Assembly: GCA_964453605.1 (NCBI GenBank) | Contig: CAYVOI010000001.1 | Location: 484,095-548,094, forward strand | Direction: 5' to 3' | DNA length: 64,000 nt | From: an uncultured Gammaproteobacteria bacterium | GTDB lineage: Bacteria > Patescibacteriota > Patescibacteriia > Veblenbacterales > UBA10138 | Shown: positions 1-64,000 of the stretch, one piece after another | Position numbering within the stretch: the first letter of the stretch is position 1 | Layout of the letters: the number at the start of each line of letters is the position of its first letter | Program-made: the position numbers and the translations under genes | Notes under the pieces: generated by a model | What the model was told of the DNA's origin: nothing | What the model saw: the letters and a program-made list of their open reading frames with translations, nothing else | The model's database searches: none

Positions 1-372
1 TACCGCCCTTGTGATGTAGTTCGCCTTGATATACTGGTGGCGGACGAGCCGGTGGAAGCGCTGGCCAGCATTGTTTACCACGACGAAGCCTACCGCCGCG
101 GCCGGGCGCTCGTGGCAAAGCTTAAAGACATTCTCCCGCGGCAAATGTTCGAGGTAAAAATTCAGGCAGCACTGGGAGGCAAGATAGTGGCAGCCGAACG
201 GCTACCGGCTATGCGTAAGGACGTGCTGAAGCGCGCTTCGTCCGGCGGGGACGTAACCCGCAAGCGCAAGCTCCTGGAGAAACAGAAAGCCGGTAAGAAA
301 CGCATGCAGCTCGAGGGTAGGGTGGCTATTCCCCCCGAAGCTTACCTCAAGCTTGTCAGCCGGCAGGAGTAG
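1..372 (+). CDS. lepA: Elongation factor 4 (LepA), C-terminal fragment; gene begins upstream of the window
   Basis: Reading frame is open from nt 1. Translation ...[20 protein letters not shown]...[35 protein letters not shown] matches the conserved LepA C-terminal region. Confidence 0.8.
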
Positions 373-531
373 TGCCGTAGCTCTAGTAGAAGGCTGGGCC
401 CACCAGCAGCAGCACCATGGTAACAGCGACAATGATGGTGAGCACCAACCAGACCTTGTGTTGCCAAGAACGTTTCGACATACAATACTACTAGTGTACT
501 GCTTTAGCTATCGTTTTCAAGCATACTCGCT

Positions 532-915
532 ATGCCTAGCTCAGGAAAATTTTGGGAGCTTATAACTTCACGCCTGTTTTTGGTAGTCGCCGGGTTGGCA
601 CTCATAGGTATTGGCATTGGGGTAACCAAGAGCGTACTGCGGCGGCTGGAGGTTGAACATGAGATTTCGGCACTCAGGGGGGACATCCAGACGCTCGAGA
701 GTAAGAACGCAGAGCTGGGGCGGCTCATTAACTATTTCCAAACCCCCGAGTTTAAAGAGCGTTCCGACCGCTTAGAGCGGGGCTTACAAAAACCCGGCGA
801 GCAGGTGGTGGTGATACCGGGTTTGGGGCAGGGAGCAGGGGCGGCGGCACCGGAAGCTCAAGGCCAAAATGTGCCTAACTGGCGCAGGTGGGTGAGCTAC
901 TTTTTTGCCCAATAG
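532..915 (+). CDS. Septum formation initiator, FtsB/DivIC-like: N-terminal TM helix plus coiled coil
   Basis: 127 aa with one N-terminal TM segment (LFLVVAGLALIGIGIGV), then a heptad-like coiled coil (LRRLEVEHEISALRGDIQTLESKNAELGRLINYFQTPEF). This is typical FtsB/DivIC architecture. Confidence 0.5.
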   Translation: MPSSGKFWELITSRLFLVVAGLALIGIGIGVTKSVLRRLEVEHEISALRGDIQTLESKNAELGRLINYFQTPEFKERSDRLERGLQKPGEQVVVIPGLGQGAGAAAPEAQGQNVPNWRRWVSYFFAQ

Positions 916-969
916 CTAACACAACTACAGCCTTGCCCTAGCCTAGGCGGTGGGTAGTTACTAATAAAC

Positions 970-1013
970 TGGAGCCGAAGGTGGGGATCGAACCCCGCAG
1001 TATGTGCTTCGCG
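970..1013 (-). pseudogene. tRNA-like 3' half (T-arm GGGGTTCGATCCCC plus acceptor 3' strand plus CCA) with no matching 5' half; probable tRNA remnant
   Basis: The reverse complement reads GCGCGAAGCACATACTGCGGGGTTCGATCCCCACCTTCGGCTCCA. It has a T-stem/loop and a 3' CCA. No D-arm or anticodon arm could be folded from the adjacent sequence. Confidence 0.3.
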
Positions 1014-1057
1014 CAACTACGGAGCAGGCCCACGACCGGAGTTTGCCCCGCACCTTA

Positions 1058-1133
1058 TGGAGCCGGTGGTCGGGATTGAACCGACGACCTGCGCGTTACG
1101 AATGCGCTGCTCTACCAACTGAGCTACACCGGC
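1058..1133 (-). tRNA. tRNA-Thr (anticodon CGT)
   Basis: The reverse complement GCCGGTGTAGCTCAGTTGGTAGAGCAGCGCATTCGTAACGCGCAGGTCGTCGGTTCAATCCCGACCACCGGCTCCA folds as a cloverleaf. The anticodon loop is TTCGTAA and CCA is encoded. It is near-identical to canonical bacterial tRNA-Thr(CGU). Confidence 0.85.
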
Positions 1134-1233
1134 ATCGTAAGGTGCGGGGCGAGCGAATGCGTTGCTCCCTGCCCCGTATGTGAACGAGTCTAAGCAAGTT
1201 CTACTGCGGGGTACCAACTGGGCTACCTGCATA

Positions 1234-1307
1234 TGGAGCGGGATACCGGAATCGAACCGGCGCCCTTAGCTTGGGAAGCTAATGTACTGCCACTATACTA
1301 ATCCCGC
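1234..1307 (-). tRNA. tRNA-Gly (anticodon CCC)
   Basis: The reverse complement is GCGGGATTAGTATAGTGGCAGTACATTAGCTTCCCAAGCTAAGGGCGCCGGTTCGATTCCGGTATCCCGCTCCA. The acceptor stem is GCGGGAT/ATCCCGC, the anticodon loop is TTCCCAA, and CCA is encoded. Confidence 0.85.
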
Positions 1308-1475
1308 CTATCCTAAGCAAATGAGCGTTGCTTGCATATTTACCCCGTACGAGTCCAGAACAATGGGACTTCGTGCGGGGCTACCATTGTACTACTCTCG
1401 CCTGCCGCTACAGTAGAAGTAGTATAGCCGTGCGCCACGCTACAATCAAGCTTGCCGGGCAGAGCGGGGGTAAAG

Positions 1476-1486
1476 TATGGTATACT
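1476..1486 (+). promoter_or_regulatory. Extended -10 promoter element (TGgTATACT) for ftsEX; ATG only about 10 nt downstream, giving a near-leaderless transcript
   Basis: TGGTATACT lies at 1478-1486 and the ftsE ATG at 1497. There is no SD sequence. The same TGnTATACT/TATAAT arrangement recurs before several genes in the window. Confidence 0.4.
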
Positions 1487-1496
1487 ACCTTGTGCT

Positions 1497-2183
1497 ATGC
1501 CGTTAATACAGTTCCGTAATATATCGAAGTTTTACGCTGGTGGGATTGTGGCACTGAAAGACATCAACCTGGCTATTGATGAAGGCGAGTTCGTTTCTAT
1601 TGTAGGCCAGAGCGGTACCGGTAAGACGACGTTGGTTAAACTACTCATAGCAGAGGAGCCGGTTTCGGAGGGACGTATTGTGGTTGGTGGCTGGGACATA
1701 AGCCACATTCGCCGGCGCGAGGTACCTTTGCTCCGCAAGCAAATTGGTGTGGTCTTTCAGGACTTCAAGCTGCTACCTCGGAAAACCGTAGGGGAGAACA
1801 TCAGCTTTGCCCTAGAGGTTTCAGAGGTCGAGCCTAAGCGCATAAGCTCCATTGTGCCGCAGCTCTTGAAGATTGTGGGGCTGGAGGCTAAGGCCGACCG
1901 GTTCCCGCGGGAGCTCTCCGGCGGCGAGCAGCAACGGGTAGTTATAGCGCGCGCCCTGGCGCACCGGCCGAAGATACTCGTGGCTGACGAGCCCACCGGG
2001 AACCTAGACTCCATCAACGCCCATGAGATTGTGGACCTCCTCAAGCAAATTAATGGTTTTGGCACCACGGTTATGCTGGTAACCCACAACCGTGAAATTG
2101 TGAACGACCTCAAACGTCGTGTGATTGTGCTTGATAAGGGCCGCGTGGTGTCTGACCAGCCGCGGGGTCGCTACCTGCTCTAG
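1497..2183 (+). CDS. ftsE: Cell division ATP-binding protein FtsE (ABC ATPase)
   Basis: Walker A GQSGTGKTT, ABC signature LSGGEQQRV, Walker B ILVADEPTGNLD. About 228 aa from MPLIQFRNISKFY. The track ORF starts at 1452, but 1497 fits FtsE length and the promoter position. ftsX follows directly. Confidence 0.9.
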   Translation: MPLIQFRNISKFYAGGIVALKDINLAIDEGEFVSIVGQSGTGKTTLVKLLIAEEPVSEGRIVVGGWDISHIRRREVPLLRKQIGVVFQDFKLLPRKTVGENISFALEVSEVEPKRISSIVPQLLKIVGLEAKADRFPRELSGGEQQRVVIARALAHRPKILVADEPTGNLDSINAHEIVDLLKQINGFGTTVMLVTHNREIVNDLKRRVIVLDKGRVVSDQPRGRYLL

Positions 2184-2186
2184 CCT

Positions 2187-3101
2187 ATGCTGTCTACGCT
2201 CATCCGCGTTTCCACGTTTGCCTTTCAGAACTTCTGGCGTAACATTTGGTTGTCGGTGGTTACGGTTACCATTGTAACCGTGAGCTTATTTTCGGTGTCG
2301 CTCCTCGGGGTGCTGACCTACCTCTCCAACACCGCCCTCACCAACCTGGAACAGAAGATAGATATCGCGGTCTACCTCAAGCCCGAGGTTAAGGACGACC
2401 AGGTGGTAGCGCTCAAGGGGAAAATCGAAAAGCTCGACGGCGTTCTCAGTTTAGAGGTGGTTACCCCAGCACAGGCGCTGGAGCGGTTTAAGGCTAAACA
2501 CCAGGACGACCCCTTGATTGCCGAGTCTATTTTGGAGCTGGGGAGCAATCCCTTGGGAACTACTTTTATCATCAAGGCTACCTCAGAGGCCGGCTACAGC
2601 AGCATTCTCAGGCAGTTACAGAGCAAAGACTTCACCCCCTACATCCAAGAAGCCAGGTTCGACGACTACCAGCGCGTCATTGACAGCATAACGGCGCTGA
2701 CTGCCAAGGTGAAGCACCTAGGCTTTGCTATTAGCTTACTCTTTTTGCTCGTGACGCTGCTGGTGGTGTTTAACACCATTCGCATTAACATTTACACTCA
2801 CCGCGAGGAAATAGGCATCATGCGGCTGGTGGGAGCCACCAGCTGGTTCATCCGCGGGCCGTTCTGGGCCGAGAGCGTGCTCTACGCGCTGGTGGCTACC
2901 TTAGTGACGGCCGTGCTCTTTTTCCCACTGCTTCAGCTCAGTGAGCCGTACGTTAACGCCTTCTTCAGTGGGTTTAATTTAGATTTAGTAGGCTACTTTA
3001 CCGCTAACTCGGTACTCTTCTTTGGTGCGCAGTTTTTGGGGGTGGCCTTGCTCAACATACTAGCCTCAACCGTAGCCATGCGGCGGTACTTAAAAGTGTA
3101 G
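2187..3101 (+). CDS. ftsX: Cell division permease-like protein FtsX
   Basis: 304 aa. N-terminal TM, a roughly 100-aa extracytoplasmic domain and three C-terminal TM helices. It lies immediately downstream of ftsE with a 3-nt gap. Confidence 0.85.
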   Translation: MLSTLIRVSTFAFQNFWRNIWLSVVTVTIVTVSLFSVSLLGVLTYLSNTALTNLEQKIDIAVYLKPEVKDDQVVALKGKIEKLDGVLSLEVVTPAQALERFKAKHQDDPLIAESILELGSNPLGTTFIIKATSEAGYSSILRQLQSKDFTPYIQEARFDDYQRVIDSITALTAKVKHLGFAISLLFLLVTLLVVFNTIRINIYTHREEIGIMRLVGATSWFIRGPFWAESVLYALVATLVTAVLFFPLLQLSEPYVNAFFSGFNLDLVGYFTANSVLFFGAQFLGVALLNILASTVAMRRYLKV

Positions 3102-3347
3102 GTATGGAGAACGAATCAAGCTTTTCACCACGATCCGATAATTTACTTAAATCACTCGGCTTTGATTACTAGGGCTTGAGTGATGATGAGCGCCTGATGC
3201 AGTTATACCTCAAGGAAGAATATGCAAAACGTAACTTGTCTATGTTGGACGAAATAAAAAAGTGGCGCGAACAAAACCCCAAAGCCAGTTATGGTGAGGC
3301 GATACGTGTGTTGTATGAACAGCTAGAGAAGGATTGAACGACTATAT

Positions 3348-3701
3348 ATGGATTTCCTACATAAAAAGTGCGTGCCGTGCGAGGGTGGGGTAGACCCGCT
3401 GGCTCGCGCTAAGGCCGAGGAGTACCTGGTGGTAGTGCCCGAGTGGCGCTTAAGTGCCGACGCTAAACACATTTCCCGTGAGTTGAAGTTCAAAGACTTT
3501 GTAAGTGCGGTGGCATTCATCAACGAGCTGGCTAAGCTGGCGGAGTCCGAAGGGCACCACCCTGACATTCACCTTACGGGTTGGAACAACGTGCGCGTGG
3601 AGTTGTGGACGCACGCTATTGGTGGGCTTTCCGAGAACGACTTTATAGTGGCTGCTAAGGCGAACCAAATTCTGTCGGCCCAGCCTGAGCTGCTCACTTG
3701 A
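3348..3701 (+). CDS. Pterin-4a-carbinolamine dehydratase (PCD/DCoH family)
   Basis: 117 aa. The motif EGHHPD and flanking FKDFVSAVAFINELAKLAESEGHHPDIHLTGWNNVRVELWTHAIGGLSENDFIVAAK closely match PhhB/PCD proteins. Confidence 0.8.
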   Translation: MDFLHKKCVPCEGGVDPLARAKAEEYLVVVPEWRLSADAKHISRELKFKDFVSAVAFINELAKLAESEGHHPDIHLTGWNNVRVELWTHAIGGLSENDFIVAAKANQILSAQPELLT

Positions 3702-3739
3702 CCTGAGGGCACCTGCACGCTATCATCCCACGCCAGCAG

Positions 3740-3852
3740 TGGGGGATCGTCTTATGGCCCCAGCACCAAGCCCCGGCTCTGGTGCTGGGTAATATAGTAC
3801 AGGGGCTGGTGCCTGTCCCGCATAGAGCTGGGGGGTCGTCTAACGGTAGTCG
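3740..3852 (+). pseudogene. Two tandem tRNA-Gln 5'-fragment-like repeats (3740-3758 and 3829-3852), separated by strong hairpins
   Basis: TGGGGGATCGTCTTATGG and GCTGGGGGGTCGTCTAACGGTAG match the first 17-21 nt (acceptor 5' strand plus D-arm) of the intact tRNA-Gln(TTG) at 4173. This includes the upstream GCTG context. No T-arm is present. Between them is a perfect 10-bp hairpin CCCAGCACCA...TGGTGCTGGG. Confidence 0.35.
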
Positions 3853-3894
3853 CCTCATCGGCGACCCGCCGGTAAGGCGGGGACATTCAACAAT

Positions 3895-4158
3895 ATGTTT
3901 TACACTTACGTGATTGAGAGCACAAGGAATAAACGCAGGTATGTTGGCACAACCGAAGATTTACGGCAGCGTCTAGCTGAGCATAATAGTGGATTGGGTG
4001 GAAAATATACTAGAGATAATAGACCATTTCGTTTGATATACTATGAAGCCTATACTTCTAAGAAAGATGCTGCTACCGCTGAAAAATTTTACAAGACGGG
4101 TTACGGCAGGGAAGTCTTAAAGGGGAAACTGACTAATTACCTGGAACACAGTGAGTAA
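3895..4158 (+). CDS. GIY-YIG nuclease family protein (YhbQ/UPF0213-like, 87 aa), AT-rich
   Basis: The N-terminus YTYVIES...RRYVGTTEDLRQRLAEHNSG is the GIY-YIG motif. Its size and layout resemble stand-alone YhbQ-type nucleases. GC is clearly lower than neighbouring genes. It sits between tRNA fragments and tRNA-Gln. Confidence 0.7.
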   Translation: MFYTYVIESTRNKRRYVGTTEDLRQRLAEHNSGLGGKYTRDNRPFRLIYYEAYTSKKDAATAEKFYKTGYGREVLKGKLTNYLEHSE

Positions 4159-4172
4159 CTTGCGCCCACGGC

Positions 4173-4243
4173 TGGGGGATCGTCTAATGGTAGGACTCAG
4201 GCCTTTGGAGCCTGCTATGATGGTTCGAATCCATCTCCCCCAG
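4173..4243 (+). tRNA. tRNA-Gln (anticodon TTG)
   Basis: Sequence TGGGGGATCGTCTAATGGTAGGACTCAGGCCTTTGGAGCCTGCTATGATGGTTCGAATCCATCTCCCCCAG. Anticodon stem CAGGC/GCCTG, loop CTTTGGA, T-arm GATGG-TTCGAAT-CCATC. CCA is not encoded. Confidence 0.85.
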
Positions 4244-4362
4244 CCTTGTGCGGAGAGCCGTGACGGGTATAAAGCTAATTGACCCACACGGCTATAAAAC
4301 GTATTTTGATTGGGGCAAGACGGGTGATAGAATAATGAGCAGAGCACTAGAACTTAAGGCTA

Positions 4363-5013
4363 ATGTTTGAAGTATTAAAAACAGTCTATTTTGTACGGCA
4401 CGGGCAGAGCGTGGACAACACCGCTCCCGTGTATCAATCATACGAGTCGCCCCTGTCTGAGCTGGGGCGCAAACAAGCCGCCTACATTGCTGAGCGCGTG
4501 GCTAAGCTGTCGTTTGACAGCCTCATTTCAAGCCCTATGCAGCGGGCAAAAGAGACTGCTGAGACTATCGCTAAAGTTACCAGCCGGGTACCGGAGTATT
4601 CAGAGTTCTTGGTAGAGCGGATAAAGCCTTCGTACCTGTACGGTAGGCCCCTCAGCGACGAGGTGGCACGGGGACTTTGGAAAGAGTGGAACCAAACTCT
4701 TTACACCCCGGGCAAACGAGTTGGAGACGGGGAAAACTACGACGACATACTAGCCAGAGCAAACCAAGCTCTTCAGTTTTTACAGGCTCGGCCGGAAAGG
4801 TCACTAGTTGTGGTGACTCATGGGTTCTTTCTGCGAACAATAGTAGCGCAGGTATTATTAGGGGATCTTCTGTCAGGAGAAGTATTTAAGCGGTTTCAAA
4901 GCTCGGCGCCTATTGAAAACACAGGCTTGACCGTGCTACGGTACCAAATTGGTGGTGAAGGACTAGCGCGCTGGTACCTGTGGGTTTATAATGACCATGC
5001 TCACCTTGGTTAA
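4363..5013 (+). CDS. Histidine phosphatase superfamily protein (phosphoglycerate mutase-like)
   Basis: The N-terminal catalytic motif VYFVRHGQSVDN (RHG) and a later ...VVVTHGFFLR histidine are typical of branch-1 histidine phosphatases (GpmB/CobC-like). Confidence 0.7.
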   Translation: MFEVLKTVYFVRHGQSVDNTAPVYQSYESPLSELGRKQAAYIAERVAKLSFDSLISSPMQRAKETAETIAKVTSRVPEYSEFLVERIKPSYLYGRPLSDEVARGLWKEWNQTLYTPGKRVGDGENYDDILARANQALQFLQARPERSLVVVTHGFFLRTIVAQVLLGDLLSGEVFKRFQSSAPIENTGLTVLRYQIGGEGLARWYLWVYNDHAHLG

Positions 5014-5040
5014 TCAAACCTTACCCTTAACACTTATAGT

Positions 5041-5331
5041 ATGATAATCGTTCACGACATCTTTGTGTGTAAGCCAGGCAATGCTTCCAAACTCGCTAAG
5101 CTGTTTAAAGAGGCAATGGCCAGCGAGAAGAACGTCAGCGTGATGACCGACGTTACAGGCCAATACAACCGTGTGGTTATGGCCAGCTGGTTTAATACCC
5201 TAGAGGAGTGGAACAAGATGATGGAGAGCTACATGAACCCGAGCGCGGAGATGAAAGCTTCCATGGAGAAAATGAAAGGTTACACCGACATGTACCTCAC
5301 GGGGAGTAGGGAAATCTACCGAACCTGGTAG
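5041..5331 (+). CDS. Hypothetical small protein (96 aa)
   Basis: Intact ORF with coding-like composition. No motif I can name. Confidence 0.45.
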   Translation: MIIVHDIFVCKPGNASKLAKLFKEAMASEKNVSVMTDVTGQYNRVVMASWFNTLEEWNKMMESYMNPSAEMKASMEKMKGYTDMYLTGSREIYRTW

Positions 5332-5347
5332 TTCGCCTGCCTTTCAC

Positions 5348-5386
5348 AGCCCTAGTCAATACATTGACTAGGGCTTGTTTTTTTAG
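5348..5386 (+). terminator. Rho-independent terminator
   Basis: GCCCTAGTCAAT-aca-ATTGACTAGGGC forms a perfect 12-bp stem and is followed by TTGTTTTTTT. Confidence 0.6.
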
Positions 5387-5401
5387 TACTCTGGACGTAC
5401 T

Positions 5402-6409
5402 ATGTTCGTCAAAAAAATCGGTATAGACCTAGGGACCACCTACTCGCTCGTGCACGTGCCGGGGCGGGGGATTGTGATTAATGAGCCGTCGGTGGTGGCG
5501 GTCGCGAGCGGCGACCGGAGTGTGCTGGCAGTAGGGGAGGAGGCTAAAGAAATGTTAGGGAGGACCCCTGACACCATTGTGGCCCTACGGCCCCTGAAAG
5601 ACGGTGTGATTGCTGACTACCGTACTACCGAGGCCATGCTTAGGTACTTTATAAATAAAGCACTTGGCGGCATTCGTTTTTTTAAGCCCGAGGTTATGAT
5701 AGCCGTGCCCGCTGGCATTACCTCCACCGAGCGCCGGGCAGTTATCGATGCCACCATCGCGGCTGGCGCCAAAGCTGCTTACATTATTAAAGAGCCTATT
5801 GCAGCGGCTATTGGGGCCAACATCCCCATTGGTTCAGCCTCAGGCCACATGATTGTAGACATGGGCGGTGGCACCAGTGAAGTCGCGGTTATTAGCTTAG
5901 GGGGCATTGTGGCCAACACGTCCGTTAGAATCGGTGGCAATAAGCTCGACGCTGCCATTATGGACTTCATCCGCAAAAAGTACGGCCTGGCCATTGGGGA
6001 GCAAACCGCGGAGGAGGTCAAAAAGTCTATTGGCTCGGCTATGTACATGGAAGACAAGCTCGCCATGGACGTTAGGGGCCGTGATATGGTCTCGGGTTTG
6101 CCGCGCACCGTAACCGTGACCTCTGATGATATAACCGAGGCTATTCAGAACGAACTGGAGGGGATAATCCATGCGGTCAAGAGTGTTTTGCAGGTTACTC
6201 CACCCGAGCTGTCGGCTGATGTTATAGACAAGGGTATGGTTCTGTCCGGTGGTACGTCGCTGCTGCGGAACATTGACAAGCTCTTTGCCCAGGCCACGGG
6301 CGTGAGTGCCTACCTGGCAGACGACGCTATGCTCTGTGTGGCCAGGGGCACCGGCATCGCCCTGGACAACCTCGAGTCCTACAAGCGGAGTATTTTGTCG
6401 GCGCGGTAG
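5402..6409 (+). CDS. mreB: Actin-like rod-shape protein, MreB paralog (the second mreB is at 43535)
   Basis: 335 aa. IGIDLGTTYSLV, VINEPSVVAV, DMGGGTSEVAVISLGG and LSGGTSLL are actin/MreB phosphate and adenosine motifs. Confidence 0.85.
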   Translation: MFVKKIGIDLGTTYSLVHVPGRGIVINEPSVVAVASGDRSVLAVGEEAKEMLGRTPDTIVALRPLKDGVIADYRTTEAMLRYFINKALGGIRFFKPEVMIAVPAGITSTERRAVIDATIAAGAKAAYIIKEPIAAAIGANIPIGSASGHMIVDMGGGTSEVAVISLGGIVANTSVRIGGNKLDAAIMDFIRKKYGLAIGEQTAEEVKKSIGSAMYMEDKLAMDVRGRDMVSGLPRTVTVTSDDITEAIQNELEGIIHAVKSVLQVTPPELSADVIDKGMVLSGGTSLLRNIDKLFAQATGVSAYLADDAMLCVARGTGIALDNLESYKRSILSAR

Positions 6410-6412
6410 CCT

Positions 6413-7717
6413 ATGGCAGCAGGTGGTGAGGCGGTGGCACTGGCGTTCTGGGGTTCACTCGTGGTGTGGGGGCTGTGGGCCTACACCCGGCGCGCCTGGG
6501 CTGTTTTTCTGCTCCTGGCGTTACTCCCTACCTACCTGTGGCGGGGCGAGGTGTTCGGCATTCCGACAACCTGGTTTGAGCTGGCGCTCTACCTGGCGGC
6601 GGCCTCATACCTACTACACGGTGATGTCGAGCGCTACGCACTAGGCCGCGTACCTTTTCGAGCTCTGGTAGGCCCCCTGCTGTGGCTGGGGGCGGCGACT
6701 TTAGCTTTGCTGGTGGCCCCCGACACCCGCCTGGCCTTAGGTGTGTTTAAGGGCTGGGTAGTTGACCCATTGCTTTTTTGCTACCTGCTCTGGTTGGCCT
6801 ACCAGCGCATAGCTGAACCAACCCGTTACCTACGCTTGGTAGTTGGCTTTCTGTTCATGGGGGCTACTGCCACGAGCGCTTCTGCGCTGGTGGCAGGCTT
6901 TATGAGCGGTTTAAGTCGTTTTGGTGCTTGGTACGACTCACCAAATGTGTTGGCCATGTACCTAGTTCCTAGTGTAGCGGCTGCTGGGCTCTGGCTTTAT
7001 CCCCAAGCTAGAGGGGCTACGCTAACGACGTACCAGCTGTACCTGTGGTGTGCTGGTGTGCTCATAGTGCTGGCAGGTGTGGTAGCTACAGGCTCCTATG
7101 GCGCGTGGCTGGCGGTGGTGGCAGCGGTAGGAGTGGGCTGGTTGTATACTAAACCAAAATGGCAGGCGGTAGCTCGCTCGGCTGCTGCGCTCGCAGTACT
7201 GGTCGGGCTGCTGCTACCGTGGGTTATGACAGCCTATGGCCGCTGGGTGTTCCCTGGCCACCGTAACCAAACGTATAGTCTAACTTCAGGCCAAGTTCGG
7301 CTGGTACTCTGGCGCGAAGCTACGCGGCTCGTGACCCAGCACCCGGTCCTAGGTATTGGCTTAGGCCAGTGGCAACCGGTGTTTACCTCCCACATTCAGC
7401 CCTACCTGCCGGAAGCCCGCCAGCCTGGCTACTCGATTGAGCTCTACTACGCGAGCCTCTTTCCGCATAACCTGTGGCTCACCACGTGGTTAAGCCTTGG
7501 TCTCCTGGGGCTTGCGGGGTTACTCTGTACTGCCTGGTACGTTTACCGAGCCCCCCCGCCAACCTTACCGACGGTAGTAGCTGTAGCGCTATTTACTGCT
7601 ATACTAGTACAGGGTTGGTTTGATACGCCAGTGTTTAAGAACGATCTCGCCGTGCTCTTCTGGCTGCCGCCACTCCTCGTAGCTTGCCAGAGCATTACAT
7701 CTTATGCTGAACTATGA
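6413..7717 (+). CDS. Polytopic membrane protein, O-antigen ligase/polymerase-like (Wzy_C-type)
   Basis: 434 aa with about 10 TM segments. A central loop with SRFGAWYDSPNVLAMYL resembles the O-antigen ligase domain. This is a tentative assignment. Confidence 0.5.
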   Translation: MAAGGEAVALAFWGSLVVWGLWAYTRRAWAVFLLLALLPTYLWRGEVFGIPTTWFELALYLAAASYLLHGDVERYALGRVPFRALVGPLLWLGAATLALLVAPDTRLALGVFKGWVVDPLLFCYLLWLAYQRIAEPTRYLRLVVGFLFMGATATSASALVAGFMSGLSRFGAWYDSPNVLAMYLVPSVAAAGLWLYPQARGATLTTYQLYLWCAGVLIVLAGVVATGSYGAWLAVVAAVGVGWLYTKPKWQAVARSAAALAVLVGLLLPWVMTAYGRWVFPGHRNQTYSLTSGQVRLVLWREATRLVTQHPVLGIGLGQWQPVFTSHIQPYLPEARQPGYSIELYYASLFPHNLWLTTWLSLGLLGLAGLLCTAWYVYRAPPPTLPTVVAVALFTAILVQGWFDTPVFKNDLAVLFWLPPLLVACQSITSYAEL

Positions 7718-8718
7718 CGCCCAACACGTTGATAGGGCATGCCCAGGTTGTTAGGTACCTCGACGGTGCTCGGCAGCGTAATGAGCTAGCACACGCCTAC
7801 CTGCTCCAGGGTCCGGAGCACGTGGGTAAGGCTACCCTCGTGCGTGAGTTTTTGCAGGGGCTCTTCTGTGAGGCCCCGCCAGTCCCGTGCGGTAGGTGTG
7901 CTGGCTGCTGCCACGTAGCAGCTGCTACGCACCCGGACGTGTGGTGGGTTCAAGTAACGGCTGGTAAAACGCAGGTAGGTATTGAGGACGTTCGTGAGCT
8001 CATTCGTTTTACCCAGCTGACCTCACTCACGGGGCCCTGGCGTGTGGTGGTGCTGCCGGACGTGGCCGCACTTACACCGGAAGCTGCTAACGCACTGCTC
8101 AAGGTGCTGGAGGAGCCTGGCCCGGGCGTACTCTTTTTTCTGCTTGACCACCACCACACGTCGGCACTTGCTACCCTCCGCTCTCGCTGTGTGCTCCTCG
8201 AGCTGGGCCCGGTGCCGGCGCGTGAGCTCGTGGCGGGTTTGCTGGCGCACGGCGTACCAGGAGCAGAGGCTGAGGAGCTTAGCCGCCTGGCCGCAGGACT
8301 CCCGGGGTTAGCCCTGAGCTTGTGGGCTGACCCGACCGTGCTGGAGCGCGCGTACGGTCTGGCTCAGGTATGTGTCAGTCTCTTTACCCCTGGTACATGG
8401 CCTACCTTCCAGCGCTTTATTGAAACTACCCACGGCCAGGCGGCCCGAGAAGGGGACAACCAGCCAGTCGAGGCCATGGCTACCGTGTCGGTATGGCTCG
8501 AGGTGGCGCGTGACGTGCTCCTGGTGCGCTTAGGCCTGCCGAGCGCCGTCCGTTACCAAAAGCTTGACCGCGAGCTACATGTAGTAGCAGAGCGCTACAG
8601 CGTGCTGAGCTTACTCAAGCTCTGTGGGCTCATGAGGCGGGCGTTGCAGAAGCTTCAGGCCAACGCTAACCCGCGCTTAACGCTGGAGTGGCTCGGGCTA
8701 AGCATTTCACACCTATGA
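7714..8718 (+). CDS. holB: DNA polymerase III delta' subunit
   Basis: N-terminus LAHAYLLQGPEHVGKAT is an AAA+ clamp-loader P-loop. The Zn module CGRCAGCCHVAAATHPD and ...SRCVLLEL (SRC) are delta'-like. It overlaps the upstream gene by 4 nt. Confidence 0.75.
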   Translation: MTPNTLIGHAQVVRYLDGARQRNELAHAYLLQGPEHVGKATLVREFLQGLFCEAPPVPCGRCAGCCHVAAATHPDVWWVQVTAGKTQVGIEDVRELIRFTQLTSLTGPWRVVVLPDVAALTPEAANALLKVLEEPGPGVLFFLLDHHHTSALATLRSRCVLLELGPVPARELVAGLLAHGVPGAEAEELSRLAAGLPGLALSLWADPTVLERAYGLAQVCVSLFTPGTWPTFQRFIETTHGQAAREGDNQPVEAMATVSVWLEVARDVLLVRLGLPSAVRYQKLDRELHVVAERYSVLSLLKLCGLMRRALQKLQANANPRLTLEWLGLSISHL

Positions 8719-9776
8719 GCCTGACTACCCACCGTGTACCCTGGCGTTGCGCCTTGGCGCTGTGCCTCACTGCCCTCGCGGGGGCGGGTTGCAGCGTGAG
8801 CTTTCGGGCGCAACCGGCTGATGGTGGTGTGTTCAGGTCAGCCGATCATGGCACCACCTGGCAGCAGACCGTGTTCGTGAGTAGGACCAAAGACAAGCTC
8901 GCTACCATTGGTGGCTTAGGCATTACCGAACTCCAGTTCTCGCCCCTCAACAGCTCAGTGCTCTACGCTGCGGCGGCTGAGGGCCGGCTCTACCGCAGTG
9001 AGAATAGGGCAGACCAGTGGACCAGAATTTTTAACGGCGAGGTGCGCTCCTTTGCACCCCACCCCACCGAGGCTTCGCACCTCTACCTCACCTCCCAGAA
9101 CCAGATTCTAGAGACAACTGACGGCGGCGCTACCTGGCAGGTTATCTACATTGAGGGTACAGTGGTCGCGCACATGAATACTATTGCCATCGACCGACAA
9201 AACCCTAAGGTACTCTACGCTGGTACTAGCCAGGGCTTGCTGCTCCGGAGTGTCGATGGCGGCAAGACGTGGCGGCTCCACCACACCTTTGAGCACCAGA
9301 ACATCAAGCGTATTGTGGTGAACCCTCACGACGGAAAAATTATGTACGTCGTATTTGGTTCAGGGGCGCTCTGGCGCTCGGCCGACGCTGGCAGCACCTG
9401 GGAAGACCTCACGGCTCGCCTGCGCGAGGTGCTGCAGCTCGAACCCGGTCCTGTGAAAGACCTGACCTTGCTGCCTAACCAGCCTGATGGCGTACTGCTC
9501 GCCACTCAGTACGGGCTCTTCCGTAGCTTTACCGGTGGTGGCTCGTGGGAGAACATTAAGCTGGTGACTGCACCCAACGCCGTTATCCTCAGTGCGCTGG
9601 GTGTCAGCCCTACCAACGAGCAGGCTATGTACTACAGCGCCGACGGAGCGTTCTACCGTACGACAGACAGCGGTAAGACGTGGCAGACCGTACCCCTACC
9701 GTCGCCACATCCAGCCACCAGCTTAGCTATCGAACCTAAAGCTGGCGCTGCCTTCTACCTCGGGTTTGCCTATTAA
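8715..9776 (+). CDS. BNR/Ycf48-like beta-propeller repeat lipoprotein
   Basis: Lipoprotein signal with lipobox LAGAGC. Repeated S/TxDxGxTW motifs: SADHGTTW, TTDGGATW, SVDGGKTW, SADAGSTW, TTDSGKTW. The start at 8715 overlaps the holB stop (ATGA). Confidence 0.55.
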   Translation: MSLTTHRVPWRCALALCLTALAGAGCSVSFRAQPADGGVFRSADHGTTWQQTVFVSRTKDKLATIGGLGITELQFSPLNSSVLYAAAAEGRLYRSENRADQWTRIFNGEVRSFAPHPTEASHLYLTSQNQILETTDGGATWQVIYIEGTVVAHMNTIAIDRQNPKVLYAGTSQGLLLRSVDGGKTWRLHHTFEHQNIKRIVVNPHDGKIMYVVFGSGALWRSADAGSTWEDLTARLREVLQLEPGPVKDLTLLPNQPDGVLLATQYGLFRSFTGGGSWENIKLVTAPNAVILSALGVSPTNEQAMYYSADGAFYRTTDSGKTWQTVPLPSPHPATSLAIEPKAGAAFYLGFAY

Positions 9777-9786
9777 CCTTTAGCGT

Positions 9787-10341
9787 ATGAACCAACACCT
9801 CGAGTTAGCTAAGCCCAAGTTTGCCAAAACGCTTGAACACTTTAAGGCTGAACTTGCTACCGTGCGTTCCGGGCGGGCTACCCCGTCTTTAGTGGAGCAC
9901 GTTAAAGTAGAAGCCTACGGCACGCTGACGCCGCTCATTGAGCTGGCCTCTATAACTGCACCCGAGCCAAAACTGGTGGTGGTGAGCCCGTGGGACAAGA
10001 ACATACTGAAAGATGTAGAGCGGGCGCTCCAGGCTGCTAACTTAGGCATGTCGCCGGTGGTAGATGGCACTATCATCCGTTTGAACCTGCCGGCGCTTAC
10101 TGAAGAACGCCGGCGTGAACTGGTAAAGCTGGTTAACGCTAAACATGAAGAAGCCAAGGGCACCATTCGGCGGGTGCGGGAAGACGTGCTTAAAGGTTTT
10201 AAAGACCAGAAAACCGATGGCAAGCTTCCTGAGGACGAGTTCTTTATGGTGCAGAAAGATCTCCAAAAGCTAGTGGACGAAATCAACACTCAGCTCAAAC
10301 AGCTGGCGGACGGCAAGGAAAAAGAGGTCATGACCATTTAG
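9787..10341 (+). CDS. frr: Ribosome recycling factor
   Basis: 184 aa. Conserved RRF segments VRSGRATPSLVEHVKVEAYG, LNLPALTEERRRELVK and RRVREDVLK. Confidence 0.9.
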   Translation: MNQHLELAKPKFAKTLEHFKAELATVRSGRATPSLVEHVKVEAYGTLTPLIELASITAPEPKLVVVSPWDKNILKDVERALQAANLGMSPVVDGTIIRLNLPALTEERRRELVKLVNAKHEEAKGTIRRVREDVLKGFKDQKTDGKLPEDEFFMVQKDLQKLVDEINTQLKQLADGKEKEVMTI

Positions 10342-10350
10342 GCTAGCAGC

Positions 10351-11451
10351 ATGGTGGTAACTATCTTGAGCTTCATAGCGCTCCTGGCGCTCCTGGTCCT
10401 GGCACACGAGTGGGGCCACTTTTTTGCTGCCCGCCGCTTAGGCGTGGGGGTAGAGGAGTTTGGTTTTGGTTTTCCACCGCGTATTGCAGGGTTCCGACGT
10501 GGCCAAACAACCTATACCGTAAACTGGGTACCCTTAGGCGGGTTTGTGAAGCTTAAAGGGGAGGCTGGTGGCGAACGCACAGCGGATAGTTTTGTAGTTC
10601 AGCCAGCCTGGCGCCGAGCAGTTATTCTGGTGGCAGGGGTGTTCATGAACGTGCTGTTGGCAGCCGCGCTCTTGGCGGTCGGGTTTATGGTTGGTTTCCC
10701 TGCCGTCCTGAGCGAAAACCAGGCTACACAGGCACGTAACGTACAGTTTGAGGTGGTCTCGGTAGCTCCTAGCTCTCCAGCTGCCCAGGCTGGGCTTCAG
10801 GCAGGGGATACCCTACTGACGGTTGATGGTAGGACCTTCCAGAGCGTGTCAGATTTTCAAGCGTACGTGGCAGTTCACAGGGCAAAGCCCGTAGGGGTTA
10901 CCTACCTCCATAACGGTAGTACCAAAACAGCCCAGCTGACGCCGCAGTCGCTCCCAGAAACCAATGGTCGCCCGGTGCTTGGTGTTGGATTACTGCCAAC
11001 AGGCATTATCACCTACCCGTGGTACCAGGCGCTTGGTAGAGGCGCTGCAGAAACTTGGCGTTTGGGCCGGGAGATTCTAGCGGCTTTCGGTAACCTGTTC
11101 CAAAACCTAATAGTACACCACGAGGTACCACAAAACGTAGCTGGGCCAATTGGCATTGCTGTAATCACCGGGCAAGTGGCACGTTTAGGTTTTATCTACC
11201 TTCTGCAATTTGCCGCTCTACTCTCACTCAATTTAGCCATCATAAACATTTTCCCATTCCCCGCGCTCGACGGTGGCAGGCTGCTCTTTGTTATCATAGA
11301 AAAGCTCCGGCGTAAGCCCAACAACGAGCGCGTGGTAGCTATTGTTCACCAAATCGGGTTTACCGTGCTAATTGCCCTCGTGCTCTTGGTAACCTACCGT
11401 GACGTGGCACGTTTGAGTGGAGATTTTTTTACGCGGCTCTGGGGCGCGTAA
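10351..11451 (+). CDS. rseP: RseP-type site-2 zinc metalloprotease with PDZ domain
   Basis: HEWGHFFAARRLGV (HExxH) in TM1, a central PDZ segment (GLQAGDTLLTVDG), and a C-terminal LDGG motif region. Confidence 0.85.
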   Translation: MVVTILSFIALLALLVLAHEWGHFFAARRLGVGVEEFGFGFPPRIAGFRRGQTTYTVNWVPLGGFVKLKGEAGGERTADSFVVQPAWRRAVILVAGVFMNVLLAAALLAVGFMVGFPAVLSENQATQARNVQFEVVSVAPSSPAAQAGLQAGDTLLTVDGRTFQSVSDFQAYVAVHRAKPVGVTYLHNGSTKTAQLTPQSLPETNGRPVLGVGLLPTGIITYPWYQALGRGAAETWRLGREILAAFGNLFQNLIVHHEVPQNVAGPIGIAVITGQVARLGFIYLLQFAALLSLNLAIINIFPFPALDGGRLLFVIIEKLRRKPNNERVVAIVHQIGFTVLIALVLLVTYRDVARLSGDFFTRLWGA

Positions 11452-11467
11452 ATCTACAAAGCATAAT

Positions 11468-13168
11468 CTAAGGGTTGTGGCGGCCGGCGTAGTGGAGCTC
11501 CAGCTCACGTAGGTGCTTTTGCTTATCCACCAGGAGCCGGTTGTGGTTTAGGTCCATTTGTCGGAGCAGGAGGCTCACGTGTTCACTCCCTAGGTAGTGG
11601 GGGAAAATCACATAGTCAGCGCCAGCGGCGTAGAGGTCACGGCAATCGTGCCAGGTTACCGCCGTTACGTAGACCGGGGTTTTAAGGCCTTGGTTTCTTA
11701 TGTTTTTAAGGAGTAGTAGGTTATCAGCTACGTCAGAGTTAGTAGAGATAACCATAGCGGCCTCAGGCACCCGAGCATGAGTGAGAATATCCACATCAGT
11801 CATGTCGCCGTAAAGGCAAGGTTTAGCCTGGGCAGTTAAACGGCTAATGACCGAGGGGTTAAAATCTATAACCAGCGTAGGCTTGTGCAGCTCCTCGAGT
11901 GTAATGAGCAGCCGTTCGCCCAAACGGTGGTAGCCAATCAAAACCACGTGGTTCGAAATGGCACCCGCGGTCTGTTCGGGTACGCCTCCGGCACCACCAC
12001 GCTCAAACCAAGAGAGCATAGGCTTAAGCCAGCGGTAGAACGTTTCGGCATGTGAAATGGTGAACGACATTACAGTGATGGTAACAGCCCCGACTGCCGT
12101 TACCAAAGCCACCTCATTGGGGGTTACCTGCCCCAAGCGTAAACCCATGCCCATAACAATGAACGAGAACTCAGAAATCATACCTACCGTAAGCCCCACC
12201 ATAAAGCTCGTACGCTTGCGGTAGCCTAAACTGCCCATCAGCGCCAGCACAATAAGGGGGTTGCCAACCAGCACAAACAGTACCAGCGCCCAGAAGAGCG
12301 GCTGATTGCTACCCAACCCCGCAAAGCTTAATTGGCTACCCAGGGCAATAAAAAACAAGGTAATAAAGAAATCTCGAAGGCTTCTCATGCGCGCCGAAAT
12401 TTCTAAGTTGTAGGGGAGTGAAGCCAAGCTCACCCCAGCTAGAAACGCGCCAATTTCAACTGAGAACCCGAGCGACAGGCTATTGAGCGCCACCACCAAA
12501 CACCAAGACAACGCCGCTAGTAACAGGAGTTCGGGTGAGCGTGCCAGTTTGGTGAACAGCGCAGGGAGTAATAAGCGGCTGACGATGAACGTACTTAAAA
12601 TCAGCAGTAACCCGCGCCCCAGAGCCTCAAATGCACCGCCAGCGCTCCAAACGTTCGTAGCCGCAGCGGAAGAGAGCACAATGAGTATCAGTATGGCTAC
12701 TGCGTCCTGCAGCAGCAGCATGCTTAAGGTAAGCCTGCCGGATAGGGAATCAAGTTCGTTGCGCTCAGCCAGAAGCTTGATAACAATAATGGTACTGGAG
12801 AAGGCCAAGCTCAAAGACACGTACCAGGCAGCAATGTTCCCCAGGCCGAATGAACGTACGAGCAGGTAACCTATAGCGGCAGTCAGGAGCACCTGACCCA
12901 GGCCAACAAGTGGCGCAGAGCGCCCCAGGGCTTTAAGCCTATTGAGGTCAAGCTCAATGCCTACCAAGAACAGTAGAAATGCAATGCCGAAGGTGGAAAG
13001 CGTGCTGAGTAAGGTGCCAACCGGAATCAAGTTCAGTGCACTGGGACCTAAAACCACGCCGACCAAGAGGTACGCTAGGACCGTAGGTTGTTTCAGGTGG
13101 TGAAACACAATCGCCACTGCCGTGGCCAGAACAATCAGCAGGCTGAGCTGGAAAAATGTGTCCCCCAT
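11468..13168 (-). CDS. CPA2-family monovalent cation:proton antiporter (KefB/KefC-like) with C-terminal RCK/TrkA-N domain
   Basis: 566 aa. About 12 TM helices followed by a Rossmann-type VVLIGYHRLGERLLITL segment, typical of the KefB/KefC TrkA-N domain. Confidence 0.8.
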   Translation of the reverse strand: MGDTFFQLSLLIVLATAVAIVFHHLKQPTVLAYLLVGVVLGPSALNLIPVGTLLSTLSTFGIAFLLFLVGIELDLNRLKALGRSAPLVGLGQVLLTAAIGYLLVRSFGLGNIAAWYVSLSLAFSSTIIVIKLLAERNELDSLSGRLTLSMLLLQDAVAILILIVLSSAAATNVWSAGGAFEALGRGLLLILSTFIVSRLLLPALFTKLARSPELLLLAALSWCLVVALNSLSLGFSVEIGAFLAGVSLASLPYNLEISARMRSLRDFFITLFFIALGSQLSFAGLGSNQPLFWALVLFVLVGNPLIVLALMGSLGYRKRTSFMVGLTVGMISEFSFIVMGMGLRLGQVTPNEVALVTAVGAVTITVMSFTISHAETFYRWLKPMLSWFERGGAGGVPEQTAGAISNHVVLIGYHRLGERLLITLEELHKPTLVIDFNPSVISRLTAQAKPCLYGDMTDVDILTHARVPEAAMVISTNSDVADNLLLLKNIRNQGLKTPVYVTAVTWHDCRDLYAAGADYVIFPHYLGSEHVSLLLRQMDLNHNRLLVDKQKHLRELELHYAGRHNP

Positions 13169-13204
13169 AGTACCTGCCAGTATAGCATAGGCTACGCTAT
13201 TTTA

Positions 13205-13233
13205 TTGAAATTGTGTTCCATTTATGGTATACT
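13205..13233 (+). promoter_or_regulatory. Sigma70-type promoter (TTGAAA, 17 nt spacer, TGgTATACT) for the 13248-16765 operon; it lies divergent to the antiporter gene
   Basis: TTGAAA at 13205-13210, extended -10 TGGTATACT at 13225-13233, ATG at 13248. Confidence 0.45.
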
Positions 13234-13247
13234 GGTCGTACTCTAGT

Positions 13248-13700
13248 ATGCCAGAAATACAACCACGAGCACCAGAACGTGGCTTGCCCGCCCCAGAAGC
13301 CTTGCCTGAGAAATTTGAGCAGCAAAGCCCAGAGGGCAGCAAACCGCCGCAGCCCAAGGCTGCGGCTCAGGCTACGGAAGTTGCCCTGCCTACAGCGCCC
13401 GCTGCGCCCCCGACCCAAGCTCGTAGCTTAAGCCCGCTAGAGCGTCGCATAGAAGACGTTTTGGCTGATGGGCTAGAGGATTTTTATCGAAGTTTGAATC
13501 CAAGAGAACAAGAGGCGTTTAGGCGTAAGGGTGAAGAAACTGCCGTAGCTATTAGTACGTTGTTAGGGCAGTTCAAGGTCAAGCTGAGTGAGATATTAAA
13601 CCTGATTCGCGAGTGGCTGCAGAGCATTCCAGGGCTCAACCGCTATTTTGTGGAGCAGACCGCCAAGATAAAAGCCGATAGGGTGCTGAAGCTTAAGTAA
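13248..13700 (+). CDS. Hypothetical protein: Pro/Ala-rich N-terminus, helical C-terminus
   Basis: ORF directly upstream of the T4CP-like gene with a 9-nt gap. The start at 13248 is chosen from the promoter position; the track ORF begins at 13224. Confidence 0.45.
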   Translation: MPEIQPRAPERGLPAPEALPEKFEQQSPEGSKPPQPKAAAQATEVALPTAPAAPPTQARSLSPLERRIEDVLADGLEDFYRSLNPREQEAFRRKGEETAVAISTLLGQFKVKLSEILNLIREWLQSIPGLNRYFVEQTAKIKADRVLKLK

Positions 13701-13708
13701 CTTTCCCT

Positions 13709-16216
13709 GTGCCCGCACTACCTAGTATTCCGTTTTTGACTAGCCCACTACTCTGGGTGTTTCTGCTCGTAGCCGCCTTAGTCGTAGGGGCTCTGTTTAT
13801 AGCGCGTTGGTTTTGGCATCGCTTGGTGGCCGTGCAGGCTAGTTTAGGTATGTCGGTACTCTTGGTGCGCGTTCCCCGCGAGAGTGGGAACTTAAGCGCG
13901 GACAAAGAGCGCGTTACCCAGAACAGCCTCCAAGAACAGATTGGCGTAGCTGAAGTACTGTGGTCGGCGGTGGGGGGCCTCAGGGCTCAACACGGAGTAG
14001 TCGCTTGGTTTAAGGGTCGCACGGACCACCTGTCGCTCGAGTTGGTGGCACACGGCGGGCTCATTTCCTACTACCTGGCTGTGCCGCAAGCCTTACGAAC
14101 GTTTGTGGAACAACAAGTACTCGCCCAGTACCCGCACGCGACCTTAGAGGAAGTTCCCGACTACAACATTTTCCCACCGCGGGGTGTTACCGCGGCGGCC
14201 GGGTTAAAGTTTAGCCGTTCTGGCGCTTTCCCCCTTAAAACCTATAAGCAGTTTGAAAGCGACCCGCTTAACGCTATCACGAACACCTTAGCTAAGGTCG
14301 CGCCGGCTGATGGTGCCGCGGTCCAGTTGGTAGTGCGTTCGGCGCCGGCTTCGTGGCGCCGTAACGGCGTGGAGCTGGCTTCGCGCATGCAGCAGGGCAA
14401 GTCCCTGGACGAAGCCCAGAGCAGAGGTTTCAGTAAGCTGATGAGGGACTTTGTACCTTCAAACAAACACCATGATAAAACCAAGGGCGCCACCAAAGAA
14501 CCACACAAGCTCTCGCCCTTAGAAGAGGAGATGATCAAAGGAATCGAGCAGAAAGCCTCCAAAGCCGGGCTGGACGTTACCTGCCGTGTGGTAGCTTCAG
14601 GCCCAACCAAAGAACAGGCGCAGCAGAACTTATCTAACCTGATGAACTCGTTTGGCCAGTTTAACATTTACCAGTACGGTAACCGTTTGGTACCAGTGCA
14701 CCCCGGAAACCTGGACCGGTTCTTGTATGGGTTTATCCATCGTACCTTTGACGAACGCCATAAGCTGCTCCTCAACGCGGAGGAACTGGCAAGCTTTTAC
14801 CACTTTCCTCTGCCGACCAGCGAGACGCCGAACGTACGCTGGCTAGCAGCTAAGCGAGCCGAGGCCCCTGTGAATATTCCAACTGAGGGGTTGGTACTAG
14901 GTAGTAGTTCGTACCGTGGTGTTACTACCACTATTCGCATTAAACCTGAGGACCGTAGGCGCCACGTGTACATTGTTGGTAAGTCTGGTACTGGTAAGTC
15001 AGTGTTACTTGAGAACATGATTATTCAAGATGTGAAAGAGGGGAGAGGGGTAGGCGTGGTCGACCCTCATGGTGACCTAGTGGAACACATTTTGGCGAAC
15101 GTACCCGCCGCCCGAGCCGAGGACATAATTGTATTCGACCCATCTGACACGGAACGCCCCATGGGCCTTAACATGCTGGAGTACCACGACGAGGCCCAGA
15201 AAGACTTTGCCGTGCAAGAGATGATAGCCATTTTCTACAAACTGTTCCCGCCGGAAATGGTAGGGCCCATGTTTGAGCACAACATGCGGAACGTCATGCT
15301 GACCTTGATGGCCGACACCGAACACCCTGGCACTATTGCCGACATCCCCCGCATGTTCACCGACCCTGCCTTCCAGAAGTACAAGGTGGCTAAGCTCAAA
15401 GACCCGGTGGTACGGGCGTTCTGGGAAAAGGAGATGGCTAAGACCTCGGACTTTCATAAGTCAGAGATGCTGGGGTACCTTATTTCTAAGGTTGGGCGTT
15501 TTGTGGAGAACGAGATGATGCGCAACATTATTGGTCAGCCTAAGAGTGGATTTGATTTCCGTGAAGTTATGGACAAAGGCAAGGTGCTGCTCGTCAACCT
15601 CTCTAAAGGGAAGACAGGCGAGGTCAACTCTTCGCTGTTGGGGCTCATTATTGTCTCTAAGCTCCAAATGGCTGCCATGGCCAGGGCAGAGCTGCCTGAG
15701 AGCGAACGCAAGGACTTTTACCTCTACATAGACGAGTTCCAGAATTTTATTACCGATTCAATTTCGACCATTCTCTCCGAAGCTCGCAAGTACCGCCTTA
15801 ACCTGACCATTGCTCACCAGTACCTGGGACAACTCGTGCAAGAGGGGAACAACACCAAGATACGTGACGCCGTGATGGGTACCACCGGAACCATGATCGC
15901 CTTTAAAATAGGCGCGGAGGATGCTGACGCACTAGCCAAGGAGTTTGCGCCCGTGTTTACGGCCTATGACCTCATAAACATTGAGCAGTACAACGCCTAC
16001 GTTAAGCTGCTCATTGATAACGCCGCCTCCCGCCCGTTCAATATGCAAACCCTGCCCCCGAACCCCGGAGTACCTGAGCTTGCGCAAAAGCTCAAGGCGC
16101 TGTCCCGTGCTCGCTATGGGCGTCCCAGGGCTGAGGTACAAGCAGATATAATGGCCCGTACACGCCTTGGTGAGCCCTCAACACAAGCAACGGTGGCTCC
16201 TGAAGCTACACGCTAG
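13709..16216 (+). CDS. Type IV secretion coupling protein-like ATPase (TrwB/TraD/VirD4 family, FtsK/HerA superfamily)
   Basis: 835 aa with one N-terminal TM. Walker A block GKSGTGKSVLLENMIIQDVKEGRGVGVVDPHGDL parallels TrwB GATGTGKSVLLRELAYTGLLRGDRMVIVDPNGDM. Walker B is LYIDEFQNF. Confidence 0.7.
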   Translation: MPALPSIPFLTSPLLWVFLLVAALVVGALFIARWFWHRLVAVQASLGMSVLLVRVPRESGNLSADKERVTQNSLQEQIGVAEVLWSAVGGLRAQHGVVAWFKGRTDHLSLELVAHGGLISYYLAVPQALRTFVEQQVLAQYPHATLEEVPDYNIFPPRGVTAAAGLKFSRSGAFPLKTYKQFESDPLNAITNTLAKVAPADGAAVQLVVRSAPASWRRNGVELASRMQQGKSLDEAQSRGFSKLMRDFVPSNKHHDKTKGATKEPHKLSPLEEEMIKGIEQKASKAGLDVTCRVVASGPTKEQAQQNLSNLMNSFGQFNIYQYGNRLVPVHPGNLDRFLYGFIHRTFDERHKLLLNAEELASFYHFPLPTSETPNVRWLAAKRAEAPVNIPTEGLVLGSSSYRGVTTTIRIKPEDRRRHVYIVGKSGTGKSVLLENMIIQDVKEGRGVGVVDPHGDLVEHILANVPAARAEDIIVFDPSDTERPMGLNMLEYHDEAQKDFAVQEMIAIFYKLFPPEMVGPMFEHNMRNVMLTLMADTEHPGTIADIPRMFTDPAFQKYKVAKLKDPVVRAFWEKEMAKTSDFHKSEMLGYLISKVGRFVENEMMRNIIGQPKSGFDFREVMDKGKVLLVNLSKGKTGEVNSSLLGLIIVSKLQMAAMARAELPESERKDFYLYIDEFQNFITDSISTILSEARKYRLNLTIAHQYLGQLVQEGNNTKIRDAVMGTTGTMIAFKIGAEDADALAKEFAPVFTAYDLINIEQYNAYVKLLIDNAASRPFNMQTLPPNPGVPELAQKLKALSRARYGRPRAEVQADIMARTRLGEPSTQATVAPEATR

Positions 16217-16225
16217 GGTAGCGTT

Positions 16226-16765
16226 ATGGCACCAGGTATTCTACTACTGGCCCTCTTTGTGATGGTGCTGGCTACCTTTGGTACGCTGGCCTATGGGGCG
16301 CTATCGGCGGCACCCTGGGTGCCTTTAGGCAAACGTGACACCGACCGCCTATTGCACCTGGCACAACTTAAGCCTGGTGAGGTGCTCTACGATTTAGGCT
16401 GTGGTGACGGTAGGTTGGTGGTAGCGGCAGCTAAGGTATACGGCGTTAAGGCTGTGGGGTTTGAAATCGCACTTCTGCCCTACCTATTCGCAAAACTTAG
16501 AGTCCTGCTTAGCGGTACTAGTACACTTGTTACCATACGGTATAAAGATTTTTGGCAGGAGAACTTCCGCACCGCTGATGCTGTGGTTTGTTTCCTCACG
16601 CCGTACGCGCTCAAGAAACTCGAACAAAAAATTCCCGCCGAGCTTAAACCGGGCGCTCGCTTTGTGTCCTATGCCTTTAAGCTTAAACCCGTAGCACCAA
16701 CCCTTACGAGTAAACCTTACCCTACGGCAACTCCCATTTACCTGTACACTAAAATTGTGCAGTAG
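16226..16765 (+). CDS. Class I SAM-dependent methyltransferase, membrane-anchored
   Basis: N-terminal TM, then motif I VLYDLGCGDGRLVV and downstream acidic-loop motifs. Confidence 0.6.
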   Translation: MAPGILLLALFVMVLATFGTLAYGALSAAPWVPLGKRDTDRLLHLAQLKPGEVLYDLGCGDGRLVVAAAKVYGVKAVGFEIALLPYLFAKLRVLLSGTSTLVTIRYKDFWQENFRTADAVVCFLTPYALKKLEQKIPAELKPGARFVSYAFKLKPVAPTLTSKPYPTATPIYLYTKIVQ

Positions 16766-16790
16766 GGTAGAGCTTGTGGATAGTTTTGAG

Positions 16791-16820
16791 TTGACCCGCC
16801 CACTGGCCTCTCGCTATACT
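16791..16820 (+). promoter_or_regulatory. Candidate promoter (TTGACC, 18 nt spacer, TATACT)
   Basis: TTGACC at 16791-16796 and TATACT at 16815-16820, upstream of the 16896 gene. Confidence 0.35.
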
Positions 16821-16895
16821 GTGGGGTAGGTAACACAACCTAAATGCTAAAAGCCCTGGGGCCCCTGCCCAGTGACACCAAAGGAAAACACACGT

Positions 16896-17627
16896 ATGCC
16901 AAATGACAGTAAACTTTCACTCGTGTACCAGTTGGTTGAGGCCGCGCGCAACAACCTTGAAACTGCTACACAGCTTTTAAGTTCCCTGGGCGCTGGTAGC
17001 GACGGTACGCCTTCTGCATCCATGAAAGCCCACCCAGGTGGTAGTGTACAGCACACGGAGGCAGGCGCGGTTATTATTGAGGGCGTGTTCGACGGGCAGA
17101 ACATGGTTGGCCCAGACGGTAAACTCTATAGCGTGCCAGCTAACTACGCTTCAAAATCCAAACTGGTTGAGGGTGACCTCTTGAAACTGACCATTAGCCC
17201 TGACGGATCATTTATCTATAAACAGATTGGCCCGGTTGAACGCGACCGGGTGGTCGGCGTGCTGGCGCATGATGACGAAACTGACGAGTACCGTGTTCTC
17301 GCCAAAGGCAAATTCTACAAAATACTGCTCGCCAGTGTAACCTACTTTAAAGCCGACGTCGGGGACGAAGTGGTGGTACTGGTGCCTAAGGGCACCACCT
17401 CATCGTGGGCAGCTGTGGAAAACGTTATGAAGAAGAACAGCCCCACGCCGCTAGCTACCATGTCTCCCGCGACTGCAACCCACACGGTAGCTATACCTGA
17501 GGCTACACCAGTAGCACCTATCCGCCGCGGCCCGGGCCGGCCACGTAAGAACCCGGTGGCCCCTACCGCAGCCAAGGCAGAGGGCACATCGGCGCAGCCT
17601 GCCCCGCCACCGGGTATTGATTTCTAA
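16896..17627 (+). CDS. Hypothetical protein with C-terminal AT-hook (RRGPGRPRKNP)
   Basis: ORF with GGAA ribosome-binding site before the ATG at 16896; the track ORF starts at a GTG at 16872. The C-terminal GRP core flanked by basic residues is an AT-hook DNA-binding motif. Confidence 0.5.
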   Translation: MPNDSKLSLVYQLVEAARNNLETATQLLSSLGAGSDGTPSASMKAHPGGSVQHTEAGAVIIEGVFDGQNMVGPDGKLYSVPANYASKSKLVEGDLLKLTISPDGSFIYKQIGPVERDRVVGVLAHDDETDEYRVLAKGKFYKILLASVTYFKADVGDEVVVLVPKGTTSSWAAVENVMKKNSPTPLATMSPATATHTVAIPEATPVAPIRRGPGRPRKNPVAPTAAKAEGTSAQPAPPPGIDF

Positions 17628-17642
17628 GCTTTTTCTAGGGCC

Positions 17643-17672
17643 AAAACCATCCGCCAATTGGCGGATGGTTTT
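17643..17672 (+). terminator. Perfect 30-nt palindrome AAAACCATCCGCCAA|TTGGCGGATGGTTTT; bidirectional terminator-like hairpin between the AT-hook gene and the dnaX promoter
   Basis: 15-bp perfect stem with A-run and T-run flanks. A sister palindrome with the same CCGCCAwwTGGCGG core is at 19566-19595. Confidence 0.45.
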
Positions 17673-17714
17673 GTATTGCCAGCGCAAGCTCCAGCGGCTA
17701 CAATGGAATGTACT

Positions 17715-19223
17715 ATGAGCCAAACGCTCTACCGTAAGTACCGCCCCCAAACCTTTGCCGAGGTGGTGGGGCAGCCCCACGTTACCACAACACTTGAGAA
17801 CCAGCTGAAGCGGGGAACCCTGGCCCACGCCTACCTGTTTTGTGGCATCCGCGGGGTGGGCAAGACCACCATGGCACGGCTCCTCGCCAAAGCTTTAAAC
17901 TGCACGGAGCGCGCGCCCGGCCAGGCCGAGCCCTGTGGCCACTGTGACTCTTGCCTGGCCATAGCCACTGGCCGCTCGCTCGATGTTATAGAAATTGACG
18001 CCGCCTCTAACCGTCGCATTGACGACGTCAGGCAGCTCCGCGAGCAGATACCAGTCGGCCCAGCCCACGCGCGCTACAAGGTAGTCATTGTAGATGAGGT
18101 CCACATGCTGACGGCCGAGGCCTTTAATGCCCTGCTCAAAACGTTAGAAGAGCCGCCGGCACACGTTATTTTTATCCTCGCCACCACGGAAGTCCACAAG
18201 GTGCCAGACACCATACTCTCACGGTGCCAGCGCTTTGACTTCCATAGGCTGGGCGCGGCTGACATTGTAGCCCGCCTGGGCAAGCTAGCTCAGGCTGAAG
18301 GCGTTACGGTGGCTGACGAGGTGCTTAGAGAAATTGCCTACCTAGCCGCCGGTTCATCACGTGATGCGGAAAGCTACCTGGGAAAACTCTTGGGCCTGGG
18401 GGAGAAGCACATCACCTCAGCGGTAGCCGCGGTGGTGCTGCCGCACTCAGACCTTAAAACTACCCTGGCGTTCATAGGTTTGGTGGTGCGGCGCCAGACG
18501 GCGGAAGCGCTTACCCTCTTGAACCGTTTCCTGGATGAAGGTGGCGAGGTGAACGCCTTCCACCGCCAGGTCCTTGAGCTCTTACGTAAGCTGCTGCTCA
18601 TGAAGCTGGGGGGTGGGTTGGGGAGCTACACTCACCTCGAGCTGACGGCGGCGGACGAGGCCGAGCTCACCGAGCTTACACTCCAAACTACCACGGCGCG
18701 TTTACAACACTGCGTACAGGCCTGGCTGGAGGCTGCCACGTCGCGCCGTTCAGGCGAGCTGTACCAGCTGCCGCTGGAACTCGCTACCGTGAGCATGTGC
18801 GAGCTACCCTACGACCACAGCCCTGCCCAAGCTACCGCGGCTGGTGCACCGGCAGCAGTAGCGGCGCCGGACCAACCTAGCTCGAACGTGCCTGGCGCGG
18901 GCCCAAGGCTTAATGCCATACTCGAGCGCTGGGGCCAGGTGGTGGCCAAGCTCCGGGAGTACAACCACTCACTGTCGTTCATCTTGAGTATCGCCCAGCC
19001 TACGCGCCTGGAAGGTAAAACCCTCACGGTGAGCTTTCAGTACAAGCTCCACCAGGAGCGCGTTAACGATCGTAAGGTGCGCAGTGCTATCGAAGCGACC
19101 CTGAAAGACGTACTGGGGCACGACTATGTGCTGCAGGCGGTGGTGGCAGCGTCACCTACCGTGGAACCTAGCGATGTGCTGTCGAGCGTCCTTACCACCT
19201 TTGGTGGCCAGGTGGCAGACTAG
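17715..19223 (+). CDS. dnaX: DNA polymerase III gamma/tau subunit
   Basis: MSQTLYRKYRPQTFAEVVGQ, GIRGVGKTT (P-loop), Zn module CGHCDSCLAI, and the box ILSRCQRFDFHRL. Promoter TTGCCA/TACAAT lies 10 nt upstream of the ATG. Confidence 0.85.
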   Translation: MSQTLYRKYRPQTFAEVVGQPHVTTTLENQLKRGTLAHAYLFCGIRGVGKTTMARLLAKALNCTERAPGQAEPCGHCDSCLAIATGRSLDVIEIDAASNRRIDDVRQLREQIPVGPAHARYKVVIVDEVHMLTAEAFNALLKTLEEPPAHVIFILATTEVHKVPDTILSRCQRFDFHRLGAADIVARLGKLAQAEGVTVADEVLREIAYLAAGSSRDAESYLGKLLGLGEKHITSAVAAVVLPHSDLKTTLAFIGLVVRRQTAEALTLLNRFLDEGGEVNAFHRQVLELLRKLLLMKLGGGLGSYTHLELTAADEAELTELTLQTTTARLQHCVQAWLEAATSRRSGELYQLPLELATVSMCELPYDHSPAQATAAGAPAAVAAPDQPSSNVPGAGPRLNAILERWGQVVAKLREYNHSLSFILSIAQPTRLEGKTLTVSFQYKLHQERVNDRKVRSAIEATLKDVLGHDYVLQAVVAASPTVEPSDVLSSVLTTFGGQVAD

Positions 19224-19301
19224 CTCCGGGTTGCTGGTTTACTACAGTTGACCTATACTAGCCGAAGCCTAGGGTGCCTTAGGCGTGCTTGTGCGCAGGG
19301 C

Positions 19302-19372
19302 TCGGGGATCGTCTAATGGTAGGACGCATGGCTCTGAACCATGTAATCTTGGTTCGAATCCAAGTCCCCGAG
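19302..19372 (+). tRNA. tRNA-Gln (anticodon CTG)
   Basis: Sequence TCGGGGATCGTCTAATGGTAGGACGCATGGCTCTGAACCATGTAATCTTGGTTCGAATCCAAGTCCCCGAG. Acceptor TCGGGGA/TCCCCGA, anticodon stem CATGG/CCATG, loop CTCTGAA, T-arm CTTGG-TTCGAAT-CCAAG. Confidence 0.85.
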
Positions 19373-19565
19373 CTCTGTGCGGGAGACGCGGAACCATGGT
19401 TTTCCCCGTATGTATGGGCTAGCGTATAGTTTGGGGTTTGCCTGTCCGCCGTAGCGTATAGCGTAGGCGGAAATCCATGCCTCCCAGCCACGAAATTTGG
19501 TTATCGGACGACCCGAGTACCTCGGGTAGCCAAGTGTCGGTAGCCAGATCGAGTGGCAACCAATT

Positions 19566-19602
19566 ACAACACCCCGCCATATGGCGGGGTGTTGTGCTAT
19601 TT
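19566..19602 (+). terminator. Perfect 30-nt palindrome ACAACACCCCGCCAT|ATGGCGGGGTGTTGT followed by a T-rich tract
   Basis: 15-bp perfect stem followed by GCTATTT. Confidence 0.45.
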
Positions 19603-19660
19603 ACGTCAATACTAAGGTGTAATTCATCTAATTCATTCCGGGTAGTTGCGCGCCGAAATT

Positions 19661-19689
19661 TTGACAAATTTATCAATATATACTACTAT
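19661..19689 (+). promoter_or_regulatory. Strong sigma70-like promoter (TTGACA, 17 nt spacer, TACTAT) driving the small Cys-protein gene
   Basis: Consensus -35 TTGACA at 19661-19666 and -10 TACTAT at 19684-19689, in an AT-rich upstream region. The SD AAGGAGGTG lies 7 nt before the ATG at 19787. Confidence 0.5.
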
Positions 19690-19786
19690 ATTGCAAAACT
19701 CAAGAATTGTACTTGTTAAGTGTTTTAACGAGTAGTTCTTGGAGAAAATGGTCTTTCACAAAAGAACAAGAAAGGAGGTGAATACC

Positions 19787-19975
19787 ATGTTCCGGCAGAC
19801 CCACGAAAAAGGCATCGTCAAGTTGTGCGGTACTCAGGGTTGTTGTCCCACCGTCGACTTCACGGATTCCCAGCAAGTCGTCCTGCGCGACGACTTCGGT
19901 GGACAGGTTCAACTCACGCGTGAGCAGTGGCAGGATCTGAAGGTCAAGTTCGCTTCGAAACCGGATCAGAAGTGA
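19787..19975 (+). CDS. Small Cys-containing protein (63 aa), candidate substrate or partner of the downstream radical SAM enzyme; sequence pattern resembles DUF397
   Basis: MFRQTHEKGIVKLCGTQGCCPTVDFTDSQQVVLRDDFGGQVQLTREQWQDLKVKFASKPDQK. Consensus SD. The track ORF starts at 19739, but the RBS-supported start is 19787. Two hairpins follow, one with a T-run. Confidence 0.6.
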   Translation: MFRQTHEKGIVKLCGTQGCCPTVDFTDSQQVVLRDDFGGQVQLTREQWQDLKVKFASKPDQK

Positions 19976-20014
19976 TCTGATTTCGGTCTCGTGCACGATA
20001 CCGAACCATAATTG

Positions 20015-20050
20015 CCCCTAGCCACAAATGGTAGCTAGGGGTATTTTTTA
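20015..20050 (+). terminator. Intrinsic terminator/attenuator between the small-protein gene and the radical SAM gene
   Basis: CCCCTAGC-cacaaatggta-GCTAGGGG followed by TATTTTTTA. The rSAM SD AAGGAGGTG starts 13 nt later. Confidence 0.55.
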
Positions 20051-20078
20051 CCAAAACAAAAACTAAGGAGGTGTCATC

Positions 20079-21410
20079 ATGTGGTCACAGTATCTTCGGA
20101 TACGAGAAAGGAATGGAATCGTGGCATTGTTCCACGAACTCCATCCCGACCCCGCCTACTGCTCCAAGGAACAGTGGACGAACCTGCGTAGTGGGATCAC
20201 TGATGGCGCTGAAATGCTTGTCAGTGATCTCAAAAAACGAAAACTGATAGTCGATTCTTCCGACGACGATAGTTGTGAGCTTGAGAGAATTACAGTTAAA
20301 CTTGAACGCAAGCTCAATCAACCGACAATTCTCTATCTCATGACGGCTCAGGGGTGTAATTTCGAATGTGGGTACTGTCCTGTGCCGGAAACCGCAAGGA
20401 GACACGGTGCTTCCTTGTTGTCTGTTGAAGATGCGATTGCTGGCATTGAGTTGTGGCAAAAGCATTTGAAGGACGTTTATGATCCAACCCTGCAATATTT
20501 CGTAATCTTCTACGGTGGCGAGCCTCTTCTGAATAAAGAGACGATCAAGGCTTCGCTTTCACGTTTGAAGGTGAAAAAAGAAGCAGGAGATCTGCCAGAA
20601 AATATCAGTTACATGATCGCCACAAATGGCGTTCTTATTGATGATGAAACCATTGTAATGTGCAAACAGTATCGCGTAATGGTAGCGGTAGGCCTGGACG
20701 GTCCAAGGGAGCTGAATGATGCTTTGAGGGTTGATAGTGATGGGAACGGTACTTTTGACCGCACTATCGCATCAATAAAGCGTCTTGTGGAAAATGGAAT
20801 CAGAACGTCCGTATCGGCGAGCATAACGCCATCTAATGTTGACCATATTTCTGAGTACTCGTCCTTCTTTAGGAATCTTGGGGTCGAGAAATTCGGTTTC
20901 AATTTTCTGAAGGGGCGTATGCTTATAAAGCTGGTTGGACATAACGGTGTTGAAGATTACTATCGAAGGGCTTCCCAAGGAGTAGCTGAAAATGCCCGAA
21001 GGCAGGATAGTCCTAGCTTTGAATACCAGATGGAGAAAAAGCAGTTAGCATTTGATAGTGGTGATTTTTACCCTGTTGACTGCACTTGCTATGGGAATCA
21101 ACTGGTAATCCAGCCTGACGGACAGGTGTCAAACTGTCCATTTTACAAATCATGGCTTGGACACATCAAGTGTGTAAGCGATGATTTTCGCATCTGGAAT
21201 CAGGAAATCGTGAAAGAGTGGAGAAAGAGGCTTCCTCTTTACCATCAGGGAGAGGCAAAAGCAATCAGTGGTGGTGGATGCGCCTGGAGTTCAACAGAGC
21301 TTAAGGGTGACTCATCTGCCGCCGACGACTCAAGTCAAATTTTTTCCGAGGAGATGTTAAATGAGCTCATCTGGTCTCGATATGCCCGGCTCTGCACTCA
21401 GAAAACCTAA
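20079..21410 (+). CDS. Radical SAM enzyme with C-terminal SPASM/twitch-type Cys-rich domain and about 85-aa N-terminal extension (candidate peptide-modifying maturase)
   Basis: CNFECGYC (CxxxCxxC) at residues about 93-100. Glycine-rich SAM motif FYGGEPLL. C-terminal cysteines CTCYGN...SNCPFY...IKCV...GGGCAWS. The N-terminal 85 aa before the rSAM core could be a peptide-recognition (RRE/PqqD-like) element. Confidence 0.85.
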   Translation: MWSQYLRIRERNGIVALFHELHPDPAYCSKEQWTNLRSGITDGAEMLVSDLKKRKLIVDSSDDDSCELERITVKLERKLNQPTILYLMTAQGCNFECGYCPVPETARRHGASLLSVEDAIAGIELWQKHLKDVYDPTLQYFVIFYGGEPLLNKETIKASLSRLKVKKEAGDLPENISYMIATNGVLIDDETIVMCKQYRVMVAVGLDGPRELNDALRVDSDGNGTFDRTIASIKRLVENGIRTSVSASITPSNVDHISEYSSFFRNLGVEKFGFNFLKGRMLIKLVGHNGVEDYYRRASQGVAENARRQDSPSFEYQMEKKQLAFDSGDFYPVDCTCYGNQLVIQPDGQVSNCPFYKSWLGHIKCVSDDFRIWNQEIVKEWRKRLPLYHQGEAKAISGGGCAWSSTELKGDSSAADDSSQIFSEEMLNELIWSRYARLCTQKT

Positions 21411-22215
21411 GCTTGGGATCATCGGTGGCTCCGGGATATGTTCATTCTGCGAGCTGAAGGTAATCTCCACAGCTAGGCCTGAAACAAAGTACGGTTTTCC
21501 GTCAGATGATGTTTTGATCTGTGAATATGAAGGTCAGCTTGTAGCTTTCCTTCCACGGCATGGGTCTAAACACAACATTGTACCGCACAAGGTGCCTTAC
21601 AAGGCAAATCTTGCCGCACTTAAGGGTCTTGGTGTCGAATATGTGGTCGGAACATGCATTGTTGGGAGTTTGAAAAAAGAAATTGTTCCCGGTAGTGTGG
21701 TTCTGCCCGATCAGTTCGTGAACTTAACCTGGGGTCGTGACGATTACACAGAAGCAGATGGTGGTTCATTCATTCATCTGCCTATGGGGGAGCCATACTG
21801 CGGTCATCTTCGAGCGAAAATATTCGAAGTTGCGAGTGGTATCTCCTTACCGATTGTTAAACAAGGCACAGTGGCTGTAATTCAAGGTCCACGATTCTCA
21901 ACTGCGGCAGAGAGCCGGTGGCTTTCCGGCAACGGATGGGGCATCGTTAACATGACCCAATATCCTGAGTGCTACTTAGCCCGAGAACTGGGCCTCTGTT
22001 ACGCGGCGATAGCTTCGGTGACCGACTACGATGTTGGCCTTCAGGAAAGTCTAGTTATTGATCCGAGACGAATGGGTAAAGTTCTTGAGGTTTTTAAGGA
22101 TAACATTCGCACGGTCAAGATTCTACTGCAGGCTTTTATCAAGAAATCTGTATCCGGACTGTCGTGTAAGTGTGCCTCCACAGTGCTGAAAGCATACTAT
22201 GAGGAATCCTTGTGA
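21361..22215 (+). CDS. MTAP/PNP-family nucleoside phosphorylase (5'-methylthioadenosine or 5'-deoxyadenosine phosphorylase)
   Basis: KLGIIGGSG, LPRHGSKHNI, GIVNMTQYPECYLARELGLCYAAIASVTDYD are MTAP-type motifs. SD GAGGAG. The start lies 50 nt inside the 3' end of the rSAM gene. Confidence 0.8.
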   Translation: MSSSGLDMPGSALRKPKLGIIGGSGICSFCELKVISTARPETKYGFPSDDVLICEYEGQLVAFLPRHGSKHNIVPHKVPYKANLAALKGLGVEYVVGTCIVGSLKKEIVPGSVVLPDQFVNLTWGRDDYTEADGGSFIHLPMGEPYCGHLRAKIFEVASGISLPIVKQGTVAVIQGPRFSTAAESRWLSGNGWGIVNMTQYPECYLARELGLCYAAIASVTDYDVGLQESLVIDPRRMGKVLEVFKDNIRTVKILLQAFIKKSVSGLSCKCASTVLKAYYEESL

Positions 22216-22224
22216 CAAACAATT

Positions 22225-22264
22225 CCCCGCCTGAGAACATTGTTCTCTGGTGGGGATTTTTATT
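22225..22264 (+). terminator. Rho-independent terminator after the phosphorylase gene
   Basis: CCCCGCCTGAGA...TCTCTGGTGGGG stem followed by ATTTTTATT. Confidence 0.5.
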
Positions 22265-22361
22265 GGCACTTGATATGTTTTATTATTTGTGGTATTTTAT
22301 CCGGGCACAAAGCACCTTAACAGTGGTATAATCAACTCACCAAAGTAAAGGAGAATGAGGC

Positions 22362-24035
22362 ATGATAAAAGCACAAAAACTTCGGAAAAGCTACGGCTCA
22401 CTAACCGTGCTTTCTGACGTCTCCTTCTCCCTCGGGCGAGGACAGAAGGTGGCGTTGGTTGGTCACAATGGTACAGGGAAAACGACCCTATTAAAAATCG
22501 TGGCTGGTCTTGAGACTAAAGATGCTGGCAAGATTGAGATGCCAACTGACACTTGCATTGGCTATCTTCCTCAAGACACCAGCTTGTCCGAGGATAAATC
22601 TATAATGGGTTATCTCCAGGATGAGTCTGGGATCAGTGCTCTTGAAAGAGAGCTAGAGGGCCTATCTGTAGACTTGAATGATCCAGTCAAAGCCAGACGC
22701 TATGGAGAAGTTTACAGTAGGTATGAGCATCTTGGCGGCTATACTTTTGTTCATCGAGCAACGATAATGCTGGCAGGATTCGGACTCGACAGTATCGGGC
22801 TCGATCGGTCACTGTCTAATCTAAGCAGTGGCCAAAAAAGCAAGGTTGTCTTGGCTGGTATTCTGTTAAAAGGAGTTGATCTTCTTTTACTGGATGAGCC
22901 GACCAACAATCTTGATCTTCCAGCTCTCATCTGGCTGGAGGACTTTCTAAGGAAATCAGATGCGTCATGTATTGTGGTTTCTCATGATCGAAGATTTTTG
23001 GATCGAGTCGTGAAGAAAATCTTCGAACTTGATTGGTATTCGCACTCGCTAACCATAACCGGAGGCACTTATACTGATTATCTGAAAATGATGGCAGGGC
23101 GCATTGCTAGTCAAAAAGAGAAATACAGACTCCAACAGGAAGAAATCAGTCGCCTAAATGAACGAGCTCGTGAGAGAAAGGCAGATGCTGTAAGTGGTTC
23201 TCGATGGGCTGGAAGCGATAACGATAAGTTCCTGAGAGGGTTTAAACGAGATCAAGCCGCTAAATCCTCAAAGGCTGCCAAAGCTATCGAGAAGCGCATC
23301 GAACAAATGGACAAGGTGGAAAAGCCAATGGAAAGAAAACCATTTGAGATACCCCTCGATGCCCGAGTTGATTCGGGGGCTCTCAATGTAAGGGTCACTG
23401 ATGTCACCGTAGGCTATCTGGAATTTATTGTGGGTCCTCTTTCTTTCGAGATTCGTTATGGCAACAGGGTTGGCATACTGGGCTTGAACGGCACAGGAAA
23501 GTCAACCTTACTCAAAACCATTACCGGGGAGATGAGGCCAGTAAGCGGGTTTGTCGAAATCGGTTCAGGCATCAGAATCGGAAATATGATGCAGGAGCAT
23601 GAGACACTTCCCCGCGAACAGACTCCTCTCGAATTTCTCTCGGAACGATCGGGCTTAAGTCACCAAGACTCCTACTCGAAGCTTTCAAAGTTCGGGTTTA
23701 ACGAGAGACAGGTCGGGTTGCCGATAAATACCCTCAGCCCTGGTGGTCGTGCACGTCTTCTCCTTGCACTTTTCTCGGCTCAATCAGTCAATATGCTCGT
23801 GCTCGATGAGCCTACGAACCATCTTGATATTGAGGCTTCGGAAGCTCTTGAGGAGACATTGCTAAGCTATCGAGGGACAGTGCTTCTCGTCTCGCACGAC
23901 AGATATTTCCTCGAAAAAGCGTCTCTCGATGCCACTTACGTGTTGTCTGATGGGGTGCTTACTAGAATCCCTGATTACAAGACGTATGTCGAAACTGCGG
24001 AGGAAAAGGCAAGAAAGCTGCTTAATCTTCTGTAG
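22362..24035 (+). CDS. ABC-F family ATPase (tandem ABC domains, no TM domain)
   Basis: Two Walker A motifs (GHNGTGKTT, GLNGTGKST), two ABC signatures (LSSGQKSKV, LSPGGRARL) and two Walker B motifs (LLLDEPTN, LVLDEPTN). A charged linker lies between the domains. SD AAGGAG. An extended -10 TGGTATAAT is at 22325. Confidence 0.85.
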   Translation: MIKAQKLRKSYGSLTVLSDVSFSLGRGQKVALVGHNGTGKTTLLKIVAGLETKDAGKIEMPTDTCIGYLPQDTSLSEDKSIMGYLQDESGISALERELEGLSVDLNDPVKARRYGEVYSRYEHLGGYTFVHRATIMLAGFGLDSIGLDRSLSNLSSGQKSKVVLAGILLKGVDLLLLDEPTNNLDLPALIWLEDFLRKSDASCIVVSHDRRFLDRVVKKIFELDWYSHSLTITGGTYTDYLKMMAGRIASQKEKYRLQQEEISRLNERARERKADAVSGSRWAGSDNDKFLRGFKRDQAAKSSKAAKAIEKRIEQMDKVEKPMERKPFEIPLDARVDSGALNVRVTDVTVGYLEFIVGPLSFEIRYGNRVGILGLNGTGKSTLLKTITGEMRPVSGFVEIGSGIRIGNMMQEHETLPREQTPLEFLSERSGLSHQDSYSKLSKFGFNERQVGLPINTLSPGGRARLLLALFSAQSVNMLVLDEPTNHLDIEASEALEETLLSYRGTVLLVSHDRYFLEKASLDATYVLSDGVLTRIPDYKTYVETAEEKARKLLNLL

Positions 24036-24039
24036 ACAC

Positions 24040-24076
24040 GGGGCCTGGCAAGCAGAAACTTGCTAGGCCCCCTTTA
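24040..24076 (+). terminator. Hairpin terminator after the ABC-F gene
   Basis: GGGGCCTGGCAAG-cagaaa-CTTGCTAGGCCCC, a perfect 13-bp stem followed by a weak T tract. Confidence 0.45.
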
Positions 24077-24091
24077 ATACATGCAGATTTT

Positions 24092-24757
24092 ATGATTAGA
24101 TCAGAACGTATAGCCAAAAAAATAAACGAACACATAAAGGTGTGGTCAAAAGATCATGCTAAATTGATCGTGGCTATTGACGGCTATGCTGGATCAGGGA
24201 AAACCACCGTTGCTGATTTTATTGCTAAACAAAATTTAGATGTGCTGGGGGTGCATTTGGATGACTTCATAAATCATTGGAAAGATCGGAAACGAATGAT
24301 AGAAACAGCGAAAGACAAATCCAAAGTATTTGAATACAACTGGTATAGATATGGGGACTTAGAAAAATTAGTCAAAGATTTTAAAGCTGGCAAAAAATCA
24401 ATAAAATTCAAAATTTACAACTACGACAAAAATAACCTCGGTCCTCAAAGGTTATTTGATCTTTCAAAAAAGATTCTGGTCATAGATGGTATTTTTCTTT
24501 TTCATCCGGCTCATAAATTAAATATGAATTGGGATAAGACAGTATATCTTGATGTCGATTTTGCCAAAGCGGACAAAAAAAGAGTTGCCCGGGAAAGAGA
24601 AAAATGGGGCAAGGAATATATATCAGAAAACCATCCTGACAATTGGACAAGATACTACAAGGAGGCATATCGCAGGTACGTAAAGGAGTATAAACCTCAA
24701 GAGGGCCGAGACCTTGTTTTTAAGAACGGTAGGCTGTTAGCTCGACAGAAAATCTAG
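24092..24757 (+). CDS. P-loop nucleoside/nucleotide kinase, uridine kinase/PRK family-like
   Basis: AIDGYAGSGKTT (Walker A) and LVIDGIFLFH, like the uridine kinase LIVEGI block. 221 aa. It has the lowest GC of any gene in the window. Confidence 0.65.
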   Translation: MIRSERIAKKINEHIKVWSKDHAKLIVAIDGYAGSGKTTVADFIAKQNLDVLGVHLDDFINHWKDRKRMIETAKDKSKVFEYNWYRYGDLEKLVKDFKAGKKSIKFKIYNYDKNNLGPQRLFDLSKKILVIDGIFLFHPAHKLNMNWDKTVYLDVDFAKADKKRVAREREKWGKEYISENHPDNWTRYYKEAYRRYVKEYKPQEGRDLVFKNGRLLARQKI

Positions 24758-25002
24758 CCCCCTAGGGAAAAATGGTGTGACATTTCTAACATTTTTGTTT
24801 AGAGCAAAAAACTGTCTATCTGACAAACGAGACGCATCCCATTAGTACGCTAGAGTGTCCCGTTTGTCACATTTGTACCGCGACCATCTTACCTAAATTA
24901 ACCCTCCGAACCGACTCTTGAAAAAGCCCTCAACACACTGTAAACTTTGGGTACTGAATCTGAGTGCACAGCAGTACGCAGAATCTTAATTCTTAAATAG
25001 AG

Positions 25003-25078
25003 AATATGGCGGGGTGAAGTAGGACGTCTGCCGGGGCCGATAATCTTGGTTCAAATCCAAGTCCCCAAACTCTGTGCA
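25003..25078 (+). repeat. Degenerate tRNA-Gln(CTG) copy (pseudo-tRNA) forming the right-hand direct repeat of the island
   Basis: GGCGGGGTGAAGTAGGACG...TAATCTTGGTTCAAATCCAAGTCCCCAAACTCTGTGC retains the acceptor-like 5' end, GTAGGACG, the T-arm and the 8-nt downstream flank of the intact gene. The anticodon arm is replaced. Confidence 0.6.
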
Positions 25079-25095
25079 CAACCACGAATGCCTGA

Positions 25096-25120
25096 ATCGC
25101 CCAAGGGGCGATTTTTTGTT
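25096..25120 (+). terminator. Rho-independent terminator downstream of the pseudo-tRNA
   Basis: AATCGCCC-aag-GGGCGATT followed by TTTTTTG. Confidence 0.6.
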
Positions 25121-25131
25121 ATGCTTTCACC

Positions 25132-25785
25132 ATGGGATTGTTTAGGCGTCATAGCAGGGGAGCGGGACTCACCACCGATAGAATAGAAGCCTTTAGCGAC
25201 GGCGTGTTCTCGATTGCCATTACCTTGCTGGTCCTAAGTGTAGCTGTACCGCAGCTTACACCAACTGAGCTGGCCCACGGTGACCTCTGGCCAAAACTCC
25301 TCAGCTACCTTATCAGCTTTGTGCTCATCGGACTGTTTTGGTACGGGCACCACATTATGTTCCACTTTATTAAACGCTCAGACCGTAACTTGGTACTCAT
25401 CAACTTGTTCTTCCTCATGCTGATAGCGTTTTTTCCCTTTCCAGCGGCACTCCTGGGGGAGTATGGGGCAGATACCGTGGCCAGCGTAATCTACGGGGCA
25501 ACACTGGTGGTGATGGGTCTCGCGTTCGCACTTATCTGGCAGTACGCTTCGCAGAACCGTCGACTAGTTGAAGCCAACCTACCTGACCGCATTATTACAT
25601 TGGGTAGACGTGTAGTTCTCACGGCACCACTTTTATACTTGGTAGCAGTAGTACTGGCGCTTATAAGCCCACGTTTTAGCCTGTGGGTGTATATAGTTGT
25701 GCCTGTGCTCTACCTGGTGCCGAGCCCCATCGACGAGCTGGTGGCCTACCACAGCCGCACCCCAGCAGTGGGCCAGGAGCTATGA
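25132..25785 (+). CDS. TMEM175/DUF1211-family potassium channel-like membrane protein
   Basis: The signature RIEAFSDGVFSIAITLLVL in TM1 is repeated in a second half. 217 aa, six TM. Confidence 0.75.
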   Translation: MGLFRRHSRGAGLTTDRIEAFSDGVFSIAITLLVLSVAVPQLTPTELAHGDLWPKLLSYLISFVLIGLFWYGHHIMFHFIKRSDRNLVLINLFFLMLIAFFPFPAALLGEYGADTVASVIYGATLVVMGLAFALIWQYASQNRRLVEANLPDRIITLGRRVVLTAPLLYLVAVVLALISPRFSLWVYIVVPVLYLVPSPIDELVAYHSRTPAVGQEL

Positions 25786-27047
25786 AGCGGTTCCTCAGGC
25801 GGTTAAGGGGTAGCCTAGGCCCGGGCTTTATCACCGGTGCCTCAGACGACGACCCCTCGGGCATAGCCACCTACGCCCAAACCGGGGCACAGTTTGGCTA
25901 CCAGCAGTTGTGGACTGCCTTTTTAGTTACTCCCTTTATGGCCGCCATTCAAGAAATGTGCGGCCGCATTGGTTTGGTAACGGGCAAGGGGTTAGCTGGT
26001 GTAATGCGCACCCACTACCACAAGAGCCTGCTCTATGGCGCCGTGGCGCTTCTGCTGGTTGCTAACACGGTGAACATTGGGGCCGACCTTTCGGCCATGG
26101 CGGCTTCTGTTCAGCTGTTGGTTGGCGGCTCGCGGTTCGTGTGGCTGGTGCTTATCGCGGTGGTGATTTTGCTGCTGGAGATATTTATTGTGTACCACGT
26201 CTACGCCAAGTACTTAAAGTACTTGGCCCTTAGCTTGCTGGCCTACGTGGTGACCGCCTTGGTGGTGCGCCAGAATTGGGGTGCAATTTTTACCGCGACA
26301 GTTTGGCCGCACGTTGAACTGTCGGGTGCCTTTCTCTTGAACCTGGTGGCTATACTGGGTACCACTATTTCGCCCTACCTGTTTTTTTGGCAGGCCGATG
26401 AAGAGGTGGAAGAAGAAGTGCTGGAACATAAGCTACGCACCATGGGGCAGGGTGTGCCGCGGGTAACGCCGGCTGACGTTCGCCACGAGGGGTGGGACAC
26501 GGCCATTGGCATGGTGCTGTCGAACCTCATTATGTTCTTTATCATTGTAACGGCGGCCAGCACTATTTTTACCGCCCAAGGCCCCACCGTAATCGGCAGC
26601 GCCACCCAAGCTGCCGCCATGCTGCGGCCAGTGGCAGGGAACTTAGCCTACGTGCTGTTCGTCCTCGGCATTTTAGGCACCGGGTTTTTGGCGGTACCGA
26701 TATTTGCGGCCTCAGCTTCGTACGCGGTCGCCGAGGTGGCGGGCTGGCGCGAGGGCTTGTACCGCAAATTTCGGCAAGCGCGTGGCTTTTACGGCATTAT
26801 GGCCATTTCCACATTGCTCGGGGTGCTGGTTAATTTTACCCCGCTCACGCCGTTCCAAATGCTGTACTACGCGGCGGTGCTCAATGGCCTGCTGGCGCCG
26901 CCGCTAATGGTGCTCATTTTGTTGATTGCTAATCGCAGGGACATCATGGGCCGCTATGTGAATACACATGCTTCGAATGTACTTGGTTGGACAATAACGG
27001 CGGTGATGGCAGTGTGCGCTGTGGCGTTACTTTGGTATTTAGTTTAG
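25782..27047 (+). CDS. mntH: NRAMP-family divalent metal (Mn2+/Fe2+) transporter
   Basis: GPGFITGASDDDPSGIATYAQTGAQFGY is the Nramp consensus motif. About 11 TM. The ATG overlaps the TMEM175 stop (ATGA). Confidence 0.85.
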   Translation: MKRFLRRLRGSLGPGFITGASDDDPSGIATYAQTGAQFGYQQLWTAFLVTPFMAAIQEMCGRIGLVTGKGLAGVMRTHYHKSLLYGAVALLLVANTVNIGADLSAMAASVQLLVGGSRFVWLVLIAVVILLLEIFIVYHVYAKYLKYLALSLLAYVVTALVVRQNWGAIFTATVWPHVELSGAFLLNLVAILGTTISPYLFFWQADEEVEEEVLEHKLRTMGQGVPRVTPADVRHEGWDTAIGMVLSNLIMFFIIVTAASTIFTAQGPTVIGSATQAAAMLRPVAGNLAYVLFVLGILGTGFLAVPIFAASASYAVAEVAGWREGLYRKFRQARGFYGIMAISTLLGVLVNFTPLTPFQMLYYAAVLNGLLAPPLMVLILLIANRRDIMGRYVNTHASNVLGWTITAVMAVCAVALLWYLV

Positions 27048-27150
27048 CTGGGGTGCTTGACGCGGCATGAGCTTTATGCTAAGGTAGCTAGAAAATAAAT
27101 TAGCAACAAACTAATTCACCTTCACATCAAAATAATATAAGGAGAACGTC

Positions 27151-27903
27151 ATGAACAAAACGCTCAGAGCGTTTGTGGTAGCATGCTGTGGTATTCTGGT
27201 CGGCAGCCTAACTGCCGCCCGCATCGACGGGTACTTTTGGTGGCTCGGCGCCCTGCTCGGCGGAGCAGTTTTCTACTTTGTGTATGAGTGGAACGATGTG
27301 GTGGCTGGTGCCAAAACAGCCTGGCGCTACGTAGAAGCTTGGCCGTCTGATCGGGAATGGCATCGATACTTCTGGCAAAATGCTCTGTACGATACTGTTT
27401 CGGCAACCACATTATCGGGAGTATGGGCCGCCATATTGAGGTTAAGTCAACTAGACATATGGTCTAATCTGTTAACTTGGATAGCAATGTTAATAGTCAT
27501 GGGCCTTTTCCAGGCAGTAATGGATATGCCCCCGCGTGAGAACTGGGCCGAATGCCTGGCAGAAAATAGAGCTCGTGCCATTCGGTATAATCTACTCACC
27601 CTATTGTTCTACCACCCCTGGCGCTGGTTGTGGCAGGGAGTGGTGTGGGTGGCACCCCGCGTTATGCCAGCACTCAAAACTGGCATGGCCTTCATCGTAG
27701 CTTGGGTGAAAATCATCCATTCCTACAGGCGCCTCATCGGTACCCTTGATGTTACCGCCTTCTCAGTCATAGCGTACCTTACCCACGCTTCGGTAATCAG
27801 TATACTGCTGTGGGCGGTTGGCGGTGGACTGTTTGTGGTGTTCCACATTAAGGTCATCGCCAGACGGTGGTTAAACGTGGTGCCCGTAAACGGCACTGCC
27901 TGA
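27151..27903 (+). CDS. Hypothetical polytopic membrane protein
   Basis: 250 aa with multiple TM helices. SD AAGGAG. No named motif. Confidence 0.45.
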   Translation: MNKTLRAFVVACCGILVGSLTAARIDGYFWWLGALLGGAVFYFVYEWNDVVAGAKTAWRYVEAWPSDREWHRYFWQNALYDTVSATTLSGVWAAILRLSQLDIWSNLLTWIAMLIVMGLFQAVMDMPPRENWAECLAENRARAIRYNLLTLLFYHPWRWLWQGVVWVAPRVMPALKTGMAFIVAWVKIIHSYRRLIGTLDVTAFSVIAYLTHASVISILLWAVGGGLFVVFHIKVIARRWLNVVPVNGTA

Positions 27904-28005
27904 AAAGATTCATTGCTCGTTCTGTTATAGCCTCGCTGTATTTTTCGGCGGGGCTTTTGTTATACTTGTCGCCACAGTGTACTGTTGTAGTGCTAGCTAC
28001 CGCGT

Positions 28006-29439
28006 GTGCTATACTTAATATCCATGCGCGTAACGTTTTTTGGCGGTGCGGGTGGGGTAACTGGCTCCAAGCACCTGGTTGAAGTTGGCAGTAGCAAAAT
28101 TTTGCTTGACTGCGGCATGTTCCAGGGCCACCGGCGCGAGGCTAGGGTCTTGAACAGCGCTCTGCCGTTTGACCCTAAAACCTTAAACGCGGTGGTGCTA
28201 TCGCACGGGCACCTGGACCACTGTGGTATGCTGCCGCTGCTTATCAAGCAGGGCTACACGGGGAAAATTTACGCCACCGCTGCCACGCACGACGTGGCTG
28301 AGTGGATTCTGAAAGACGCCGCTCATATTCAGAAGCAAGACGCCCGCTACATGAACCGCCACCGCATAGAAGGGGCCGAGCTTGCTAAGCCGCTCTACAC
28401 CATGGCCGACGTTGACCAGGTGGTAAAGCGGTTTGTGGCCGTGCCCTACGCCCGAGAGCTTAACGGCTGGTTTAACCTAGGTCCCTATGCCCCAAACGTG
28501 AGGTTGAAGCTCTACGATGCCGGACACATCTTAGGTTCGTCGGTCACCGTTTTAGAGGGCGAAGAGAATAGTACCGTGCAACGTTTAGCCTTCACCGGGG
28601 ACCTGGGGCGCCGTGGTACGCCGCTCCTGCCTGACCCTGAGCCAATTCAGGAAGAGGTCGAAACGCTCCTCATGGAGAGCACCTACGGTAACCGGCTCCA
28701 CCAACCCGTGGCCGAAGCTATTCAAACGTTGCGGGCGGTGGTGTGCCGTGTCTACGACCAAAAAGGCAAAGTTATTGTCCCCTCGTTTGCCATGGGGCGT
28801 ACCCAAGAACTTATCTATGTGCTACACGAGCTGACCGATAGGGGAGAGCTGCCCCGCCTGCCGGTGTACGTAGACAGCCCGCTGGCCACCCACCTCACGG
28901 ATGTGTTTACCGTTCACCCGGAAGACCTGGACCAAGAATCGTGGCGCGACTTTGGCCAGCGTGGGGAAGTACCACTGGCGTTTAGGAACCTCCGGTACGT
29001 TCGCACACAGGACGAGTCCAAGGCCCTCAACGCGGCGCCGGGGCCCTTCATGGTGATAGCTGCCTCAGGTATGTGCGAGGCAGGCCGGATACTGCACCAC
29101 CTAGCCAATGGTATTAGCGACCCCAAGAACACTATTTTGATTACTGGGTTTCAGGCGCAGAATACCCTAGGGCGTCGGCTAGTCGAGGGGGTAAAAGAGG
29201 TACGAATTTTTGGCACCATCTACCCGGTGAGAGCTCAGGTGGTTGTACTCAATGAGTTTAGCGCCCACGCTGACGCCGCCGAGCTTAAAGCCTACGCCGA
29301 GAGCGTCCGGGGCCTCAAGCGGGTTTTCCTCGTGCACGGCGAAACCAGCCAAGCTGAAGCCCTGGCGCAAGACCTACAAGCTAAGCACCCTGACTGGCAG
29401 GTGCACGTAGCTGAGCCCAGCCAGACCTTTGAACTCTAA
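28006..29439 (+). CDS. MBL-fold beta-CASP ribonuclease (RNase J/CPSF-like)
   Basis: HGHLDHCG metallo-beta-lactamase motif. Later Asp and His residues are spaced as in beta-CASP. About 470 aa. Confidence 0.7.
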   Translation: MLYLISMRVTFFGGAGGVTGSKHLVEVGSSKILLDCGMFQGHRREARVLNSALPFDPKTLNAVVLSHGHLDHCGMLPLLIKQGYTGKIYATAATHDVAEWILKDAAHIQKQDARYMNRHRIEGAELAKPLYTMADVDQVVKRFVAVPYARELNGWFNLGPYAPNVRLKLYDAGHILGSSVTVLEGEENSTVQRLAFTGDLGRRGTPLLPDPEPIQEEVETLLMESTYGNRLHQPVAEAIQTLRAVVCRVYDQKGKVIVPSFAMGRTQELIYVLHELTDRGELPRLPVYVDSPLATHLTDVFTVHPEDLDQESWRDFGQRGEVPLAFRNLRYVRTQDESKALNAAPGPFMVIAASGMCEAGRILHHLANGISDPKNTILITGFQAQNTLGRRLVEGVKEVRIFGTIYPVRAQVVVLNEFSAHADAAELKAYAESVRGLKRVFLVHGETSQAEALAQDLQAKHPDWQVHVAEPSQTFEL

Positions 29440-29443
29440 ACGT

Positions 29444-30826
29444 ATGTCAAGAAAGGCAACACTACTCGCTTTGTACGTAGGAGCTGCTCTACTGCTGAGC
29501 CCTGGTGTGTCATGGGCAGCTACAGCACCTGAACCACCAGTTACAACAGCGGTTACTGGTAGTTTACTTGAAATTACCCGTGGGCTGTGGCAAGAACTTC
29601 AAGCCAGTTTAGATACGCCAGCCGCTCGAGCGGTCAAACCAACCATTGTCCGGAGTAGCTCGGTCCCACTTACCCTGACTTTGGGTCTCTATGACGAGGT
29701 GGCCGGAACCACCCAGCACGTTAGGGTTACCCAAAAGGGTGCCAAGCTTACACCACTCGACACTACACCATACCAATTTAAGCTAAAGCGTAACAACGGC
29801 GTGAATAGTGAACTAGAGGTAGTTGGCGCACCAAACGTACATGTGTTAGCGCTCATTCGCCCTATCCTGGCGTCGATTGGTACTAAGCGTCACCCCCGGT
29901 TCCAGGTGACCAACGTGGCGTACGTGCCCTACAGTGACTACCTGAACCGGCCTGAGGTTGTAGCGGCGGGTGCGGCGTACCTCAAAGCGAATGTTCAAGC
30001 GGTGCTCGATGAGCTCAAGGCTTTAGGCGTCCGTTCGCACGCCTACCCCGGCGTTTTGCTGGCTGACGCGGTGAGCCCAGCCGTGGTTTCTTCTATCATC
30101 GCCATTGAGCATGCCAGCACGTATGCACTACAACAAGACGCTGCGAGCTACCTCAGTGCCTTCTACGTAACGCTCGCTACCAACCAAAACCAATCATTTG
30201 CCTACGCCAAGTCAACTGCCGCCGCACGCGGCTTGGTGCAATTCATTCCCAGTACGTACAAACGCCTGGTAAAGTCTCGGCCAGACCTCGGGCTCTATGC
30301 TGATTTCGAACGAGGTATGGAAGACCCCTACAACGCTATGAAAGCAGAAATCGGGTTGCTGGATGCTAACCTAGCTACTCTACCGAATGAAGTGCGGAGC
30401 CGCTATGAGGGCGACGATGCCACCTTGGGTGCCTACCTGGCCGCTATCTACAACGGCGGCTCGACACGAGTTAAACGGGCTATTGCCGCCTGGGGGGAGT
30501 TGTGGGCGCAAGACCAAACTAAAACCTTGAACAGCTTGAAACTTGAACTAAGCAGCGCTAAAGCTGAACTCAAGGCCGCGCGTCGGAAGCTAACTAGCAG
30601 AACCCTCAGCAAGAATGAACGAGCACAACTGACAGCTAAAGTAAACAGGCTCACGGCCAAGGTAAGCAACCTCAGCGCTACCTACAGTAAAGGGAAAACA
30701 GCCCTCCTCAAGCGGGAAACCGTTGAGTATGTTGCTAAATTTAAGCTAGCCTACGCCTACTTTGCCGCTGTGCCCGAGGCGGCTAAGGTGGCTACGGTTC
30801 AAGCTGACACCCATTTACAAAACTAG
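29444..30826 (+). CDS. Secreted protein with lytic transglycosylase (SLT)-like domain and C-terminal coiled coil
   Basis: Signal peptide MSRKATLLALYVGAALLLSPGVSWA. GLVQFIPSTY resembles the SLT GLMQ motif. The C-terminal coiled coil is LKLELSSAKAELKAARRKL... Confidence 0.5.
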   Translation: MSRKATLLALYVGAALLLSPGVSWAATAPEPPVTTAVTGSLLEITRGLWQELQASLDTPAARAVKPTIVRSSSVPLTLTLGLYDEVAGTTQHVRVTQKGAKLTPLDTTPYQFKLKRNNGVNSELEVVGAPNVHVLALIRPILASIGTKRHPRFQVTNVAYVPYSDYLNRPEVVAAGAAYLKANVQAVLDELKALGVRSHAYPGVLLADAVSPAVVSSIIAIEHASTYALQQDAASYLSAFYVTLATNQNQSFAYAKSTAAARGLVQFIPSTYKRLVKSRPDLGLYADFERGMEDPYNAMKAEIGLLDANLATLPNEVRSRYEGDDATLGAYLAAIYNGGSTRVKRAIAAWGELWAQDQTKTLNSLKLELSSAKAELKAARRKLTSRTLSKNERAQLTAKVNRLTAKVSNLSATYSKGKTALLKRETVEYVAKFKLAYAYFAAVPEAAKVATVQADTHLQN

Positions 30827-30850
30827 GTAAATGTGTTAAGGTATACCTAA

Positions 30851-32449
30851 ATGACTAACCCACTGACCAATAACCTCCTACACCAGCTCGACGAGGCTCG
30901 CGTAGCTGAGGAGCGGCCACCAGCCGGTAACCTGATACACGTTTCGGAAATCACCAGCTTACCGGCGTTTGTGTATGAAAAAATTAGAAACATCATTGAC
31001 TACAAAGACGAGTACCTCCTCCGTAAGAACGCTATTCGCCGGTTCCTGAAGCGTAGCTTGTTGCTCCCGAAACTGGCGCAGTCGCCTGAAGCGGCGGTGC
31101 GTGCTTTGGTGCGAGAGCTTGTTCTCTCACGGTACCTGAAAAACGATAGCGTGCCTGAAACGGTCGTGGCTACCTTGGGCCCTATCTTAGGTAAGTACTA
31201 CGAACTCTTTAGCGAACTCGGCCGATTAGGTTGTGACGCCCCCCGCTGGCGGGAACAAGTGCAGGGCATTGCGGCCGTGGAGTGCGACTCGCACCTAGTA
31301 TCACCAGCCGAGCGTAATGCCTACGTGAGCTACGCCTACCAACTGCTGCAGCCCGTGCTACAGCTGCCCGACGCGCTGGAGTCGGACGACGCCAAGAAGG
31401 TTCAACTGGTGCTAACCCTAGAGCGGGTGCTAGAGCGGGCTGACCGTGACATCATCAACTACTACCTCTTGAGGCACTACTTCCCTGATTGGTTTACCCT
31501 CTCGCCCGAAACGGCGGCCCGCTGGTTAGCACCACAGGTGGGGGCTTGCCTCAAAACCTTTGCCGAGCTCCAGGACTACCGCTTGGGCCGGAGGCTCCTG
31601 CCGCCCGTGAAGCGCCTCCTGGTGCCGCTCATAACCCTCCGCGACCTTTTCCACACTGGCCAAGGCAGCCGGCGTGACCTGCTTAGTAAACCACAGAAAC
31701 TCGAAAGCTTGATTCGGGAAACCTACCAGAGCTACTGGCGCGCCACGCGTAAGCGCATTCGCCGCAAGGGGTTTCACGCCATGGCGTACATTTTTCTTAC
31801 TAAAATGCTCCTAGCGCTCTTACTAGAAATACCCTACGAGCGCATTGTCTTGCAACAGGAGCACCTCACGTACCTGCCATTAGCCATTAACCTCTTGTTT
31901 CCACCGCTCCTCATGCTAGTCATCACCTTGCTCATTAAGTCACCGGAGGCGCACAATGAAGCTCGGGTGGTTACCGGCGTTCAGGAAATGGTCTACGGCG
32001 GCGAGGCTGACTTCTTTAAGCCCTACCGTCTCAAAACTGCTCCACCGAAGTTCTGGCGACGTTTCTTCTACAGCTTGCTCTACCTCATAACGTTTGGGGC
32101 CACCTTTGGGCTCTTGGTCTGGCTACTGTCGAGTCTCGGGTTTAACCTACTCTCAGGCGCACTGTTTATCTTCTTCATCAGCCTGGTGAGCTTCTTTGGT
32201 ATCTCCTTGAGGCAGCAGGCTCGGCAGCTCAAGGTGGTAGCGGGGAAAGAAACCTTTAGTGCCTTCGTGGTCGACTTCTTCACCCTACCGGTGGTGGCGT
32301 TTGGCAAGTGGCTCTCGACTACCTTTGATAAGGTAAACATTTTTGTGTTCTTCCTCGATTTCCTATTTGAGATGCCGTTCAAGTCACTCCTCAAGATAAT
32401 CGAGGACTGGTTTGCATTCTTAAAAGAAAAGAAAGATGAAATGTACTGA
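30851..32449 (+). CDS. Hypothetical protein with C-terminal TM helices
   Basis: 532-aa ORF. Soluble N-terminal half, then about 6 TM helices in the C-terminal half. Confidence 0.45.
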   Translation: MTNPLTNNLLHQLDEARVAEERPPAGNLIHVSEITSLPAFVYEKIRNIIDYKDEYLLRKNAIRRFLKRSLLLPKLAQSPEAAVRALVRELVLSRYLKNDSVPETVVATLGPILGKYYELFSELGRLGCDAPRWREQVQGIAAVECDSHLVSPAERNAYVSYAYQLLQPVLQLPDALESDDAKKVQLVLTLERVLERADRDIINYYLLRHYFPDWFTLSPETAARWLAPQVGACLKTFAELQDYRLGRRLLPPVKRLLVPLITLRDLFHTGQGSRRDLLSKPQKLESLIRETYQSYWRATRKRIRRKGFHAMAYIFLTKMLLALLLEIPYERIVLQQEHLTYLPLAINLLFPPLLMLVITLLIKSPEAHNEARVVTGVQEMVYGGEADFFKPYRLKTAPPKFWRRFFYSLLYLITFGATFGLLVWLLSSLGFNLLSGALFIFFISLVSFFGISLRQQARQLKVVAGKETFSAFVVDFFTLPVVAFGKWLSTTFDKVNIFVFFLDFLFEMPFKSLLKIIEDWFAFLKEKKDEMY

Positions 32450-33095
32450 CCAGCCTCGGTGGCGGAAAACGAAATTCCTTTTATGCGGGCTACTGGTCGT
32501 GGGTTTGAGCGGCTGCAGCCTGACCCCGCCACCCATTACCCCACCCACTACCCCTGACATCACCCTTAATCAATCCGCGGTACCCGAACCTGCGCCAGAA
32601 CCCCAAAACCCTATGCCTCAAGCAACTTCCGCCACGCTCCACACCACCTACGGCGACATCACCTTCGCCTTTTACCCCGAGTCACCAAACACGGTGGCTA
32701 ATTTTGTTAAGCTGGCGAGCTCAGGCTTCTACGATGGCGTTAGGTTCCACCGCGTCATTAAAGGTTTCATGCTCCAAACTGGCGACCCCAACTCTAAAGA
32801 CAGCGACTGGTCAAACGATGGACGCGGTGGCCCAGGCTACACCTTTGCGGACGAATTTAACCAGCACAAGCTGGTGCGGGGGAGCGTGGCGATGGCGAAC
32901 GCGGGACCCGATACTAACGGCAGCCAATTTTTTATAGTGACAGCTGAAGCTACTCCCTGGCTCGACGGCCACCACACGAACTTTGGCTACATCACCGCTG
33001 GTATGGATGTGGTAGATAAAATTGAATCAGCCAAAACAAACGGGAGCGACCACCCGCTCCAGGACATCACCATTACCAGCATTACCCTAGAGTAG
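32436..33095 (+). CDS. Cyclophilin-type peptidyl-prolyl cis-trans isomerase, lipoprotein
   Basis: FHRVIKGFMLQTGDP, GSVAMANAGPDTNGSQFFI and the WLDGHHTNFG cyclophilin core. Lipobox LSGCS. Confidence 0.85.
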   Translation: MKCTDQPRWRKTKFLLCGLLVVGLSGCSLTPPPITPPTTPDITLNQSAVPEPAPEPQNPMPQATSATLHTTYGDITFAFYPESPNTVANFVKLASSGFYDGVRFHRVIKGFMLQTGDPNSKDSDWSNDGRGGPGYTFADEFNQHKLVRGSVAMANAGPDTNGSQFFIVTAEATPWLDGHHTNFGYITAGMDVVDKIESAKTNGSDHPLQDITITSITLE

Positions 33096-33103
33096 GACGC
33101 GCT

Positions 33104-33730
33104 ATGGGTGACGCGACGCTCGCACCAGCTGATAGCTACGTAAAGTTTAGCGTTGAGCTAACGCCGGGCGTGCCCCCTGAGGTGCCGGATTTTGCTAACC
33201 TGGTGGCTTGGCGCCAGCGGCTGTTTGACCAGGGTTTGGTGGGTATGTACCCCAACGGCGTAGGCTTTGGCAACCTCAGCTTGCGCTACACGCCAAGCGC
33301 TGAGTTTCTCATTACCGGCACCGCCACCGGTGAACTGCGTAGCATTGACCTCGCTCACTGCGTCAAGGTAGCGCGCTCCGATATCAACGCCAACAAGGTG
33401 TGGGCACAGGGCGAACTCCTACCCTCGTCAGAGTGCTTAACCCACGCTGCCCTCTACCAGGGCGAGCCTAGCTGCACGGCTGTGGTCCACGTGCACAACC
33501 TGGCGCTCTGGCAGGCCTGGCGTTTCCAGGTACCCACCACGTCGCCGGCAGCAGCCTACGGTACCCCGGCCATGGCCAACGAGGTTAGCCGTTTGCTACG
33601 CGACGCCGATCTCAAGCGCAACAGGTTCCTCGTCATGGGTGGACACGAGAAGGGGATTATCACCTTCGGCCATAGCATGGCAGAAGCGGTTCAGACACTG
33701 CTCAATGCCCTAGCTCGAACACCGCTATGA
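33104..33730 (+). CDS. Class II aldolase/adducin-family protein
   Basis: VVHVHN metal-binding motif and MGGHEKGIITFGHSMAEA, typical of class II aldolases/epimerases such as FucA, MtnB and 5-deoxyribulose-1-P aldolase. Confidence 0.65.
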   Translation: MGDATLAPADSYVKFSVELTPGVPPEVPDFANLVAWRQRLFDQGLVGMYPNGVGFGNLSLRYTPSAEFLITGTATGELRSIDLAHCVKVARSDINANKVWAQGELLPSSECLTHAALYQGEPSCTAVVHVHNLALWQAWRFQVPTTSPAAAYGTPAMANEVSRLLRDADLKRNRFLVMGGHEKGIITFGHSMAEAVQTLLNALARTPL

Positions 33731-34431
33731 TTCGCTGGTTGTTCATTGATATTGACAACACTATCTGCAACTCGTCCCTGGCCTACCAGCGTGCGTTCGC
33801 TGGGTGCTACCGAACCTTCCACCGCACCTACCCCCTAGTACCCGAACGCCGCTTCGCGCAAGCCTACGAGCGTGCCCGGGCACGAATCCACCGGCGCTTA
33901 CGGGGTACGGCGGCTATGCACGACCGCGCGCTCTACTTTGAAGAGCTCCTCCACGACCTCAGCCTGCCGTTCTCGGCTGCAGTACTTAAACGCTTGACAG
34001 CCACGTACTGGCAGCAGACCTACCGCAACCTACGGCTCTACCGCGGGGTACGTGCGACCTTGCGCACCGTGCGACGTGAAGGCATACGTATTGGTGTTGT
34101 GTCCGACCTGCTCGAAGCAGTTCAGGTACAAAAGCTCAAGCGTTTGGGGGTCGATGTCTACATCGATTTCCTGATTACCAGCGAGGCCGTCGGCCATGAA
34201 AAGCCGAGCCCAGCCATCTTCCGCGCGGCGTTGGAGCGCGCAGGCTGCCGCCCGAGCGAAGCGGTGATGGTGGGTGATTCAGCCAAACGTGATATCCTAG
34301 GGGCACGCCGCCTCGGCCTCAAAACTGTTCTGATCGGCCTCAGCCGTCATAGCCGTGCCAGCGCCAGCCTGCGTTCGTTTACCCAACTCACCCCACGCTT
34401 ACTCCAGCGTCTCAGCGGCACCCACCTATGA
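33727..34431 (+). CDS. HAD-superfamily hydrolase
   Basis: FIDIDNT (DxDxT motif I), GVVSD (motif II), K...GDS..D (motifs III/IV). It overlaps the aldolase gene by 4 nt. Confidence 0.7.
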   Translation: MIRWLFIDIDNTICNSSLAYQRAFAGCYRTFHRTYPLVPERRFAQAYERARARIHRRLRGTAAMHDRALYFEELLHDLSLPFSAAVLKRLTATYWQQTYRNLRLYRGVRATLRTVRREGIRIGVVSDLLEAVQVQKLKRLGVDVYIDFLITSEAVGHEKPSPAIFRAALERAGCRPSEAVMVGDSAKRDILGARRLGLKTVLIGLSRHSRASASLRSFTQLTPRLLQRLSGTHL

Positions 34432-34892
34432 ACTTAGCCCTTGATTTCCTCAGGGAATCCCTGAGGTTTAACCAAGAGTACAAAGAATCACTAGACCACA
34501 AAGCCTCGTTCCTCTTAGGTATTGCCTCGGTCGTCTTGGTGTTAAGCCTCAACAACCTACAGAAACCTGGGTTCCTCGTGGTCGCACTCGGGGCCTTAGC
34601 TTCGAGCATATTCTCCATCTGGGTCATTAGCTTCCCCTTTCGTAAAACCCACCGCGGCCAGTTTAGTTTAATTTGCGCCTGGGGTTTTGAACACCTCACG
34701 GAAGGGGAGTACAACCGCCAAATTGAACAGGTCATGAACAACGAGCCAGCTGTGATCAACACCTACAAGAAAGAAATTTTTGCACTGTCCGAGTACTCTA
34801 TTAAAATCAAACTTCACTTTATTAAGTTAGCTTCACTCGCGCTCACCATCGGGTTGGTAGCGGGGTTAGTGGTTATCGTCTTAAACCGCTAG
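34428..34892 (+). CDS. Hypothetical small membrane protein
   Basis: 154 aa, 3-4 TM helices. It overlaps the upstream gene by 4 nt. Confidence 0.4.
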   Translation: MNLALDFLRESLRFNQEYKESLDHKASFLLGIASVVLVLSLNNLQKPGFLVVALGALASSIFSIWVISFPFRKTHRGQFSLICAWGFEHLTEGEYNRQIEQVMNNEPAVINTYKKEIFALSEYSIKIKLHFIKLASLALTIGLVAGLVVIVLNR

Positions 34893-35023
34893 TGCTAGAG
34901 CTATGCTTAAACAGCGAGTTCTATTTGCCTTGTCGCTCCTGGGGTTGCTGCTCTTTGTACTGGTGAGCGTGCTAGCCTGGCAAAAGCCGGGGGGAACGCT
35001 GTAGCTCCCGGGTACCTAACGTT

Positions 35024-36529
35024 ATGCCCACCTGGCCCCTGACCCGCAGGCTCAAGCCTGCTACTATCTACCGGCTCTTTGAAATCGTGCCTGGTTTTTT
35101 GGTGTGGGTAACGCTCGTTGGCGCAGTGCTCATTTCAATTTGGCACCCGCTGTGGGCCATTTACTTCATTATCCTGTTTGATCTCTACTGGCTGCTACGC
35201 GTAATGTACTTGCTAATCTACTTGGTGAGCTCGTGGCGTCGGTACCAGAAAACCATTGCCACCCATTGGACGGAACAGTTAAGCGCCCTACCCAACTGGC
35301 GGCGTATCCACCACCTGGTATTCTTACCAACCTACCGAGAGTCGGTAGACATTCTCCGAGCTTCAGTGCAGTCCCTCACCAAGGTCAGCTACCCCCTAGA
35401 GAACCTCATGGTGGTGCTAGCGGGTGAAGAGCGGGATAAAGAGCACTTCCTAGCCAACGCTAAGCTGATTCAGGAAGAATTTGGCTCCCGGTTTGGGCAC
35501 TTCCTCGTCACGCTGCATCCAGCGGATATTGTAGGTGAAATAGCGGGTAAGGGCTCAAACAACTGTTGGGCTGGCAAGCAAGCTCAAAAGCTTATCGACA
35601 CACTGAGCATACCCTACGAGGACATTATTGTGTCCACCTTTGATGTCGACTCCTGCGCCCACCCCGACTACTTCACCTACCTCACCTATACCTACCTCAC
35701 CGTCCCCGACCCGCTGCACTCGAGCTACCAGCCCGTAGCCCTCTACAGCAACAACGTCTGGGAGTCGCCAGCCATTAACCGTGTGGTGGCAAACTCCACC
35801 ACCTTCTGGCTCCTCACGGACCTCGCACGCCCCGAGCGGCTCTTCACCTTTTCTTCGCACTCTATGCCGTTCAAGGCCCTGACTGATGTGGGGTTTTGGC
35901 AGAACGACATTGTAACTGAAGACTCTCGCATTTTCCTGCAGTGTTTCATCCGCTACAACGGCAACTACCGTGTCACTCCGCTCTTTATTCCTATTTCCAT
36001 GGACACCGTCTACGCTGGCAGCTTCTGGCGCAGCATGGTGAACCAGTACAAGCAGCAGCGCCGCTGGGCCTACGGGGTAGAGAACTTTGCCTACATGGCC
36101 TGGCACTTCTGGCGCTCGAACGAAATTCCCTTCCTCAAGAAGTTTAGGTACCTGTGGAACCAGCTCGAGGGGGTGTACTCGTGGGCCACCGCACCTATGA
36201 TCATACTGCTGCTGGGCTGGTTGCCGCTGCTCTTTGCGGGCAGCGATGTGAAAACAACCCTGCTAGCCTACAACGCCCCGGAGACACTGAGCTGGCTCAT
36301 GCGCTCGGCTATGGTAGGCCTTATCTTCAGCGCGGCGCTCTCGACCATTCTGCTCCCCACCAGACCGCAAGGTCACACCCGCCTATCGTACGTTATGATG
36401 GTCGTGCAGTGGTTCCTCTTTCCGCCCTGCATGATACTCTTTGGAGCCGTGCCAGCCATCGACGCCCAAACTAGGTTGATGCTCGGCAAATACCTAGGGT
36501 TTTGGGTCACTGAGAAAAAGCGAGCCTGA
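35024..36529 (+). CDS. Membrane-embedded family-2 glycosyltransferase, processive synthase-like
   Basis: QQRRWAYG (QxxRW), TEDSR, DVDS. N-terminal and C-terminal TM helices flank the GT-A domain, as in cellulose/chitin-synthase-like enzymes. Confidence 0.6.
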   Translation: MPTWPLTRRLKPATIYRLFEIVPGFLVWVTLVGAVLISIWHPLWAIYFIILFDLYWLLRVMYLLIYLVSSWRRYQKTIATHWTEQLSALPNWRRIHHLVFLPTYRESVDILRASVQSLTKVSYPLENLMVVLAGEERDKEHFLANAKLIQEEFGSRFGHFLVTLHPADIVGEIAGKGSNNCWAGKQAQKLIDTLSIPYEDIIVSTFDVDSCAHPDYFTYLTYTYLTVPDPLHSSYQPVALYSNNVWESPAINRVVANSTTFWLLTDLARPERLFTFSSHSMPFKALTDVGFWQNDIVTEDSRIFLQCFIRYNGNYRVTPLFIPISMDTVYAGSFWRSMVNQYKQQRRWAYGVENFAYMAWHFWRSNEIPFLKKFRYLWNQLEGVYSWATAPMIILLLGWLPLLFAGSDVKTTLLAYNAPETLSWLMRSAMVGLIFSAALSTILLPTRPQGHTRLSYVMMVVQWFLFPPCMILFGAVPAIDAQTRLMLGKYLGFWVTEKKRA

Positions 36530-36580
36530 GTGTGGCACACGAGTTAACGTACCCGGACCTTTTCGGTACTATGTAGGGGT

Positions 36581-38911
36581 ATGCCAGCACCGCGCTTTTC
36601 AGTTATTATTGTTTCCTGGAACGTTTCGACTAAGCTGTCAGCCTGCCTCGACAGCTTGGCCTGTGCCGGCGCCGCTACCTGGGCGGAGGTACTAGTGGTA
36701 GACAATGCTTCTAAGGACGGTAGCGCTGACATGGTCAGGACCCGCTACCCGTGGGTTAAACTTACAGCGCTTACCTACAACGCTGGTTTTGCGGCAGCTT
36801 GCAACCTAGCTGCAAAAGCTGCCACAGCGCCTCACCTGGTACTCCTAAATCCAGACACGGAGGTGGGGGATAAATTTTTCGATACCCTAGCGACAGCCTG
36901 GCAGGCTCATCCGCAAGCGGCGGTCATTGGTGGCAAACTCCTGAATGAAGATGGCACGATACAGCCTTCAGTACGTGGTTTCCCTACGCTCTGGTCATCG
37001 CTGCTTGATTCAGTAAAACTCTTGGGTCGCTTCCCTCAGCTTGCTCCCCGCTACCTTAAAACCACCTTTGATTACAGTAAAGTACAAGCCGTGGAACAGG
37101 TCATGGGTGCTTGTTTTAGTGTTTCGCGCCAGACATGGGATGCCTTCCACGGGCTGGACCAAGGCTACTGGATTTGGTTTGAAGAAGCTGACTTTTGTAA
37201 ACGTGCCCATGACCGTGGTTTAGAAGTGTGGTACGACCCCGAAATTCTGGTCCGACATACACTTGGGGCAAGTTTTCGGCAGCTGGGGTACCTGGAAAAA
37301 CACCAGCGCTTCACCAAAAGCTTACTTCGGTACTTGAGGCTCCACGCCTCACCACTAACGTTCTGCTTGGTTTGGCTTACCTCGCGGCCATGGTTTGTGG
37401 TAGCGTGGCTGCTAGACGTCGCCCGACCAAGGGCTACCCTAGTCACTCCAACGGCATTGGCAGTCTGCTTGGCCTGTTTGGAAGGGCTGTCATGGTGGGG
37501 CTGGCACAGCCCACTCGTCGGGAGCGTAACGGCCCTAGCGGTTACAGTCTTGTGGTTCTCTATAGCAGCACGAAACCTTTCCCTAGGAGTTGCCCTGCTG
37601 GTCCTTGAACTCGTGGTCGGCTCGTTGGGAGGTTTGGTGTACCTAGAACTTGGCGGTGTGCACCTGTCTTTGAGGCAACTTCTGTTTATAGCAGGCCTGA
37701 CCCTCATGGTCTGGCGTTTGGTTACCCGGCAAGATTTTGCCCTCACCCGGTACCCCCGGCTTTTAACCTGGTACACAGCGGCACTCGCGGCCTTGGGGTG
37801 GGGGAGCGTGGTGGCCCTAAGCCTTGGCCGGAGCCCGGCTGATTTTTTCTTGGACCTACAGCGCTACCTCTACATACTCCTTTTTCCATTGTGCTTCGAA
37901 GCTCTGCATGAAAATGAGGGGTTGAAACTTATGCAGCGCGTACTTACCACAGGGCTAGTTTGGCTTGGCATCAAAACTACATCCACACTCTACCTCTTTA
38001 GCCACTTAAACGCCGACCAGCTCATCAGCTACTACCAGTGGTGGCGGCAAACTGGCTTTGGCGAGATAACCTACGTCAGCGGCAACTTCTTCCGTGTATT
38101 TTCTCAAAGCCAGGTATTCGCGGCACTAGGGAGTGCTGCGGGCTTTGCTTGGCTCTGGCGCGACACACAAGCCCGAGTAAGCTGGCAGAAACATATAGCC
38201 GCCTACCTGTTCCTTTGGTTCAGCTTGAGTTTGCTCTTCATGAGTTTCTCTCGGAGTTTTTGGCTGGGTACTGCAGTGGCGTGGGTGGTAGTTCTACTCC
38301 CATCACTGTTCCGACGTGGCGCTAAAGTCACCTCATACCTTAAGTACCTTGCAGTCTCTGCTATACTCACCGCGAGTGCAGTGGGTTTCACGCTTGTGGT
38401 AACACAAGTTCCTTGGCCGCTGCCACCTTTAAGTAGCGCGAACGCTAGCCTACTAGCTGACCGTCTCTCTAAAGGCGAAGCTGCGAGCGCAAGCCGTTTA
38501 GCACTCTTGCCCCCTCTAGGACAGGCGGTCTTAAGCCGCCCGATAGCTGGAAGCGGCTTTGGCGCTACGGTGACGTTCTTAAGCCGCGACCCTAGACTTA
38601 TCCGCAGTACAGCTGGGGGGAGCGGACTAACAACTACCTACTCATTTGAGTGGGGCTACCTCGACCTCTGGCTAAAACTCGGGCTACTGGGCTTAAGCCT
38701 CTACCTGGGGTTCTGGTTATATGGCCTCTGGCCGGCAGCAGCGGGCTGGTGGCAGCGCGAACCCTTTGGTGTTAGCATAACTGCCGCTGCTACTGCACTC
38801 CTCGTCCTGAACCTCACCACGCCGTACCTCAACCATCCCCTAGGCATTGGTGCGCTAATGGCGCTGGTCGCAGCTGCCTGGCAGAGGCCACCAGCCGAAG
38901 CAACCGTATGA
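36581..38911 (+). CDS. Bifunctional-looking protein: N-terminal GT2 glycosyltransferase fused to a large polytopic membrane domain (O-antigen ligase/polymerase-like)
   Basis: FSVIIVSWN...VVDNASKDGS in the GT2 N-terminus. At least 12 TM helices follow over residues 250-776. Confidence 0.6.
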   Translation: MPAPRFSVIIVSWNVSTKLSACLDSLACAGAATWAEVLVVDNASKDGSADMVRTRYPWVKLTALTYNAGFAAACNLAAKAATAPHLVLLNPDTEVGDKFFDTLATAWQAHPQAAVIGGKLLNEDGTIQPSVRGFPTLWSSLLDSVKLLGRFPQLAPRYLKTTFDYSKVQAVEQVMGACFSVSRQTWDAFHGLDQGYWIWFEEADFCKRAHDRGLEVWYDPEILVRHTLGASFRQLGYLEKHQRFTKSLLRYLRLHASPLTFCLVWLTSRPWFVVAWLLDVARPRATLVTPTALAVCLACLEGLSWWGWHSPLVGSVTALAVTVLWFSIAARNLSLGVALLVLELVVGSLGGLVYLELGGVHLSLRQLLFIAGLTLMVWRLVTRQDFALTRYPRLLTWYTAALAALGWGSVVALSLGRSPADFFLDLQRYLYILLFPLCFEALHENEGLKLMQRVLTTGLVWLGIKTTSTLYLFSHLNADQLISYYQWWRQTGFGEITYVSGNFFRVFSQSQVFAALGSAAGFAWLWRDTQARVSWQKHIAAYLFLWFSLSLLFMSFSRSFWLGTAVAWVVVLLPSLFRRGAKVTSYLKYLAVSAILTASAVGFTLVVTQVPWPLPPLSSANASLLADRLSKGEAASASRLALLPPLGQAVLSRPIAGSGFGATVTFLSRDPRLIRSTAGGSGLTTTYSFEWGYLDLWLKLGLLGLSLYLGFWLYGLWPAAAGWWQREPFGVSITAAATALLVLNLTTPYLNHPLGIGALMALVAAAWQRPPAEATV

Positions 38912-39972
38912 CCCCTGAGCGTTTCACTACCACTATCTCACTCGTCACCTACAACGGCTCCCGCTGGCTACCGTTCTGCCTTGAGTCACTGCTTAAGAAT
39001 ACTGACCAAGATTTCTTTCTTATGGTGGTTGATAACGGTTCTATCGATGGGTCAGCTGAGCTAATAGAAAAATATGTCGCTGGAAAGCCTGAACTTACCG
39101 GTAGGTTCAGATTAGTACGTAACAAGCAAAACCTGGGCTTTACTCGCGGGCACAACCAATGCCTAGCTTGGACCCAGAGCGACTACGTGCTGCTCCTCAA
39201 CCAAGACGTAGTGCTTGACCCAGACTACATCAAGGCCTGCCGCCAGGCGTTGGACGAAAACCCCAACGTGGCTGCGGTCTCAGGTAAGCTGCTGAGGTGG
39301 CAATTTGACCCTGCTACGTTTCACCTCGGTGACCTGGCGGCACCTAACCCTAACGCGCGCATTGACTCGGTCGGCCTTACCATACACCGTAGCCGGCGCG
39401 TCACCAACCAAGGCTTTGGTGAAGTAGAGGCCGGACAGTATAACCAAAGCCGTGAAGTCTTTGGGGTAGCTGGTACAGTGCCCTTCTACCGCCGCCAGGC
39501 GCTCGAAGCCGTAAGCCTTGGCACCCAGGTGCTCGACGAGCTTTTTGTCTCCTACAAAGAAGATGTCGACCTAGCTTGGCGCCTCCAGCTCGCTGGCTAC
39601 CAAGCCTGGTACCTGCCTGAAGCGGTAGCCTACCACGACCGGTCTTTAGGCGGCGTGGATAGTGGCTGGTCGTGGCAACTGGTACAGCAGCACCGCCGCT
39701 TCCCCCGCCAGCTCAAAATATACTCCTGGACCAACTACTGGGGCGTACTCCTCAAAAACGACAGCCTCCTCAACGTCGTCCGTGACCTGCCCTGGATTTT
39801 GGTGTACCAGCTCAAAGTGTTTGGTTACCTGCTCCTCTTTGAACCTCGAACGTTGTGGGGGGTTGTCGTACGTACCCTGCGTCTAGCACCAAAGTTTTGG
39901 GCCGAGCGCAAACAACTTAAGCCCACGCGTCACGTGAACCCTCGCACCCTCCGGCATTGGTGGGTACACTAA
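38908..39972 (+). CDS. Family-2 glycosyltransferase
   Basis: ISLVTYNGSRWL...MVVDNGSIDGS and DxD-type acidic motifs. 4-nt overlap with the upstream gene. Confidence 0.7.
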   Translation: MTPERFTTTISLVTYNGSRWLPFCLESLLKNTDQDFFLMVVDNGSIDGSAELIEKYVAGKPELTGRFRLVRNKQNLGFTRGHNQCLAWTQSDYVLLLNQDVVLDPDYIKACRQALDENPNVAAVSGKLLRWQFDPATFHLGDLAAPNPNARIDSVGLTIHRSRRVTNQGFGEVEAGQYNQSREVFGVAGTVPFYRRQALEAVSLGTQVLDELFVSYKEDVDLAWRLQLAGYQAWYLPEAVAYHDRSLGGVDSGWSWQLVQQHRRFPRQLKIYSWTNYWGVLLKNDSLLNVVRDLPWILVYQLKVFGYLLLFEPRTLWGVVVRTLRLAPKFWAERKQLKPTRHVNPRTLRHWWVH

Positions 39973-39976
39973 ACCT

Positions 39977-40786
39977 ATGAAGCTCTCGGTAATCATCCTA
40001 AACTTTCACAGCGCTGGTTTGGTCAAACAGTGTCTGAAGGGATTGTCGTCTGCCAACCTCAAGCTGGACTACGAAATTATCGTGGTAGACAACGCCTCAC
40101 ATGACGGTTGCCTCGAAGCCGTAGCCCGCGACTGGCCGAAGGCACAACGTGTCGCCTTGCCGGTAAACCGAGGCTACGCCGCGGGCAATAACGCCGGGCT
40201 TAGAGCGGCGACGGGCGAATATATTCTCATCCTGAACCCTGACATCGCCGTGCTCCCTGGCGCGCTTGAAACTTTGGTTGAATGTATGGACCAAAACCCG
40301 AACGTTGGCCTGGCCGGCCCGAGGCTGGTAAACCCCGATGGCAGCCTCCAGTACTCAAGCTACCGCTTTCCCCGGGTGTACCTGCCGCTCTTCCGCCGCA
40401 CACCCTTAGGGAAACTCGGCCCCATACACCGCTGGCTCAAACACTACCAAATGGAAGACTGGGACCATCGCTCAAACCGTCCCGTGGACTGGCTCTTAGG
40501 GGCTTGCTTGTTAGCACGCCGGTCTGCCCTGGAGAGGGTGGGCCTGTTAGACGAACGCTATTTTCTCTACGTGGAGGACACCGATTGGTGCCGGAGGTTT
40601 TGGGAGGCAGGCTTTGAGGTGTGGTACGTCAGCAAGGTCGAAATTGTGCACTACCACGAACGTCTTTCAGCCCAAGCAAGTGTGGGCGCTATTTTGAAAC
40701 GTATCACCTGGATCCACATTAGCTCCTGGCTCAAGTACTTCCTCAAGTGGGGCCTCAAAGTACCACACTATGACCAAAACTCATAA
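39977..40786 (+). CDS. Family-2 glycosyltransferase
   Basis: LSVIILNFHS...IVVDNASHDG, ILILNPD, LLDERYFLYVEDTDWC. Confidence 0.75.
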   Translation: MKLSVIILNFHSAGLVKQCLKGLSSANLKLDYEIIVVDNASHDGCLEAVARDWPKAQRVALPVNRGYAAGNNAGLRAATGEYILILNPDIAVLPGALETLVECMDQNPNVGLAGPRLVNPDGSLQYSSYRFPRVYLPLFRRTPLGKLGPIHRWLKHYQMEDWDHRSNRPVDWLLGACLLARRSALERVGLLDERYFLYVEDTDWCRRFWEAGFEVWYVSKVEIVHYHERLSAQASVGAILKRITWIHISSWLKYFLKWGLKVPHYDQNS

Positions 40787-41498
40787 GAGCTACACCATTG
40801 GTTTCGATATCGGCGGCACGTACTTTCGCGCTGTCCTCTGGGACGGCAGGCATATTGTGCATTCTACCGTGCAGAAAACACCACGCTCAAAAACTTCATT
40901 CAAAAGGGCAATCAACCGTGCGATTCTGAAGCTTGCCCCTAAATCCACTGAGTTACACGGCATAGGTATTAGTATTGCAGGCAGACTCCAGGGTACCGTA
41001 TTGCTGGGTAGCCGCAACATTTGGAAATTGAAAAACGTAGACCTGCGCGCCTTGGTGCCTAAAAACCTGAAACTTAAAGCCGACAACGACGCACGAGCTT
41101 TCCTCCGGGGCACACCAGGGTTAACCACGCGCTATAAATCAAAACGACTCCTAGGGATAACCCTCGGCACTGGTATTGGTCGAGCGCTAGCAGTCAACGG
41201 GACAGTGAAAACCATAAAGCGGTTAGAACGAGCCGAGCCTTGGGAAGCCGAGTACCAAAGGCTCCGTTTTAAACCCAGTAATGATTTAGCGCGTTACCTC
41301 TGCACACACTTAAGCCCTATCATTAAGCGCTACCGGGCCAACCTCGTGGTAGTTGGTGGGGGAGTACTAGAACGTAAACCTGGTCTTAAAAAGGCATTCA
41401 AGAGTACCTACCAAAACCTCGGGCTTAAAGCGCGGCTTGCTTACACAAGTCACGACCCGCTCCAGGCGGCCCGCGGTACTGCCTTGCTTATAGCTTAA
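40770..41498 (+). CDS. ROK/BadF-type sugar kinase-like ATPase (ASKHA fold)
   Basis: IGFDIGGTYFRAVL is the phosphate-1 motif, and GITLGTGIG is the phosphate-2 motif. Confidence 0.5.
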   Translation: MTKTHKSYTIGFDIGGTYFRAVLWDGRHIVHSTVQKTPRSKTSFKRAINRAILKLAPKSTELHGIGISIAGRLQGTVLLGSRNIWKLKNVDLRALVPKNLKLKADNDARAFLRGTPGLTTRYKSKRLLGITLGTGIGRALAVNGTVKTIKRLERAEPWEAEYQRLRFKPSNDLARYLCTHLSPIIKRYRANLVVVGGGVLERKPGLKKAFKSTYQNLGLKARLAYTSHDPLQAARGTALLIA

Positions 41499-41500
41499 GT

Positions 41501-42211
41501 ATGGTGTCAGTTGTTATTCCAGCGTACAACGAAGAGGATAATCTGCCTTCATGCCTTGAAGCTTTTCTTAAACAAACCACAAGGGAGCCGTTTGAGGTTA
41601 TTGTTGTTGACAATGCATCCATTGATAAAACAGCTAAGGTTGCGAGCAATTTTAGCACAAAACTGAACCTGAAAATCATCGGCGAACCAGAAAAAGGGCG
41701 CGGTGCAGCGCGTGCTCGAGGCTTTAATGAAGCTCAGGGTGACGTGGTTCTATCAACTGACGCTGACTGTGTAGTACCACCAAATTGGATAGAAGTAATG
41801 GCCCTAGCCCTACGGAGTGACCGCGGCGTAGCGGTTTCAGGGAGCTTTGTGGTTGCGGGGCTACCACCAATAAAAAGCTTTATCTTTAGAGCAATCCAGG
41901 GTGCTGCCATGCGATTCTATCGAGTTTGGTTTCAGCACTGGTGGCTGAATGGGTTCAATTTTGCCATTTATAAGAACGCGTACCAACAGGCCGGCGGTTT
42001 CAAATCTGAACTCAACGCTCAGGAAGACATTGATCTCAGTCTACGTGTTCACAAACTCGGCCGTATTACGTATGTACCGTATTCTAAAGTACTGTTCTCA
42101 AGTAGGAGGTTCCAGGCTGGCCTCTTGAAGGGATTGTACCAGTACCTTAAAACCTTTCAGCAATACTATCTACAGGGCAAGAACGATGTACACCTCGACG
42201 ACCCACGCTAG
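41501..42211 (+). CDS. Family-2 glycosyltransferase
   Basis: VSVVIPAYNEEDNL...VIVVDNASIDKT, STDADCV. Confidence 0.7.
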   Translation: MVSVVIPAYNEEDNLPSCLEAFLKQTTREPFEVIVVDNASIDKTAKVASNFSTKLNLKIIGEPEKGRGAARARGFNEAQGDVVLSTDADCVVPPNWIEVMALALRSDRGVAVSGSFVVAGLPPIKSFIFRAIQGAAMRFYRVWFQHWWLNGFNFAIYKNAYQQAGGFKSELNAQEDIDLSLRVHKLGRITYVPYSKVLFSSRRFQAGLLKGLYQYLKTFQQYYLQGKNDVHLDDPR

Positions 42212-42248
42212 CCTTGATTTTTTACCCTAAGCTCAGTACAGTACCCCT

Positions 42249-43493
42249 ATGCGCCAGTCCAAACTTTTTACCAAAACCTCCCGCGCAGTCTCAGCTGATG
42301 AGGTTTCAGTTAACGCCCGGCTCCTCACCCAAGCCGGCTTCATCGACAAGCAAATGGCTGGGGTCTACAGCTACCTACCCCTGGGGCATTTGGTGTTTCA
42401 GAACATTTTAGGCATTATCCGCGAGGAGATGAACGCCATCGGCGGACAAGAGCTCACCATGACCTCGCTCCAACCTAAGGAACTCTGGGAAACAACCAAA
42501 CGCTGGGACACGCCAGAGCAAATTATGTACAAGTTTGAGGAAAAAGGTAGCAGCCCAGTTGGGCTAGCCTGGACGCATGAGGAAGCTGTGACACAAATCG
42601 CTAAACGGTTCATAAGTTCATACCGCGACCTGCCCCAAGCTGTGTACCAGCTCCAGACTAAGTTTAGGAACGAACCCCGCGCCAAGAGCGGCATCATGCG
42701 CACGCGCGAGTTTGTTATGAAAGACCTGTACAGCTTCCACCGTGACGAAGCTGACCTGGATAGGTACTACGAGCAGGTGAAGGCGGCCTACCTCAAAATT
42801 TTTGAGCGCTGCGGCCTGAAAGCCCTGGCGGTTGAGGCCTCAGGTGGCGCTTTTACCAAGAAATTTAGCCACGAATTCCAAGTGTTGAGTGAGGCTGGCG
42901 AAGACCACGTAGTCTACTGCGGAGCTTGTCATTACGCCCAAAACCGCGAGGTTGCTAAAGGTAAGGTAGGGGAGACCTGCCCGGCCTGTGGCAAAGGGAA
43001 ACTCCAAGAGGGCAAGAGCATAGAGGTGGGGAACATTTTTAAACTCGGCACCAAGTTCTCAGAAGACTTCAAGCTCTACTTCACCGACGAACATGGTAAG
43101 CAACAGCCGGTTATTATGGCGTCCTACGGCATTGGCCCTGGCCGAGTGATGGGTACCATTGTTGAAGTGCACCACGACGAGACTGGTATGGCTTGGCCAA
43201 CATCGGTCGCGCCGTACCAGGTACACCTCGTGCGCCTAGGAACCGAAGGTACGGTTGTCGCACAGGCTGACGAACTTTACGAAACACTCACCAAACGTGG
43301 TGTTACGGTGCTCTACGATGACCGTGATGAATCAGCGGGTACAAAGTTCAAAGACGCCGACCTCATTGGTCTGCCGTGGCGTGCAGTGGTGAGTGCTAAA
43401 ACCAAAGGACAAGTTGAGCTCAAGGCTCGTCTCGAGTCAACCACTAAACTGGTTACTGCCCCTGAACTTCTGAACACGTTTAGTGTTCAGTAA
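42249..43493 (+). CDS. proS: Prolyl-tRNA synthetase, short form without editing insertion
   Basis: Class II motifs (FRNE...R, GIMRTREFVMKDLYSFH), a Zn-binding insertion CGACHYAQ...CPACG, and a C-terminal anticodon-binding domain. Confidence 0.8.
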   Translation: MRQSKLFTKTSRAVSADEVSVNARLLTQAGFIDKQMAGVYSYLPLGHLVFQNILGIIREEMNAIGGQELTMTSLQPKELWETTKRWDTPEQIMYKFEEKGSSPVGLAWTHEEAVTQIAKRFISSYRDLPQAVYQLQTKFRNEPRAKSGIMRTREFVMKDLYSFHRDEADLDRYYEQVKAAYLKIFERCGLKALAVEASGGAFTKKFSHEFQVLSEAGEDHVVYCGACHYAQNREVAKGKVGETCPACGKGKLQEGKSIEVGNIFKLGTKFSEDFKLYFTDEHGKQQPVIMASYGIGPGRVMGTIVEVHHDETGMAWPTSVAPYQVHLVRLGTEGTVVAQADELYETLTKRGVTVLYDDRDESAGTKFKDADLIGLPWRAVVSAKTKGQVELKARLESTTKLVTAPELLNTFSVQ

Positions 43494-43534
43494 AACGCTT
43501 TGACAGCTAAACAGGTGCTCGCTACACTGAGCTT

Positions 43535-44581
43535 ATGTTTGGTCGTCTCTTAGGTAAGTTCTCACGCGACATCGGCATTGATCTCGGCACTGCCAATACT
43601 CTGGTCTTTGTAAAAGACAAGGGCATTGTCATTAATGAACCCTCGGTGGTAGCAGTGAACACACGGACTGACCGTATTGTGGCCGTGGGGCACGACGCTA
43701 AGAAGATGCTTGGTAAAACCCCGGCACACATTGTCGCCTCGAGGCCCCTGGTGGACGGGGTTATTTCTGATTTCGAGGTCGCGGAGAAGATGATAAAGTA
43801 CTTCATTGACCGTGTACACCAGGGCAGCTACGCCATTGCCCCCAAACCCAGAGTTGTTATTGGTATACCCCTAGACGTTACTGAGGTAGAGCGTAAAGCC
43901 GTAGAGGACGCAGCCCTGTCAGCTGGTGCGCGTGAAGTCCTGCTGATTGAAGAACCTATGGCTGCAGCACTCGGGGCCAGGCTACCGGTGAGGGACGCTA
44001 CTGGGCACCTGCTGATAGATATTGGCGGCGGTACCACGGAAATTGCCGTCATCAGCTTAGGCGGTGTGGTACTATCGCGCAGCCTGAGAATAGCCGGCGA
44101 CGAGCTGACGGAGGCTATTGTCCAGTACGCCCGCGACCACTTTAACCTGCTCTTAGGGGAGCGTACGGCTGAAGAAATTAAAATCAAGCTCGGCTCAGCG
44201 GTTGAGCTTGAAAAACCCTTAGAAATGAAGATGCGCGGCCGTGATCTCATGACCGGGCTACCCCACGAGGTGACCGTAACTGACGCTCAAATACGCGAAG
44301 CCATGCAGAAAATTTTGAAACTCATCGTGGAAAACGTCAAAACTACCATCGAGGGCACGCCGCCAGAGCTAGTGGCGGACGTGTATGAACGGGGGCTCTT
44401 ACTTGCCGGTGGTGGTGCGCTGCTTAAGGGGCTCGACCACCTATTGGGGGAGCACCTCAGCGTGCCCGTGCAGGTGGTAGACGACCCGCTCACCGCCGTG
44501 GTACGTGGTACCGGAATTGTGCTGGAAGACGTCGAAGCTGTGCGCGACCTACTGCTGCCATCAACTTCGCCTAATCGCTAG
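43535..44581 (+). CDS. mreB: Rod shape-determining protein MreB (canonical copy, upstream of mreCD-mrdA)
   Basis: IGIDLGTANTLV, DIGGGTTEIAVISLGG, LAGGGALL. Confidence 0.9.
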   Translation: MFGRLLGKFSRDIGIDLGTANTLVFVKDKGIVINEPSVVAVNTRTDRIVAVGHDAKKMLGKTPAHIVASRPLVDGVISDFEVAEKMIKYFIDRVHQGSYAIAPKPRVVIGIPLDVTEVERKAVEDAALSAGAREVLLIEEPMAAALGARLPVRDATGHLLIDIGGGTTEIAVISLGGVVLSRSLRIAGDELTEAIVQYARDHFNLLLGERTAEEIKIKLGSAVELEKPLEMKMRGRDLMTGLPHEVTVTDAQIREAMQKILKLIVENVKTTIEGTPPELVADVYERGLLLAGGGALLKGLDHLLGEHLSVPVQVVDDPLTAVVRGTGIVLEDVEAVRDLLLPSTSPNR

Positions 44582-44584
44582 CGT

Positions 44585-45397
44585 ATGCTCGCGGGCAGGC
44601 GTCGTCGACTGGTCACTAGCCTTGGCCTGGCCGCCCTCGTAGGCGCGCTGGTGCTGGCGCCGGTATGGCGTAGTCTGGAACGGCTCGTGCAACCGTGGGT
44701 GCTAGCGCTCGCCAGCCCACTGTACCGCCTCACCCAGCTCGGCGCTGCCTTGGGCTCGGGGCCACAGCTGGCGCGCGAGAACGAAACCCTGCGCCAAACA
44801 CTCGCCGCTCACCTAAGTGTAGAAACAGAGCTCCAAACCGTGCTGCGCGAAAACCAAGAGCTCAAGGCACTGAACCTGCTACCCCTAAGCGCAACCTATG
44901 ACCACCTGGGGGTAGCGATTACGGGACGGCTACAAGACGAACGTGGTACCAGCTACCTCATTAACCGCGGTTTGGCTGAGGGGCTGACGCCGGGGCTGGC
45001 ACTCGTGGCAGGCTATGGGGTACGAAATGGGAAAACGAGTGCGCTGCTCGTCGGCGTTATCACCCGGGTAGGCCCTAGCACAGCACAGTTCAGCCTAACT
45101 ACCTCAAACCAGAGCCAGGTAGTGGCTGAAGTGGCCAACGCTGCTCGCTCACGGGGTTTGGCAGTCGGGGAGTACAACCTCGGCCTTGAGCTCAGGTTTG
45201 TACCCCTGGCGGACGACCTCAGCGCTGGGCAGAGCGTGGTGACAAGTAACCTGGACAGCCTGATGCCACCCGGGCTCCTGGTTGGCACCATCACCGAAGT
45301 ACAGAAACAAGAGGGTGACTTTTTTCAGACTGCCACGCTCGCACCACCGCTCCCACTCGACAGCTTTCGCTTCCTCGAGGTGCTGAAACCACACTAA
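44585..45397 (+). CDS. mreC: Rod shape-determining protein MreC
   Basis: N-terminal TM plus coiled coil (ENETLRQTLAAHLSVETELQTVLRENQELK), then a beta-rich domain with GLVVG..T-type motifs. Position is between mreB and mreD. Confidence 0.7.
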   Translation: MLAGRRRRLVTSLGLAALVGALVLAPVWRSLERLVQPWVLALASPLYRLTQLGAALGSGPQLARENETLRQTLAAHLSVETELQTVLRENQELKALNLLPLSATYDHLGVAITGRLQDERGTSYLINRGLAEGLTPGLALVAGYGVRNGKTSALLVGVITRVGPSTAQFSLTTSNQSQVVAEVANAARSRGLAVGEYNLGLELRFVPLADDLSAGQSVVTSNLDSLMPPGLLVGTITEVQKQEGDFFQTATLAPPLPLDSFRFLEVLKPH

Positions 45398-45401
45398 CCA
45401 A

Positions 45402-45917
45402 ATGCGCACGCTCCAGGCTCTTGTGGCTACCCTAGCTACCTGGGTAGCCTACCAACTAGCCACCCCGTACCTCAGTACGGCCGTGGTGCTCGTTCCGGCC
45501 GTTGCCTACTACTTCTGGCACCAGCAGCAGACTGCTCGTGCTCTAGCGGTACTCTTCGGCGGCGCCCTGCTGGTTGACCTCAGCCTACCCCAGGTGCACC
45601 CGCTGTACCTGACGGTGAGCTTTCTGGCTGGCCTTAGCTACCTCGGGCTGATTGAAAAACGCTTATCCCTAAGTGGCAGCTTAGGCGCCACCCTAGGCCT
45701 GCTGAGCTGGCTGGTAGCTTGGCGGATCTGGTACCTTAGCTACGTCTTGGCTGCCGCCGCGTTCCAGCACAGTGGTCTGCCTACAGTTACGAGCGTGCTG
45801 AGGCTGACGCTCACGTGGCTCGGTTGTGGTTTGGTAACCTGGAGCGTGCTCGAGCTTGGCGGCAGAGCACGCCAACGCTCACGCCGCCAGGCGCTCACCT
45901 ATGGGGCCCCTACCTAA
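45402..45917 (+). CDS. mreD: Rod shape-determining protein MreD-like
   Basis: 171-aa, 5-TM membrane protein located between mreC and PBP2. Confidence 0.5.
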   Translation: MRTLQALVATLATWVAYQLATPYLSTAVVLVPAVAYYFWHQQQTARALAVLFGGALLVDLSLPQVHPLYLTVSFLAGLSYLGLIEKRLSLSGSLGATLGLLSWLVAWRIWYLSYVLAAAAFQHSGLPTVTSVLRLTLTWLGCGLVTWSVLELGGRARQRSRRQALTYGAPT

Positions 45918-47901
45918 AAACCCCTTCCTCATTAGGGAAGTGGGCGGCGATATTCACGACCGTGAGGTGGTAGGTTTTTCTGAGCGCCGCTTTGAGGGCG
46001 CCAGCCTTAGCGAGCCGGGCTTAGGGACCCTACGGCGCGTGATTAGCCAGACCACCCCCCAGCTCTTAGCCGCGGGCGCCAGCCTGCTCTGCGGGCTACT
46101 CCTCCTTAGGCTCTACTACCTCCAGCTGGCCCAGGGCCCCCACTACCGCGAGCTAGCCGAGGGTAACCGTATACGCCTACAGGTCACCACACCACCACGC
46201 GGGCTCATTGTTGATGAACAGGGCACGGCCGTACTGGCGAGCAACACGCCGTCCTTTGAGCTCGTGACCGTGCCGGCTGACCTACCTACAAGCGAGCCTG
46301 AACGCCAAGACCTGCTCACCGACCTCCTCGCCCAAGTTCCCACCCAGCTCCTAGACCAAGACAACCTGGCCAGCCTGAGCACCCCCTCGTACTTACCACG
46401 CACCTTAGCCTACGACCTACCACACGATGTAGCGCTCAGCCTCATGGTTAAGGCGAGTCACTACAAAGGTGTACAGGTAGTGCTCACCAGCGAGCGTAGC
46501 TACCTCCCCAACCCCGCCTTTGGAAACCTCCTGGGGTACGTCGGGAAAATTTCTCCAGCCGAGTACGCGGCCAGCACGGGGTACAGCCTCACCGATACGG
46601 TCGGTAAAGCAGGTTTGGAGCACGACTACGAAATGGAGCTCAAGGGCACCCCCGGCAAGCGCGAGGTTGAGGTTGACTCACAGGGGCACGAGCGAGCGGT
46701 CTACGCGAGTTCTGACCCAACCCCTGGCGCTAAGCTCCAGCTGACCATTAATGCTGACCTCCAGCGCCTGACCTACGATGCCCTCCGCCAGGCGCTACCA
46801 CCCGGTAGTGCTAACGGCGCCAGTGCCGTCGTACTCAACCCGCAGAGCGGTGCGCTGCTCGCGCTGGTGAACTACCCGGGGTTCGATCCCAACCTCTTTA
46901 CCGTGGCCAGAAACCCCACCACCATAGCGGCGCTGCTCCAAAATAAAGCCGAGCCATTTTTTAGCCGTGCCACCTCCGGGCAGTACCCATCAGGCTCAAC
47001 CATTAAACCGCTGTTCGCCGCCGCCGGGCTAGAGGAGGGCGTCATTACACCGCAGACTACGGTCTTGAGCACCGGCGGCATTAAACTTGGCGACCAGTTC
47101 TTTGCCGACTGGAAAGCTGGCGGTCACGGCCTCGTCAACGTCTACCGCGCGATTGCCGAGTCGGTTAACACCTTTTTCTACCTCCTCGGCGGTGGCACGA
47201 ACGACCACCCCGGGTTAGGTATCAGCCGCCTAGCAGACTACCTGCACCGCTTTATGATCGACCAACCGGTAGACCTCAGTGGCGCTACCACCGCCGACGG
47301 CTTCATACCTACCCCGGCTTGGAAAGCAGCTACCCAGCACGACCGCTGGTACCGCGGCGACACCTACAACGTCTCCATAGGCCAAGGCGGGCTACTAGTG
47401 ACACCGCTCCACCTGGCCTTGGCCTATGCTGCTCTAGTGAATGGTGGTACTATCATGAAGCCCTACCTCGTGCAGAACATCACGCTAGCTTCAGGCGGGA
47501 GAGATACCGTTCGCCCTGAAGCTTTAACCCACATAAACCTCAAGCCAGAGGTCTTCCAAGTTTTGAAAACAGCCATGCGTCAAACGGTCACCTCCGGTAG
47601 TGCGCGCTCCTTGAGCAGCCTGCCGCTTGCTGTCGCCGGTAAAACCGGTACGGCTCAAACTGGCACTCGCACGGCGCCCCATGCCTGGTTCGCGGGCTAC
47701 GCCCCAGCCGACAAACCGGAAATTGTGGTGGTGGTCATGGTAGAGCACGGCGGCGAGGGGAGCACGGTAGCGGTGCCCATTGCTCACCAGATATTCGATT
47801 GGTATGCCCGAGCTAACAACTTCACTAGTGCCCGCCCCGCACCACAGCAGAGCACAGTACCCGACTTGAGCTGCCAACCTAAGTGCAGCGGGAGTAGGTA
47901 G
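45901..47901 (+). CDS. mrdA: Penicillin-binding protein 2 (elongasome transpeptidase)
   Basis: SGSTIKP (SxxK), an SxN region, and AGKTGTAQ (KTG). N-terminal TM plus dimerization domain. The track ORF starts at 45856; the internal Met at 45901 reduces overlap with mreD. Confidence 0.85.
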   Translation: MGPLPKNPFLIREVGGDIHDREVVGFSERRFEGASLSEPGLGTLRRVISQTTPQLLAAGASLLCGLLLLRLYYLQLAQGPHYRELAEGNRIRLQVTTPPRGLIVDEQGTAVLASNTPSFELVTVPADLPTSEPERQDLLTDLLAQVPTQLLDQDNLASLSTPSYLPRTLAYDLPHDVALSLMVKASHYKGVQVVLTSERSYLPNPAFGNLLGYVGKISPAEYAASTGYSLTDTVGKAGLEHDYEMELKGTPGKREVEVDSQGHERAVYASSDPTPGAKLQLTINADLQRLTYDALRQALPPGSANGASAVVLNPQSGALLALVNYPGFDPNLFTVARNPTTIAALLQNKAEPFFSRATSGQYPSGSTIKPLFAAAGLEEGVITPQTTVLSTGGIKLGDQFFADWKAGGHGLVNVYRAIAESVNTFFYLLGGGTNDHPGLGISRLADYLHRFMIDQPVDLSGATTADGFIPTPAWKAATQHDRWYRGDTYNVSIGQGGLLVTPLHLALAYAALVNGGTIMKPYLVQNITLASGGRDTVRPEALTHINLKPEVFQVLKTAMRQTVTSGSARSLSSLPLAVAGKTGTAQTGTRTAPHAWFAGYAPADKPEIVVVVMVEHGGEGSTVAVPIAHQIFDWYARANNFTSARPAPQQSTVPDLSCQPKCSGSR

Positions 47902-48172
47902 GAGAACCAATATGCTATCCCCATCTTCCGCTCTTGGTGCGCGGGCTCGTAACAACCGCTAGTACCTATGGCCCTTTATGGACCTTTTTGTGCTTCTAGA
48001 GCAGGTGGTCTCCCTTACTCACGCTTAGGCGGTTGAGCGAAGTTGCTCTGCTGGGTACGCCGCTCACCGCAGCACCAAGTAGCCAGGCAGGCCCCCACAC
48101 GCTTGACAAGTTTAACCCTTGAGTTTATCTTTAGCCTTACGTTAGGTTCGTAAACAACTAAAAGTACACCCT

Positions 48173-48640
48173 ATGTCACCAGACGGACAAGCCTACCTCA
48201 CCCGGGAAGGCCTTGAGAAGCTGAAGCAAGAGTTGAAAGAGCTCAAGACCGTAAAGCGCAAAGAGATAGCCGCGCGTATTCAAGATGCTAAAGAACTTGG
48301 TGATTTAAGCGAAAACGCCGAGTACGCCGAGGCCAAGGACCAGCAAGCCTTTACCGAAGGCCGCATTGTGGAACTTGAAAACACTATCAAGAACGCCCAG
48401 GTTATCTCCGAGCAGAGCACGGACGGCGTAGTCCACATTGGTTCTACCATCAAGCTCTCAAGCGAGGCGGGTGAGAAACAGTACACCATAGTAGGCTCGA
48501 ACGAAGCTAAGCCTCAAGCCGGGCTTATTTCTAACGAATCACCCTTGGGCCAGGCGTTCATTGGTCACAAGAGCGGTGACACGATAGAAATCAAAGTCCC
48601 CAAAGGCACCGTGAAGTACAAAATTCTGTCCGTAAGTTAA
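48173..48640 (+). CDS. greA: Transcription elongation factor GreA
   Basis: Coiled-coil N-terminus with LSENAEYAEAKD and a C-terminal FKBP-like domain. 155 aa. Confidence 0.9.
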   Translation: MSPDGQAYLTREGLEKLKQELKELKTVKRKEIAARIQDAKELGDLSENAEYAEAKDQQAFTEGRIVELENTIKNAQVISEQSTDGVVHIGSTIKLSSEAGEKQYTIVGSNEAKPQAGLISNESPLGQAFIGHKSGDTIEIKVPKGTVKYKILSVS

Positions 48641-48647
48641 CCTCTTG

Positions 48648-48673
48648 AGCCGGCCCACGTGGCCGGTTTTTGA
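48648..48673 (+). terminator. Rho-independent terminator after greA
   Basis: AGCCGGCCCAC-GTGGCCGGTT followed by TTTTG. Confidence 0.55.
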
Positions 48674-48739
48674 TTGTGCTCAAAGTTGCCCGAGCAAGCT
48701 TTTTTCGCTAATATACTTGTATACTCATTATCCTGCCCT

Positions 48740-50221
48740 ATGTCAGTGAGAGAAGATCAGGAACTCAAAAGCCGCCACGATAAGCTTGCTGCCTGGAAAA
48801 AGTTGGGGCTAGAGCTTTACCCGGCGAAGTTTAAGCGTACACACCAGGCTGCCGAGGTGAACTCTAAAGCCAATGCATCTGCCCCTACCTACGAAGGTGG
48901 TAGCGTAAGGGGTAAAGCAGTTTCAGTTGCGGGCAGACTTATGACCTTGAGGCCCCACGGCAGCCTGTGGTTTGCAACACTTGAGGACGTAAGTGGCACC
49001 GTGCAAGTGGTGGCAGAGGAAGGCGGCAGTGGAAAGCAGGTTTGGGAAGTGCTGCAGCTTTTAGACAGGGGAGACATTGTTGGCGTCACTGGCCCGGTGG
49101 TTAAAACCAAACGCGGGGAAATTTCGGTTTTTGTGACTGAAGTTACGCCGCTCGCTAAATGCTTGCAGCCCTTACCCGAAAAATGGCATGGGCTTAAAGA
49201 TATGGAAGCTAGACTCAGGCAGCGCTACGTTGACCTGTTGATGGACAAAGACGTCCGTGACTTATTCTTGAAGAAGTCAATTTTCTGGCACACAGTGCGG
49301 CAGGAACTTGGCCAGGCAGGTTTTATTGAAGTGGACACACCGGCGCTTGAGGCTGTGGCCGGCGGGGCAGACGCCAATCCGTTTGTAACCCACCACGACG
49401 CGCTGGATCAAGATTTCTATTTGCGCATCTCGCTTGAGCTGCCCTTGAAGCGCTTACTCGTCGGTGGGTTTGAAAAAGTGTACGAGATTGGCAAAGTGTT
49501 CCGCAACGAGGGGATCGATACTGAGCACCTGCAAGACTACGATATGTGCGAGTTCTACTGGGCCTATGCCAACTACGAAGACCTGATGGATTTCACCGAG
49601 AAACTCTACCAGTCGATTGTGAAAGCGGTGACAGGTAGTCTTAAGACGACTTATGACGGCAAAGAGGTCGACTGGTCAGGCAAATGGCCGCGGAAGGATT
49701 ACTTTGCGCTGATTAAAGAAATTTCAAAAGTGGATTTGGCAGGCATGACTGACGTTAAGGAGCTACGGAAGCTCTTGGAGAAGCACAAAGTACGCTACGA
49801 GGAAAGCATGGGTGCGGGCAGACTTATAGACCTGTTCTGGAAAAAGCTGGTGCGGCCGAAAGTGCAGGGGCCGCTATTCCTGATAAACCACCCCGTAGAG
49901 GTAAGTCCGCTTGCCAAGCGCGACCCCAAAAACCCAGAGCGTGTGCAGCGCATGCAGATACTCGTGGCGGGCAGTGAGCTGGGCAATGGCTTTAGCGAGC
50001 TTAACGACCCAGCCGATCAGCGTGCGCGCTTTGAAGAGCAGGCTAAACTCAGGGCAGCAGGGGATAGTGAGGCAATGATGCTCGACGAGGATTTTGTAAC
50101 CGCACTGGAGTACGGCATGCCCCCAGCGGCAGGCTTTGGCTTGAGCGAACGGCTGTTCAGCTTCATTATGGACAAACCAATCCGGGAAACCGTCCTCTTC
50201 CCGCCAATGAGGAGCAAATAA
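48740..50221 (+). CDS. lysS: Lysyl-tRNA synthetase (class II)
   Basis: N-terminal OB anticodon-binding domain and class II motifs 1-3 (FRNEGID..., ...GSELGNGFSELNDP, GMPPAAGFGLSERL). The start at 48740 follows an extended -10 TGTATACT; the track ORF begins at 48674. Confidence 0.9.
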   Translation: MSVREDQELKSRHDKLAAWKKLGLELYPAKFKRTHQAAEVNSKANASAPTYEGGSVRGKAVSVAGRLMTLRPHGSLWFATLEDVSGTVQVVAEEGGSGKQVWEVLQLLDRGDIVGVTGPVVKTKRGEISVFVTEVTPLAKCLQPLPEKWHGLKDMEARLRQRYVDLLMDKDVRDLFLKKSIFWHTVRQELGQAGFIEVDTPALEAVAGGADANPFVTHHDALDQDFYLRISLELPLKRLLVGGFEKVYEIGKVFRNEGIDTEHLQDYDMCEFYWAYANYEDLMDFTEKLYQSIVKAVTGSLKTTYDGKEVDWSGKWPRKDYFALIKEISKVDLAGMTDVKELRKLLEKHKVRYEESMGAGRLIDLFWKKLVRPKVQGPLFLINHPVEVSPLAKRDPKNPERVQRMQILVAGSELGNGFSELNDPADQRARFEEQAKLRAAGDSEAMMLDEDFVTALEYGMPPAAGFGLSERLFSFIMDKPIRETVLFPPMRSK

Positions 50222-50255
50222 TTATATCTTTCTTAGAAGTTTAACTACGAATATA

Positions 50256-50672
50256 ATGGGCCAAACTCCTGCCGTACCCATATCGCATCCCTCGTTATTC
50301 AGGTTAGATAAAACCAAAACGGTATTATTGTTAATGATCCCATTCCTTACCTACATTACATTCTGGAAACTTTACAATAACAACTGCGCTTATTATGGAT
50401 TAAATGGGTGCCACGAAGGAACCTATTTTACAATTGGCTGGTTCGTTTACCCACTAATCCTAATCGTTGCTGATAAGGCTGCAAATTTAGATATTGTCGG
50501 CTTAGCATCACTATTCTTTATACTGCAGTTAATTTACGCCTATATCTTGGCTACTATACTCGCTTATCTACTCCGCGCTCATCATACAGTGCTTACTACA
50601 ATAAATTGGCTGCTTTTAACAATCACGGTACTTATACTTTTGTGGTTGTTTAAGGTGTACTATCTCAGTTAA
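50256..50672 (+). CDS. Small hydrophobic protein (138 aa, about 4 TM) in AT-rich cassette 1
   Basis: ORF fills the AT-rich insert between the lysS end and the repeated lysS-terminus copy. No known motif. Confidence 0.4.
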   Translation: MGQTPAVPISHPSLFRLDKTKTVLLLMIPFLTYITFWKLYNNNCAYYGLNGCHEGTYFTIGWFVYPLILIVADKAANLDIVGLASLFFILQLIYAYILATILAYLLRAHHTVLTTINWLLLTITVLILLWLFKVYYLS

Positions 50673-50676
50673 GCTA

Positions 50677-50780
50677 ATGACCCGCGAGCAGGCTTTGACT
50701 TGAGCGAACGGCTGTTCAGCTTCATAATGGACAAGCCAATTCGGGAAACGGTCCTGTTCCCACCAATGAGAAGCAAATAG
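50677..50780 (+). repeat. 18-nt ATGACCCGCGAGCAGGCT motif fused to a 93-nt diverged copy of the lysS 3' terminus
   Basis: 50688-50780 matches 50129-50221 at about 90%. It differs at 9 positions and stays in frame: 7 changes are synonymous, 1 is Gly to Asp, and the stop changes TAA to TAG. The 18-mer recurs exactly at 51108-51125. Confidence 0.7.
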
Positions 50781-50785
50781 GGACA

Positions 50786-51040
50786 ATGTATGCTTTCCGA
50801 AGAGGAACAACGAAGAAATACGCCAATTTATTTATAAGCTCTTTAAGGGCGAAGAATAATAATTTTATGACCGAGTATATTATACTAGGAGTAGGACTAG
50901 CAATTTTTTTACTAGACGATTATCTAACCTTTTTACCAAAATCGCTTATATATATAATTGCAGCCGCAATCGGGATGGCAATACTGCATCTAGTTATAAA
51001 AGACGCCGTGAAAGAGGCAATAATAGAAACGAGACAGTAG
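50786..51040 (+). CDS. Small hydrophobic protein (84 aa or shorter, 2 TM) in AT-rich cassette 2
   Basis: ORF within the second AT-rich insert. Possible internal start MTEYIILG. Confidence 0.35.
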   Translation: MYAFRRGTTKKYANLFISSLRAKNNNFMTEYIILGVGLAIFLLDDYLTFLPKSLIYIIAAAIGMAILHLVIKDAVKEAIIETRQ

Positions 51041-51107
51041 ACCTTAATAAAAACCTAGTTTGTTTTACCTCTACCATTAACTAGGGCATCCCCATAACAC
51101 AATATAA

Positions 51108-51206
51108 ATGACCCGCGAGCAGGCTCGGACACTCGTACAAGAGAAAGTGAAAGGTGACTTCTTACGGAAGCACCTTTTGGCATCAATTTGTAGCCTATAC
51201 AACTAA
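51108..51206 (+). pseudogene. Truncated, diverged copy of the HD-domain gene 5' end (33 codons)
   Basis: MTREQARTLVQEKVKGDFLRKHLLAS... compared with MTRDKAWELVQSKVQGDFLRKHLLAS... for the intact gene at 51583. It begins with the same 18-mer as 50677. Confidence 0.5.
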
Positions 51207-51268
51207 ATCTTCACTAATTTATTACTTTCCTATTTGCCTAAATTAGAAAGCAGTAGTAATGTGGTGTT

Positions 51269-51529
51269 ATGACTGTGAATGAACGGACACTCAAGGCGCT
51301 CGCGAACAGACGCCGGCTCACTATTGTAAGCACCCTGAAACGCCGAGGTAGAGCGACGGTAGGGGATTTAGCAGCTGTTTTAAAAGTGAGCATGCCTACC
51401 GCCTCAAAGCACCTAAGCATACTGGGTGCTGCTGATGTAGTTGAATACGAGCGCCGGAGCTTGCAAGTATACTATCACTTGGCCAACGATATGCCTATCC
51501 TCGCCCGTTCAATTCTCAAACATCTCTAG
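51269..51529 (+). CDS. ArsR/SmtB-family winged-helix transcriptional regulator
   Basis: LANRRRLTIVSTL...ATVGDLAAVLKVSMPTASKHLSIL is an ArsR HTH. Confidence 0.7.
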   Translation: MTVNERTLKALANRRRLTIVSTLKRRGRATVGDLAAVLKVSMPTASKHLSILGAADVVEYERRSLQVYYHLANDMPILARSILKHL

Positions 51530-51582
51530 TCGTTAAGTGGCCTGGTGACTAGTTTCTAATTTGCCTAAATATGAAAGTGTGT

Positions 51583-52137
51583 ATGACAAGAGATAAGGCC
51601 TGGGAGCTGGTACAGAGTAAGGTGCAGGGTGATTTTTTACGGAAACATTTGTTAGCATCGGAGGCTATTATGCGCGCCTTGGCGCGCAAGTTTGGTGAGG
51701 ACGAGGAACTGTGGGGCCTGGCTGGGCTTACGCACGACATCGATTGGGAACTTACCGAGCCTACGCCTGAAAAACATTCTATAGTTGGCGCCGAGTGGCT
51801 TAAGGAAGCTGGATTCCCGCCCGAAGTGGTGGAGGCTGTGCGTGTGCACAACCACACTCACGGTTTTGAACCCAAAACACTTTTAGAAAAATCTTTGTGG
51901 TGCGCCGAGGAACTCACTGGCTTAATTGTAGCTTGTGCCTTTGTACAGCCCGATAAAAAACTCGCCAGTGTAAAGCCAGAATCAGTTTTGAAAAAGTTTA
52001 AAACCGCCAGCTTTGCCAAAGGCGTAAACCGCGAGATAGTGGGGAAGTGTCAGGAAATGATAGGGCTCTCACTACAAGAGCTAATCGAGATTGAGCTCAA
52101 AGCAATGCAAGATATAGCCCCTACCCTTGGGTTGTAG
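51583..52137 (+). CDS. HD-domain phosphohydrolase
   Basis: H...HD (GLTHDIDW) and downstream His/Asp metal ligands. The track ORF begins at 51571. The Met at 51583 aligns with the pseudogene copy. Confidence 0.65.
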   Translation: MTRDKAWELVQSKVQGDFLRKHLLASEAIMRALARKFGEDEELWGLAGLTHDIDWELTEPTPEKHSIVGAEWLKEAGFPPEVVEAVRVHNHTHGFEPKTLLEKSLWCAEELTGLIVACAFVQPDKKLASVKPESVLKKFKTASFAKGVNREIVGKCQEMIGLSLQELIEIELKAMQDIAPTLGL

Positions 52138-52163
52138 CGCTATTCTAGGCTATACTTAGGCTT

Positions 52164-53402
52164 ATGCTCGATATTAAGTTCATTCGTGAAAACCCGCAGA
52201 TTATTACCAAAGGCACCGCAGCCAAGGGGTATAAGGTTGATGTTAAAGAGCTGCTCGAAATCGACGAATCCCGCCGTAAGCTCCAGGTGATTTTTGATGA
52301 ACTGCGGGCTAAGCAAAAAAACTTAACGGCCGCTGATAGGGAAGAGGCTAAGGGCGTTAAAGTGCAGCTCAAAGAAGCTGAAGAGCGCCTAGGCCACGCT
52401 GAAGCAGAACTAGATAAGCGACTTAGGGAACTGCCCAACCTACCACGCCCTGACGTTAAGGTAGGGAAGAGCGAAGCTGAGAACGAAGTTGTGCGCACGG
52501 TGGGCAAACCGCCCAAGTTTACGTTTAAGCCTAAGGACTACCTGGAACTGGCAAAACTGCATGACCTTATAGACATAGAGCGCGCGGGCAAGGTTTCGGG
52601 TGCGCGGTTTGGCTATTTGAAAAACGAAGCAGCACTTTTGGAATTTGCACTCATTCAGTACGGTTTGAGCGTAGTGCTAAAGCATGGCTTTGTACCGGTG
52701 GTCCCGCCGGTTATGGTGGGGGAGAAGGCTATGGCTGCCATGGGCTACCTGGAGCACGGCGGTCAAGAGGAAACCTACCACCTGAGCCAAGACAAGCTCT
52801 ACCTGGTTGGTACCAGCGAACAATCGGTTGGCCCCATGCACATGGACGAAACCTTCGCGCCTAAGGATTTACCGCGGCGCTACGTGGCATTCTCCTCGTG
52901 CTTTCGGCGCGAGGCAGGCTCGTATGGTAAGGACACCAAAGGTATTTTACGGGTGCACCAGTTCGATAAATTGGAGATGATCGTATACACGACACCCGAG
53001 GAGTCTGACGCGGAACACGAGCGCTTACTGGCGATTGAGGAAGAGCTTATGAAGGGCTTAGGGCTGCCGTACCAAGTTATTAAAATGTGCACAGCAGACC
53101 TTGGTGACCCCGCAGCTCGTAAGTACGACATAGAAACCTGGATTCCGAGTGAGGGTAAGTACCGTGAGACACACTCATGCTCCACTACCACTGACTTCCA
53201 AGCGCGCCGTCTCAATATCCGTTATAAAAAAACTGACGGTAAGCCTCAATTTGTGCACATGCTAAACGGCACCGTGTTCGCCATTGGCCGGACGCTCATC
53301 GCTATTTTAGAAAACTATCAGCAGGCTGACGGCACGATTGAAGTGCCTAAGGTGCTCCAGACATACCTCGGTAAAAAAGTTATTGGCACGGCGAAGCCAT
53401 GA
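52164..53402 (+). CDS. serS: Seryl-tRNA synthetase
   Basis: N-terminal coiled-coil arm and class II motifs ([25 protein letters not shown], ...[11 protein letters not shown]). Confidence 0.9.
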
Positions 53403-54529
53403 GGCGGGTAAGGGGCAAGCTCCGCATTGGCGTGCTGTTCGGCGGGCGCTCGGCTGAGCACGAGGTGTCGTTAGTTTCGGCTGCGAGCGTCATGGGCAAC
53501 CTGGATAAAAAAAAGTACCAGGTGGTACCGATTGGCATCACCAAAGACGGACGCTGGATAGCTGGCCCCAGTGCACACAAGCTTTTAACCGGGGGTGGGG
53601 TAATCCCGCCTAGGCTACGGGCATTCCTACCCCCTGAACCCCAAAATAGAGCCCTAGTGGCCCTTAGAAGCCCTAAAATTGGCCTCCAGAGGCTTGATTG
53701 CATATTCCCGGTGCTCCACGGCCCCTACGGTGAAGATGGCACAATCCAGGGGCTATTAGAACTGAGTGACATTCCGTACGTTGGGTGCGGGGTTTTGGGC
53801 TCGGCTTTGGGCATGGATAAAGTAGCCCAAAAAATGGTACTCCAAGCCAACGGGATTCCCACAGCTGACTTCGTCTACACCACAGCCTACACCTACCGCA
53901 AGCAGCCAGCGAAGTTTCTAAAACAGGTGAAGCAAAAGATTGGTTTCCCTTGTTTTGTAAAACCGCCAAACCTCGGCTCATCGGTTGGTATCAGTAAAGT
54001 ACACAATGCGCGTGAACTTGCTCCTGCTATCAAGCTCGCGCTTAAGTACGACCGGAAAGTTATGGTGGAGCGGGGAGTGGGGCACGCTTGGGAGATAGAG
54101 TGCTCAGTTCTAGGTAATGAAAAACCACGTGCTTCTCGGCCAGGACAAATTATTTCTTCTAACGAGTTTTACGATTACGACGCGAAGTATGTAGACGGTA
54201 AGTCGCAAGCCATCATACCAATGCCGCTGCCGACGCGAATTACAAAGCAGGTACGTGAGCTGGCGGTAAAGGCGTTCCAGGCGCTCGACCTCGCCAGCAT
54301 GGCACGGGTCGATTTCTTAGTGCAGCCACGAAGCTGGAAGGTGTACCTTAATGAGGTCAACACCATACCCGGGTTTACCTCTATCAGCATGTACCCGAAG
54401 CTCTGGGCTGCCTCTGGGCTGCCATACCCCAAGCTCTTAGACCAGCTGATACACCTAGCCTTAGAGCGTGCGCGCGAACGAGCTAGACTCGCCACTTCTT
54501 ACAAGCCCAAAACCACATGGTATCGTTAA
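53399..54529 (+). CDS. ddl: D-alanine--D-alanine ligase
   Basis: [34 protein letters not shown] and the ATP-grasp motifs. 4-nt overlap with serS. Confidence 0.9.
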
Positions 54530-55389
54530 GAACACTTACACCACCGCGCGCTTCGGCGCGGCGGGATTTTTCGCGGGTATCGCGTCGCGCACCGGTAGTG
54601 GTGCAGCGCATGACGCGTGCCTACAACCAACCCCCCGCCAGCCGCTGGCAACCTTGGCGCTGGCGCGTAATCGGTACACTGACGGTAGTAGTGGTAGGCA
54701 GTGTGCTCTACTCACCCCTGTTTGCCATTAAGAACGTTATTGTTGATAACACCCCCTCACACCAGAGCGAGCTCAGGATAACAAACATTGTACAGAGCAT
54801 CATCAACCAGGCTGGTGTTAGCCCCCTGCCACAGTGGAACCTTATGTTCTTTAGCACCAGCCGCGCACGCCAGGCGATTGCAAGTGAGTTCTACATCACA
54901 GGCTTAACCTTTGAACGTCAGTGGCCGAACGTGCTCCGCATCGTAGCGCCCCAAGACACCGTGGCCGCGCTCTGGCAAGCGGCCGCCACGTACCTCGTGA
55001 GCGGACAAGGTATACTGGTGCAGCAGCTGGGGGATGAACCGCCGCCCAAGCTGCTCACCGTGCGCGAGGTTACCCCCACCGAGCACAAACTCGGTGACCG
55101 TGTAGCCCCAGCTAGTACCCTGCAGTTCCTACAAAAACTACACGCTGGCTGGCAAACCGAACTCCCCACCACCACCCTGACCTACGTGAGCTACGACCCC
55201 ACGGCCCTACCGACCCTGGAAGCCTATACCGACAAGGGCTGGTACGTGCTCCTATCAGCTGAACAAGACCTGGCTACCCAGCTCACGGCCACCCGGCTGC
55301 TGCTCCAAGAAAAAATTAAAGACGACGCACCGCGCCTCGAGTACATAGACGTTCGCTTTGGCTCACGGCTCTACTACAAGCTGCACTAA
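54517..55389 (+). CDS. ftsQ: Cell division protein FtsQ/DivIB-like (POTRA domain)
   Basis: N-terminal basic region, one TM helix, and a POTRA-like beta-domain (IKNVIVDNTPSHQSELRI). Synteny is ddl-ftsQ. Confidence 0.6.
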   Translation: MVSLRTLTPPRASARRDFSRVSRRAPVVVQRMTRAYNQPPASRWQPWRWRVIGTLTVVVVGSVLYSPLFAIKNVIVDNTPSHQSELRITNIVQSIINQAGVSPLPQWNLMFFSTSRARQAIASEFYITGLTFERQWPNVLRIVAPQDTVAALWQAAATYLVSGQGILVQQLGDEPPPKLLTVREVTPTEHKLGDRVAPASTLQFLQKLHAGWQTELPTTTLTYVSYDPTALPTLEAYTDKGWYVLLSAEQDLATQLTATRLLLQEKIKDDAPRLEYIDVRFGSRLYYKLH

Positions 55390-55393
55390 GCGT

Positions 55394-56332
55394 TCAAGAG
55401 GGAAGTACCGAGCTAACCAGCCCTTGGTGCCCGCGCACAAAGTCGGAAGCGGTAAGCTCTGTGGCTCCTTCGAGCTGTAACCGGCTCACAACTAGTGCCC
55501 CTTGCCCACAGGTAATTTGAAGCCCGTCAGAATCTTGCGTTACGGTGCCAGGGTTACCGCTCTTTGTCTCAGCCACCTCGGTAGCTACCAACTTCAAGCG
55601 TTTACCTTGCCACGTAGTCCAAAGCCCTGGCCAAGGGGTAAAAGCTCGGCGCATACGGTCGAGCGTTTGGGCGGGTTTAGTGAAATCGGCTTGTCCGTCC
55701 TCACGTTCTACCATGGTAGTGAATGTGGCCTCGGCGTGGTCCTGGGGTGCCGGCTGCAGGCTACCACTGATGTACGGCGGAAGTGTTTCCTTAAGTAGGT
55801 CCATCGAACTCGAGGCGAGCCTAGTACTTAAAGTAAGTGCATCATCGGCTTCGGTAATAGGCAACGTACGCTGTGCCAGCAGGGGGCCATGGTCTACTTC
55901 GCTGTCCAAAACTATGAGGCTAACTCCGGTTTGGCTGTCGCCGTTTTTAAGAGCTGATTGTATCGGCGAGGGGCCACGGTACTTAGGCAGGAGCGACGGG
56001 TGCACGTTCACAATGCCTTTGGGGTAGAGGTCGAGAATGCTCAGGGGTACAATTTTGCCAAACGCAGCCAGCACTGCAAATGGCGTCTGGTATTGTTTAA
56101 GGCTTGCCTCAACCTCAGGCGGTCTCAAGCTAGCTACCTCTCGTAGGGGAAGTTGTAAAAATCCAGCCAATGTGCCGACCGGTGTAGGTGTGGTTTTTAA
56201 GCCACGGCTTGCGGGCTTTCCTTTAGTTGTTACTACCAGCTCAGGTGTAAACCCACTATCTACCAACCCCTGCAAAATGGTAGCCGAAAAGGCCGAGGTA
56301 CCGTAGTACACGAACGAGCTACTGAAGCCCAT
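55394..56332 (-). CDS. fmt: Methionyl-tRNA formyltransferase
   Basis: NVHPSLLPKYRGPSPIQSAL and a C-terminal tRNA-binding domain. It overlaps def. Confidence 0.85.
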   Translation of the reverse strand: MGFSSSFVYYGTSAFSATILQGLVDSGFTPELVVTTKGKPASRGLKTTPTPVGTLAGFLQLPLREVASLRPPEVEASLKQYQTPFAVLAAFGKIVPLSILDLYPKGIVNVHPSLLPKYRGPSPIQSALKNGDSQTGVSLIVLDSEVDHGPLLAQRTLPITEADDALTLSTRLASSSMDLLKETLPPYISGSLQPAPQDHAEATFTTMVEREDGQADFTKPAQTLDRMRRAFTPWPGLWTTWQGKRLKLVATEVAETKSGNPGTVTQDSDGLQITCGQGALVVSRLQLEGATELTASDFVRGHQGLVSSVLPS

Positions 56333-56801
56333 AGGTAGCGAGTAGCTCGGCCCCAGTGGTAATTTTTTTGGTGCGGTCGGTAAAGAGTACGCCGTTAACG
56401 TGGTCTACTTCGTGCTGGTACACACGAGCCTGCATACCATCGAGCCATTCCTGGTGCGGCTGGCCCTCAAGATCAGTGTAATCCGCTAGTACGCGCGCTG
56501 GCCGGCGCACAATGCCGTACACCCCAGGGATAGAGAGGCACCCCTCTTCAAAATCAGTTTTACGCCAGGAGGACTTTACCACGCGCGGGTTAAGGTATGC
56601 GGTCGGCCCACCTGGTGTGGCTATCACAATAAGCTGCAAGCTTTCGCCGACCTGCGGCGCTGCCAAGCCAATACCCTTGTAGTGTTCCATGGCCTCAAAC
56701 ATAGCATGGGCCAGTTCGCGCGTAGCCGCACTCGGTGGCACTTCGACCGCGCGAGCTTTGGCTCTGAGGATTGAGTTGGGTGCAACAATGAGGGGGAGCA
56801 T
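56319..56801 (-). CDS. def: Peptide deformylase
   Basis: GIGLAAPQVG, EGCLSIPG, HEVDHVNG. Confidence 0.9.
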   Translation of the reverse strand: MLPLIVAPNSILRAKARAVEVPPSAATRELAHAMFEAMEHYKGIGLAAPQVGESLQLIVIATPGGPTAYLNPRVVKSSWRKTDFEEGCLSIPGVYGIVRRPARVLADYTDLEGQPHQEWLDGMQARVYQHEVDHVNGVLFTDRTKKITTGAELLATYGLQ

Positions 56802-56813
56802 AACGAAGTAAAA

Positions 56814-57212
56814 CTAAAAAACGTTGGCTTTGATCAGGGCTGGAATAATTTCATTCTCAGTCACAGCAATCATGGGGTAGGTTTTGCTAAGAAAATCATT
56901 CTTGCTAAACCATATTACCTTCTCAATTTCGTGGTCCGGTAAAGGATCACCACTAATAGTACACAGGTAAACCTTATTTTTATTCAGGTGCTCACCGTAG
57001 GGGGACTTACCAGTAAACTCGCCGAAATATGTAGCTGTTACCAAGATAACACCCAACTCTTCCTGCAGCTCCCTAGCCAAACACTCTTTATCAGATTCAC
57101 CAGGGAGGGGCTTGCCACCGGGTGTCCAGAGCTCATCATAGCCCTTACCTTTCTGCATGAGGAGCTGGCCGTCATGAACTATTATAGCTGCGATTCTTAT
57201 CTTAGTATCCAT
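56814..57212 (-). CDS. Nudix hydrolase
   Basis: Nudix box GGKPLPGESDKECLARELQEELG. Confidence 0.7.
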   Translation of the reverse strand: MDTKIRIAAIIVHDGQLLMQKGKGYDELWTPGGKPLPGESDKECLARELQEELGVILVTATYFGEFTGKSPYGEHLNKNKVYLCTISGDPLPDHEIEKVIWFSKNDFLSKTYPMIAVTENEIIPALIKANVF

Positions 57213-57221
57213 ACCAAGAGC

Positions 57222-59075
57222 TTACCTTAAAATACTCCACGGGTGTCTGTCAATCAGTATACCATCAGGCAGCTTGGGCCACAGCGTCTCGGGGTTAAAG
57301 CCACGTTGGTACCGAAGCAGTAGATGGAAGCGGTAGCGACCTCGGACTTGGTGGTAGTAGTCAGGGTAGGGACCAGTGAATGTTGCGCCTTTGGGCAGCG
57401 CGCTCTCCAAGAGCCTGGCTACACCCTTGGCCTCAACGAGAGCAGCCTGCTCCTCTTTATGTTCCGATGTTAAACGTACCAACGACGTAAACGGTGGATA
57501 GTTGTACGCCTTACGCTCGGTAAGTTCAGCCTGGTAAAACTTAGGTAAGTTTTGCGACATGCTCTGCCATAGGTAGTGCTCAGGCCGCCAGGTTTGCACC
57601 ACCAAGCGCTTAGCCCCACACGTGGCCAAAAACCGCATAGTGGCAAAGGTATTTTCCGCCGCGCGATACTCGGGCAAGCTGAGCTCAGTGTCGGGTAAGA
57701 GCGCGGCCACGAACTCGAACGTAGAAAAATCTACATACCGCCAGGCCAAGCGGCTCCCAAGCACAATGTTGGCAGATGCAAGCTGTGGTGGCGCCTCGCT
57801 CAGCTCACCCTCCAGCACACTGAGCTTAACTCGTGGCCAGAGTTTTTTAAGCTCTTCAGCTGCCCGCTCGAGCCCTTGACCAAGGTAGGCCACGTTACTA
57901 CCACCGCACTCCGGGCAGGGGAGTGGCATGGCTTGGGTAACACCGCAGTGAAAACAGGTGAGCTTATTTACCTTAGCGCTCCATACCATCGGCCGCTTAC
58001 ACGTTGGGCAGGTGGGGGAGAAACCACAGTCGCGGCAAGTTACGGTTGTGGCCGAACCCCGACGATTGAGGTACAAAAACACCTTACCACCACGGTCTAG
58101 TGTTTGGGTAACGCGTTCCTGGAGCGCGTGCGAAACCACGCTGTAGTTACCCGCGCGCCGCTCTTCCGCCAAATCAACGAGCTCAAACGAAGCCGACGCA
58201 CGCGCGTTCAAAGCTTGCCACCGCGCAGCACCTGTTTCGGCCTCGTACCACAAACTGAGCGGTGGGGCAGGGGAGAGGTAGGCAAGTGAGGCTCCGTGTG
58301 CCGCTGCCAACCAGCGGGCAACTTCTAACCCATCGTAGCGCGGGTTTTGCTCAGCCTGCTTATAGCTCTCGTTCTCAGCGTAGTCCACCACTACACCACC
58401 TAAATGATTGAACGGCAGAAAGAGTGCTGCTCGCGTACCGACTACAACTTGTGCTTCACCACTCCTGACCGCTGCCCAAGCAAGTCGCTGTTCGGTGAGC
58501 TTAAGCTCGGCGCTGAAGGTAGCCACCCGGTAACCCTTAAGCCGCGACTGCCACACGCTGAGGTAATGTAATTCTGGCACAAGTAGGAGCACCTGCTGTT
58601 TACGCTTACACACGCGCTCTAAGAGTGCGAGCACGGCTTGCAAGTGCTGCACCGGACTGCCAAAGGTGATAACAACTGGTTTCACGGGTCGAGGTGGCGT
58701 AGCTCGTGTAGCCCCGGAGACTTGCTCTGGTACAAAGTTTCGATTGGGCAAAAAGGGTACGGCCAGGGTCAGCGCCTGGCCCCACGCCACACCGTAGTGG
58801 TGTGCTGTATGCTCAGTTACCTTAAGCTGTTGTGGTGTAACGTAGCGCGGAGCAAGCAGCCTACCCACGGGCTTAAGTTTGGCTGAGACACGGCTCTGTG
58901 CTTTGAGTTTCAGCACAATACCCTGAGCCAGGTTTCGCCGAAAGGAAACCTCGACCAAATCCCCAACACCCCAAACCCCACCTTCGGGGAGCTGATAATC
59001 AAACACATGCGCAGTGCGGGGCAGGCGCTTCAGGAGGGCTACCTCGGCTATGGTGAACCCCTGCGGCATAACCAA
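57222..59075 (-). CDS. priA: Primosomal protein N' (PriA helicase)
   Basis: Helicase motifs plus the characteristic Cys cluster CRDCGFSPTCPTCKRPMV...CFHCGV...CPECGG. Confidence 0.85.
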   Translation of the reverse strand: MVMPQGFTIAEVALLKRLPRTAHVFDYQLPEGGVWGVGDLVEVSFRRNLAQGIVLKLKAQSRVSAKLKPVGRLLAPRYVTPQQLKVTEHTAHHYGVAWGQALTLAVPFLPNRNFVPEQVSGATRATPPRPVKPVVITFGSPVQHLQAVLALLERVCKRKQQVLLLVPELHYLSVWQSRLKGYRVATFSAELKLTEQRLAWAAVRSGEAQVVVGTRAALFLPFNHLGGVVVDYAENESYKQAEQNPRYDGLEVARWLAAAHGASLAYLSPAPPLSLWYEAETGAARWQALNARASASFELVDLAEERRAGNYSVVSHALQERVTQTLDRGGKVFLYLNRRGSATTVTCRDCGFSPTCPTCKRPMVWSAKVNKLTCFHCGVTQAMPLPCPECGGSNVAYLGQGLERAAEELKKLWPRVKLSVLEGELSEAPPQLASANIVLGSRLAWRYVDFSTFEFVAALLPDTELSLPEYRAAENTFATMRFLATCGAKRLVVQTWRPEHYLWQSMSQNLPKFYQAELTERKAYNYPPFTSLVRLTSEHKEEQAALVEAKGVARLLESALPKGATFTGPYPDYYHQVRGRYRFHLLLRYQRGFNPETLWPKLPDGILIDRHPWSILR

Positions 59076-59861
59076 CTACCGTAACGACACCTGGGCCACC
59101 AGTAAACCAACACCAACTGGAGCTTCATAGGAGTAGAGCTCTGTAGCGTGGTTAGTACCCTGGAACAAGCGGTAGAGAAAACAAGCCGGTGCTTGTAAGC
59201 ACTCGCGGGTCGTACGTCGGAGTGCAACATCGAGGTTCATCAACTTTTCCAACGAGCTCTCTTCGCACGCCACCTGGAAAAGCTGATCAAAAATTTTTGC
59301 TTCGGTGGTCGTAGCGGGTGTAGCGTGCGCTAGGTCCCCGGCCGCCAGCACTACCACACGCTCGCGGGCGGTAGCCATAGTTTCCTGGAGCACACCAGCT
59401 AACGTATTAAGCTCATCAAGCTTAAGCTCTTTGGGTAAGCGTAAACACACTAGTGGTTTAGTACTGAGAGGCTGACCCAGCGCCAGTGGTGGAATGGCAA
59501 AACTATAGGGGAGCGCTAGAGTAGACACGAGGGGCAAGGGGAAACGGGTTTCAATCTGCTCTTTCAGGTGATGGGTAAACCCTACCGCCCCCTTAAATGA
59601 ACCCGCGGTCACCAAGTCGCCTAGAGCGCTAAAATTATAGGGCAGGGTAGCCCCCTGGAGTAGAGCGTACCCTGGCTCCATGGCGCCGGCGTCAGCGTGA
59701 GCGGCTACCACCAGTAGGATGTCAGGGGTTAAACCGCGCACAAACTCTGCCAAGCGTGCCAGTGCCTCAGACGACTTTGCCGCGAGTTTGCGCGCTTCGG
59801 GAGTAAGCCCAGGGAGCAAGAGCGGGGAGTGGGGGAGAAGTGCACCACCAACAATAGGCAT
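59076..59861 (-). CDS. LigB/Memo-like class III extradiol dioxygenase-fold protein
   Basis: N-terminus LLPHSPLL and LLVVAAHA resemble the YgiD/LigB His-containing motifs. 261 aa. Confidence 0.5.
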   Translation of the reverse strand: MPIVGGALLPHSPLLLPGLTPEARKLAAKSSEALARLAEFVRGLTPDILLVVAAHADAGAMEPGYALLQGATLPYNFSALGDLVTAGSFKGAVGFTHHLKEQIETRFPLPLVSTLALPYSFAIPPLALGQPLSTKPLVCLRLPKELKLDELNTLAGVLQETMATARERVVVLAAGDLAHATPATTTEAKIFDQLFQVACEESSLEKLMNLDVALRRTTRECLQAPACFLYRLFQGTNHATELYSYEAPVGVGLLVAQVSLR

Positions 59862-59871
59862 AACGGTTCTG

Positions 59872-61275
59872 TTAAAAGCTTTCGTTAATAACCTGGCCTA
59901 CCTGGTGGAGCCCGAGGGCTGCCTCAGTGGTAGTCACCACGTTCTTGGGATCAAAGCCAAGCTCGGTCAGGGCCTCGGCTGAAACAAACGGCCGACGCTC
60001 GTGGTTGGAAATCAGGTACACGGTCCCGGGGTCTCCCTTACTACGCACCAGGTCACCCTCGCGGAACAGCACCGGGGAACCAGTAGTGTACTTGTCGAGC
60101 TCTTTAGCAGTCGCCTTGGTGGCGTGACGACCTGGGAAGTTACTCGCCAGTACCTCGCGCGACCAGATGGGATGCTTAGCCCCGTCCTGTATCCAGAATA
60201 CCCCACCAGTTTTGCGATCGCTAAGGAGAGTGCCCAAGGGGAAGACGCTCTTCACGGTAATAGGCTCACCTTCAGTATACGTGCCTAAATCCTCTTGCTT
60301 CACCTTCACAATTTCTGCTGGGTTCACGCCCACCCGCCGCAAGGCCTCGCGGCTAGCAAACCCCCTCAAGGTATCGCCAACCAACAGGTACACCGTACCC
60401 CGTGGGGAACGAAGGAACGAGTAGTTGGCAAACTTAATCGGGGTACCCTCGTCGTACTTCAAGAGTTCGGTACGGTTAACGTGCACTACGTCATCAGGGG
60501 AGCTACCACGAGACAACAACACGCTCATGTTCTGGAACTTACGCCGGAGGCCATTTTCAACCAGCCAGACGTCGCGGCTACTATCTTCACTGACAAGGGT
60601 ACCGTCGGGGTAGGCACGCGCAAAGTAACGGTTCCACACGGTCCACAGTACTTGGTTACCATGCAGATGTGGTGTGTAAGTGTAGGCAATAGCAGTCGCA
60701 AACGTAGCGGGGTTCACCAGCACACCGTCAACGAGGCCAGGGTACCCAGGCCCCAAGCCGCTCAGTGTTTTGCCATCCACCTGGAGACTGGGGAGGTAGT
60801 CTTGCCGAATACGGCGGGCCGCGTTGTAGACCTGGTTGTAGAACCCTTTGTAGCGCTGAATGGCGGGTGAATTTATATCACAGCCGTCACACACCGCGTA
60901 GCCGGTGGCCCAATCATAGTTGTATTGCGTAGGCAGTGGATCTTCCACTAGGCTCTGCTCTTTCTGCACGAGCGCCAAGAGAAATTTAGGGCTAATCTGG
61001 AAATCCTGAGCTGCGCTGTAGATGACGTTAGCCGCCGATAGCCTGGTTATGGGATCAAAGTAGTGCGCTAGCGTACTACCCTTGAGTTCCAGAAAAGCTT
61101 GAATTTGATCAAGTGACAACGACGTGTAGTCGAACAAATCACTGTCCGCCAGTACATAGTTGTAATCAAACGGCACTTGCGCTTGAGCTGCCAGTGGGCC
61201 AAACAAGTTGGCCAGTAACCCCACTGCTACCGACACAAAAAATAAGCGTTGTAGACGCTGATGCATTGATAGCAT
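59872..61275 (-). CDS. Secreted protein with four internal repeats of about 45 aa
   Basis: Signal peptide. Repeats G(T/G)V(Y/F)L...G.RR.F.S.EAL...G(F/V)(N/D)P at residues about 235, 280, 345 and 410. Confidence 0.45.
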   Translation of the reverse strand: MLSMHQRLQRLFFVSVAVGLLANLFGPLAAQAQVPFDYNYVLADSDLFDYTSLSLDQIQAFLELKGSTLAHYFDPITRLSAANVIYSAAQDFQISPKFLLALVQKEQSLVEDPLPTQYNYDWATGYAVCDGCDINSPAIQRYKGFYNQVYNAARRIRQDYLPSLQVDGKTLSGLGPGYPGLVDGVLVNPATFATAIAYTYTPHLHGNQVLWTVWNRYFARAYPDGTLVSEDSSRDVWLVENGLRRKFQNMSVLLSRGSSPDDVVHVNRTELLKYDEGTPIKFANYSFLRSPRGTVYLLVGDTLRGFASREALRRVGVNPAEIVKVKQEDLGTYTEGEPITVKSVFPLGTLLSDRKTGGVFWIQDGAKHPIWSREVLASNFPGRHATKATAKELDKYTTGSPVLFREGDLVRSKGDPGTVYLISNHERRPFVSAEALTELGFDPKNVVTTTEAALGLHQVGQVINESF

Positions 61276-61350
61276 ACTACCACATTTTTACACCCGCAGC
61301 AACCACCTGAGCTCATTCCAGCCAGCCCACCAGAGTGGTACAATTGTACT

Positions 61351-61881
61351 ATGCAATCAGCACAGCCTAAACTACGGCCCAACGTAGCCATGTGCGTTTT
61401 AAACCCACAAGGTGAAGTGCTCCTGGTGCGTCACCGCGAGCACTTTGTTGGGGCCTGGCAGTTCCCCCAGGGGGGCGTGGCGCCGCACACGACCTTAGAA
61501 CAGACGGTGCAGAAAGAGCTTAGAGAAGAACTGGGCCTCATTACCTTTCGGCTGTTAAGGCTACTAAAAAACGTTTACCAGTACCACTGGCCAGAACGTT
61601 TAGTAAAGTACGGGACCGACCTTGAAAAGCGTAACTACATAGGCCAGCTGCAGAGCCTAGCTATTATCCAAGTCCCCATTATCAGGCCAGTATTAAAACC
61701 AGACCCTCGTGAGGCAGTACAAACTAAGTGGGTACCCAGCGACACACTACTTAAAAACCTACACCACCTCAGACGTCCACTAGGCAAGCTGGCACTGCTC
61801 GAAATCAAGAAGCTGGCACTCCCACGGGTCGCTAAAGTCACGAAACAGAACCCACCAACTCGTCGTCATGCTATAGTATAG
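61351..61881 (+). CDS. Nudix hydrolase (RppH-like)
   Basis: Nudix box GAWQFPQGGVAPHTTLEQTVQKELREELGL. Confidence 0.75.
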   Translation: MQSAQPKLRPNVAMCVLNPQGEVLLVRHREHFVGAWQFPQGGVAPHTTLEQTVQKELREELGLITFRLLRLLKNVYQYHWPERLVKYGTDLEKRNYIGQLQSLAIIQVPIIRPVLKPDPREAVQTKWVPSDTLLKNLHHLRRPLGKLALLEIKKLALPRVAKVTKQNPPTRRHAIV

Positions 61882-61885
61882 TTCT

Positions 61886-63349
61886 ATGGTCAGGGTTCGT
61901 TTTGCACCATCTCCAACCGGCGAGCTCCACGTAGGTGGCGCCCGCACCGCACTCTACAACTACCTGTTTGCTAAACAACAGGGCGGTAAGTTTATTATAC
62001 GTATCGAGGACACCGACCAGGAGCGGTTTGTGCTTGGCAGCCTAGAACGGCTGCTGGCGGGTTTGAAGTGGCTCGGGCTCACCTGGGACGAGGGTCCAGA
62101 CGTGGGCGGCAGCTCAGGCCCCTACGTACAGTCACAGCGCCTAGAACACTACCAGAAGTACGCGGCGGAGTTAGTAGCTAAAGGCGCTGCCTACCACTGC
62201 TTCTGCACAAAAGAAAGGCTGGATATCTTACGGGAGCTGCAGCAGTCAGAGGGCAAACCAACCAAGTACGACCGCACCTGCCTTAAGCTCTCTCCAGACC
62301 AGGTGGCTGCCCAGCTGAAGCAAAACCTACCCCATACGGTGAGGCTTAAGGTGTCAGAGGGCGCGACCACCTTCCATGACGACATTAGAGGCGACATCAC
62401 GGTACCCAACGCCGACATCGACGACCAGGTGCTCTTAAAGTCCGACGGGTTCCCCACCTACCATTTGGCCTGTGTGGTCGACGACCACCTCATGGCCATA
62501 AGCCACGTTATCCGCGGTGAAGAGTGGCTACCCTCCACCCCCAAGCACGTGCTCTTGTACCAGGCGTTTGGTTGGCAACCCACCAAGTACACCCACCTGC
62601 CGAACGTGCTCAACGAGCGCAAGGCCAAGCTCTCCAAGCGTAAGGACGGCGAAGCAGTGTGGGTGCAAACTTATGAACGACAAGGCTACCTTCCGCAAGC
62701 GCTCCTGAACTTCTTAGCCCTCTTGGGTTGGCACCCGAAAGATGATCAAGAGCTCTTTACCTTAGACCAACTGGTGAAAGCGTTCGACCTGAGCCGCGTT
62801 CAAAAAGCTGGCGCCATCTTCAGCCGGCAAAAGCTTGATTGGTTTAACGCCGCCTACATTAAACGTCTTGAACCTAAAAAGCTTGACCGCGAACTGCAGC
62901 CTAGCTACCAGAGCCTAGACCTCTATAAGGCAAGTGGTGTACAGGATACTACTCGGCTTACCGCCATACTACAACCCCGTTTAGTAACCCTGAATGAGGC
63001 AGCCGACCTTGGCCAGTGGTTCTTTAAACCTGACGCTGAACTCAACGTCCCGAGCACAATGTTGATACCTAAAAATGGTAGTCATGAGAAAACCAAGGCC
63101 GCGCTCGAGGCGGTAGCTGGCGTGCTCACCGACCGAGTAGGGGAGTGGGAAGTGGAGGCGCTACGCTCCGCAGTAGAAATCCTGGTACGGCCAGGCACGT
63201 TTAGCCGTGGCGAGCTGCTGTGGCCACTCCGCGTGACCTTAACAGGCGAAGAGCAATCGCCGGACGTGTTTGAAGTCGCCTGGGCATTGGGCCGCGAACG
63301 CAGCCTCACGCGCCTGGCACAAGCACAAGCTACACTAGCCAACAGCTAA
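61886..63349 (+). CDS. gltX: Glutamyl-tRNA synthetase
   Basis: HVGG (HIGH) and KLSKR (KMSKS) motifs, class I catalytic core, and C-terminal anticodon-binding domain. Confidence 0.9.
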
Positions 63350-63353
63350 ACGT

Positions 63354-64000
63354 ATGGGCAGCAGACGGCGCATAGTAGTACGCTTAGCTAGTCTTAGTAC
63401 TCTCCTCATAGTACTAGCACCTCTGCTCGGGTTAAGAGCGCAAACGATAAGCGAAATCAATGATCAAATTCGCTTGAAACAGCAGCACATCACTGAACTC
63501 AAGCAGCAGATAGACCAGTACCAGCGGGCTATAGTTCAAAAACAGGGCGACACCGCCACGCTCAAAAACCAGATTAACGTGCTGGACAACAAAATTGCCC
63601 AAGCTGAGCTCGACATTAAAGCCAACCAGCTGAAACTCGACACTACCACCCTGCAGGTCCAAGCGCTCACCCTAGACATTGCTGCGAAAGAGCGCGACCT
63701 CGCGACCAAACGGGCGCACGTAGCCGAGCTCATCCGCCAGCTCAACCGCGAAGACCAGCGGAGCCTCCTCGAGGTACTAGCGCTCAACTCCTCCCTGGGG
63801 CAGTTCTTTGAGCAGCTCTACTACCTCAGTGCCATACAGCAAGACCTGCAGCGTAACATTAACCAGGTTGAAAGTCTTAAAACAGAATTGGAACACCGCC
63901 AGGGTGACTTGGCTAGCTACCGCACGCAGCTCCTCACTGACAAAGATGCACTCACGAACTCCAGAGCGAACCTGACTGGCCAGCAGCAAACCAAGCAGGA
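63354..64000 (+). CDS. N-terminal part of an EnvC-like coiled-coil protein (probable M23-peptidase activator/peptidase); it runs off the window end
   Basis: ATG at 63354 and open to nt 64000. Signal/TM region LASLSTLLIVLAPLL, then a long Q/L-rich coiled coil. It is absent from the ORF track because no stop lies in the window. Confidence 0.5.
   Translation, partial: MGSRRRIVVRLASLSTLLIVLAPLLGLRAQTISEINDQIRLKQQHITELKQQIDQYQRAIVQKQGDTATLKNQINVLDNKIAQAELDIKANQLKLDTTTLQVQALTLDIAAKERDLATKRAHVAELIRQLNREDQRSLLEVLALNSSLGQFFEQLYYLSAIQQDLQRNINQVESLKTELEHRQGDLASYRTQLLTDKDALTNSRANLTGQQQTKQ

Follow-up and report, generated by a model that had tools for sequence, protein, structure and literature searches.

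Bacteria of the CPR/Patescibacteria have tiny genomes with few biosynthetic extras, and a gene pair found in one of them, in which a small Cys-rich open reading frame is followed by the gene of a radical SAM (rSAM) enzyme, raises the question of whether the enzyme modifies the small protein, and to what end. The pair had been picked out in the window (the whole stretch of DNA that was analysed, 64,000 nucleotides long) by an earlier sequence-only reading, which proposed an uncharacterised pairing in a Patescibacteria-like genome; the genome is CPR-like, and we found no curated family or paper describing the small protein-rSAM pair. In many CPR bacteria the small protein, a maturase-type rSAM enzyme and a nucleoside phosphorylase of the MTAP type are almost always found together, which points to an undescribed protein-modification system. 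We put at about even the chance that these genes, usually with that of an ABC-F ATPase and often with that of a kinase, form an operon-like module in which the rSAM enzyme post-translationally modifies the 62-aa protein.

Architecture of the locus

All the features of the window described below are on the + strand. The small gene is preceded by a sigma-70-type promoter, TTGACA-17-TACTAT (19661..19689), which agrees with the consensus at 10/12 positions, by a long stem-loop in the 5' leader (19700..19741; fold in the window of -18.5 kcal/mol, z = -2.64), and by the Shine-Dalgarno sequence AAGGAGGT (19772..19779), which was read directly and is kept in the upstream alignment. The gene itself (19787..19975), an ATG open reading frame containing KLCGTQGCCPTV, encodes the Cys-rich DUF397-like mini-protein that we presume to be the substrate; its length is 62 aa and not 63 aa as first given. 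The spacer that comes next had been described with a single hairpin and folds into two: hairpin 1 (19982..20005), a 10-bp helix directly 3' of the stop of the small gene, and hairpin 2 with its U-tract (20013..20050), a 13-bp helix (20013-20043) followed by a U-run, similar to an intrinsic terminator or attenuator. The rSAM gene (20079..21410, 443 aa; PF04055, 3.5e-17) has the same Shine-Dalgarno sequence, AAGGAGGT (20065..20072), also a direct reading, of which GGAGG is conserved in alignment A7. The gene of the MTAP-type nucleoside phosphorylase (21361..22215; PF01048, 4e-34) overlaps it by 50 nt, and after it lie those of an ABC-F ATPase of the ribosomal-protection-like type (22362..24035; NF000355, 417 bits against a 380-bit cut-off) and of a nucleoside-kinase-like P-loop kinase of the PRK/Udk family (24092..24757; PF00485, 3.5e-14). 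Each sequence feature claimed in the sequence-only reading, i.e. the promoter, the Shine-Dalgarno sequences, the small Cys ORF, the spacer hairpin and the rSAM motifs, is present; its right boundary at 21410 truncates the module, and the conserved MTAP, ABC-F and kinase genes beyond it were missed.

The strict promoter motif TTGACA-N16-18-TAnnnT occurs in 45/99 distinct upstream regions of the small gene, as compared with 1.9% of random windows and 0.5% of shuffles. The spacer between the small gene and the rSAM gene folds with -29.1 kcal/mol (z = -5.05), and its two hairpins are conserved and covary over 31 loci, with compensatory changes in 19/23 pairs; over these loci 88.9% of the cells are paired, against at most 43% in slid controls, and the observed covariation values were reached by 0/500 shuffles. 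Hairpin 1, whose core in many loci is the palindrome CATCGTGCACGATG, is 78% paired over the 31 loci with compensatory changes at 9 pairs, and hairpin 2 is 96.7% paired with compensatory changes at 10 pairs; the latter is followed by a perfect T-run in about half of the loci and by a U-rich tract in most. As regards the 5' leader, a similar hairpin of different sequence is seen in five other loci (z from -0.95 to -5.8), and RNAalifold gave no consensus for this stem-loop on an automatic alignment. The conservation of both the promoter and the terminator-like hairpin would imply a stoichiometry signal, with much small protein relative to the enzyme, and such an excess suits a substrate better than a redox partner.

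Linkage and distribution of the genes

The small gene is found in the same locus for 90/92 rSAM genes of the family; conversely, the rSAM gene lies within 250 nt of the small gene in 83/100 cases and within 3 kb in 91/100. A lack of conserved homologs of the small ORF next to rSAM genes elsewhere would have spoken against the pairing; the two genes are instead tightly linked in about 100 loci, in both directions. This linkage holds over CPR classes, code-25 lineages and actinobacteria, the flanking genes of which differ widely, and both the small gene and the MTAP gene are absent from all 26 loci of more distant rSAM enzymes (at most 33% identity). In locus L120 the 3' end of the small gene, the whole rSAM gene and the greater part of the MTAP gene are missing through one deletion, a sign that the three genes went together. 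The fold of the small protein is not always tied to this enzyme, given that in locus L113 the small gene has a radical SAM gene of another kind after it and that P0290, a distant relative of the small protein, adjoins an unrelated gene. Besides the small gene, the surroundings of these loci contain no conserved gene that would be a candidate for encoding the substrate. Matches to the PADLOC models of anti-phage systems were limited to generic ones for radical SAM proteins (pVip, 36 bits) and ABC-ATPases, and the small protein, the MTAP and the kinase had none. Variable tailoring genes (P450, PhyH, 2OG oxygenase) are also found in the loci and give them the look of a biosynthetic gene cluster.

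The small protein and its relation to DUF397

Homologs of the small ORF form 39 clusters with 63-100% identity, and the profile search gave 307 representatives. In the broad family C14, C20 and D36 are invariant, and L13, C19, P21, D35, G39 and V41 are at least 90% conserved. Conservation spans the full length of the protein, which is confidently predicted to fold as a ββββα domain (pLDDT 84) that resembles the single-stranded nucleic-acid binders PUR, Whirly and PC4. To judge from the beta-meander topology only, the Cys loop C14/C19/C20 would lie near the Asp-Asp turn D35/D36. A Cys-rich gene does lie upstream of a maturase-type rSAM gene, as in a RiPP-type locus, but this predicted fold and the conservation throughout sit poorly with a leader/core precursor. 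Over about 100 loci neither a protease nor a transporter gene, as in a canonical RiPP cluster, recurs as a conserved neighbour, and a membrane domain is lacking in the ABC-F protein. The classical leader-plus-core RiPP picture fits poorly.

The resemblance to DUF397 that had been noticed in the small ORF was corroborated using hhalign (69.7% when the family is taken broadly, and 96.3% with those actinobacterial members that are linked to an rSAM gene, the link at 96% running via actinobacterial intermediates), and the invariant positions coincide: C20 is the Cys of CVEVA, D35 is the Asp of RDSK, and G39 and W48 also match. The size is likewise similar to that of the DUF397/BldB paralogs, about 60-70 aa. 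The small protein is set apart from ordinary DUF397 by C14 (Ser in DUF397), C19, P21 and D36, which give it two Cys, one Pro and one Asp more, whereas C20 and D35 are common to both. The motifs KSSYSG, CVEVA and VAVRDSKxP of DUF397 (PMC10294661) are altered in the small protein to LCGxQG, CCPTV and VVLRDDFGG. With PF04149 the small protein of the window has no match at E <= 10, and its best relatives, with 13-16 bits against a threshold of 24 bits, remain outside the Pfam family. We consider that the small protein is, by these alignments, a divergent, Cys-enriched branch of the DUF397 superfamily. Its context also differs: DUF397-Xre pairs are actinobacteria-specific (PMC2701414), whereas the small protein is found mainly in CPR bacteria and is paired with a radical SAM enzyme in place of a WhiJ/XRE regulator. 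In the gene calls of the window and of loci L001-L011 no HTH_3/Xre gene adjoins the small gene, which has the rSAM gene as its constant neighbour.

The radical SAM enzyme

The enzyme belongs to the radical SAM superfamily (PF04055, 63.5 bits against a 29.5-bit cut-off); the motif C93-x3-C97-x2-C100 (nt 20355-20378) is invariant in 36 aligned sequences (alignment A3), and the motif FYGGEPLL is present. In the C-terminal region only four Cys are invariant in this alignment, C335, C337, C353 and C401 (nt ~21066-21293), and C365 is not conserved. A SPASM domain (PF13186/TIGR04085) comprises seven or eight Cys that bind two auxiliary [4Fe-4S] clusters, including Cx2Cx5Cx3C, and a Pfam score above threshold; here PF13186 gives 17.8 bits against a cut-off of 21.5 bits and the Cx2Cx5C of CteB is missing, so that the SPASM domain assigned earlier had to be given up. 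The four invariant Cys indicate instead one auxiliary cluster, in a domain that would be half-SPASM/twitch-like. The arrangement Cx10Gx4C (C337...G348...C353), taken with C335 and C401, is in keeping with one cluster, and the model has a beta-hairpin at 341-351. Since these Cys are all invariant the cluster may be fully ligated, unlike that of CteB, where the Cys of the substrate reportedly binds an open iron site.

In the AF2 model of the enzyme (pLDDT 92), the N-terminal domain (residues ~1-80, nt 20079-20318) is composed of strands 6-11, 14-19 and 26-29 and helices 30-37, 45-53 and 61-79 (block-mean pLDDT 90-96). This is the beta3-alpha3 topology of RRE/PqqD, and the alignment with CteB and TigE, both of which bear an RRE, extends over the entire model. 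The RRE that had been placed in the N-terminal extension is thus recovered at the level of topology, but not by the PqqD/RRE Pfam model, which does not match the enzyme even at E <= 1.

The closest structures are CteB, TigE, ChlB, anSME, SkfB and SuiB, and all the best NCBIfam matches are RiPP/peptide maturases; this supports the assignment of the enzyme to the peptide/protein-maturase type that had been made at the outset. The top-scoring curated family is FibroRumin (TIGR04136; 141.5 bits against 400, residues 15-409 aligned with positions 14-426 of 458 of the model), and the scores of the others lie at 52-92 bits, where the cut-offs are 300-855. None of the named RiPP maturase equivalogs (FibroRumin, PapB, YhhB, AmcB, CcpM, QhpD, SCIFF and anSME, among others) is above its cut-off, and the enzyme family is no nearer to one of about 25 maturase families than to another. 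The enzyme is a non-member of FibroRumin, and the partner peptide family of that system differs from the small protein. It could still be argued that we are dealing with a sulfatase maturase of the anSME type, or else with a maturase of cofactors (PqqE, MftC, QhpD type), next to which the small ORF lies by coincidence: anSME (76.6 bits) and QhpD (82.3 bits) are among the matches, anSME is close structurally, and homologs carry the label 'AslB' in some database sources. We regard this as highly improbable. The cut-offs, 349 bits for anSME and 453 bits for QhpD, are far above these scores, the second auxiliary cluster of anSME is missing in this family, and a gene of the sulfatase, quinohemoprotein, PqqA or MftA-like kind is not linked to the enzyme, whereas the small gene is (90/92).

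CteB (PDB 5wgg, 5why) ranks first both in the sequence-profile comparison (1e-20) and in the fold comparison (E = 5e-19), with a match that extends over the full length. In both enzymes the radical SAM barrel lies between an RRE-like domain at the N-terminus and an Fe-S domain at the C-terminus, and in CteB/SCIFF-type loci as in this one a Cys-rich substrate candidate is encoded immediately upstream. However, the identity is only ~17%, the SCIFF family TIGR03974 gives 72 bits against a 425-bit cut-off, and the Cx2Cx5C ligands of the second auxiliary cluster of CteB are missing, only the last Cys (GGGC401) being kept in the alignment. Furthermore, the presumed substrate is a folded 62-aa DUF397-like domain in place of a short leader-core peptide, and MTAP, ABC-F and kinase genes are attached, unlike in CteB/SCIFF-type systems. 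A single auxiliary cluster in a shortened SPASM-like domain, as predicted here, is a property of SkfB, a peptide thioether-forming maturase; nonetheless, the similarity is weak (E = 7e-7, TM-score about 0.46-0.52), and the Cys spacing CxC...Gx4C...GGGC differs from that of SkfB/twitch-domain enzymes. QhpD/QhpC and PapB are radical SAM enzymes that form Cys-to-Asp/Glu thioethers, and QhpD sets a precedent in which a small protein is stapled and stays a functional protein instead of being released as a peptide. PapB (92 bits against 340) is, like QhpD, matched far below its cut-off, and this locus has neither a quinohemoprotein context nor a Cx3D repeat peptide.

Proposed modification of the small protein

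In the mechanism that we propose, the consensus promoter, the structured leader and the strong Shine-Dalgarno sequence would give an abundant small protein, and the terminator-like hairpin would let part of the transcription pass, yielding much substrate and little catalyst. The RRE-like domain would dock the mini-protein; SAM would be cleaved at the C93/C97/C100 cluster, and the resulting 5'-deoxyadenosyl radical would abstract an H atom from the mini-protein, the auxiliary [4Fe-4S] cluster (C335, C337, C353, C401) helping to form a cross-link. The likeliest product would be a thioether from a Cys sulfur to an Asp carbon, between the C14/C19/C20 loop and the D35/D36 turn, a step modelled on PapB, QhpD and CteB acting on their own substrates. 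Given that the module has no protease or exporter, the product would stay a stapled cytoplasmic mini-protein and not a released peptide. The translationally coupled MTAP would remove the inhibitory 5'-deoxyadenosine and recover adenine. One observation counts against a substrate role: typical RRE clients have a distinct leader, whereas the small protein is a folded domain that lacks one.

The three Cys and the Asp of the small protein could equally be a metal or Fe-S binding site, and the protein might accordingly be a partner of the enzyme, i.e. an electron donor, scaffold or regulator with a Cys/Asp-bound metal or Fe-S cluster. We think this unlikely, although it has several points in its favor: the family-specific C14, C19 and D36 plus the ancestral C20 are exactly four potential ligands, the protein is compact, folded and conserved over its full length, DUF397 relatives work via protein-protein interactions with regulators (PMC10294661), and the invariance of all the auxiliary-cluster Cys of the enzyme leaves no evident open site for a substrate thiolate. 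On the other hand, C19 and C20, being direct neighbors, would be awkward as ligands of one and the same cluster. The enzyme carries an RRE-like domain, and its characterised relatives all modify peptides or proteins. The excess of small protein implied by the promoter and the terminator, and the lack of another conserved substrate candidate nearby, also favor modification of the small protein. If this occurs, radical SAM enzymology would gain a new enzyme-substrate pair, a one-auxiliary-cluster RRE-bearing maturase and a folded mini-protein, with what would be a built-in 5'-deoxyadenosine-clearing enzyme beside the maturase, and the large, functionally opaque DUF397/BldB family would be tied to testable chemistry at its one invariant Cys. 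The components are all small and soluble, and hence suited to E. coli co-expression.

The MTAP, ABC-F and kinase genes

The MTAP gene adjoins or overlaps the rSAM gene in 72/73 loci; we know of no earlier report of an MTAP translationally coupled to one particular radical SAM gene. The archaeal MTAP 1v4n matches the MTAP of the window at 4e-55, and it shares the motifs GIIGGSG, FLPRHG, EGPRFST and VTDYD with 1v4n and 1wta. The protein is a clear homolog of MtnP/MTAP with shared motifs, its scores with the NCBIfam models of the TIGR01694/NF005876 type being just under the equivalog cut-offs (249.2 against 274.85 and 266.7 against 306 bits). Radical SAM enzymes give off 5'-deoxyadenosine as a by-product, which also inhibits them, and MTA phosphorylase (MtnP) is involved in salvaging it (PMC8102628); the MTAP of the module probably clears this compound.

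The ABC-F gene comes after the trio in 35/41 CPR loci with enough sequence. The protein of the window has two ABC_tran domains and ABC_tran_Xtn, and it is ARE-like in that it passes NF000355; it is below the cut-offs of all specific ARE families (Msr, Vga, Lsa, Sal, OptrA and producer type). For the ABC-F proteins of the window and of L045 the EttA models score lower than the ribosomal-protection/ARE models, and the actinobacterial one, that of L045, is closest to TlrC/CarA/OleB/SrmB (452 bits). An ARE-like ABC-F also adjoins in the high-GC (actinobacterial-like) loci L045, L046/L124, L129, L134 and L137, and not in L139, that is, in most of these loci with enough upstream sequence.

This recurrence of an ARE-like ABC-F raises a testable link to translation. 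The modified mini-protein might hit the ribosome, be it as a toxin, as an effector similar to an antibiotic or as a regulator of translation, and the ABC-F, perhaps with the kinase, would protect from it or counteract it. Such a role is compatible with the cross-linking chemistry proposed above, and we give it a slim chance. It would agree with the ABC-F remaining clustered upon rearrangement of the CPR loci and adjoining again, in other positions and orientations, in the high-GC loci, with the tailoring genes reminiscent of a biosynthetic cluster, with the similarity of the fold to PUR, Whirly and PC4, and with the earlier prediction of DUF397 proteins as toxins (PMC2701414). Nevertheless, overexpressed DUF397 proteins showed no toxicity in Streptomyces (PMC10364602), the module has no exporter, and the ABC-F, which is absent from several loci (e.g. 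L010) and is kept in L120 without the trio, may be a housekeeping translation factor in an inherited gene order.

Spelled out for CPR bacteria, the stapled DUF397-fold mini-protein would act on the ribosome or RNA either by braking translation in the cell that makes it or as an effector directed at the host, which is often actinobacterial, with the ABC-F, and in some lineages the kinase, as a dedicated counter-measure; the odds of this we hold to be equally slim. Actinobacteria are the hosts of the cultivated Saccharibacteria (PMC10633639). If true, the DUF397/BldB superfamily would gain its first biochemical activity, and protein effectors that are made on the ribosome and then cross-linked by an enzyme would constitute a new class; it would also explain why the module is retained in genome-minimised CPR bacteria. 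The retention of the five-gene module over many CPR classes and some actinobacteria suggests in itself that it likely matters for CPR biology.

The closest solved structures to the kinase are 1rz3, NRK1 and uridine kinase. Its gene follows that of the ABC-F in many CPR loci and is found directly after the small gene in the rearranged loci L141, L144, L154, L156, L159 and L170; in actinobacterial loci an APH-fold kinase is present in place of the P-loop kinase. The kinase likely belongs to the module, albeit less firmly. With a recurrent nucleoside-kinase-like gene, replaced by that of the APH-fold kinase in actinobacteria, and an MTAP strictly coupled to the rSAM gene (72/73), the module could also be thought to make or process a nucleoside-derived small molecule: the rSAM enzyme would act on a nucleoside or adenosylate, the MTAP-like enzyme and the kinase would process the product, and the small protein would be merely a carrier or regulator. 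Radical SAM and PNP-family enzymes are paired in the hopanoid (HpnH/HpnG) and futalosine (MqnE/MqnB) pathways, and an ABC-F with a kinase is a common self-resistance pair for ribosome-targeting nucleoside antibiotics. This explanation seems to us improbable, given that the enzyme is unrelated to HpnH or MqnE and groups with RRE-bearing peptide maturases, and that the MTAP keeps its canonical motifs, as expected for free MTA or 5'-deoxyadenosine. The kinase is missing in many loci and is retained in L120 despite the deletion of the trio, and the gene most tightly linked to the enzyme is that of the small protein.

Organization and linkage of the module

The small gene of the window (positions 19787-19975, forward strand) has an ATG start, encodes 62 amino acids and contains KLCGTQGCCPTV; it is followed on the same strand by the gene of a 443-aa radical SAM (rSAM) enzyme (20079-21410). 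The module extends beyond the boundaries drawn by the sequence-only reading, which had covered the small gene with its promoter, an attenuator and the rSAM gene. HMM scans identified, all on the forward strand, an MTAP-type phosphorylase gene (21361-22215) that overlaps the stop-codon end of the rSAM gene by 50 nt, an ABC-F gene (22362-24035) and a gene for a PRK/Udk-family kinase (24092-24757).

Homologous loci were sampled in both directions: 77 genome loci were retrieved via the enzyme, and 80 metagenome loci via the CGxQGCCPT motif of the small protein, with the pattern scan run on A5, a subset of the overly diverse broad alignment A4. Linkage was counted by HMM scoring over 111 distinct loci. 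The pairing proposed from the sequence alone is conserved elsewhere, since the small gene is present in 90 of 92 loci with a family rSAM gene; starting from the small gene, an rSAM gene lies within 250 nt in 83 of 100 loci and within 3 kb in 91 of 100. The MTAP gene adjoins or overlaps the rSAM gene in 72 of the 73 loci where the sequence allows, and ABC-F is present in 35 of 41 loci with at least 2.5 kb after the rSAM gene. Among 26 loci whose rSAM enzyme belongs to other families (33% identity or less), none had the small gene or the MTAP gene. The upstream neighbours vary from locus to locus (dnaX and tRNA-Gln in the window; SLT, HIT, tRNA synthetases and others elsewhere). These neighbours together with the linkage counts indicate that the gene block behaves as a unit and is not merely an inherited gene order. 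In several rearranged loci (L141, L144, L154, L156, L159, L160, L170 and also L041) the genes remain together, with the small gene and the kinase gene convergent to ABC-F, MTAP and, presumably, the rSAM gene.

Two variants deserve separate mention. In locus L113 (1567-2785) the gene after a typical small gene encodes a different, shorter radical SAM protein, and ABC-F comes next; this radical SAM protein carries CNLNCSYC, is devoid of the RRE-like N-terminus and reaches no more than 34 bits against the family profile. The locus may represent a non-orthologous replacement or a chimeric contig. Locus L120 (metagenome contig Ga0209211_10084791) is a natural deletion variant, or possibly an assembly artefact, in which the 3' end of the small gene runs directly into the final codons of MTAP. 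What is missing is the rSAM gene and the bulk of MTAP; the C-terminus of the small ORF is aberrant, and ABC-F and the kinase gene are intact, with about 70% DNA identity to the window.

The small protein and its relationship to DUF397

That the small ORF is a genuine gene is shown by 39 homolog clusters (63-100% identity), with 17 invariant positions along the whole protein; an exhaustive profile search yielded 307 representatives, nearly all of 50-70 aa. Direct Pfam and NCBIfam scans of the protein and 39 close homologs matched neither DUF397 nor any other family, the comparison of the narrow alignment A1 with DUF397 was uninformative (2.4% probability), and Foldseek found nothing significant in the PDB for the small-protein model. 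The resemblance to DUF397 suspected by the sequence-only reading nevertheless holds at the superfamily level, through profile-profile comparison and actinobacterial intermediates. A profile of 71 diverse family members aligned to a profile of 30 true DUF397 proteins over almost the whole domain (69.7% probability, E = 4e-5); for the actinobacterial rSAM-linked members, which end in ...EWxGFLAKAKSGELD, the values reached 96.3% probability, E = 1.8e-9 and 37% identity, and 5 of 11 of these proteins gave sub-threshold PF04149 matches. Four invariant positions correspond: C20 to the Cys of CVEVA, D35 to the Asp of VRDSK, and also G39 and W48. In contrast, C14 (an invariant Ser in DUF397), C19, P21 and D36 occur only in the small-protein family. 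In homolog P0160 (116 aa) the small domain is duplicated in tandem; copy 1 has the full CGAQGCCPT motif, and copy 2, with a single Cys (GHNCYLRIDF), resembles ordinary DUF397.

No biochemical function is known for the DUF397/BldB proteins, which form oligomers and are paired with WhiJ/XRE regulators (PMC10294661). No Xre gene was found beside the small gene in the window or in loci L001-L011. They were earlier predicted to be toxins (PMC2701414); 14 of them were non-toxic when overexpressed (PMC10364602).

Features of the radical SAM enzyme

The enzyme carries the ligand motif C93-x3-C97-x2-C100, FYGGEPLL and C-terminal cysteines. Pfam assigned Radical_SAM with 63.5 bits, and SPASM remained below threshold (17.8 bits vs 21.5). 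The top NCBIfam match was the FibroRumin maturase TIGR04136, aligned over the full length with 141.5 bits against a cut-off of 400, followed by about 25 other peptide maturases at 52-92 bits (PapB, YhhB, AmcB, CcpM, QhpD, SCIFF, anSME and others). All these scores lie far under their cut-offs, so the enzyme is maturase-like but falls outside every curated family.

A Cys-rich C-terminal SPASM/twitch-like domain had been proposed from the sequence. Four of its cysteines stood: among 36 family members (51-100% identity) the cysteines that never vary are C335, C337, C353 and C401 besides the three radical SAM ligands; the fifth C-terminal one is not conserved. CteB ranked first in a PDB profile search (1e-20), and in this alignment the family lacks the Cx2Cx5C cysteines of CteB and retains only the final Cys, in GGGC, which indicates a predicted single auxiliary cluster in a half-SPASM or twitch-like domain. 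These scores, the missing second cluster and the gene context speak against an anSME or a cofactor maturase; in spite of the anSME entries among the matches, we give this identity almost no weight.

The AlphaFold model of the enzyme is confident (pLDDT 92), and its top Foldseek ranks were CteB, TigE, ChlB, anSME, SkfB and SuiB. Residues 6-79 form three strands followed by three helices, the topology of RRE/PqqD domains, in agreement with the RRE-like extension anticipated by the sequence-only reading; as the Pfam PqqD model gave no match, the assignment is a structural one. Within this domain H19-E20-L21-H22-P23-x-P25 is invariant (FHELHPDP; residues 19-25, window 20133-20153), and so are S3 and W33. 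Such conservation is unusual for an RRE, and the HELHPxP motif could serve the small protein as a putative site of docking or metal binding.

Expression signals and conserved RNA structures

The small ORF is preceded by a TTGACA-17-TACTAT promoter (19661-19689, forward strand) and by the Shine-Dalgarno sequence AAGGAGGT (19772-19779). All the elements of the expressed ORF that had been claimed are thus present, with a length of 62 aa instead of 63. Of 99 upstream regions, 45 contain the strict promoter motif; its frequency is 1.9% in random windows drawn from these loci and 0.5% in shuffles. All loci tested form a long two-tier hairpin in the 5' leader (about 90 nt; window 19696-19770); in the window, L014, L016, L019, L092 and L101 the hairpins differ in sequence, with z from -0.95 to -5.8. 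RNAalifold on an automatic MAFFT alignment gave no consensus structure, so no covariation is claimed for the leader. This hairpin could act as an mRNA stabiliser or as a regulatory leader.

The spacer between the small gene and the rSAM gene (19976-20078, forward strand; alignment A7, 31 loci) includes a second AAGGAGGT (20065-20072) ahead of the rSAM ORF. A single hairpin with a T-run had been read here as an attenuator; the region is indeed structured and has a U-rich tract, but it forms two hairpins. Hairpin 1, directly 3' of the stop codon and often with the palindromic core CATCGTGCACGATG, has 10 bp, 78% paired, with compensatory changes at 9 pairs; hairpin 2, with the recurring stem CTAGCCAC...GTGGTTAGG, has 13 bp, 96.7% paired, with compensatory changes at 10. 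None of 500 shuffles attained the observed values, and slid controls paired at 43% or less. The sequence-level conservation of the spacer exceeds the need of a plain terminator. Given the U-rich tract after hairpin 2, it is reasonable to regard the spacer as an attenuator. In the actinobacterial loci the hairpins are absent and the spacers measure 14-17 nt.

Upstream, about 230 nt (19374-19600) between tRNA-Gln(CTG) and the promoter are unannotated, with a strong terminator-like hairpin at their end, CCCCGCCATATGGCGGGG (about 19572-19590); the gap may harbour a small RNA or do no more than terminate dnaX and the tRNA. With gathering and E-value thresholds, neither the leader nor the spacer nor this gap fell into an Rfam family; the matches were sub-threshold and terminator-driven, in the gap stemming from that hairpin. 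Upstream of dnaX there is a 251-aa ORF (16872-17627) with a Pro/Ala-rich C-terminal tail and no Pfam match.

Proposed function of the module

The relatives of the enzyme all modify peptides or proteins, the enzyme has a putative substrate-docking domain, and the small protein, whose gene is set up for excess synthesis, is the only universally linked non-enzyme component. For these reasons the small protein is proposed as the substrate: it would be made in excess and then covalently modified by the rSAM enzyme. We give this model an even chance. No conserved protease or exporter was found in the module loci, hence the product would be a modified mini-protein that stays in the cytoplasm. The best guess for the modification, a tentative one that we hold somewhat less probable than its negation, is a Cys-to-Asp thioether; it draws on the Cys and Asp residues peculiar to the family, on the single auxiliary cluster and on the closest relatives CteB, PapB, QhpD and SkfB, which form thioethers. 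A different role for the Cys-rich small protein, as a metal- or Fe-S-binding partner, is unlikely.

5'-Deoxyadenosine is a by-product and an inhibitor of radical SAM enzymes (PMC8102628), and most simply MTAP would clear it. Processing of an adenosylated product by the phosphorylase, in the manner of HpnG or MqnB, was ranked below by-product salvage, given that the canonical MTAP motifs are intact. A nucleoside pathway employing MTAP and the kinase seems quite improbable.

The ABC-F of the window is of the ribosomal-protection-like type (417 bits vs 380), and that of the actinobacterial locus L045 best matches the producer-type ARE family; these types suggest that the module may be linked to translation. 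A ribosome-directed role of the mini-protein, which concerns its function and not the chemistry, is improbable. ABC-F may also have an independent housekeeping role, as L120 lost the small gene, rSAM and MTAP and kept ABC-F and the kinase.

A radical SAM maturase with a ribosomally made substrate is a known kind of system. What is new is the single-cluster enzyme clade, the obligatory MTAP coupling, the association with ABC-F and the kinase, and the CPR-centred distribution; a folded DUF397-like domain as a substrate family would be a further novelty, which as part of the whole substrate model may equally prove right or wrong. No model in Pfam, NCBIfam, PADLOC or Rfam covers the small protein, the enzyme family or the RNA elements, and PADLOC gave no defence-system match for the module. 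Literature searches (CPR and radical SAM with SPASM or RiPP; DUF397 and radical SAM; ABC-F and radical SAM) found no description of it.

Distribution and lineage-specific variants

The family ranges over Saccharibacteria, Parcubacteria/Paceibacteria, Zambryski-, Uhr-, Giovannoni-, Berkel- and Kerfeldbacteria. In locus L169 (28% GC) the module looks broken up when read with genetic code 11; with code 25 (UGA = Gly) the rSAM (469 aa), MTAP and ABC-F genes are intact, which extends the module to Gracilibacteria/Absconditabacteria-type lineages. The MAG labels of L013, L024, L047, L050, L051 and L048 ('Fibrobacter', 'Gammaproteobacteria', 'Bacillota') look unreliable, as these contigs bear CPR-type modules; L048 has Peptidase_S66 and histidine-kinase-type ATPase (HATPase_c) neighbours, as in the Saccharibacteria locus L004. 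Claims for non-CPR taxa should rest on the high-GC loci only.

The enzyme genes have a lower GC content than the window as a whole (54%), with rSAM at 46%, MTAP at 48%, ABC-F at 47% and the kinase gene at 36%; that of the small gene is 56%. The window enzyme shares 80% identity with its counterpart in a Parcubacteria MAG of 35% GC (L012). Identity between rSAM proteins that is out of step with the taxon labels suggests that the module may have moved horizontally among CPR lineages.

The family is also carried by high-GC contigs (61-69% GC), of which L045 and L046 are labelled Pseudonocardiales. In most of the high-GC, actinobacterial-like loci with enough upstream sequence, though not in L139, ABC-F again adjoins the module, and in L126, L129, L134, L137, L139 and L140 genes for a PhyH dioxygenase and an APH-fold kinase lie between the small gene and the rSAM gene. 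Among low-GC loci, L125 has an inserted cytochrome P450 and L009 a 2OG-Fe(II) oxygenase after MTAP. These insertions look like lineage-specific tailoring, as in biosynthetic gene clusters. In L045 (Pseudonocardiaceae) a 437-aa ORF (6661-7974) without Pfam or NCBIfam match directly follows MTAP, its start overlapping the MTAP stop codon; it is a candidate for an additional component of the module in this lineage.

Follow-up and report, generated by a model that had tools for sequence, protein, structure and literature searches.

The locus lies between two intact genes on the plus strand of the window, by which we mean the whole 64-kb stretch of DNA analyzed. On the left is lysS, encoding a class II lysyl-tRNA synthetase (48740 to 50221; Pfam tRNA-synt_2, 1e-68, plus an OB fold), and on the right is an HD/HDIG-domain gene (51583 to 52137; Pfam HD, 6e-10; TIGR00277 HDIG, 1.5e-12). 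lysS, whose orthologs in relatives are 69 to 87% identical, is the left conserved flank of a variable interval. The HD gene is the right conserved flank and belongs to a "KVQG" allele class that travels with arsR (alignment A1). Reading rightward from the functional last 30 codons and TAA stop of lysS (copy 1 of the lysS end, 50129 to 50221), the interval holds orf138, encoding a small membrane protein (50256 to 50672; predicted transmembrane [TM] segments, at least two of them strong); an HD-start fragment, f1, which comprises 18 nt from the very start of an HD allele (MTREQA; 50677 to 50694), begins 4 nt past the orf138 stop, and is truncated at a joint; a second, noncoding copy of the lysS end with a TAG stop (50688 to 50780); about 306 nt of low-GC DNA that we call cargo 2 (50801 to 51106); a longer HD-start fragment, f2 (51108 to 51206); and an arsR gene (51269 to 51529) between two putative operators (51221 to 51257 and 51548 to 51580). 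Apart from the operators, to which no strand was assigned, all of these features are on the plus strand. An earlier note on this DNA had described the region as two tandem mini-cassettes, each with a repeated lysS terminus, an AT-rich insert, and a boundary motif. Its sequence observations were confirmed to the base, and the GC content of the two inserts is 29 to 41%, versus 54% for the window.

The last 93 nt of lysS occur again 559 nt downstream, in register and with nine mismatches, which we verified base by base. This repeat gave a self-blastn E value of 1.4e-30, and, tRNA genes aside, no other diverged direct repeat occurs in the 64 kb. Seven of the differences are synonymous, one changes Gly to Asp (GGC to GAC at repeat position 11), and one changes the stop from TAA to TAG. 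Nine relatives all have Gly at position 11, and its change to Asp lies 4 nt from the joint. Copy 2 has no in-frame start codon. A comparison of copy 2 with copy 1, of the dN/dS type, gave a pS of 0.36 and a pN of 0.014 (pN/pS, 0.04; Fisher p = 7e-5), and decay in place of a local lysS-end duplicate is disfavored (P = 0.004). Because of this low pN/pS ratio and the low probability of local decay, we regard copy 2 as foreign, displaced or imported from a related lineage. As the earlier note had proposed, it carries the signature of a sequence that diverged under purifying selection while it formed the 3' terminus of a working lysS gene in a different lineage.

The 18-mer ATGACCCGCGAGCAGGCT is present only at 50677 and 51108 and is really a 19-mer when the preceding A is included. 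It had been taken for a cassette boundary motif, a reading that did not survive comparison with a close relative, L187, in which an intact HD gene starts with ATGACCCGCGAGCAGGCC and is identical to the 18-mer at 17 of 18 bases. The 18-mer is ordinary coding sequence, codons 1 to 6 of an HD (HDIG) gene allele. A search for it on viral contigs returned no meaningful match, and the viral hits are due to chance. The 7-nt GCAGGCT (50688 to 50694), five positions of which are G or C, is the overlap of the 18-mer with copy 2 of the lysS end; it is common to nt 12 to 18 of HD and nt −93 to −87 of lysS. As had been observed, it falls precisely where the HD start meets the foreign lysS tail.

The recent event at the locus is a 431-nt insertion made up of a foreign lysS tail (86 nt), the roughly 306 nt of cargo 2, and an HD start, joined at GCAGGCT. 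The right end of the insert, seen in this single genome, is an HD start that matches the left copy exactly over 18/19 nt and runs on into the HD fragment and arsR module. Cargo 2 has a separate origin: a relative with 85% nucleotide identity was found on Logan contig L163, from an unrelated sample, without lysS or HD flanks, and its neighbor there is a phage-type P63C gene (PF10546, 6e-34; phrog_2384, 1e-69). In the window, cargo 2 starts inside a truncated small TM ORF, of which a 3' piece reaching to about 50859 is left, and holds a 57-amino-acid (aa) gene with two predicted TM segments (50867 to 51040). The 138-aa ORF attributed to the first AT-rich insert stands, but the 84-aa ORF attributed to the second is more likely this 57-aa gene with the remaining 3' part of another small ORF in front of it. 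No family in Pfam, PHROGs, or NCBIfam was assigned to the cargo proteins.

Two other routes to this structure bear on the insertion. Tandem duplication of [GCAGGCT-lysS end-cargo-ATGACCCGCGA] by slippage during replication or by unequal exchange between sisters at the 7-mer, after which one copy was overwritten by a foreign cargo 2 allele, seems unlikely to us. A microhomology-bounded duplication yields exactly this structure, and allelic replacement clearly occurs at this locus; however, two events are needed where one suffices, in-place divergence is disfavored, and the replacement would have no homology arms other than the HD start and the 93-nt copy of the lysS end, the two cargoes having no similarity. 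Unequal crossing-over at the 7-mer, which the earlier note had suggested, followed by divergence in place leaves both the unrelated cargo and the synonymous bias unexplained. A second route is that a 431-nt fragment of a relative circularized at GCAGGCT and entered by a Campbell-style insertion within the 18/19-mer or the lysS end. We consider this quite improbable even though exact 19-nt direct repeats flank the insert and the joint of HD start and lysS end resembles a circle junction, since 19 nt is very short for a RecA-dependent crossover, there is no sign that such circles form or persist, and the scars of relatives lack flanking exact repeats. The 19-nt flanking repeats are also explained by both copies being one gene start.

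The first unit (lysS end, orf138, and HD start) appears to be an allele of the locus. In L190, a different species, an orf138 homolog (P0123; 55% identity over residues 6 to 137) lies directly downstream of lysS, and window positions 50102 to 50690 align with L190 positions 5866 to 6447 (65%; E = 3e-26). The order of lysS end, orf138, stop, 4 nt, and HD ATG is the same in both. orf138 is a genuine 138-aa gene of this locus and not a novel insert, and the description of this unit as an inserted cassette was not borne out.

The second 18-mer continues as an N-terminal HD fragment, as had been reported. In our alignment, 26 HD-like codons of f2 (51108 to 51185) align with the resident HD gene at 77% aa identity and are followed by a diverged tail and a stop, for an ORF of 32 codons. 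The junction of fragment, spacer, and operator also occurs in L006, L011, L083, and L190. In five lineages, the first 26 codons of f2-type fragments are open (pN/pS, 0.17 to 0.39), and the spacers around them are randomized. The 26-codon fragment, ArsR, and the intact HD gene probably form an older module common to at least four other genomes, judging from this recurring junction, and one inherited separately from the series of events to which the earlier note had assigned it.

The arsR product is an ArsR/SmtB-family regulator with a winged helix-turn-helix (HTH) domain (Pfam HTH_5 and HTH_20; NCBIfam NF033788, 1e-20), and a palindrome lies upstream of its own gene. A 28-nt direct repeat flanks arsR (51223 to 51250 and 51550 to 51577) that the earlier note did not discuss, and we predict that it is a conserved palindromic ArsR operator. 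In relatives, the palindrome has 15-nt arms and a 4-nt spacer. It is nearly invariant in the window, L006, L011, and L083 (78 to 95% conserved), with scrambled flanking spacers (0 to 41% identical, except one L011-L083 pair at 72%); the first operator, recognized by its conservation among relatives, is slightly degenerate in the window. As in autoregulated ArsR/SmtB operons, the putative inverted repeat precedes arsR and has a second copy upstream of the regulated gene, here immediately 5' of the intact HD gene; unlike in those operons, the predicted target is an HDIG protein. Such an operator pair could be read as cassette repeats.

We compared the complete lysS-HD intervals of 14 related genomes, and all differ in content. 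HD 5' fragments, lysS tail fragments, or both were present in 8 of the 14, as well as on three partial contigs, and in the window and these eight relatives the gene-end remnants are kept with older cargo beside a conserved anchor gene. The HD fragments break at nt 18, ~22, 63, 63, 69, 78, ~84 to 100, and 132, and the scars are all short (lysS tails of about 38 to 93 nt and HD starts of 18 to 132 nt). The fragments are nearest to functional HD alleles of other genomes; identity to the genome's own HD gene is 48 to 67% for seven of nine and 81 to 83% in L003 and L008. Cargo is unrelated from genome to genome. One shared gene, orf121, keeps its native end in L186 and L189 and is fused to a displaced lysS tail in L003, L006, L009, and L190. 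These comparisons support repeated accretion of DNA at the locus.

The earlier note had likened this accretion to tandem integrative elements at one att site. That analogy fails because the breakpoints are scattered from nt 18 to 132, the cargo is unrelated, and the 18-mer has no meaningful viral match. The broader possibility of small integrative cassettes that use an att site overlapping the 3' end of lysS or the 5' end of HD, each bringing a substitute terminus and served by a recombinase encoded elsewhere, would account for the direct repetition of gene termini, for scars that repeatedly affect these two gene ends in many genomes, and for a displaced tRNA-Gln 3' half elsewhere in the window. 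We nevertheless think it very unlikely. The lysS breakpoints vary as well (−38 to −93), the 18-mer is ordinary coding sequence, the cargo pieces are truncated genes, and the first unit was not shown to be an insert. Moreover, no integrase was found in the cargo, and among the genes at 41.3 to 61.5 kb (about 9 kb on each side) no recombinase family was recorded, which bears out the absence of a nearby recombinase that had been reported. The relatives' cargo likewise contained no recombinase, nor did the tRNA-Gln interval of the window; the displaced tRNA-Gln 3' half means that integration scars exist in this genome.

The repeats could in principle have been made by an assembler, or by chimeric reads, joining two strain variants head to tail. 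The source is a metagenome-derived genome, and the two units resemble two alleles of one locus. However, Logan assemblies (k = 31) of two different runs, SRR12313479 and SRR12313480, are 100% identical to the window over 11 to 20 kb. The longest exact run common to the repeats is 27 nt (19 nt in the 18-mer region), and since this is below k = 31, there is no graph ambiguity and the joints rest on real k-mers. The joint of HD start and lysS end needs k-mers that are absent from either single-unit strain, and the same kinds of scar occur in relatives from unrelated studies. We judge an assembly artifact extremely improbable.

The repeats are real, and they are probably the scars of foreign versions of the locus spliced beside the resident one and not a new kind of mobile cassette. 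We favor additive, homology-anchored illegitimate recombination, akin to homology-facilitated illegitimate recombination (HFIR), at the lysS-HD interval as their origin, with a probability of roughly 0.6. The interval would be a hot spot for recombination within this Patescibacteria clade, into which DNA with a different interval "allele" is taken up from related lineages. Normally, the resident version would be replaced through homologous recombination in both conserved flanking genes. Occasionally, only one incoming end would have enough homology, and the other would be joined illegitimately at a short microhomology, giving addition instead of replacement and stranding a short piece of the 3' end of lysS or the 5' end of HD in the interval. 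Short scars would follow if illegitimate joining is confined to ends that offer too little homology.

Applied to the window, this model suggests three steps. The arrangement lysS-orf138-HD would be the old allele. Long ago, the arsR-operator-HD module would have displaced the old HD gene, leaving its first ~26 to 33 codons. Recently, a fragment from a close relative carrying a lysS' tail, cargo 2, and an HD start would have anchored on the HD fragment and arsR side, its other end joining at GCAGGCT (HD start nt 12 to 18; lysS nt −93) to insert 431 nt. The mirror image, with the anchor in lysS, would be equally possible. Neither a donor genome (lysS'-cargo 2-HD) nor a single-cassette strain of this species was found, and we therefore infer the states before and after the insertion.

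The definition of HFIR (PMC3240628) fits the picture at the locus, as do the analogous arrays formed by sequential displacement (PMC5361080). At 7 nt, the GCAGGCT joint falls within the roughly 3 to 10 nt of microhomology looked for in an HFIR product. Saccharibacteria have been shown to be naturally competent, and conservation of com genes across the CPR has been reported (PMC10633639). Several observations weigh on the other side. The 19-nt exact repeats are also expected from site-specific or Campbell-type insertion. If the only anchor was the 60 nt of HD fragment past the joint, it would be shorter than the anchors in HFIR experiments, and the model would then require the donor to have had the arsR-HD module as well. 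Published experiments find HFIR to be rare, and scars in 8 of 14 genomes would therefore mean either that exchange is very frequent or that selection favors the retention of old cargo.

A pure scar model also does not predict the conservation of the 26-codon HD fragment, alleles of which track functional HD genes of other lineages. The fragment may instead be maintained, with the gene ends acting as recombinase-free landing pads that stack cargo by transformation and host recombination, possibly under selection for immunity or defense, or the fragment may be translated as a leader peptide; we hold either version to be rather doubtful. If true, the interval would be an integron-like capture site for small membrane-protein genes from relatives and phages.

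Under HFIR-like addition, the locus is a clean natural record of exchange, with a microhomology joint, a foreign constrained gene tail, and the native allele adjoining. Patescibacteria are almost wholly uncultivated, and their gene exchange is largely inferred. Here, alleles of one interval would be swapped, and occasionally stacked, between lineages without mobile-element machinery, as transformation plus one-sided recombination would yield, and, to judge by the scars in related genomes, lysS-HD is a clade-wide hot spot at which small accessory genes accumulate. The locus also carries a practical warning, since a gene end that is repeated, or a palindromic operator, can be mistaken for an att site or for the boundary of a cassette.

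Integrative elements that target gene ends and supply a substitute terminus, such as phage 21 and e14 at icd and the islands that target tRNA and tmRNA genes, likewise leave a diverged 3'-end duplicate past the inserted DNA with mostly synonymous differences. Here, in contrast, there is neither an integrase nor a fixed crossover site, and each insert amounts to a few hundred bases made up of truncated genes. Integron arrays resemble the locus in that co-oriented, mostly promoterless small genes gather at one site beside a conserved sequence, but IntI, attI, and attC are absent here and the boundaries are fragments of flanking genes; an inverted-repeat search recovered the arsR operators but no attC-like hairpins at the ends of the cassettes. 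Closer are the type VI secretion effector-immunity arrays of Vibrio cholerae and the orphan 3' arrays at Rhs/CDI loci, for which HFIR is the proposed mechanism (PMC5361080). In both cases, conserved flanks serve as anchors, new modules shift old ones and leave gene-end remnants, and no integrase is involved. The flanks there are toxin genes, whereas here they are housekeeping or regulated genes (lysS and HDIG), both of which leave scars, and the cargo consists of small membrane proteins and DUFs. HFIR during natural transformation, described in Acinetobacter baylyi, Streptococcus pneumoniae, and Pseudomonas stutzeri (PMC3240628), has the elements that we propose here, with one end joined by homology and the other in short GC-rich microhomology, DNA added beside the anchor, and short scars. 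It was seen in experiments, whereas here it is inferred from natural genomes of an uncultivated phylum; the "foreign" DNA here is itself one of the alleles of the locus, which makes the product resemble a tandem array; and the apparent frequency across species is far above laboratory HFIR rates. HFIR-like stacking at lysS-HD would be a new setting for an already known process.

The lysS gene at 48740-50221 is followed, at 50688-50780, by a second copy of its last 93 nt with 9 mismatches: seven synonymous changes, a GGC-to-GAC change that replaces Gly with Asp, and a change of the stop codon from TAA to TAG. This repeat (E = 1.4e-30 by self-blastn) is the sole diverged direct repeat in 64 kb besides tRNA-related ones. 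The 18-mer ATGACCCGCGAGCAGGCT has two exact occurrences, at 50677 and 51108, the first of which overlaps the second lysS end by GCAGGCT. The two intervening segments have a GC content of 29 to 41%, versus 54% overall. The earlier note had reported these repeats, and its description proved accurate in coordinates and mismatches. The source genome belongs to the Patescibacteria (CPR) and is kin to Candidatus Kerfeldbacteria and Veblenbacteria. The exact LysS, HD (HDIG-domain), and ArsR proteins were found only on the same three contigs, in an identical arrangement. We consider it very unlikely that the repeats are an assembly artefact or chimera, since the exact runs common to them are all shorter than the assembler k of 31, two Logan assemblies, each from a separate run, match the window at 100% identity over 20 kb and 11 kb, and similar scars occur in unrelated datasets. 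Promoter and terminator scans gave no signals above shuffled expectation, and the terminator scan found none after lysS or either cargo segment.

Among the tRNA-related repeats, the 3' half of the tRNA-Gln(CTG) gene at 19302-19373, together with 7 nt downstream (19344-19380), recurs 5.7 kb away at 25041-25077 with 92% identity. This second 3' half represents a displaced tRNA end such as integration leaves behind. The genes between the two copies encode a radical SAM protein, a PNP/UDP phosphorylase, an ABC-F ATPase, and a uridine kinase; no integrase or recombinase was found between them. Self-comparison also returned a perfect 32-nt palindrome at 17642-17673, a perfect 30-nt palindrome at 19566-19595, and a 28-nt near-palindrome at 5348-5375.

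The 18-mer had been taken for a boundary motif, but it corresponds to codons 1 to 6 (MTREQA) in one allele of the HD gene located downstream (51583-52137), which encodes an HDIG protein. This allele is intact in L187, a contig of a related genome whose LysS is 83% identical, where HD begins ATGACCCGCGAGCAGGCC and reads MTREQAWTLVQEKVKG... As a candidate att site, the 18-mer was rejected: its 17 exact matches on viral contigs all lie in unrelated genes that encode MTREQA by chance, with similarity ending at 18 to 24 nt.

An exhaustive HMMER search recovered a homolog of orf138, the small gene after the first lysS end, at 55% identity across residues 6 to 137, which shows that orf138 is a real gene. 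The search also found P0124, a 141-aa protein with three tandem repeats that resembles orf138 residues 44 to 101 (41% identity). On L190, a contig from another species, the homolog that covers residues 6 to 137 lies directly downstream of lysS. Window positions 50102-50690 align with L190 5866-6447 (65%, E = 3e-26) from the lysS end through the small gene and a gap of 4 nt into the HD start. This collinearity indicates that the first unit is an allele of the locus and not a cassette with a boundary motif, so the proposal that both units are inserts does not hold.

Cargo 2 (about 50801-51106) has a match, at 85% identity, within a 984-nt contig that comes from an unrelated sample. On that contig, the match is preceded by a phage-type gene with a P63C domain (PF10546, 6e-34; phrog_2384, 1e-69) and a 45-aa TM ORF, of which the window retains only the 3' end. 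The real gene of cargo 2 probably encodes a 57-aa protein with two TM segments (50867-51040). The cargo DNA matched no annotated phages or plasmids, the 57-aa protein matched no viral contigs, and the cargo proteins gave no family match in Pfam, PHROGs, or NCBIfam.

The second lysS end has a pN/pS of 0.04 (Fisher p = 7e-5), and under decay in place beside a constrained copy, the probability of at most one nonsynonymous change among eight is 0.004. These values indicate that it evolved within a working lysS elsewhere. When the nine differences were polarised with relatives, the synonymous sites proved too saturated to identify the native copy, and only the Gly-to-Asp change was clearly derived. 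The Gly is invariant in nine relatives, and the change lies 4 nt from the joint. Because the GAC matches the HD sequence at the same position (GCAGGCTcgGAC), the change may be a footprint of joint formation. From the interpretation in the earlier note we retain the foreign origin (pN/pS of 0.04) and the microhomology (the GCAGGCT joint) and drop the boundary motif, the double insert, and att-type accretion.

The lysS-HD interval is a clade-wide hot spot. Its content differs in 14 of 14 complete intervals, and the cargo of relatives includes DUF5674, DUF3800, a 23S-IVP protein, AF_1845, and many small low-GC membrane proteins without assignment. Stranded gene ends occur in 8 of the 14 complete intervals and on three partial contigs. 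Breakpoints of the HD 5' fragments are at nt 18, ~22, 63, 63, 69, 78, ~84-100, and 132. On the lysS side, orf121, an inserted gene downstream of DUF5674, terminates in frame in a ~38-nt lysS tail (the last ~12 codons); in L186 and L189 it has its native end. The segments with the displaced tail are 10155-10217 in L003, 10151-10213 in L006, 10276-10338 in L009, and 7251-7313 in L190; the copy in L083 (169-214) is frameshifted. The L009 tail carries that genome's own lysS variants (RETT…DN), and any microhomology at the orf121/lysS-tail joints comes down to one Arg codon, too brief and too diverged for a judgement. The HD 3' end and the serS 5' end gave no such fragments, and no recombinase turned up in the cargo of any interval or in the vicinity of the window locus. 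A site-specific integrative element is highly improbable as the source of these structures, given the lack of a recombinase in the cargo or nearby, the lack of a fixed site, and the identity of the 18-mer as an ordinary gene start. Accretion at an att site is likewise contradicted by the scattered breakpoints, the missing recombinase, and the chance nature of the viral matches.

The HD-serS interval is variable too, spanning 1 to 3 kb in relatives (e.g., L003 12583-15508 and L186 6812-8697) with a second arsR, NUDIX genes, a Ham1/RdgB-type gene, and others; in the window this gap is only 26 nt (52138-52163). No gene-end fragments were detected in the HD-serS interval. L006 has two arsR paralogs flanking HD (11018-11278 and 11953-12213), one 80% and one 59% identical to the window ArsR, and L003 and L190 have the downstream paralog only. 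The lysS matches of the metagenome contig L085 (4157-5641) fall in three frames, with apparent frameshifts that are either sequencing errors or a pseudogene.

The second HD start in the window belongs to a fragment of 26 HD-like codons (51108-51185) before arsR (51269-51529), which encodes an ArsR/SmtB regulator. A 28-nt repeat flanks arsR (51223-51250 and 51550-51577) and is a predicted palindromic operator, with copies at 51221-51257 upstream of arsR and 51548-51580 upstream of the HDIG gene. In L006, L011, and L083, the predicted operator reads ACTACTTTCCTATTT-GCCT-AAATAGGAAAGTAGT, with 15-nt arms and a GCCT spacer; it is nearly invariant amid scrambled spacers, with a second copy in front of HD. 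L189 has operator variants without arsR, which mark later insertions into the operator. The order HD fragment, short spacer, operator, arsR, operator, HD is common to the window, L006, L011, and L083, and L190 keeps the fragment, the spacer, and half of the operator. A weak motif is common to the spacers, and HD-like sequence extends to about codon 33 in L011 and L083. The arrangement resembles a single old junction. In the closest relatives (L184, L185, and L187), HD is intact and of the 'KVKG' class, as in the window's fragments, with neither an upstream arsR nor fragments, which indicates that the arsR-HD module ('KVQG') took the place of an older HD, whose 5' end stayed behind.

The first 26 codons of this old fragment are open in five lineages, with a pN/pS of 0.17 to 0.39, a pS lower than that of arsR, and randomised flanking spacers. 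In L011 the fragment contains a 42-nt GC-rich, partly palindromic in-frame insertion (10703-10744; …CCGCCCCGCTGGGCGGGG…), and the ORF stays open. The fragment may have been overwritten repeatedly when used as a homology arm in cargo exchange. This is consistent with the fragments having their nearest matches in functional HD starts from other genomes (84% between the L083 fragment and L186, 87% between the L190 fragment and L008); identity to the genome's own HD is 48 to 67% in 7 of 9, and 81 to 83% for L003 and L008. Alternatively, the fragment may be translated and constrained.

The simplest history for the window locus is one-sided pairing with a joint at GCAGGCT, that is, homology-facilitated illegitimate recombination (HFIR) as defined in PMC3240628. 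A linear fragment from a close relative, carrying a lysS tail, cargo 2, and an HD start, would pair homologously on the HD-fragment/arsR side, and its other end would be joined at GCAGGCT, adding 431 nt. Equally compatible is a mirror version in which incoming lysS-orf138-HD(1-18) would have its anchor in lysS and its joint within the resident lysS tail. A tandem duplication at the 7-mer with later allelic replacement requires two steps and seems unlikely to us. Campbell-type insertion of a circularised 431-nt piece would fit the 19-nt flanking repeats but depends on very short homology, and we regard it as quite improbable. HFIR would explain why every scar is short, since an end with extensive homology recombines without leaving a trace, and why the breakpoints scatter. 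The loose breakpoint cluster at nt 63 to 100 shows a weak match to the increase in nucleotide conservation of HD (61 to 68% identity over nt 1 to 75, 78% over nt 61 to 90), and the idea that breakpoints gather at the border of conserved HD sequence has weak support.

DNA uptake by this organism is plausible: Saccharibacteria have been shown to be naturally competent, and conservation of com genes across the CPR is reported (PMC10633639). We read the locus as a naturally occurring case of a recombination outcome that is already known, here in a phylum that has been little studied. The logic of HFIR has also been proposed for Rhs orphans and, at the T6SS loci of Vibrio, for stacked immunity genes and effector remnants (PMC5361080).
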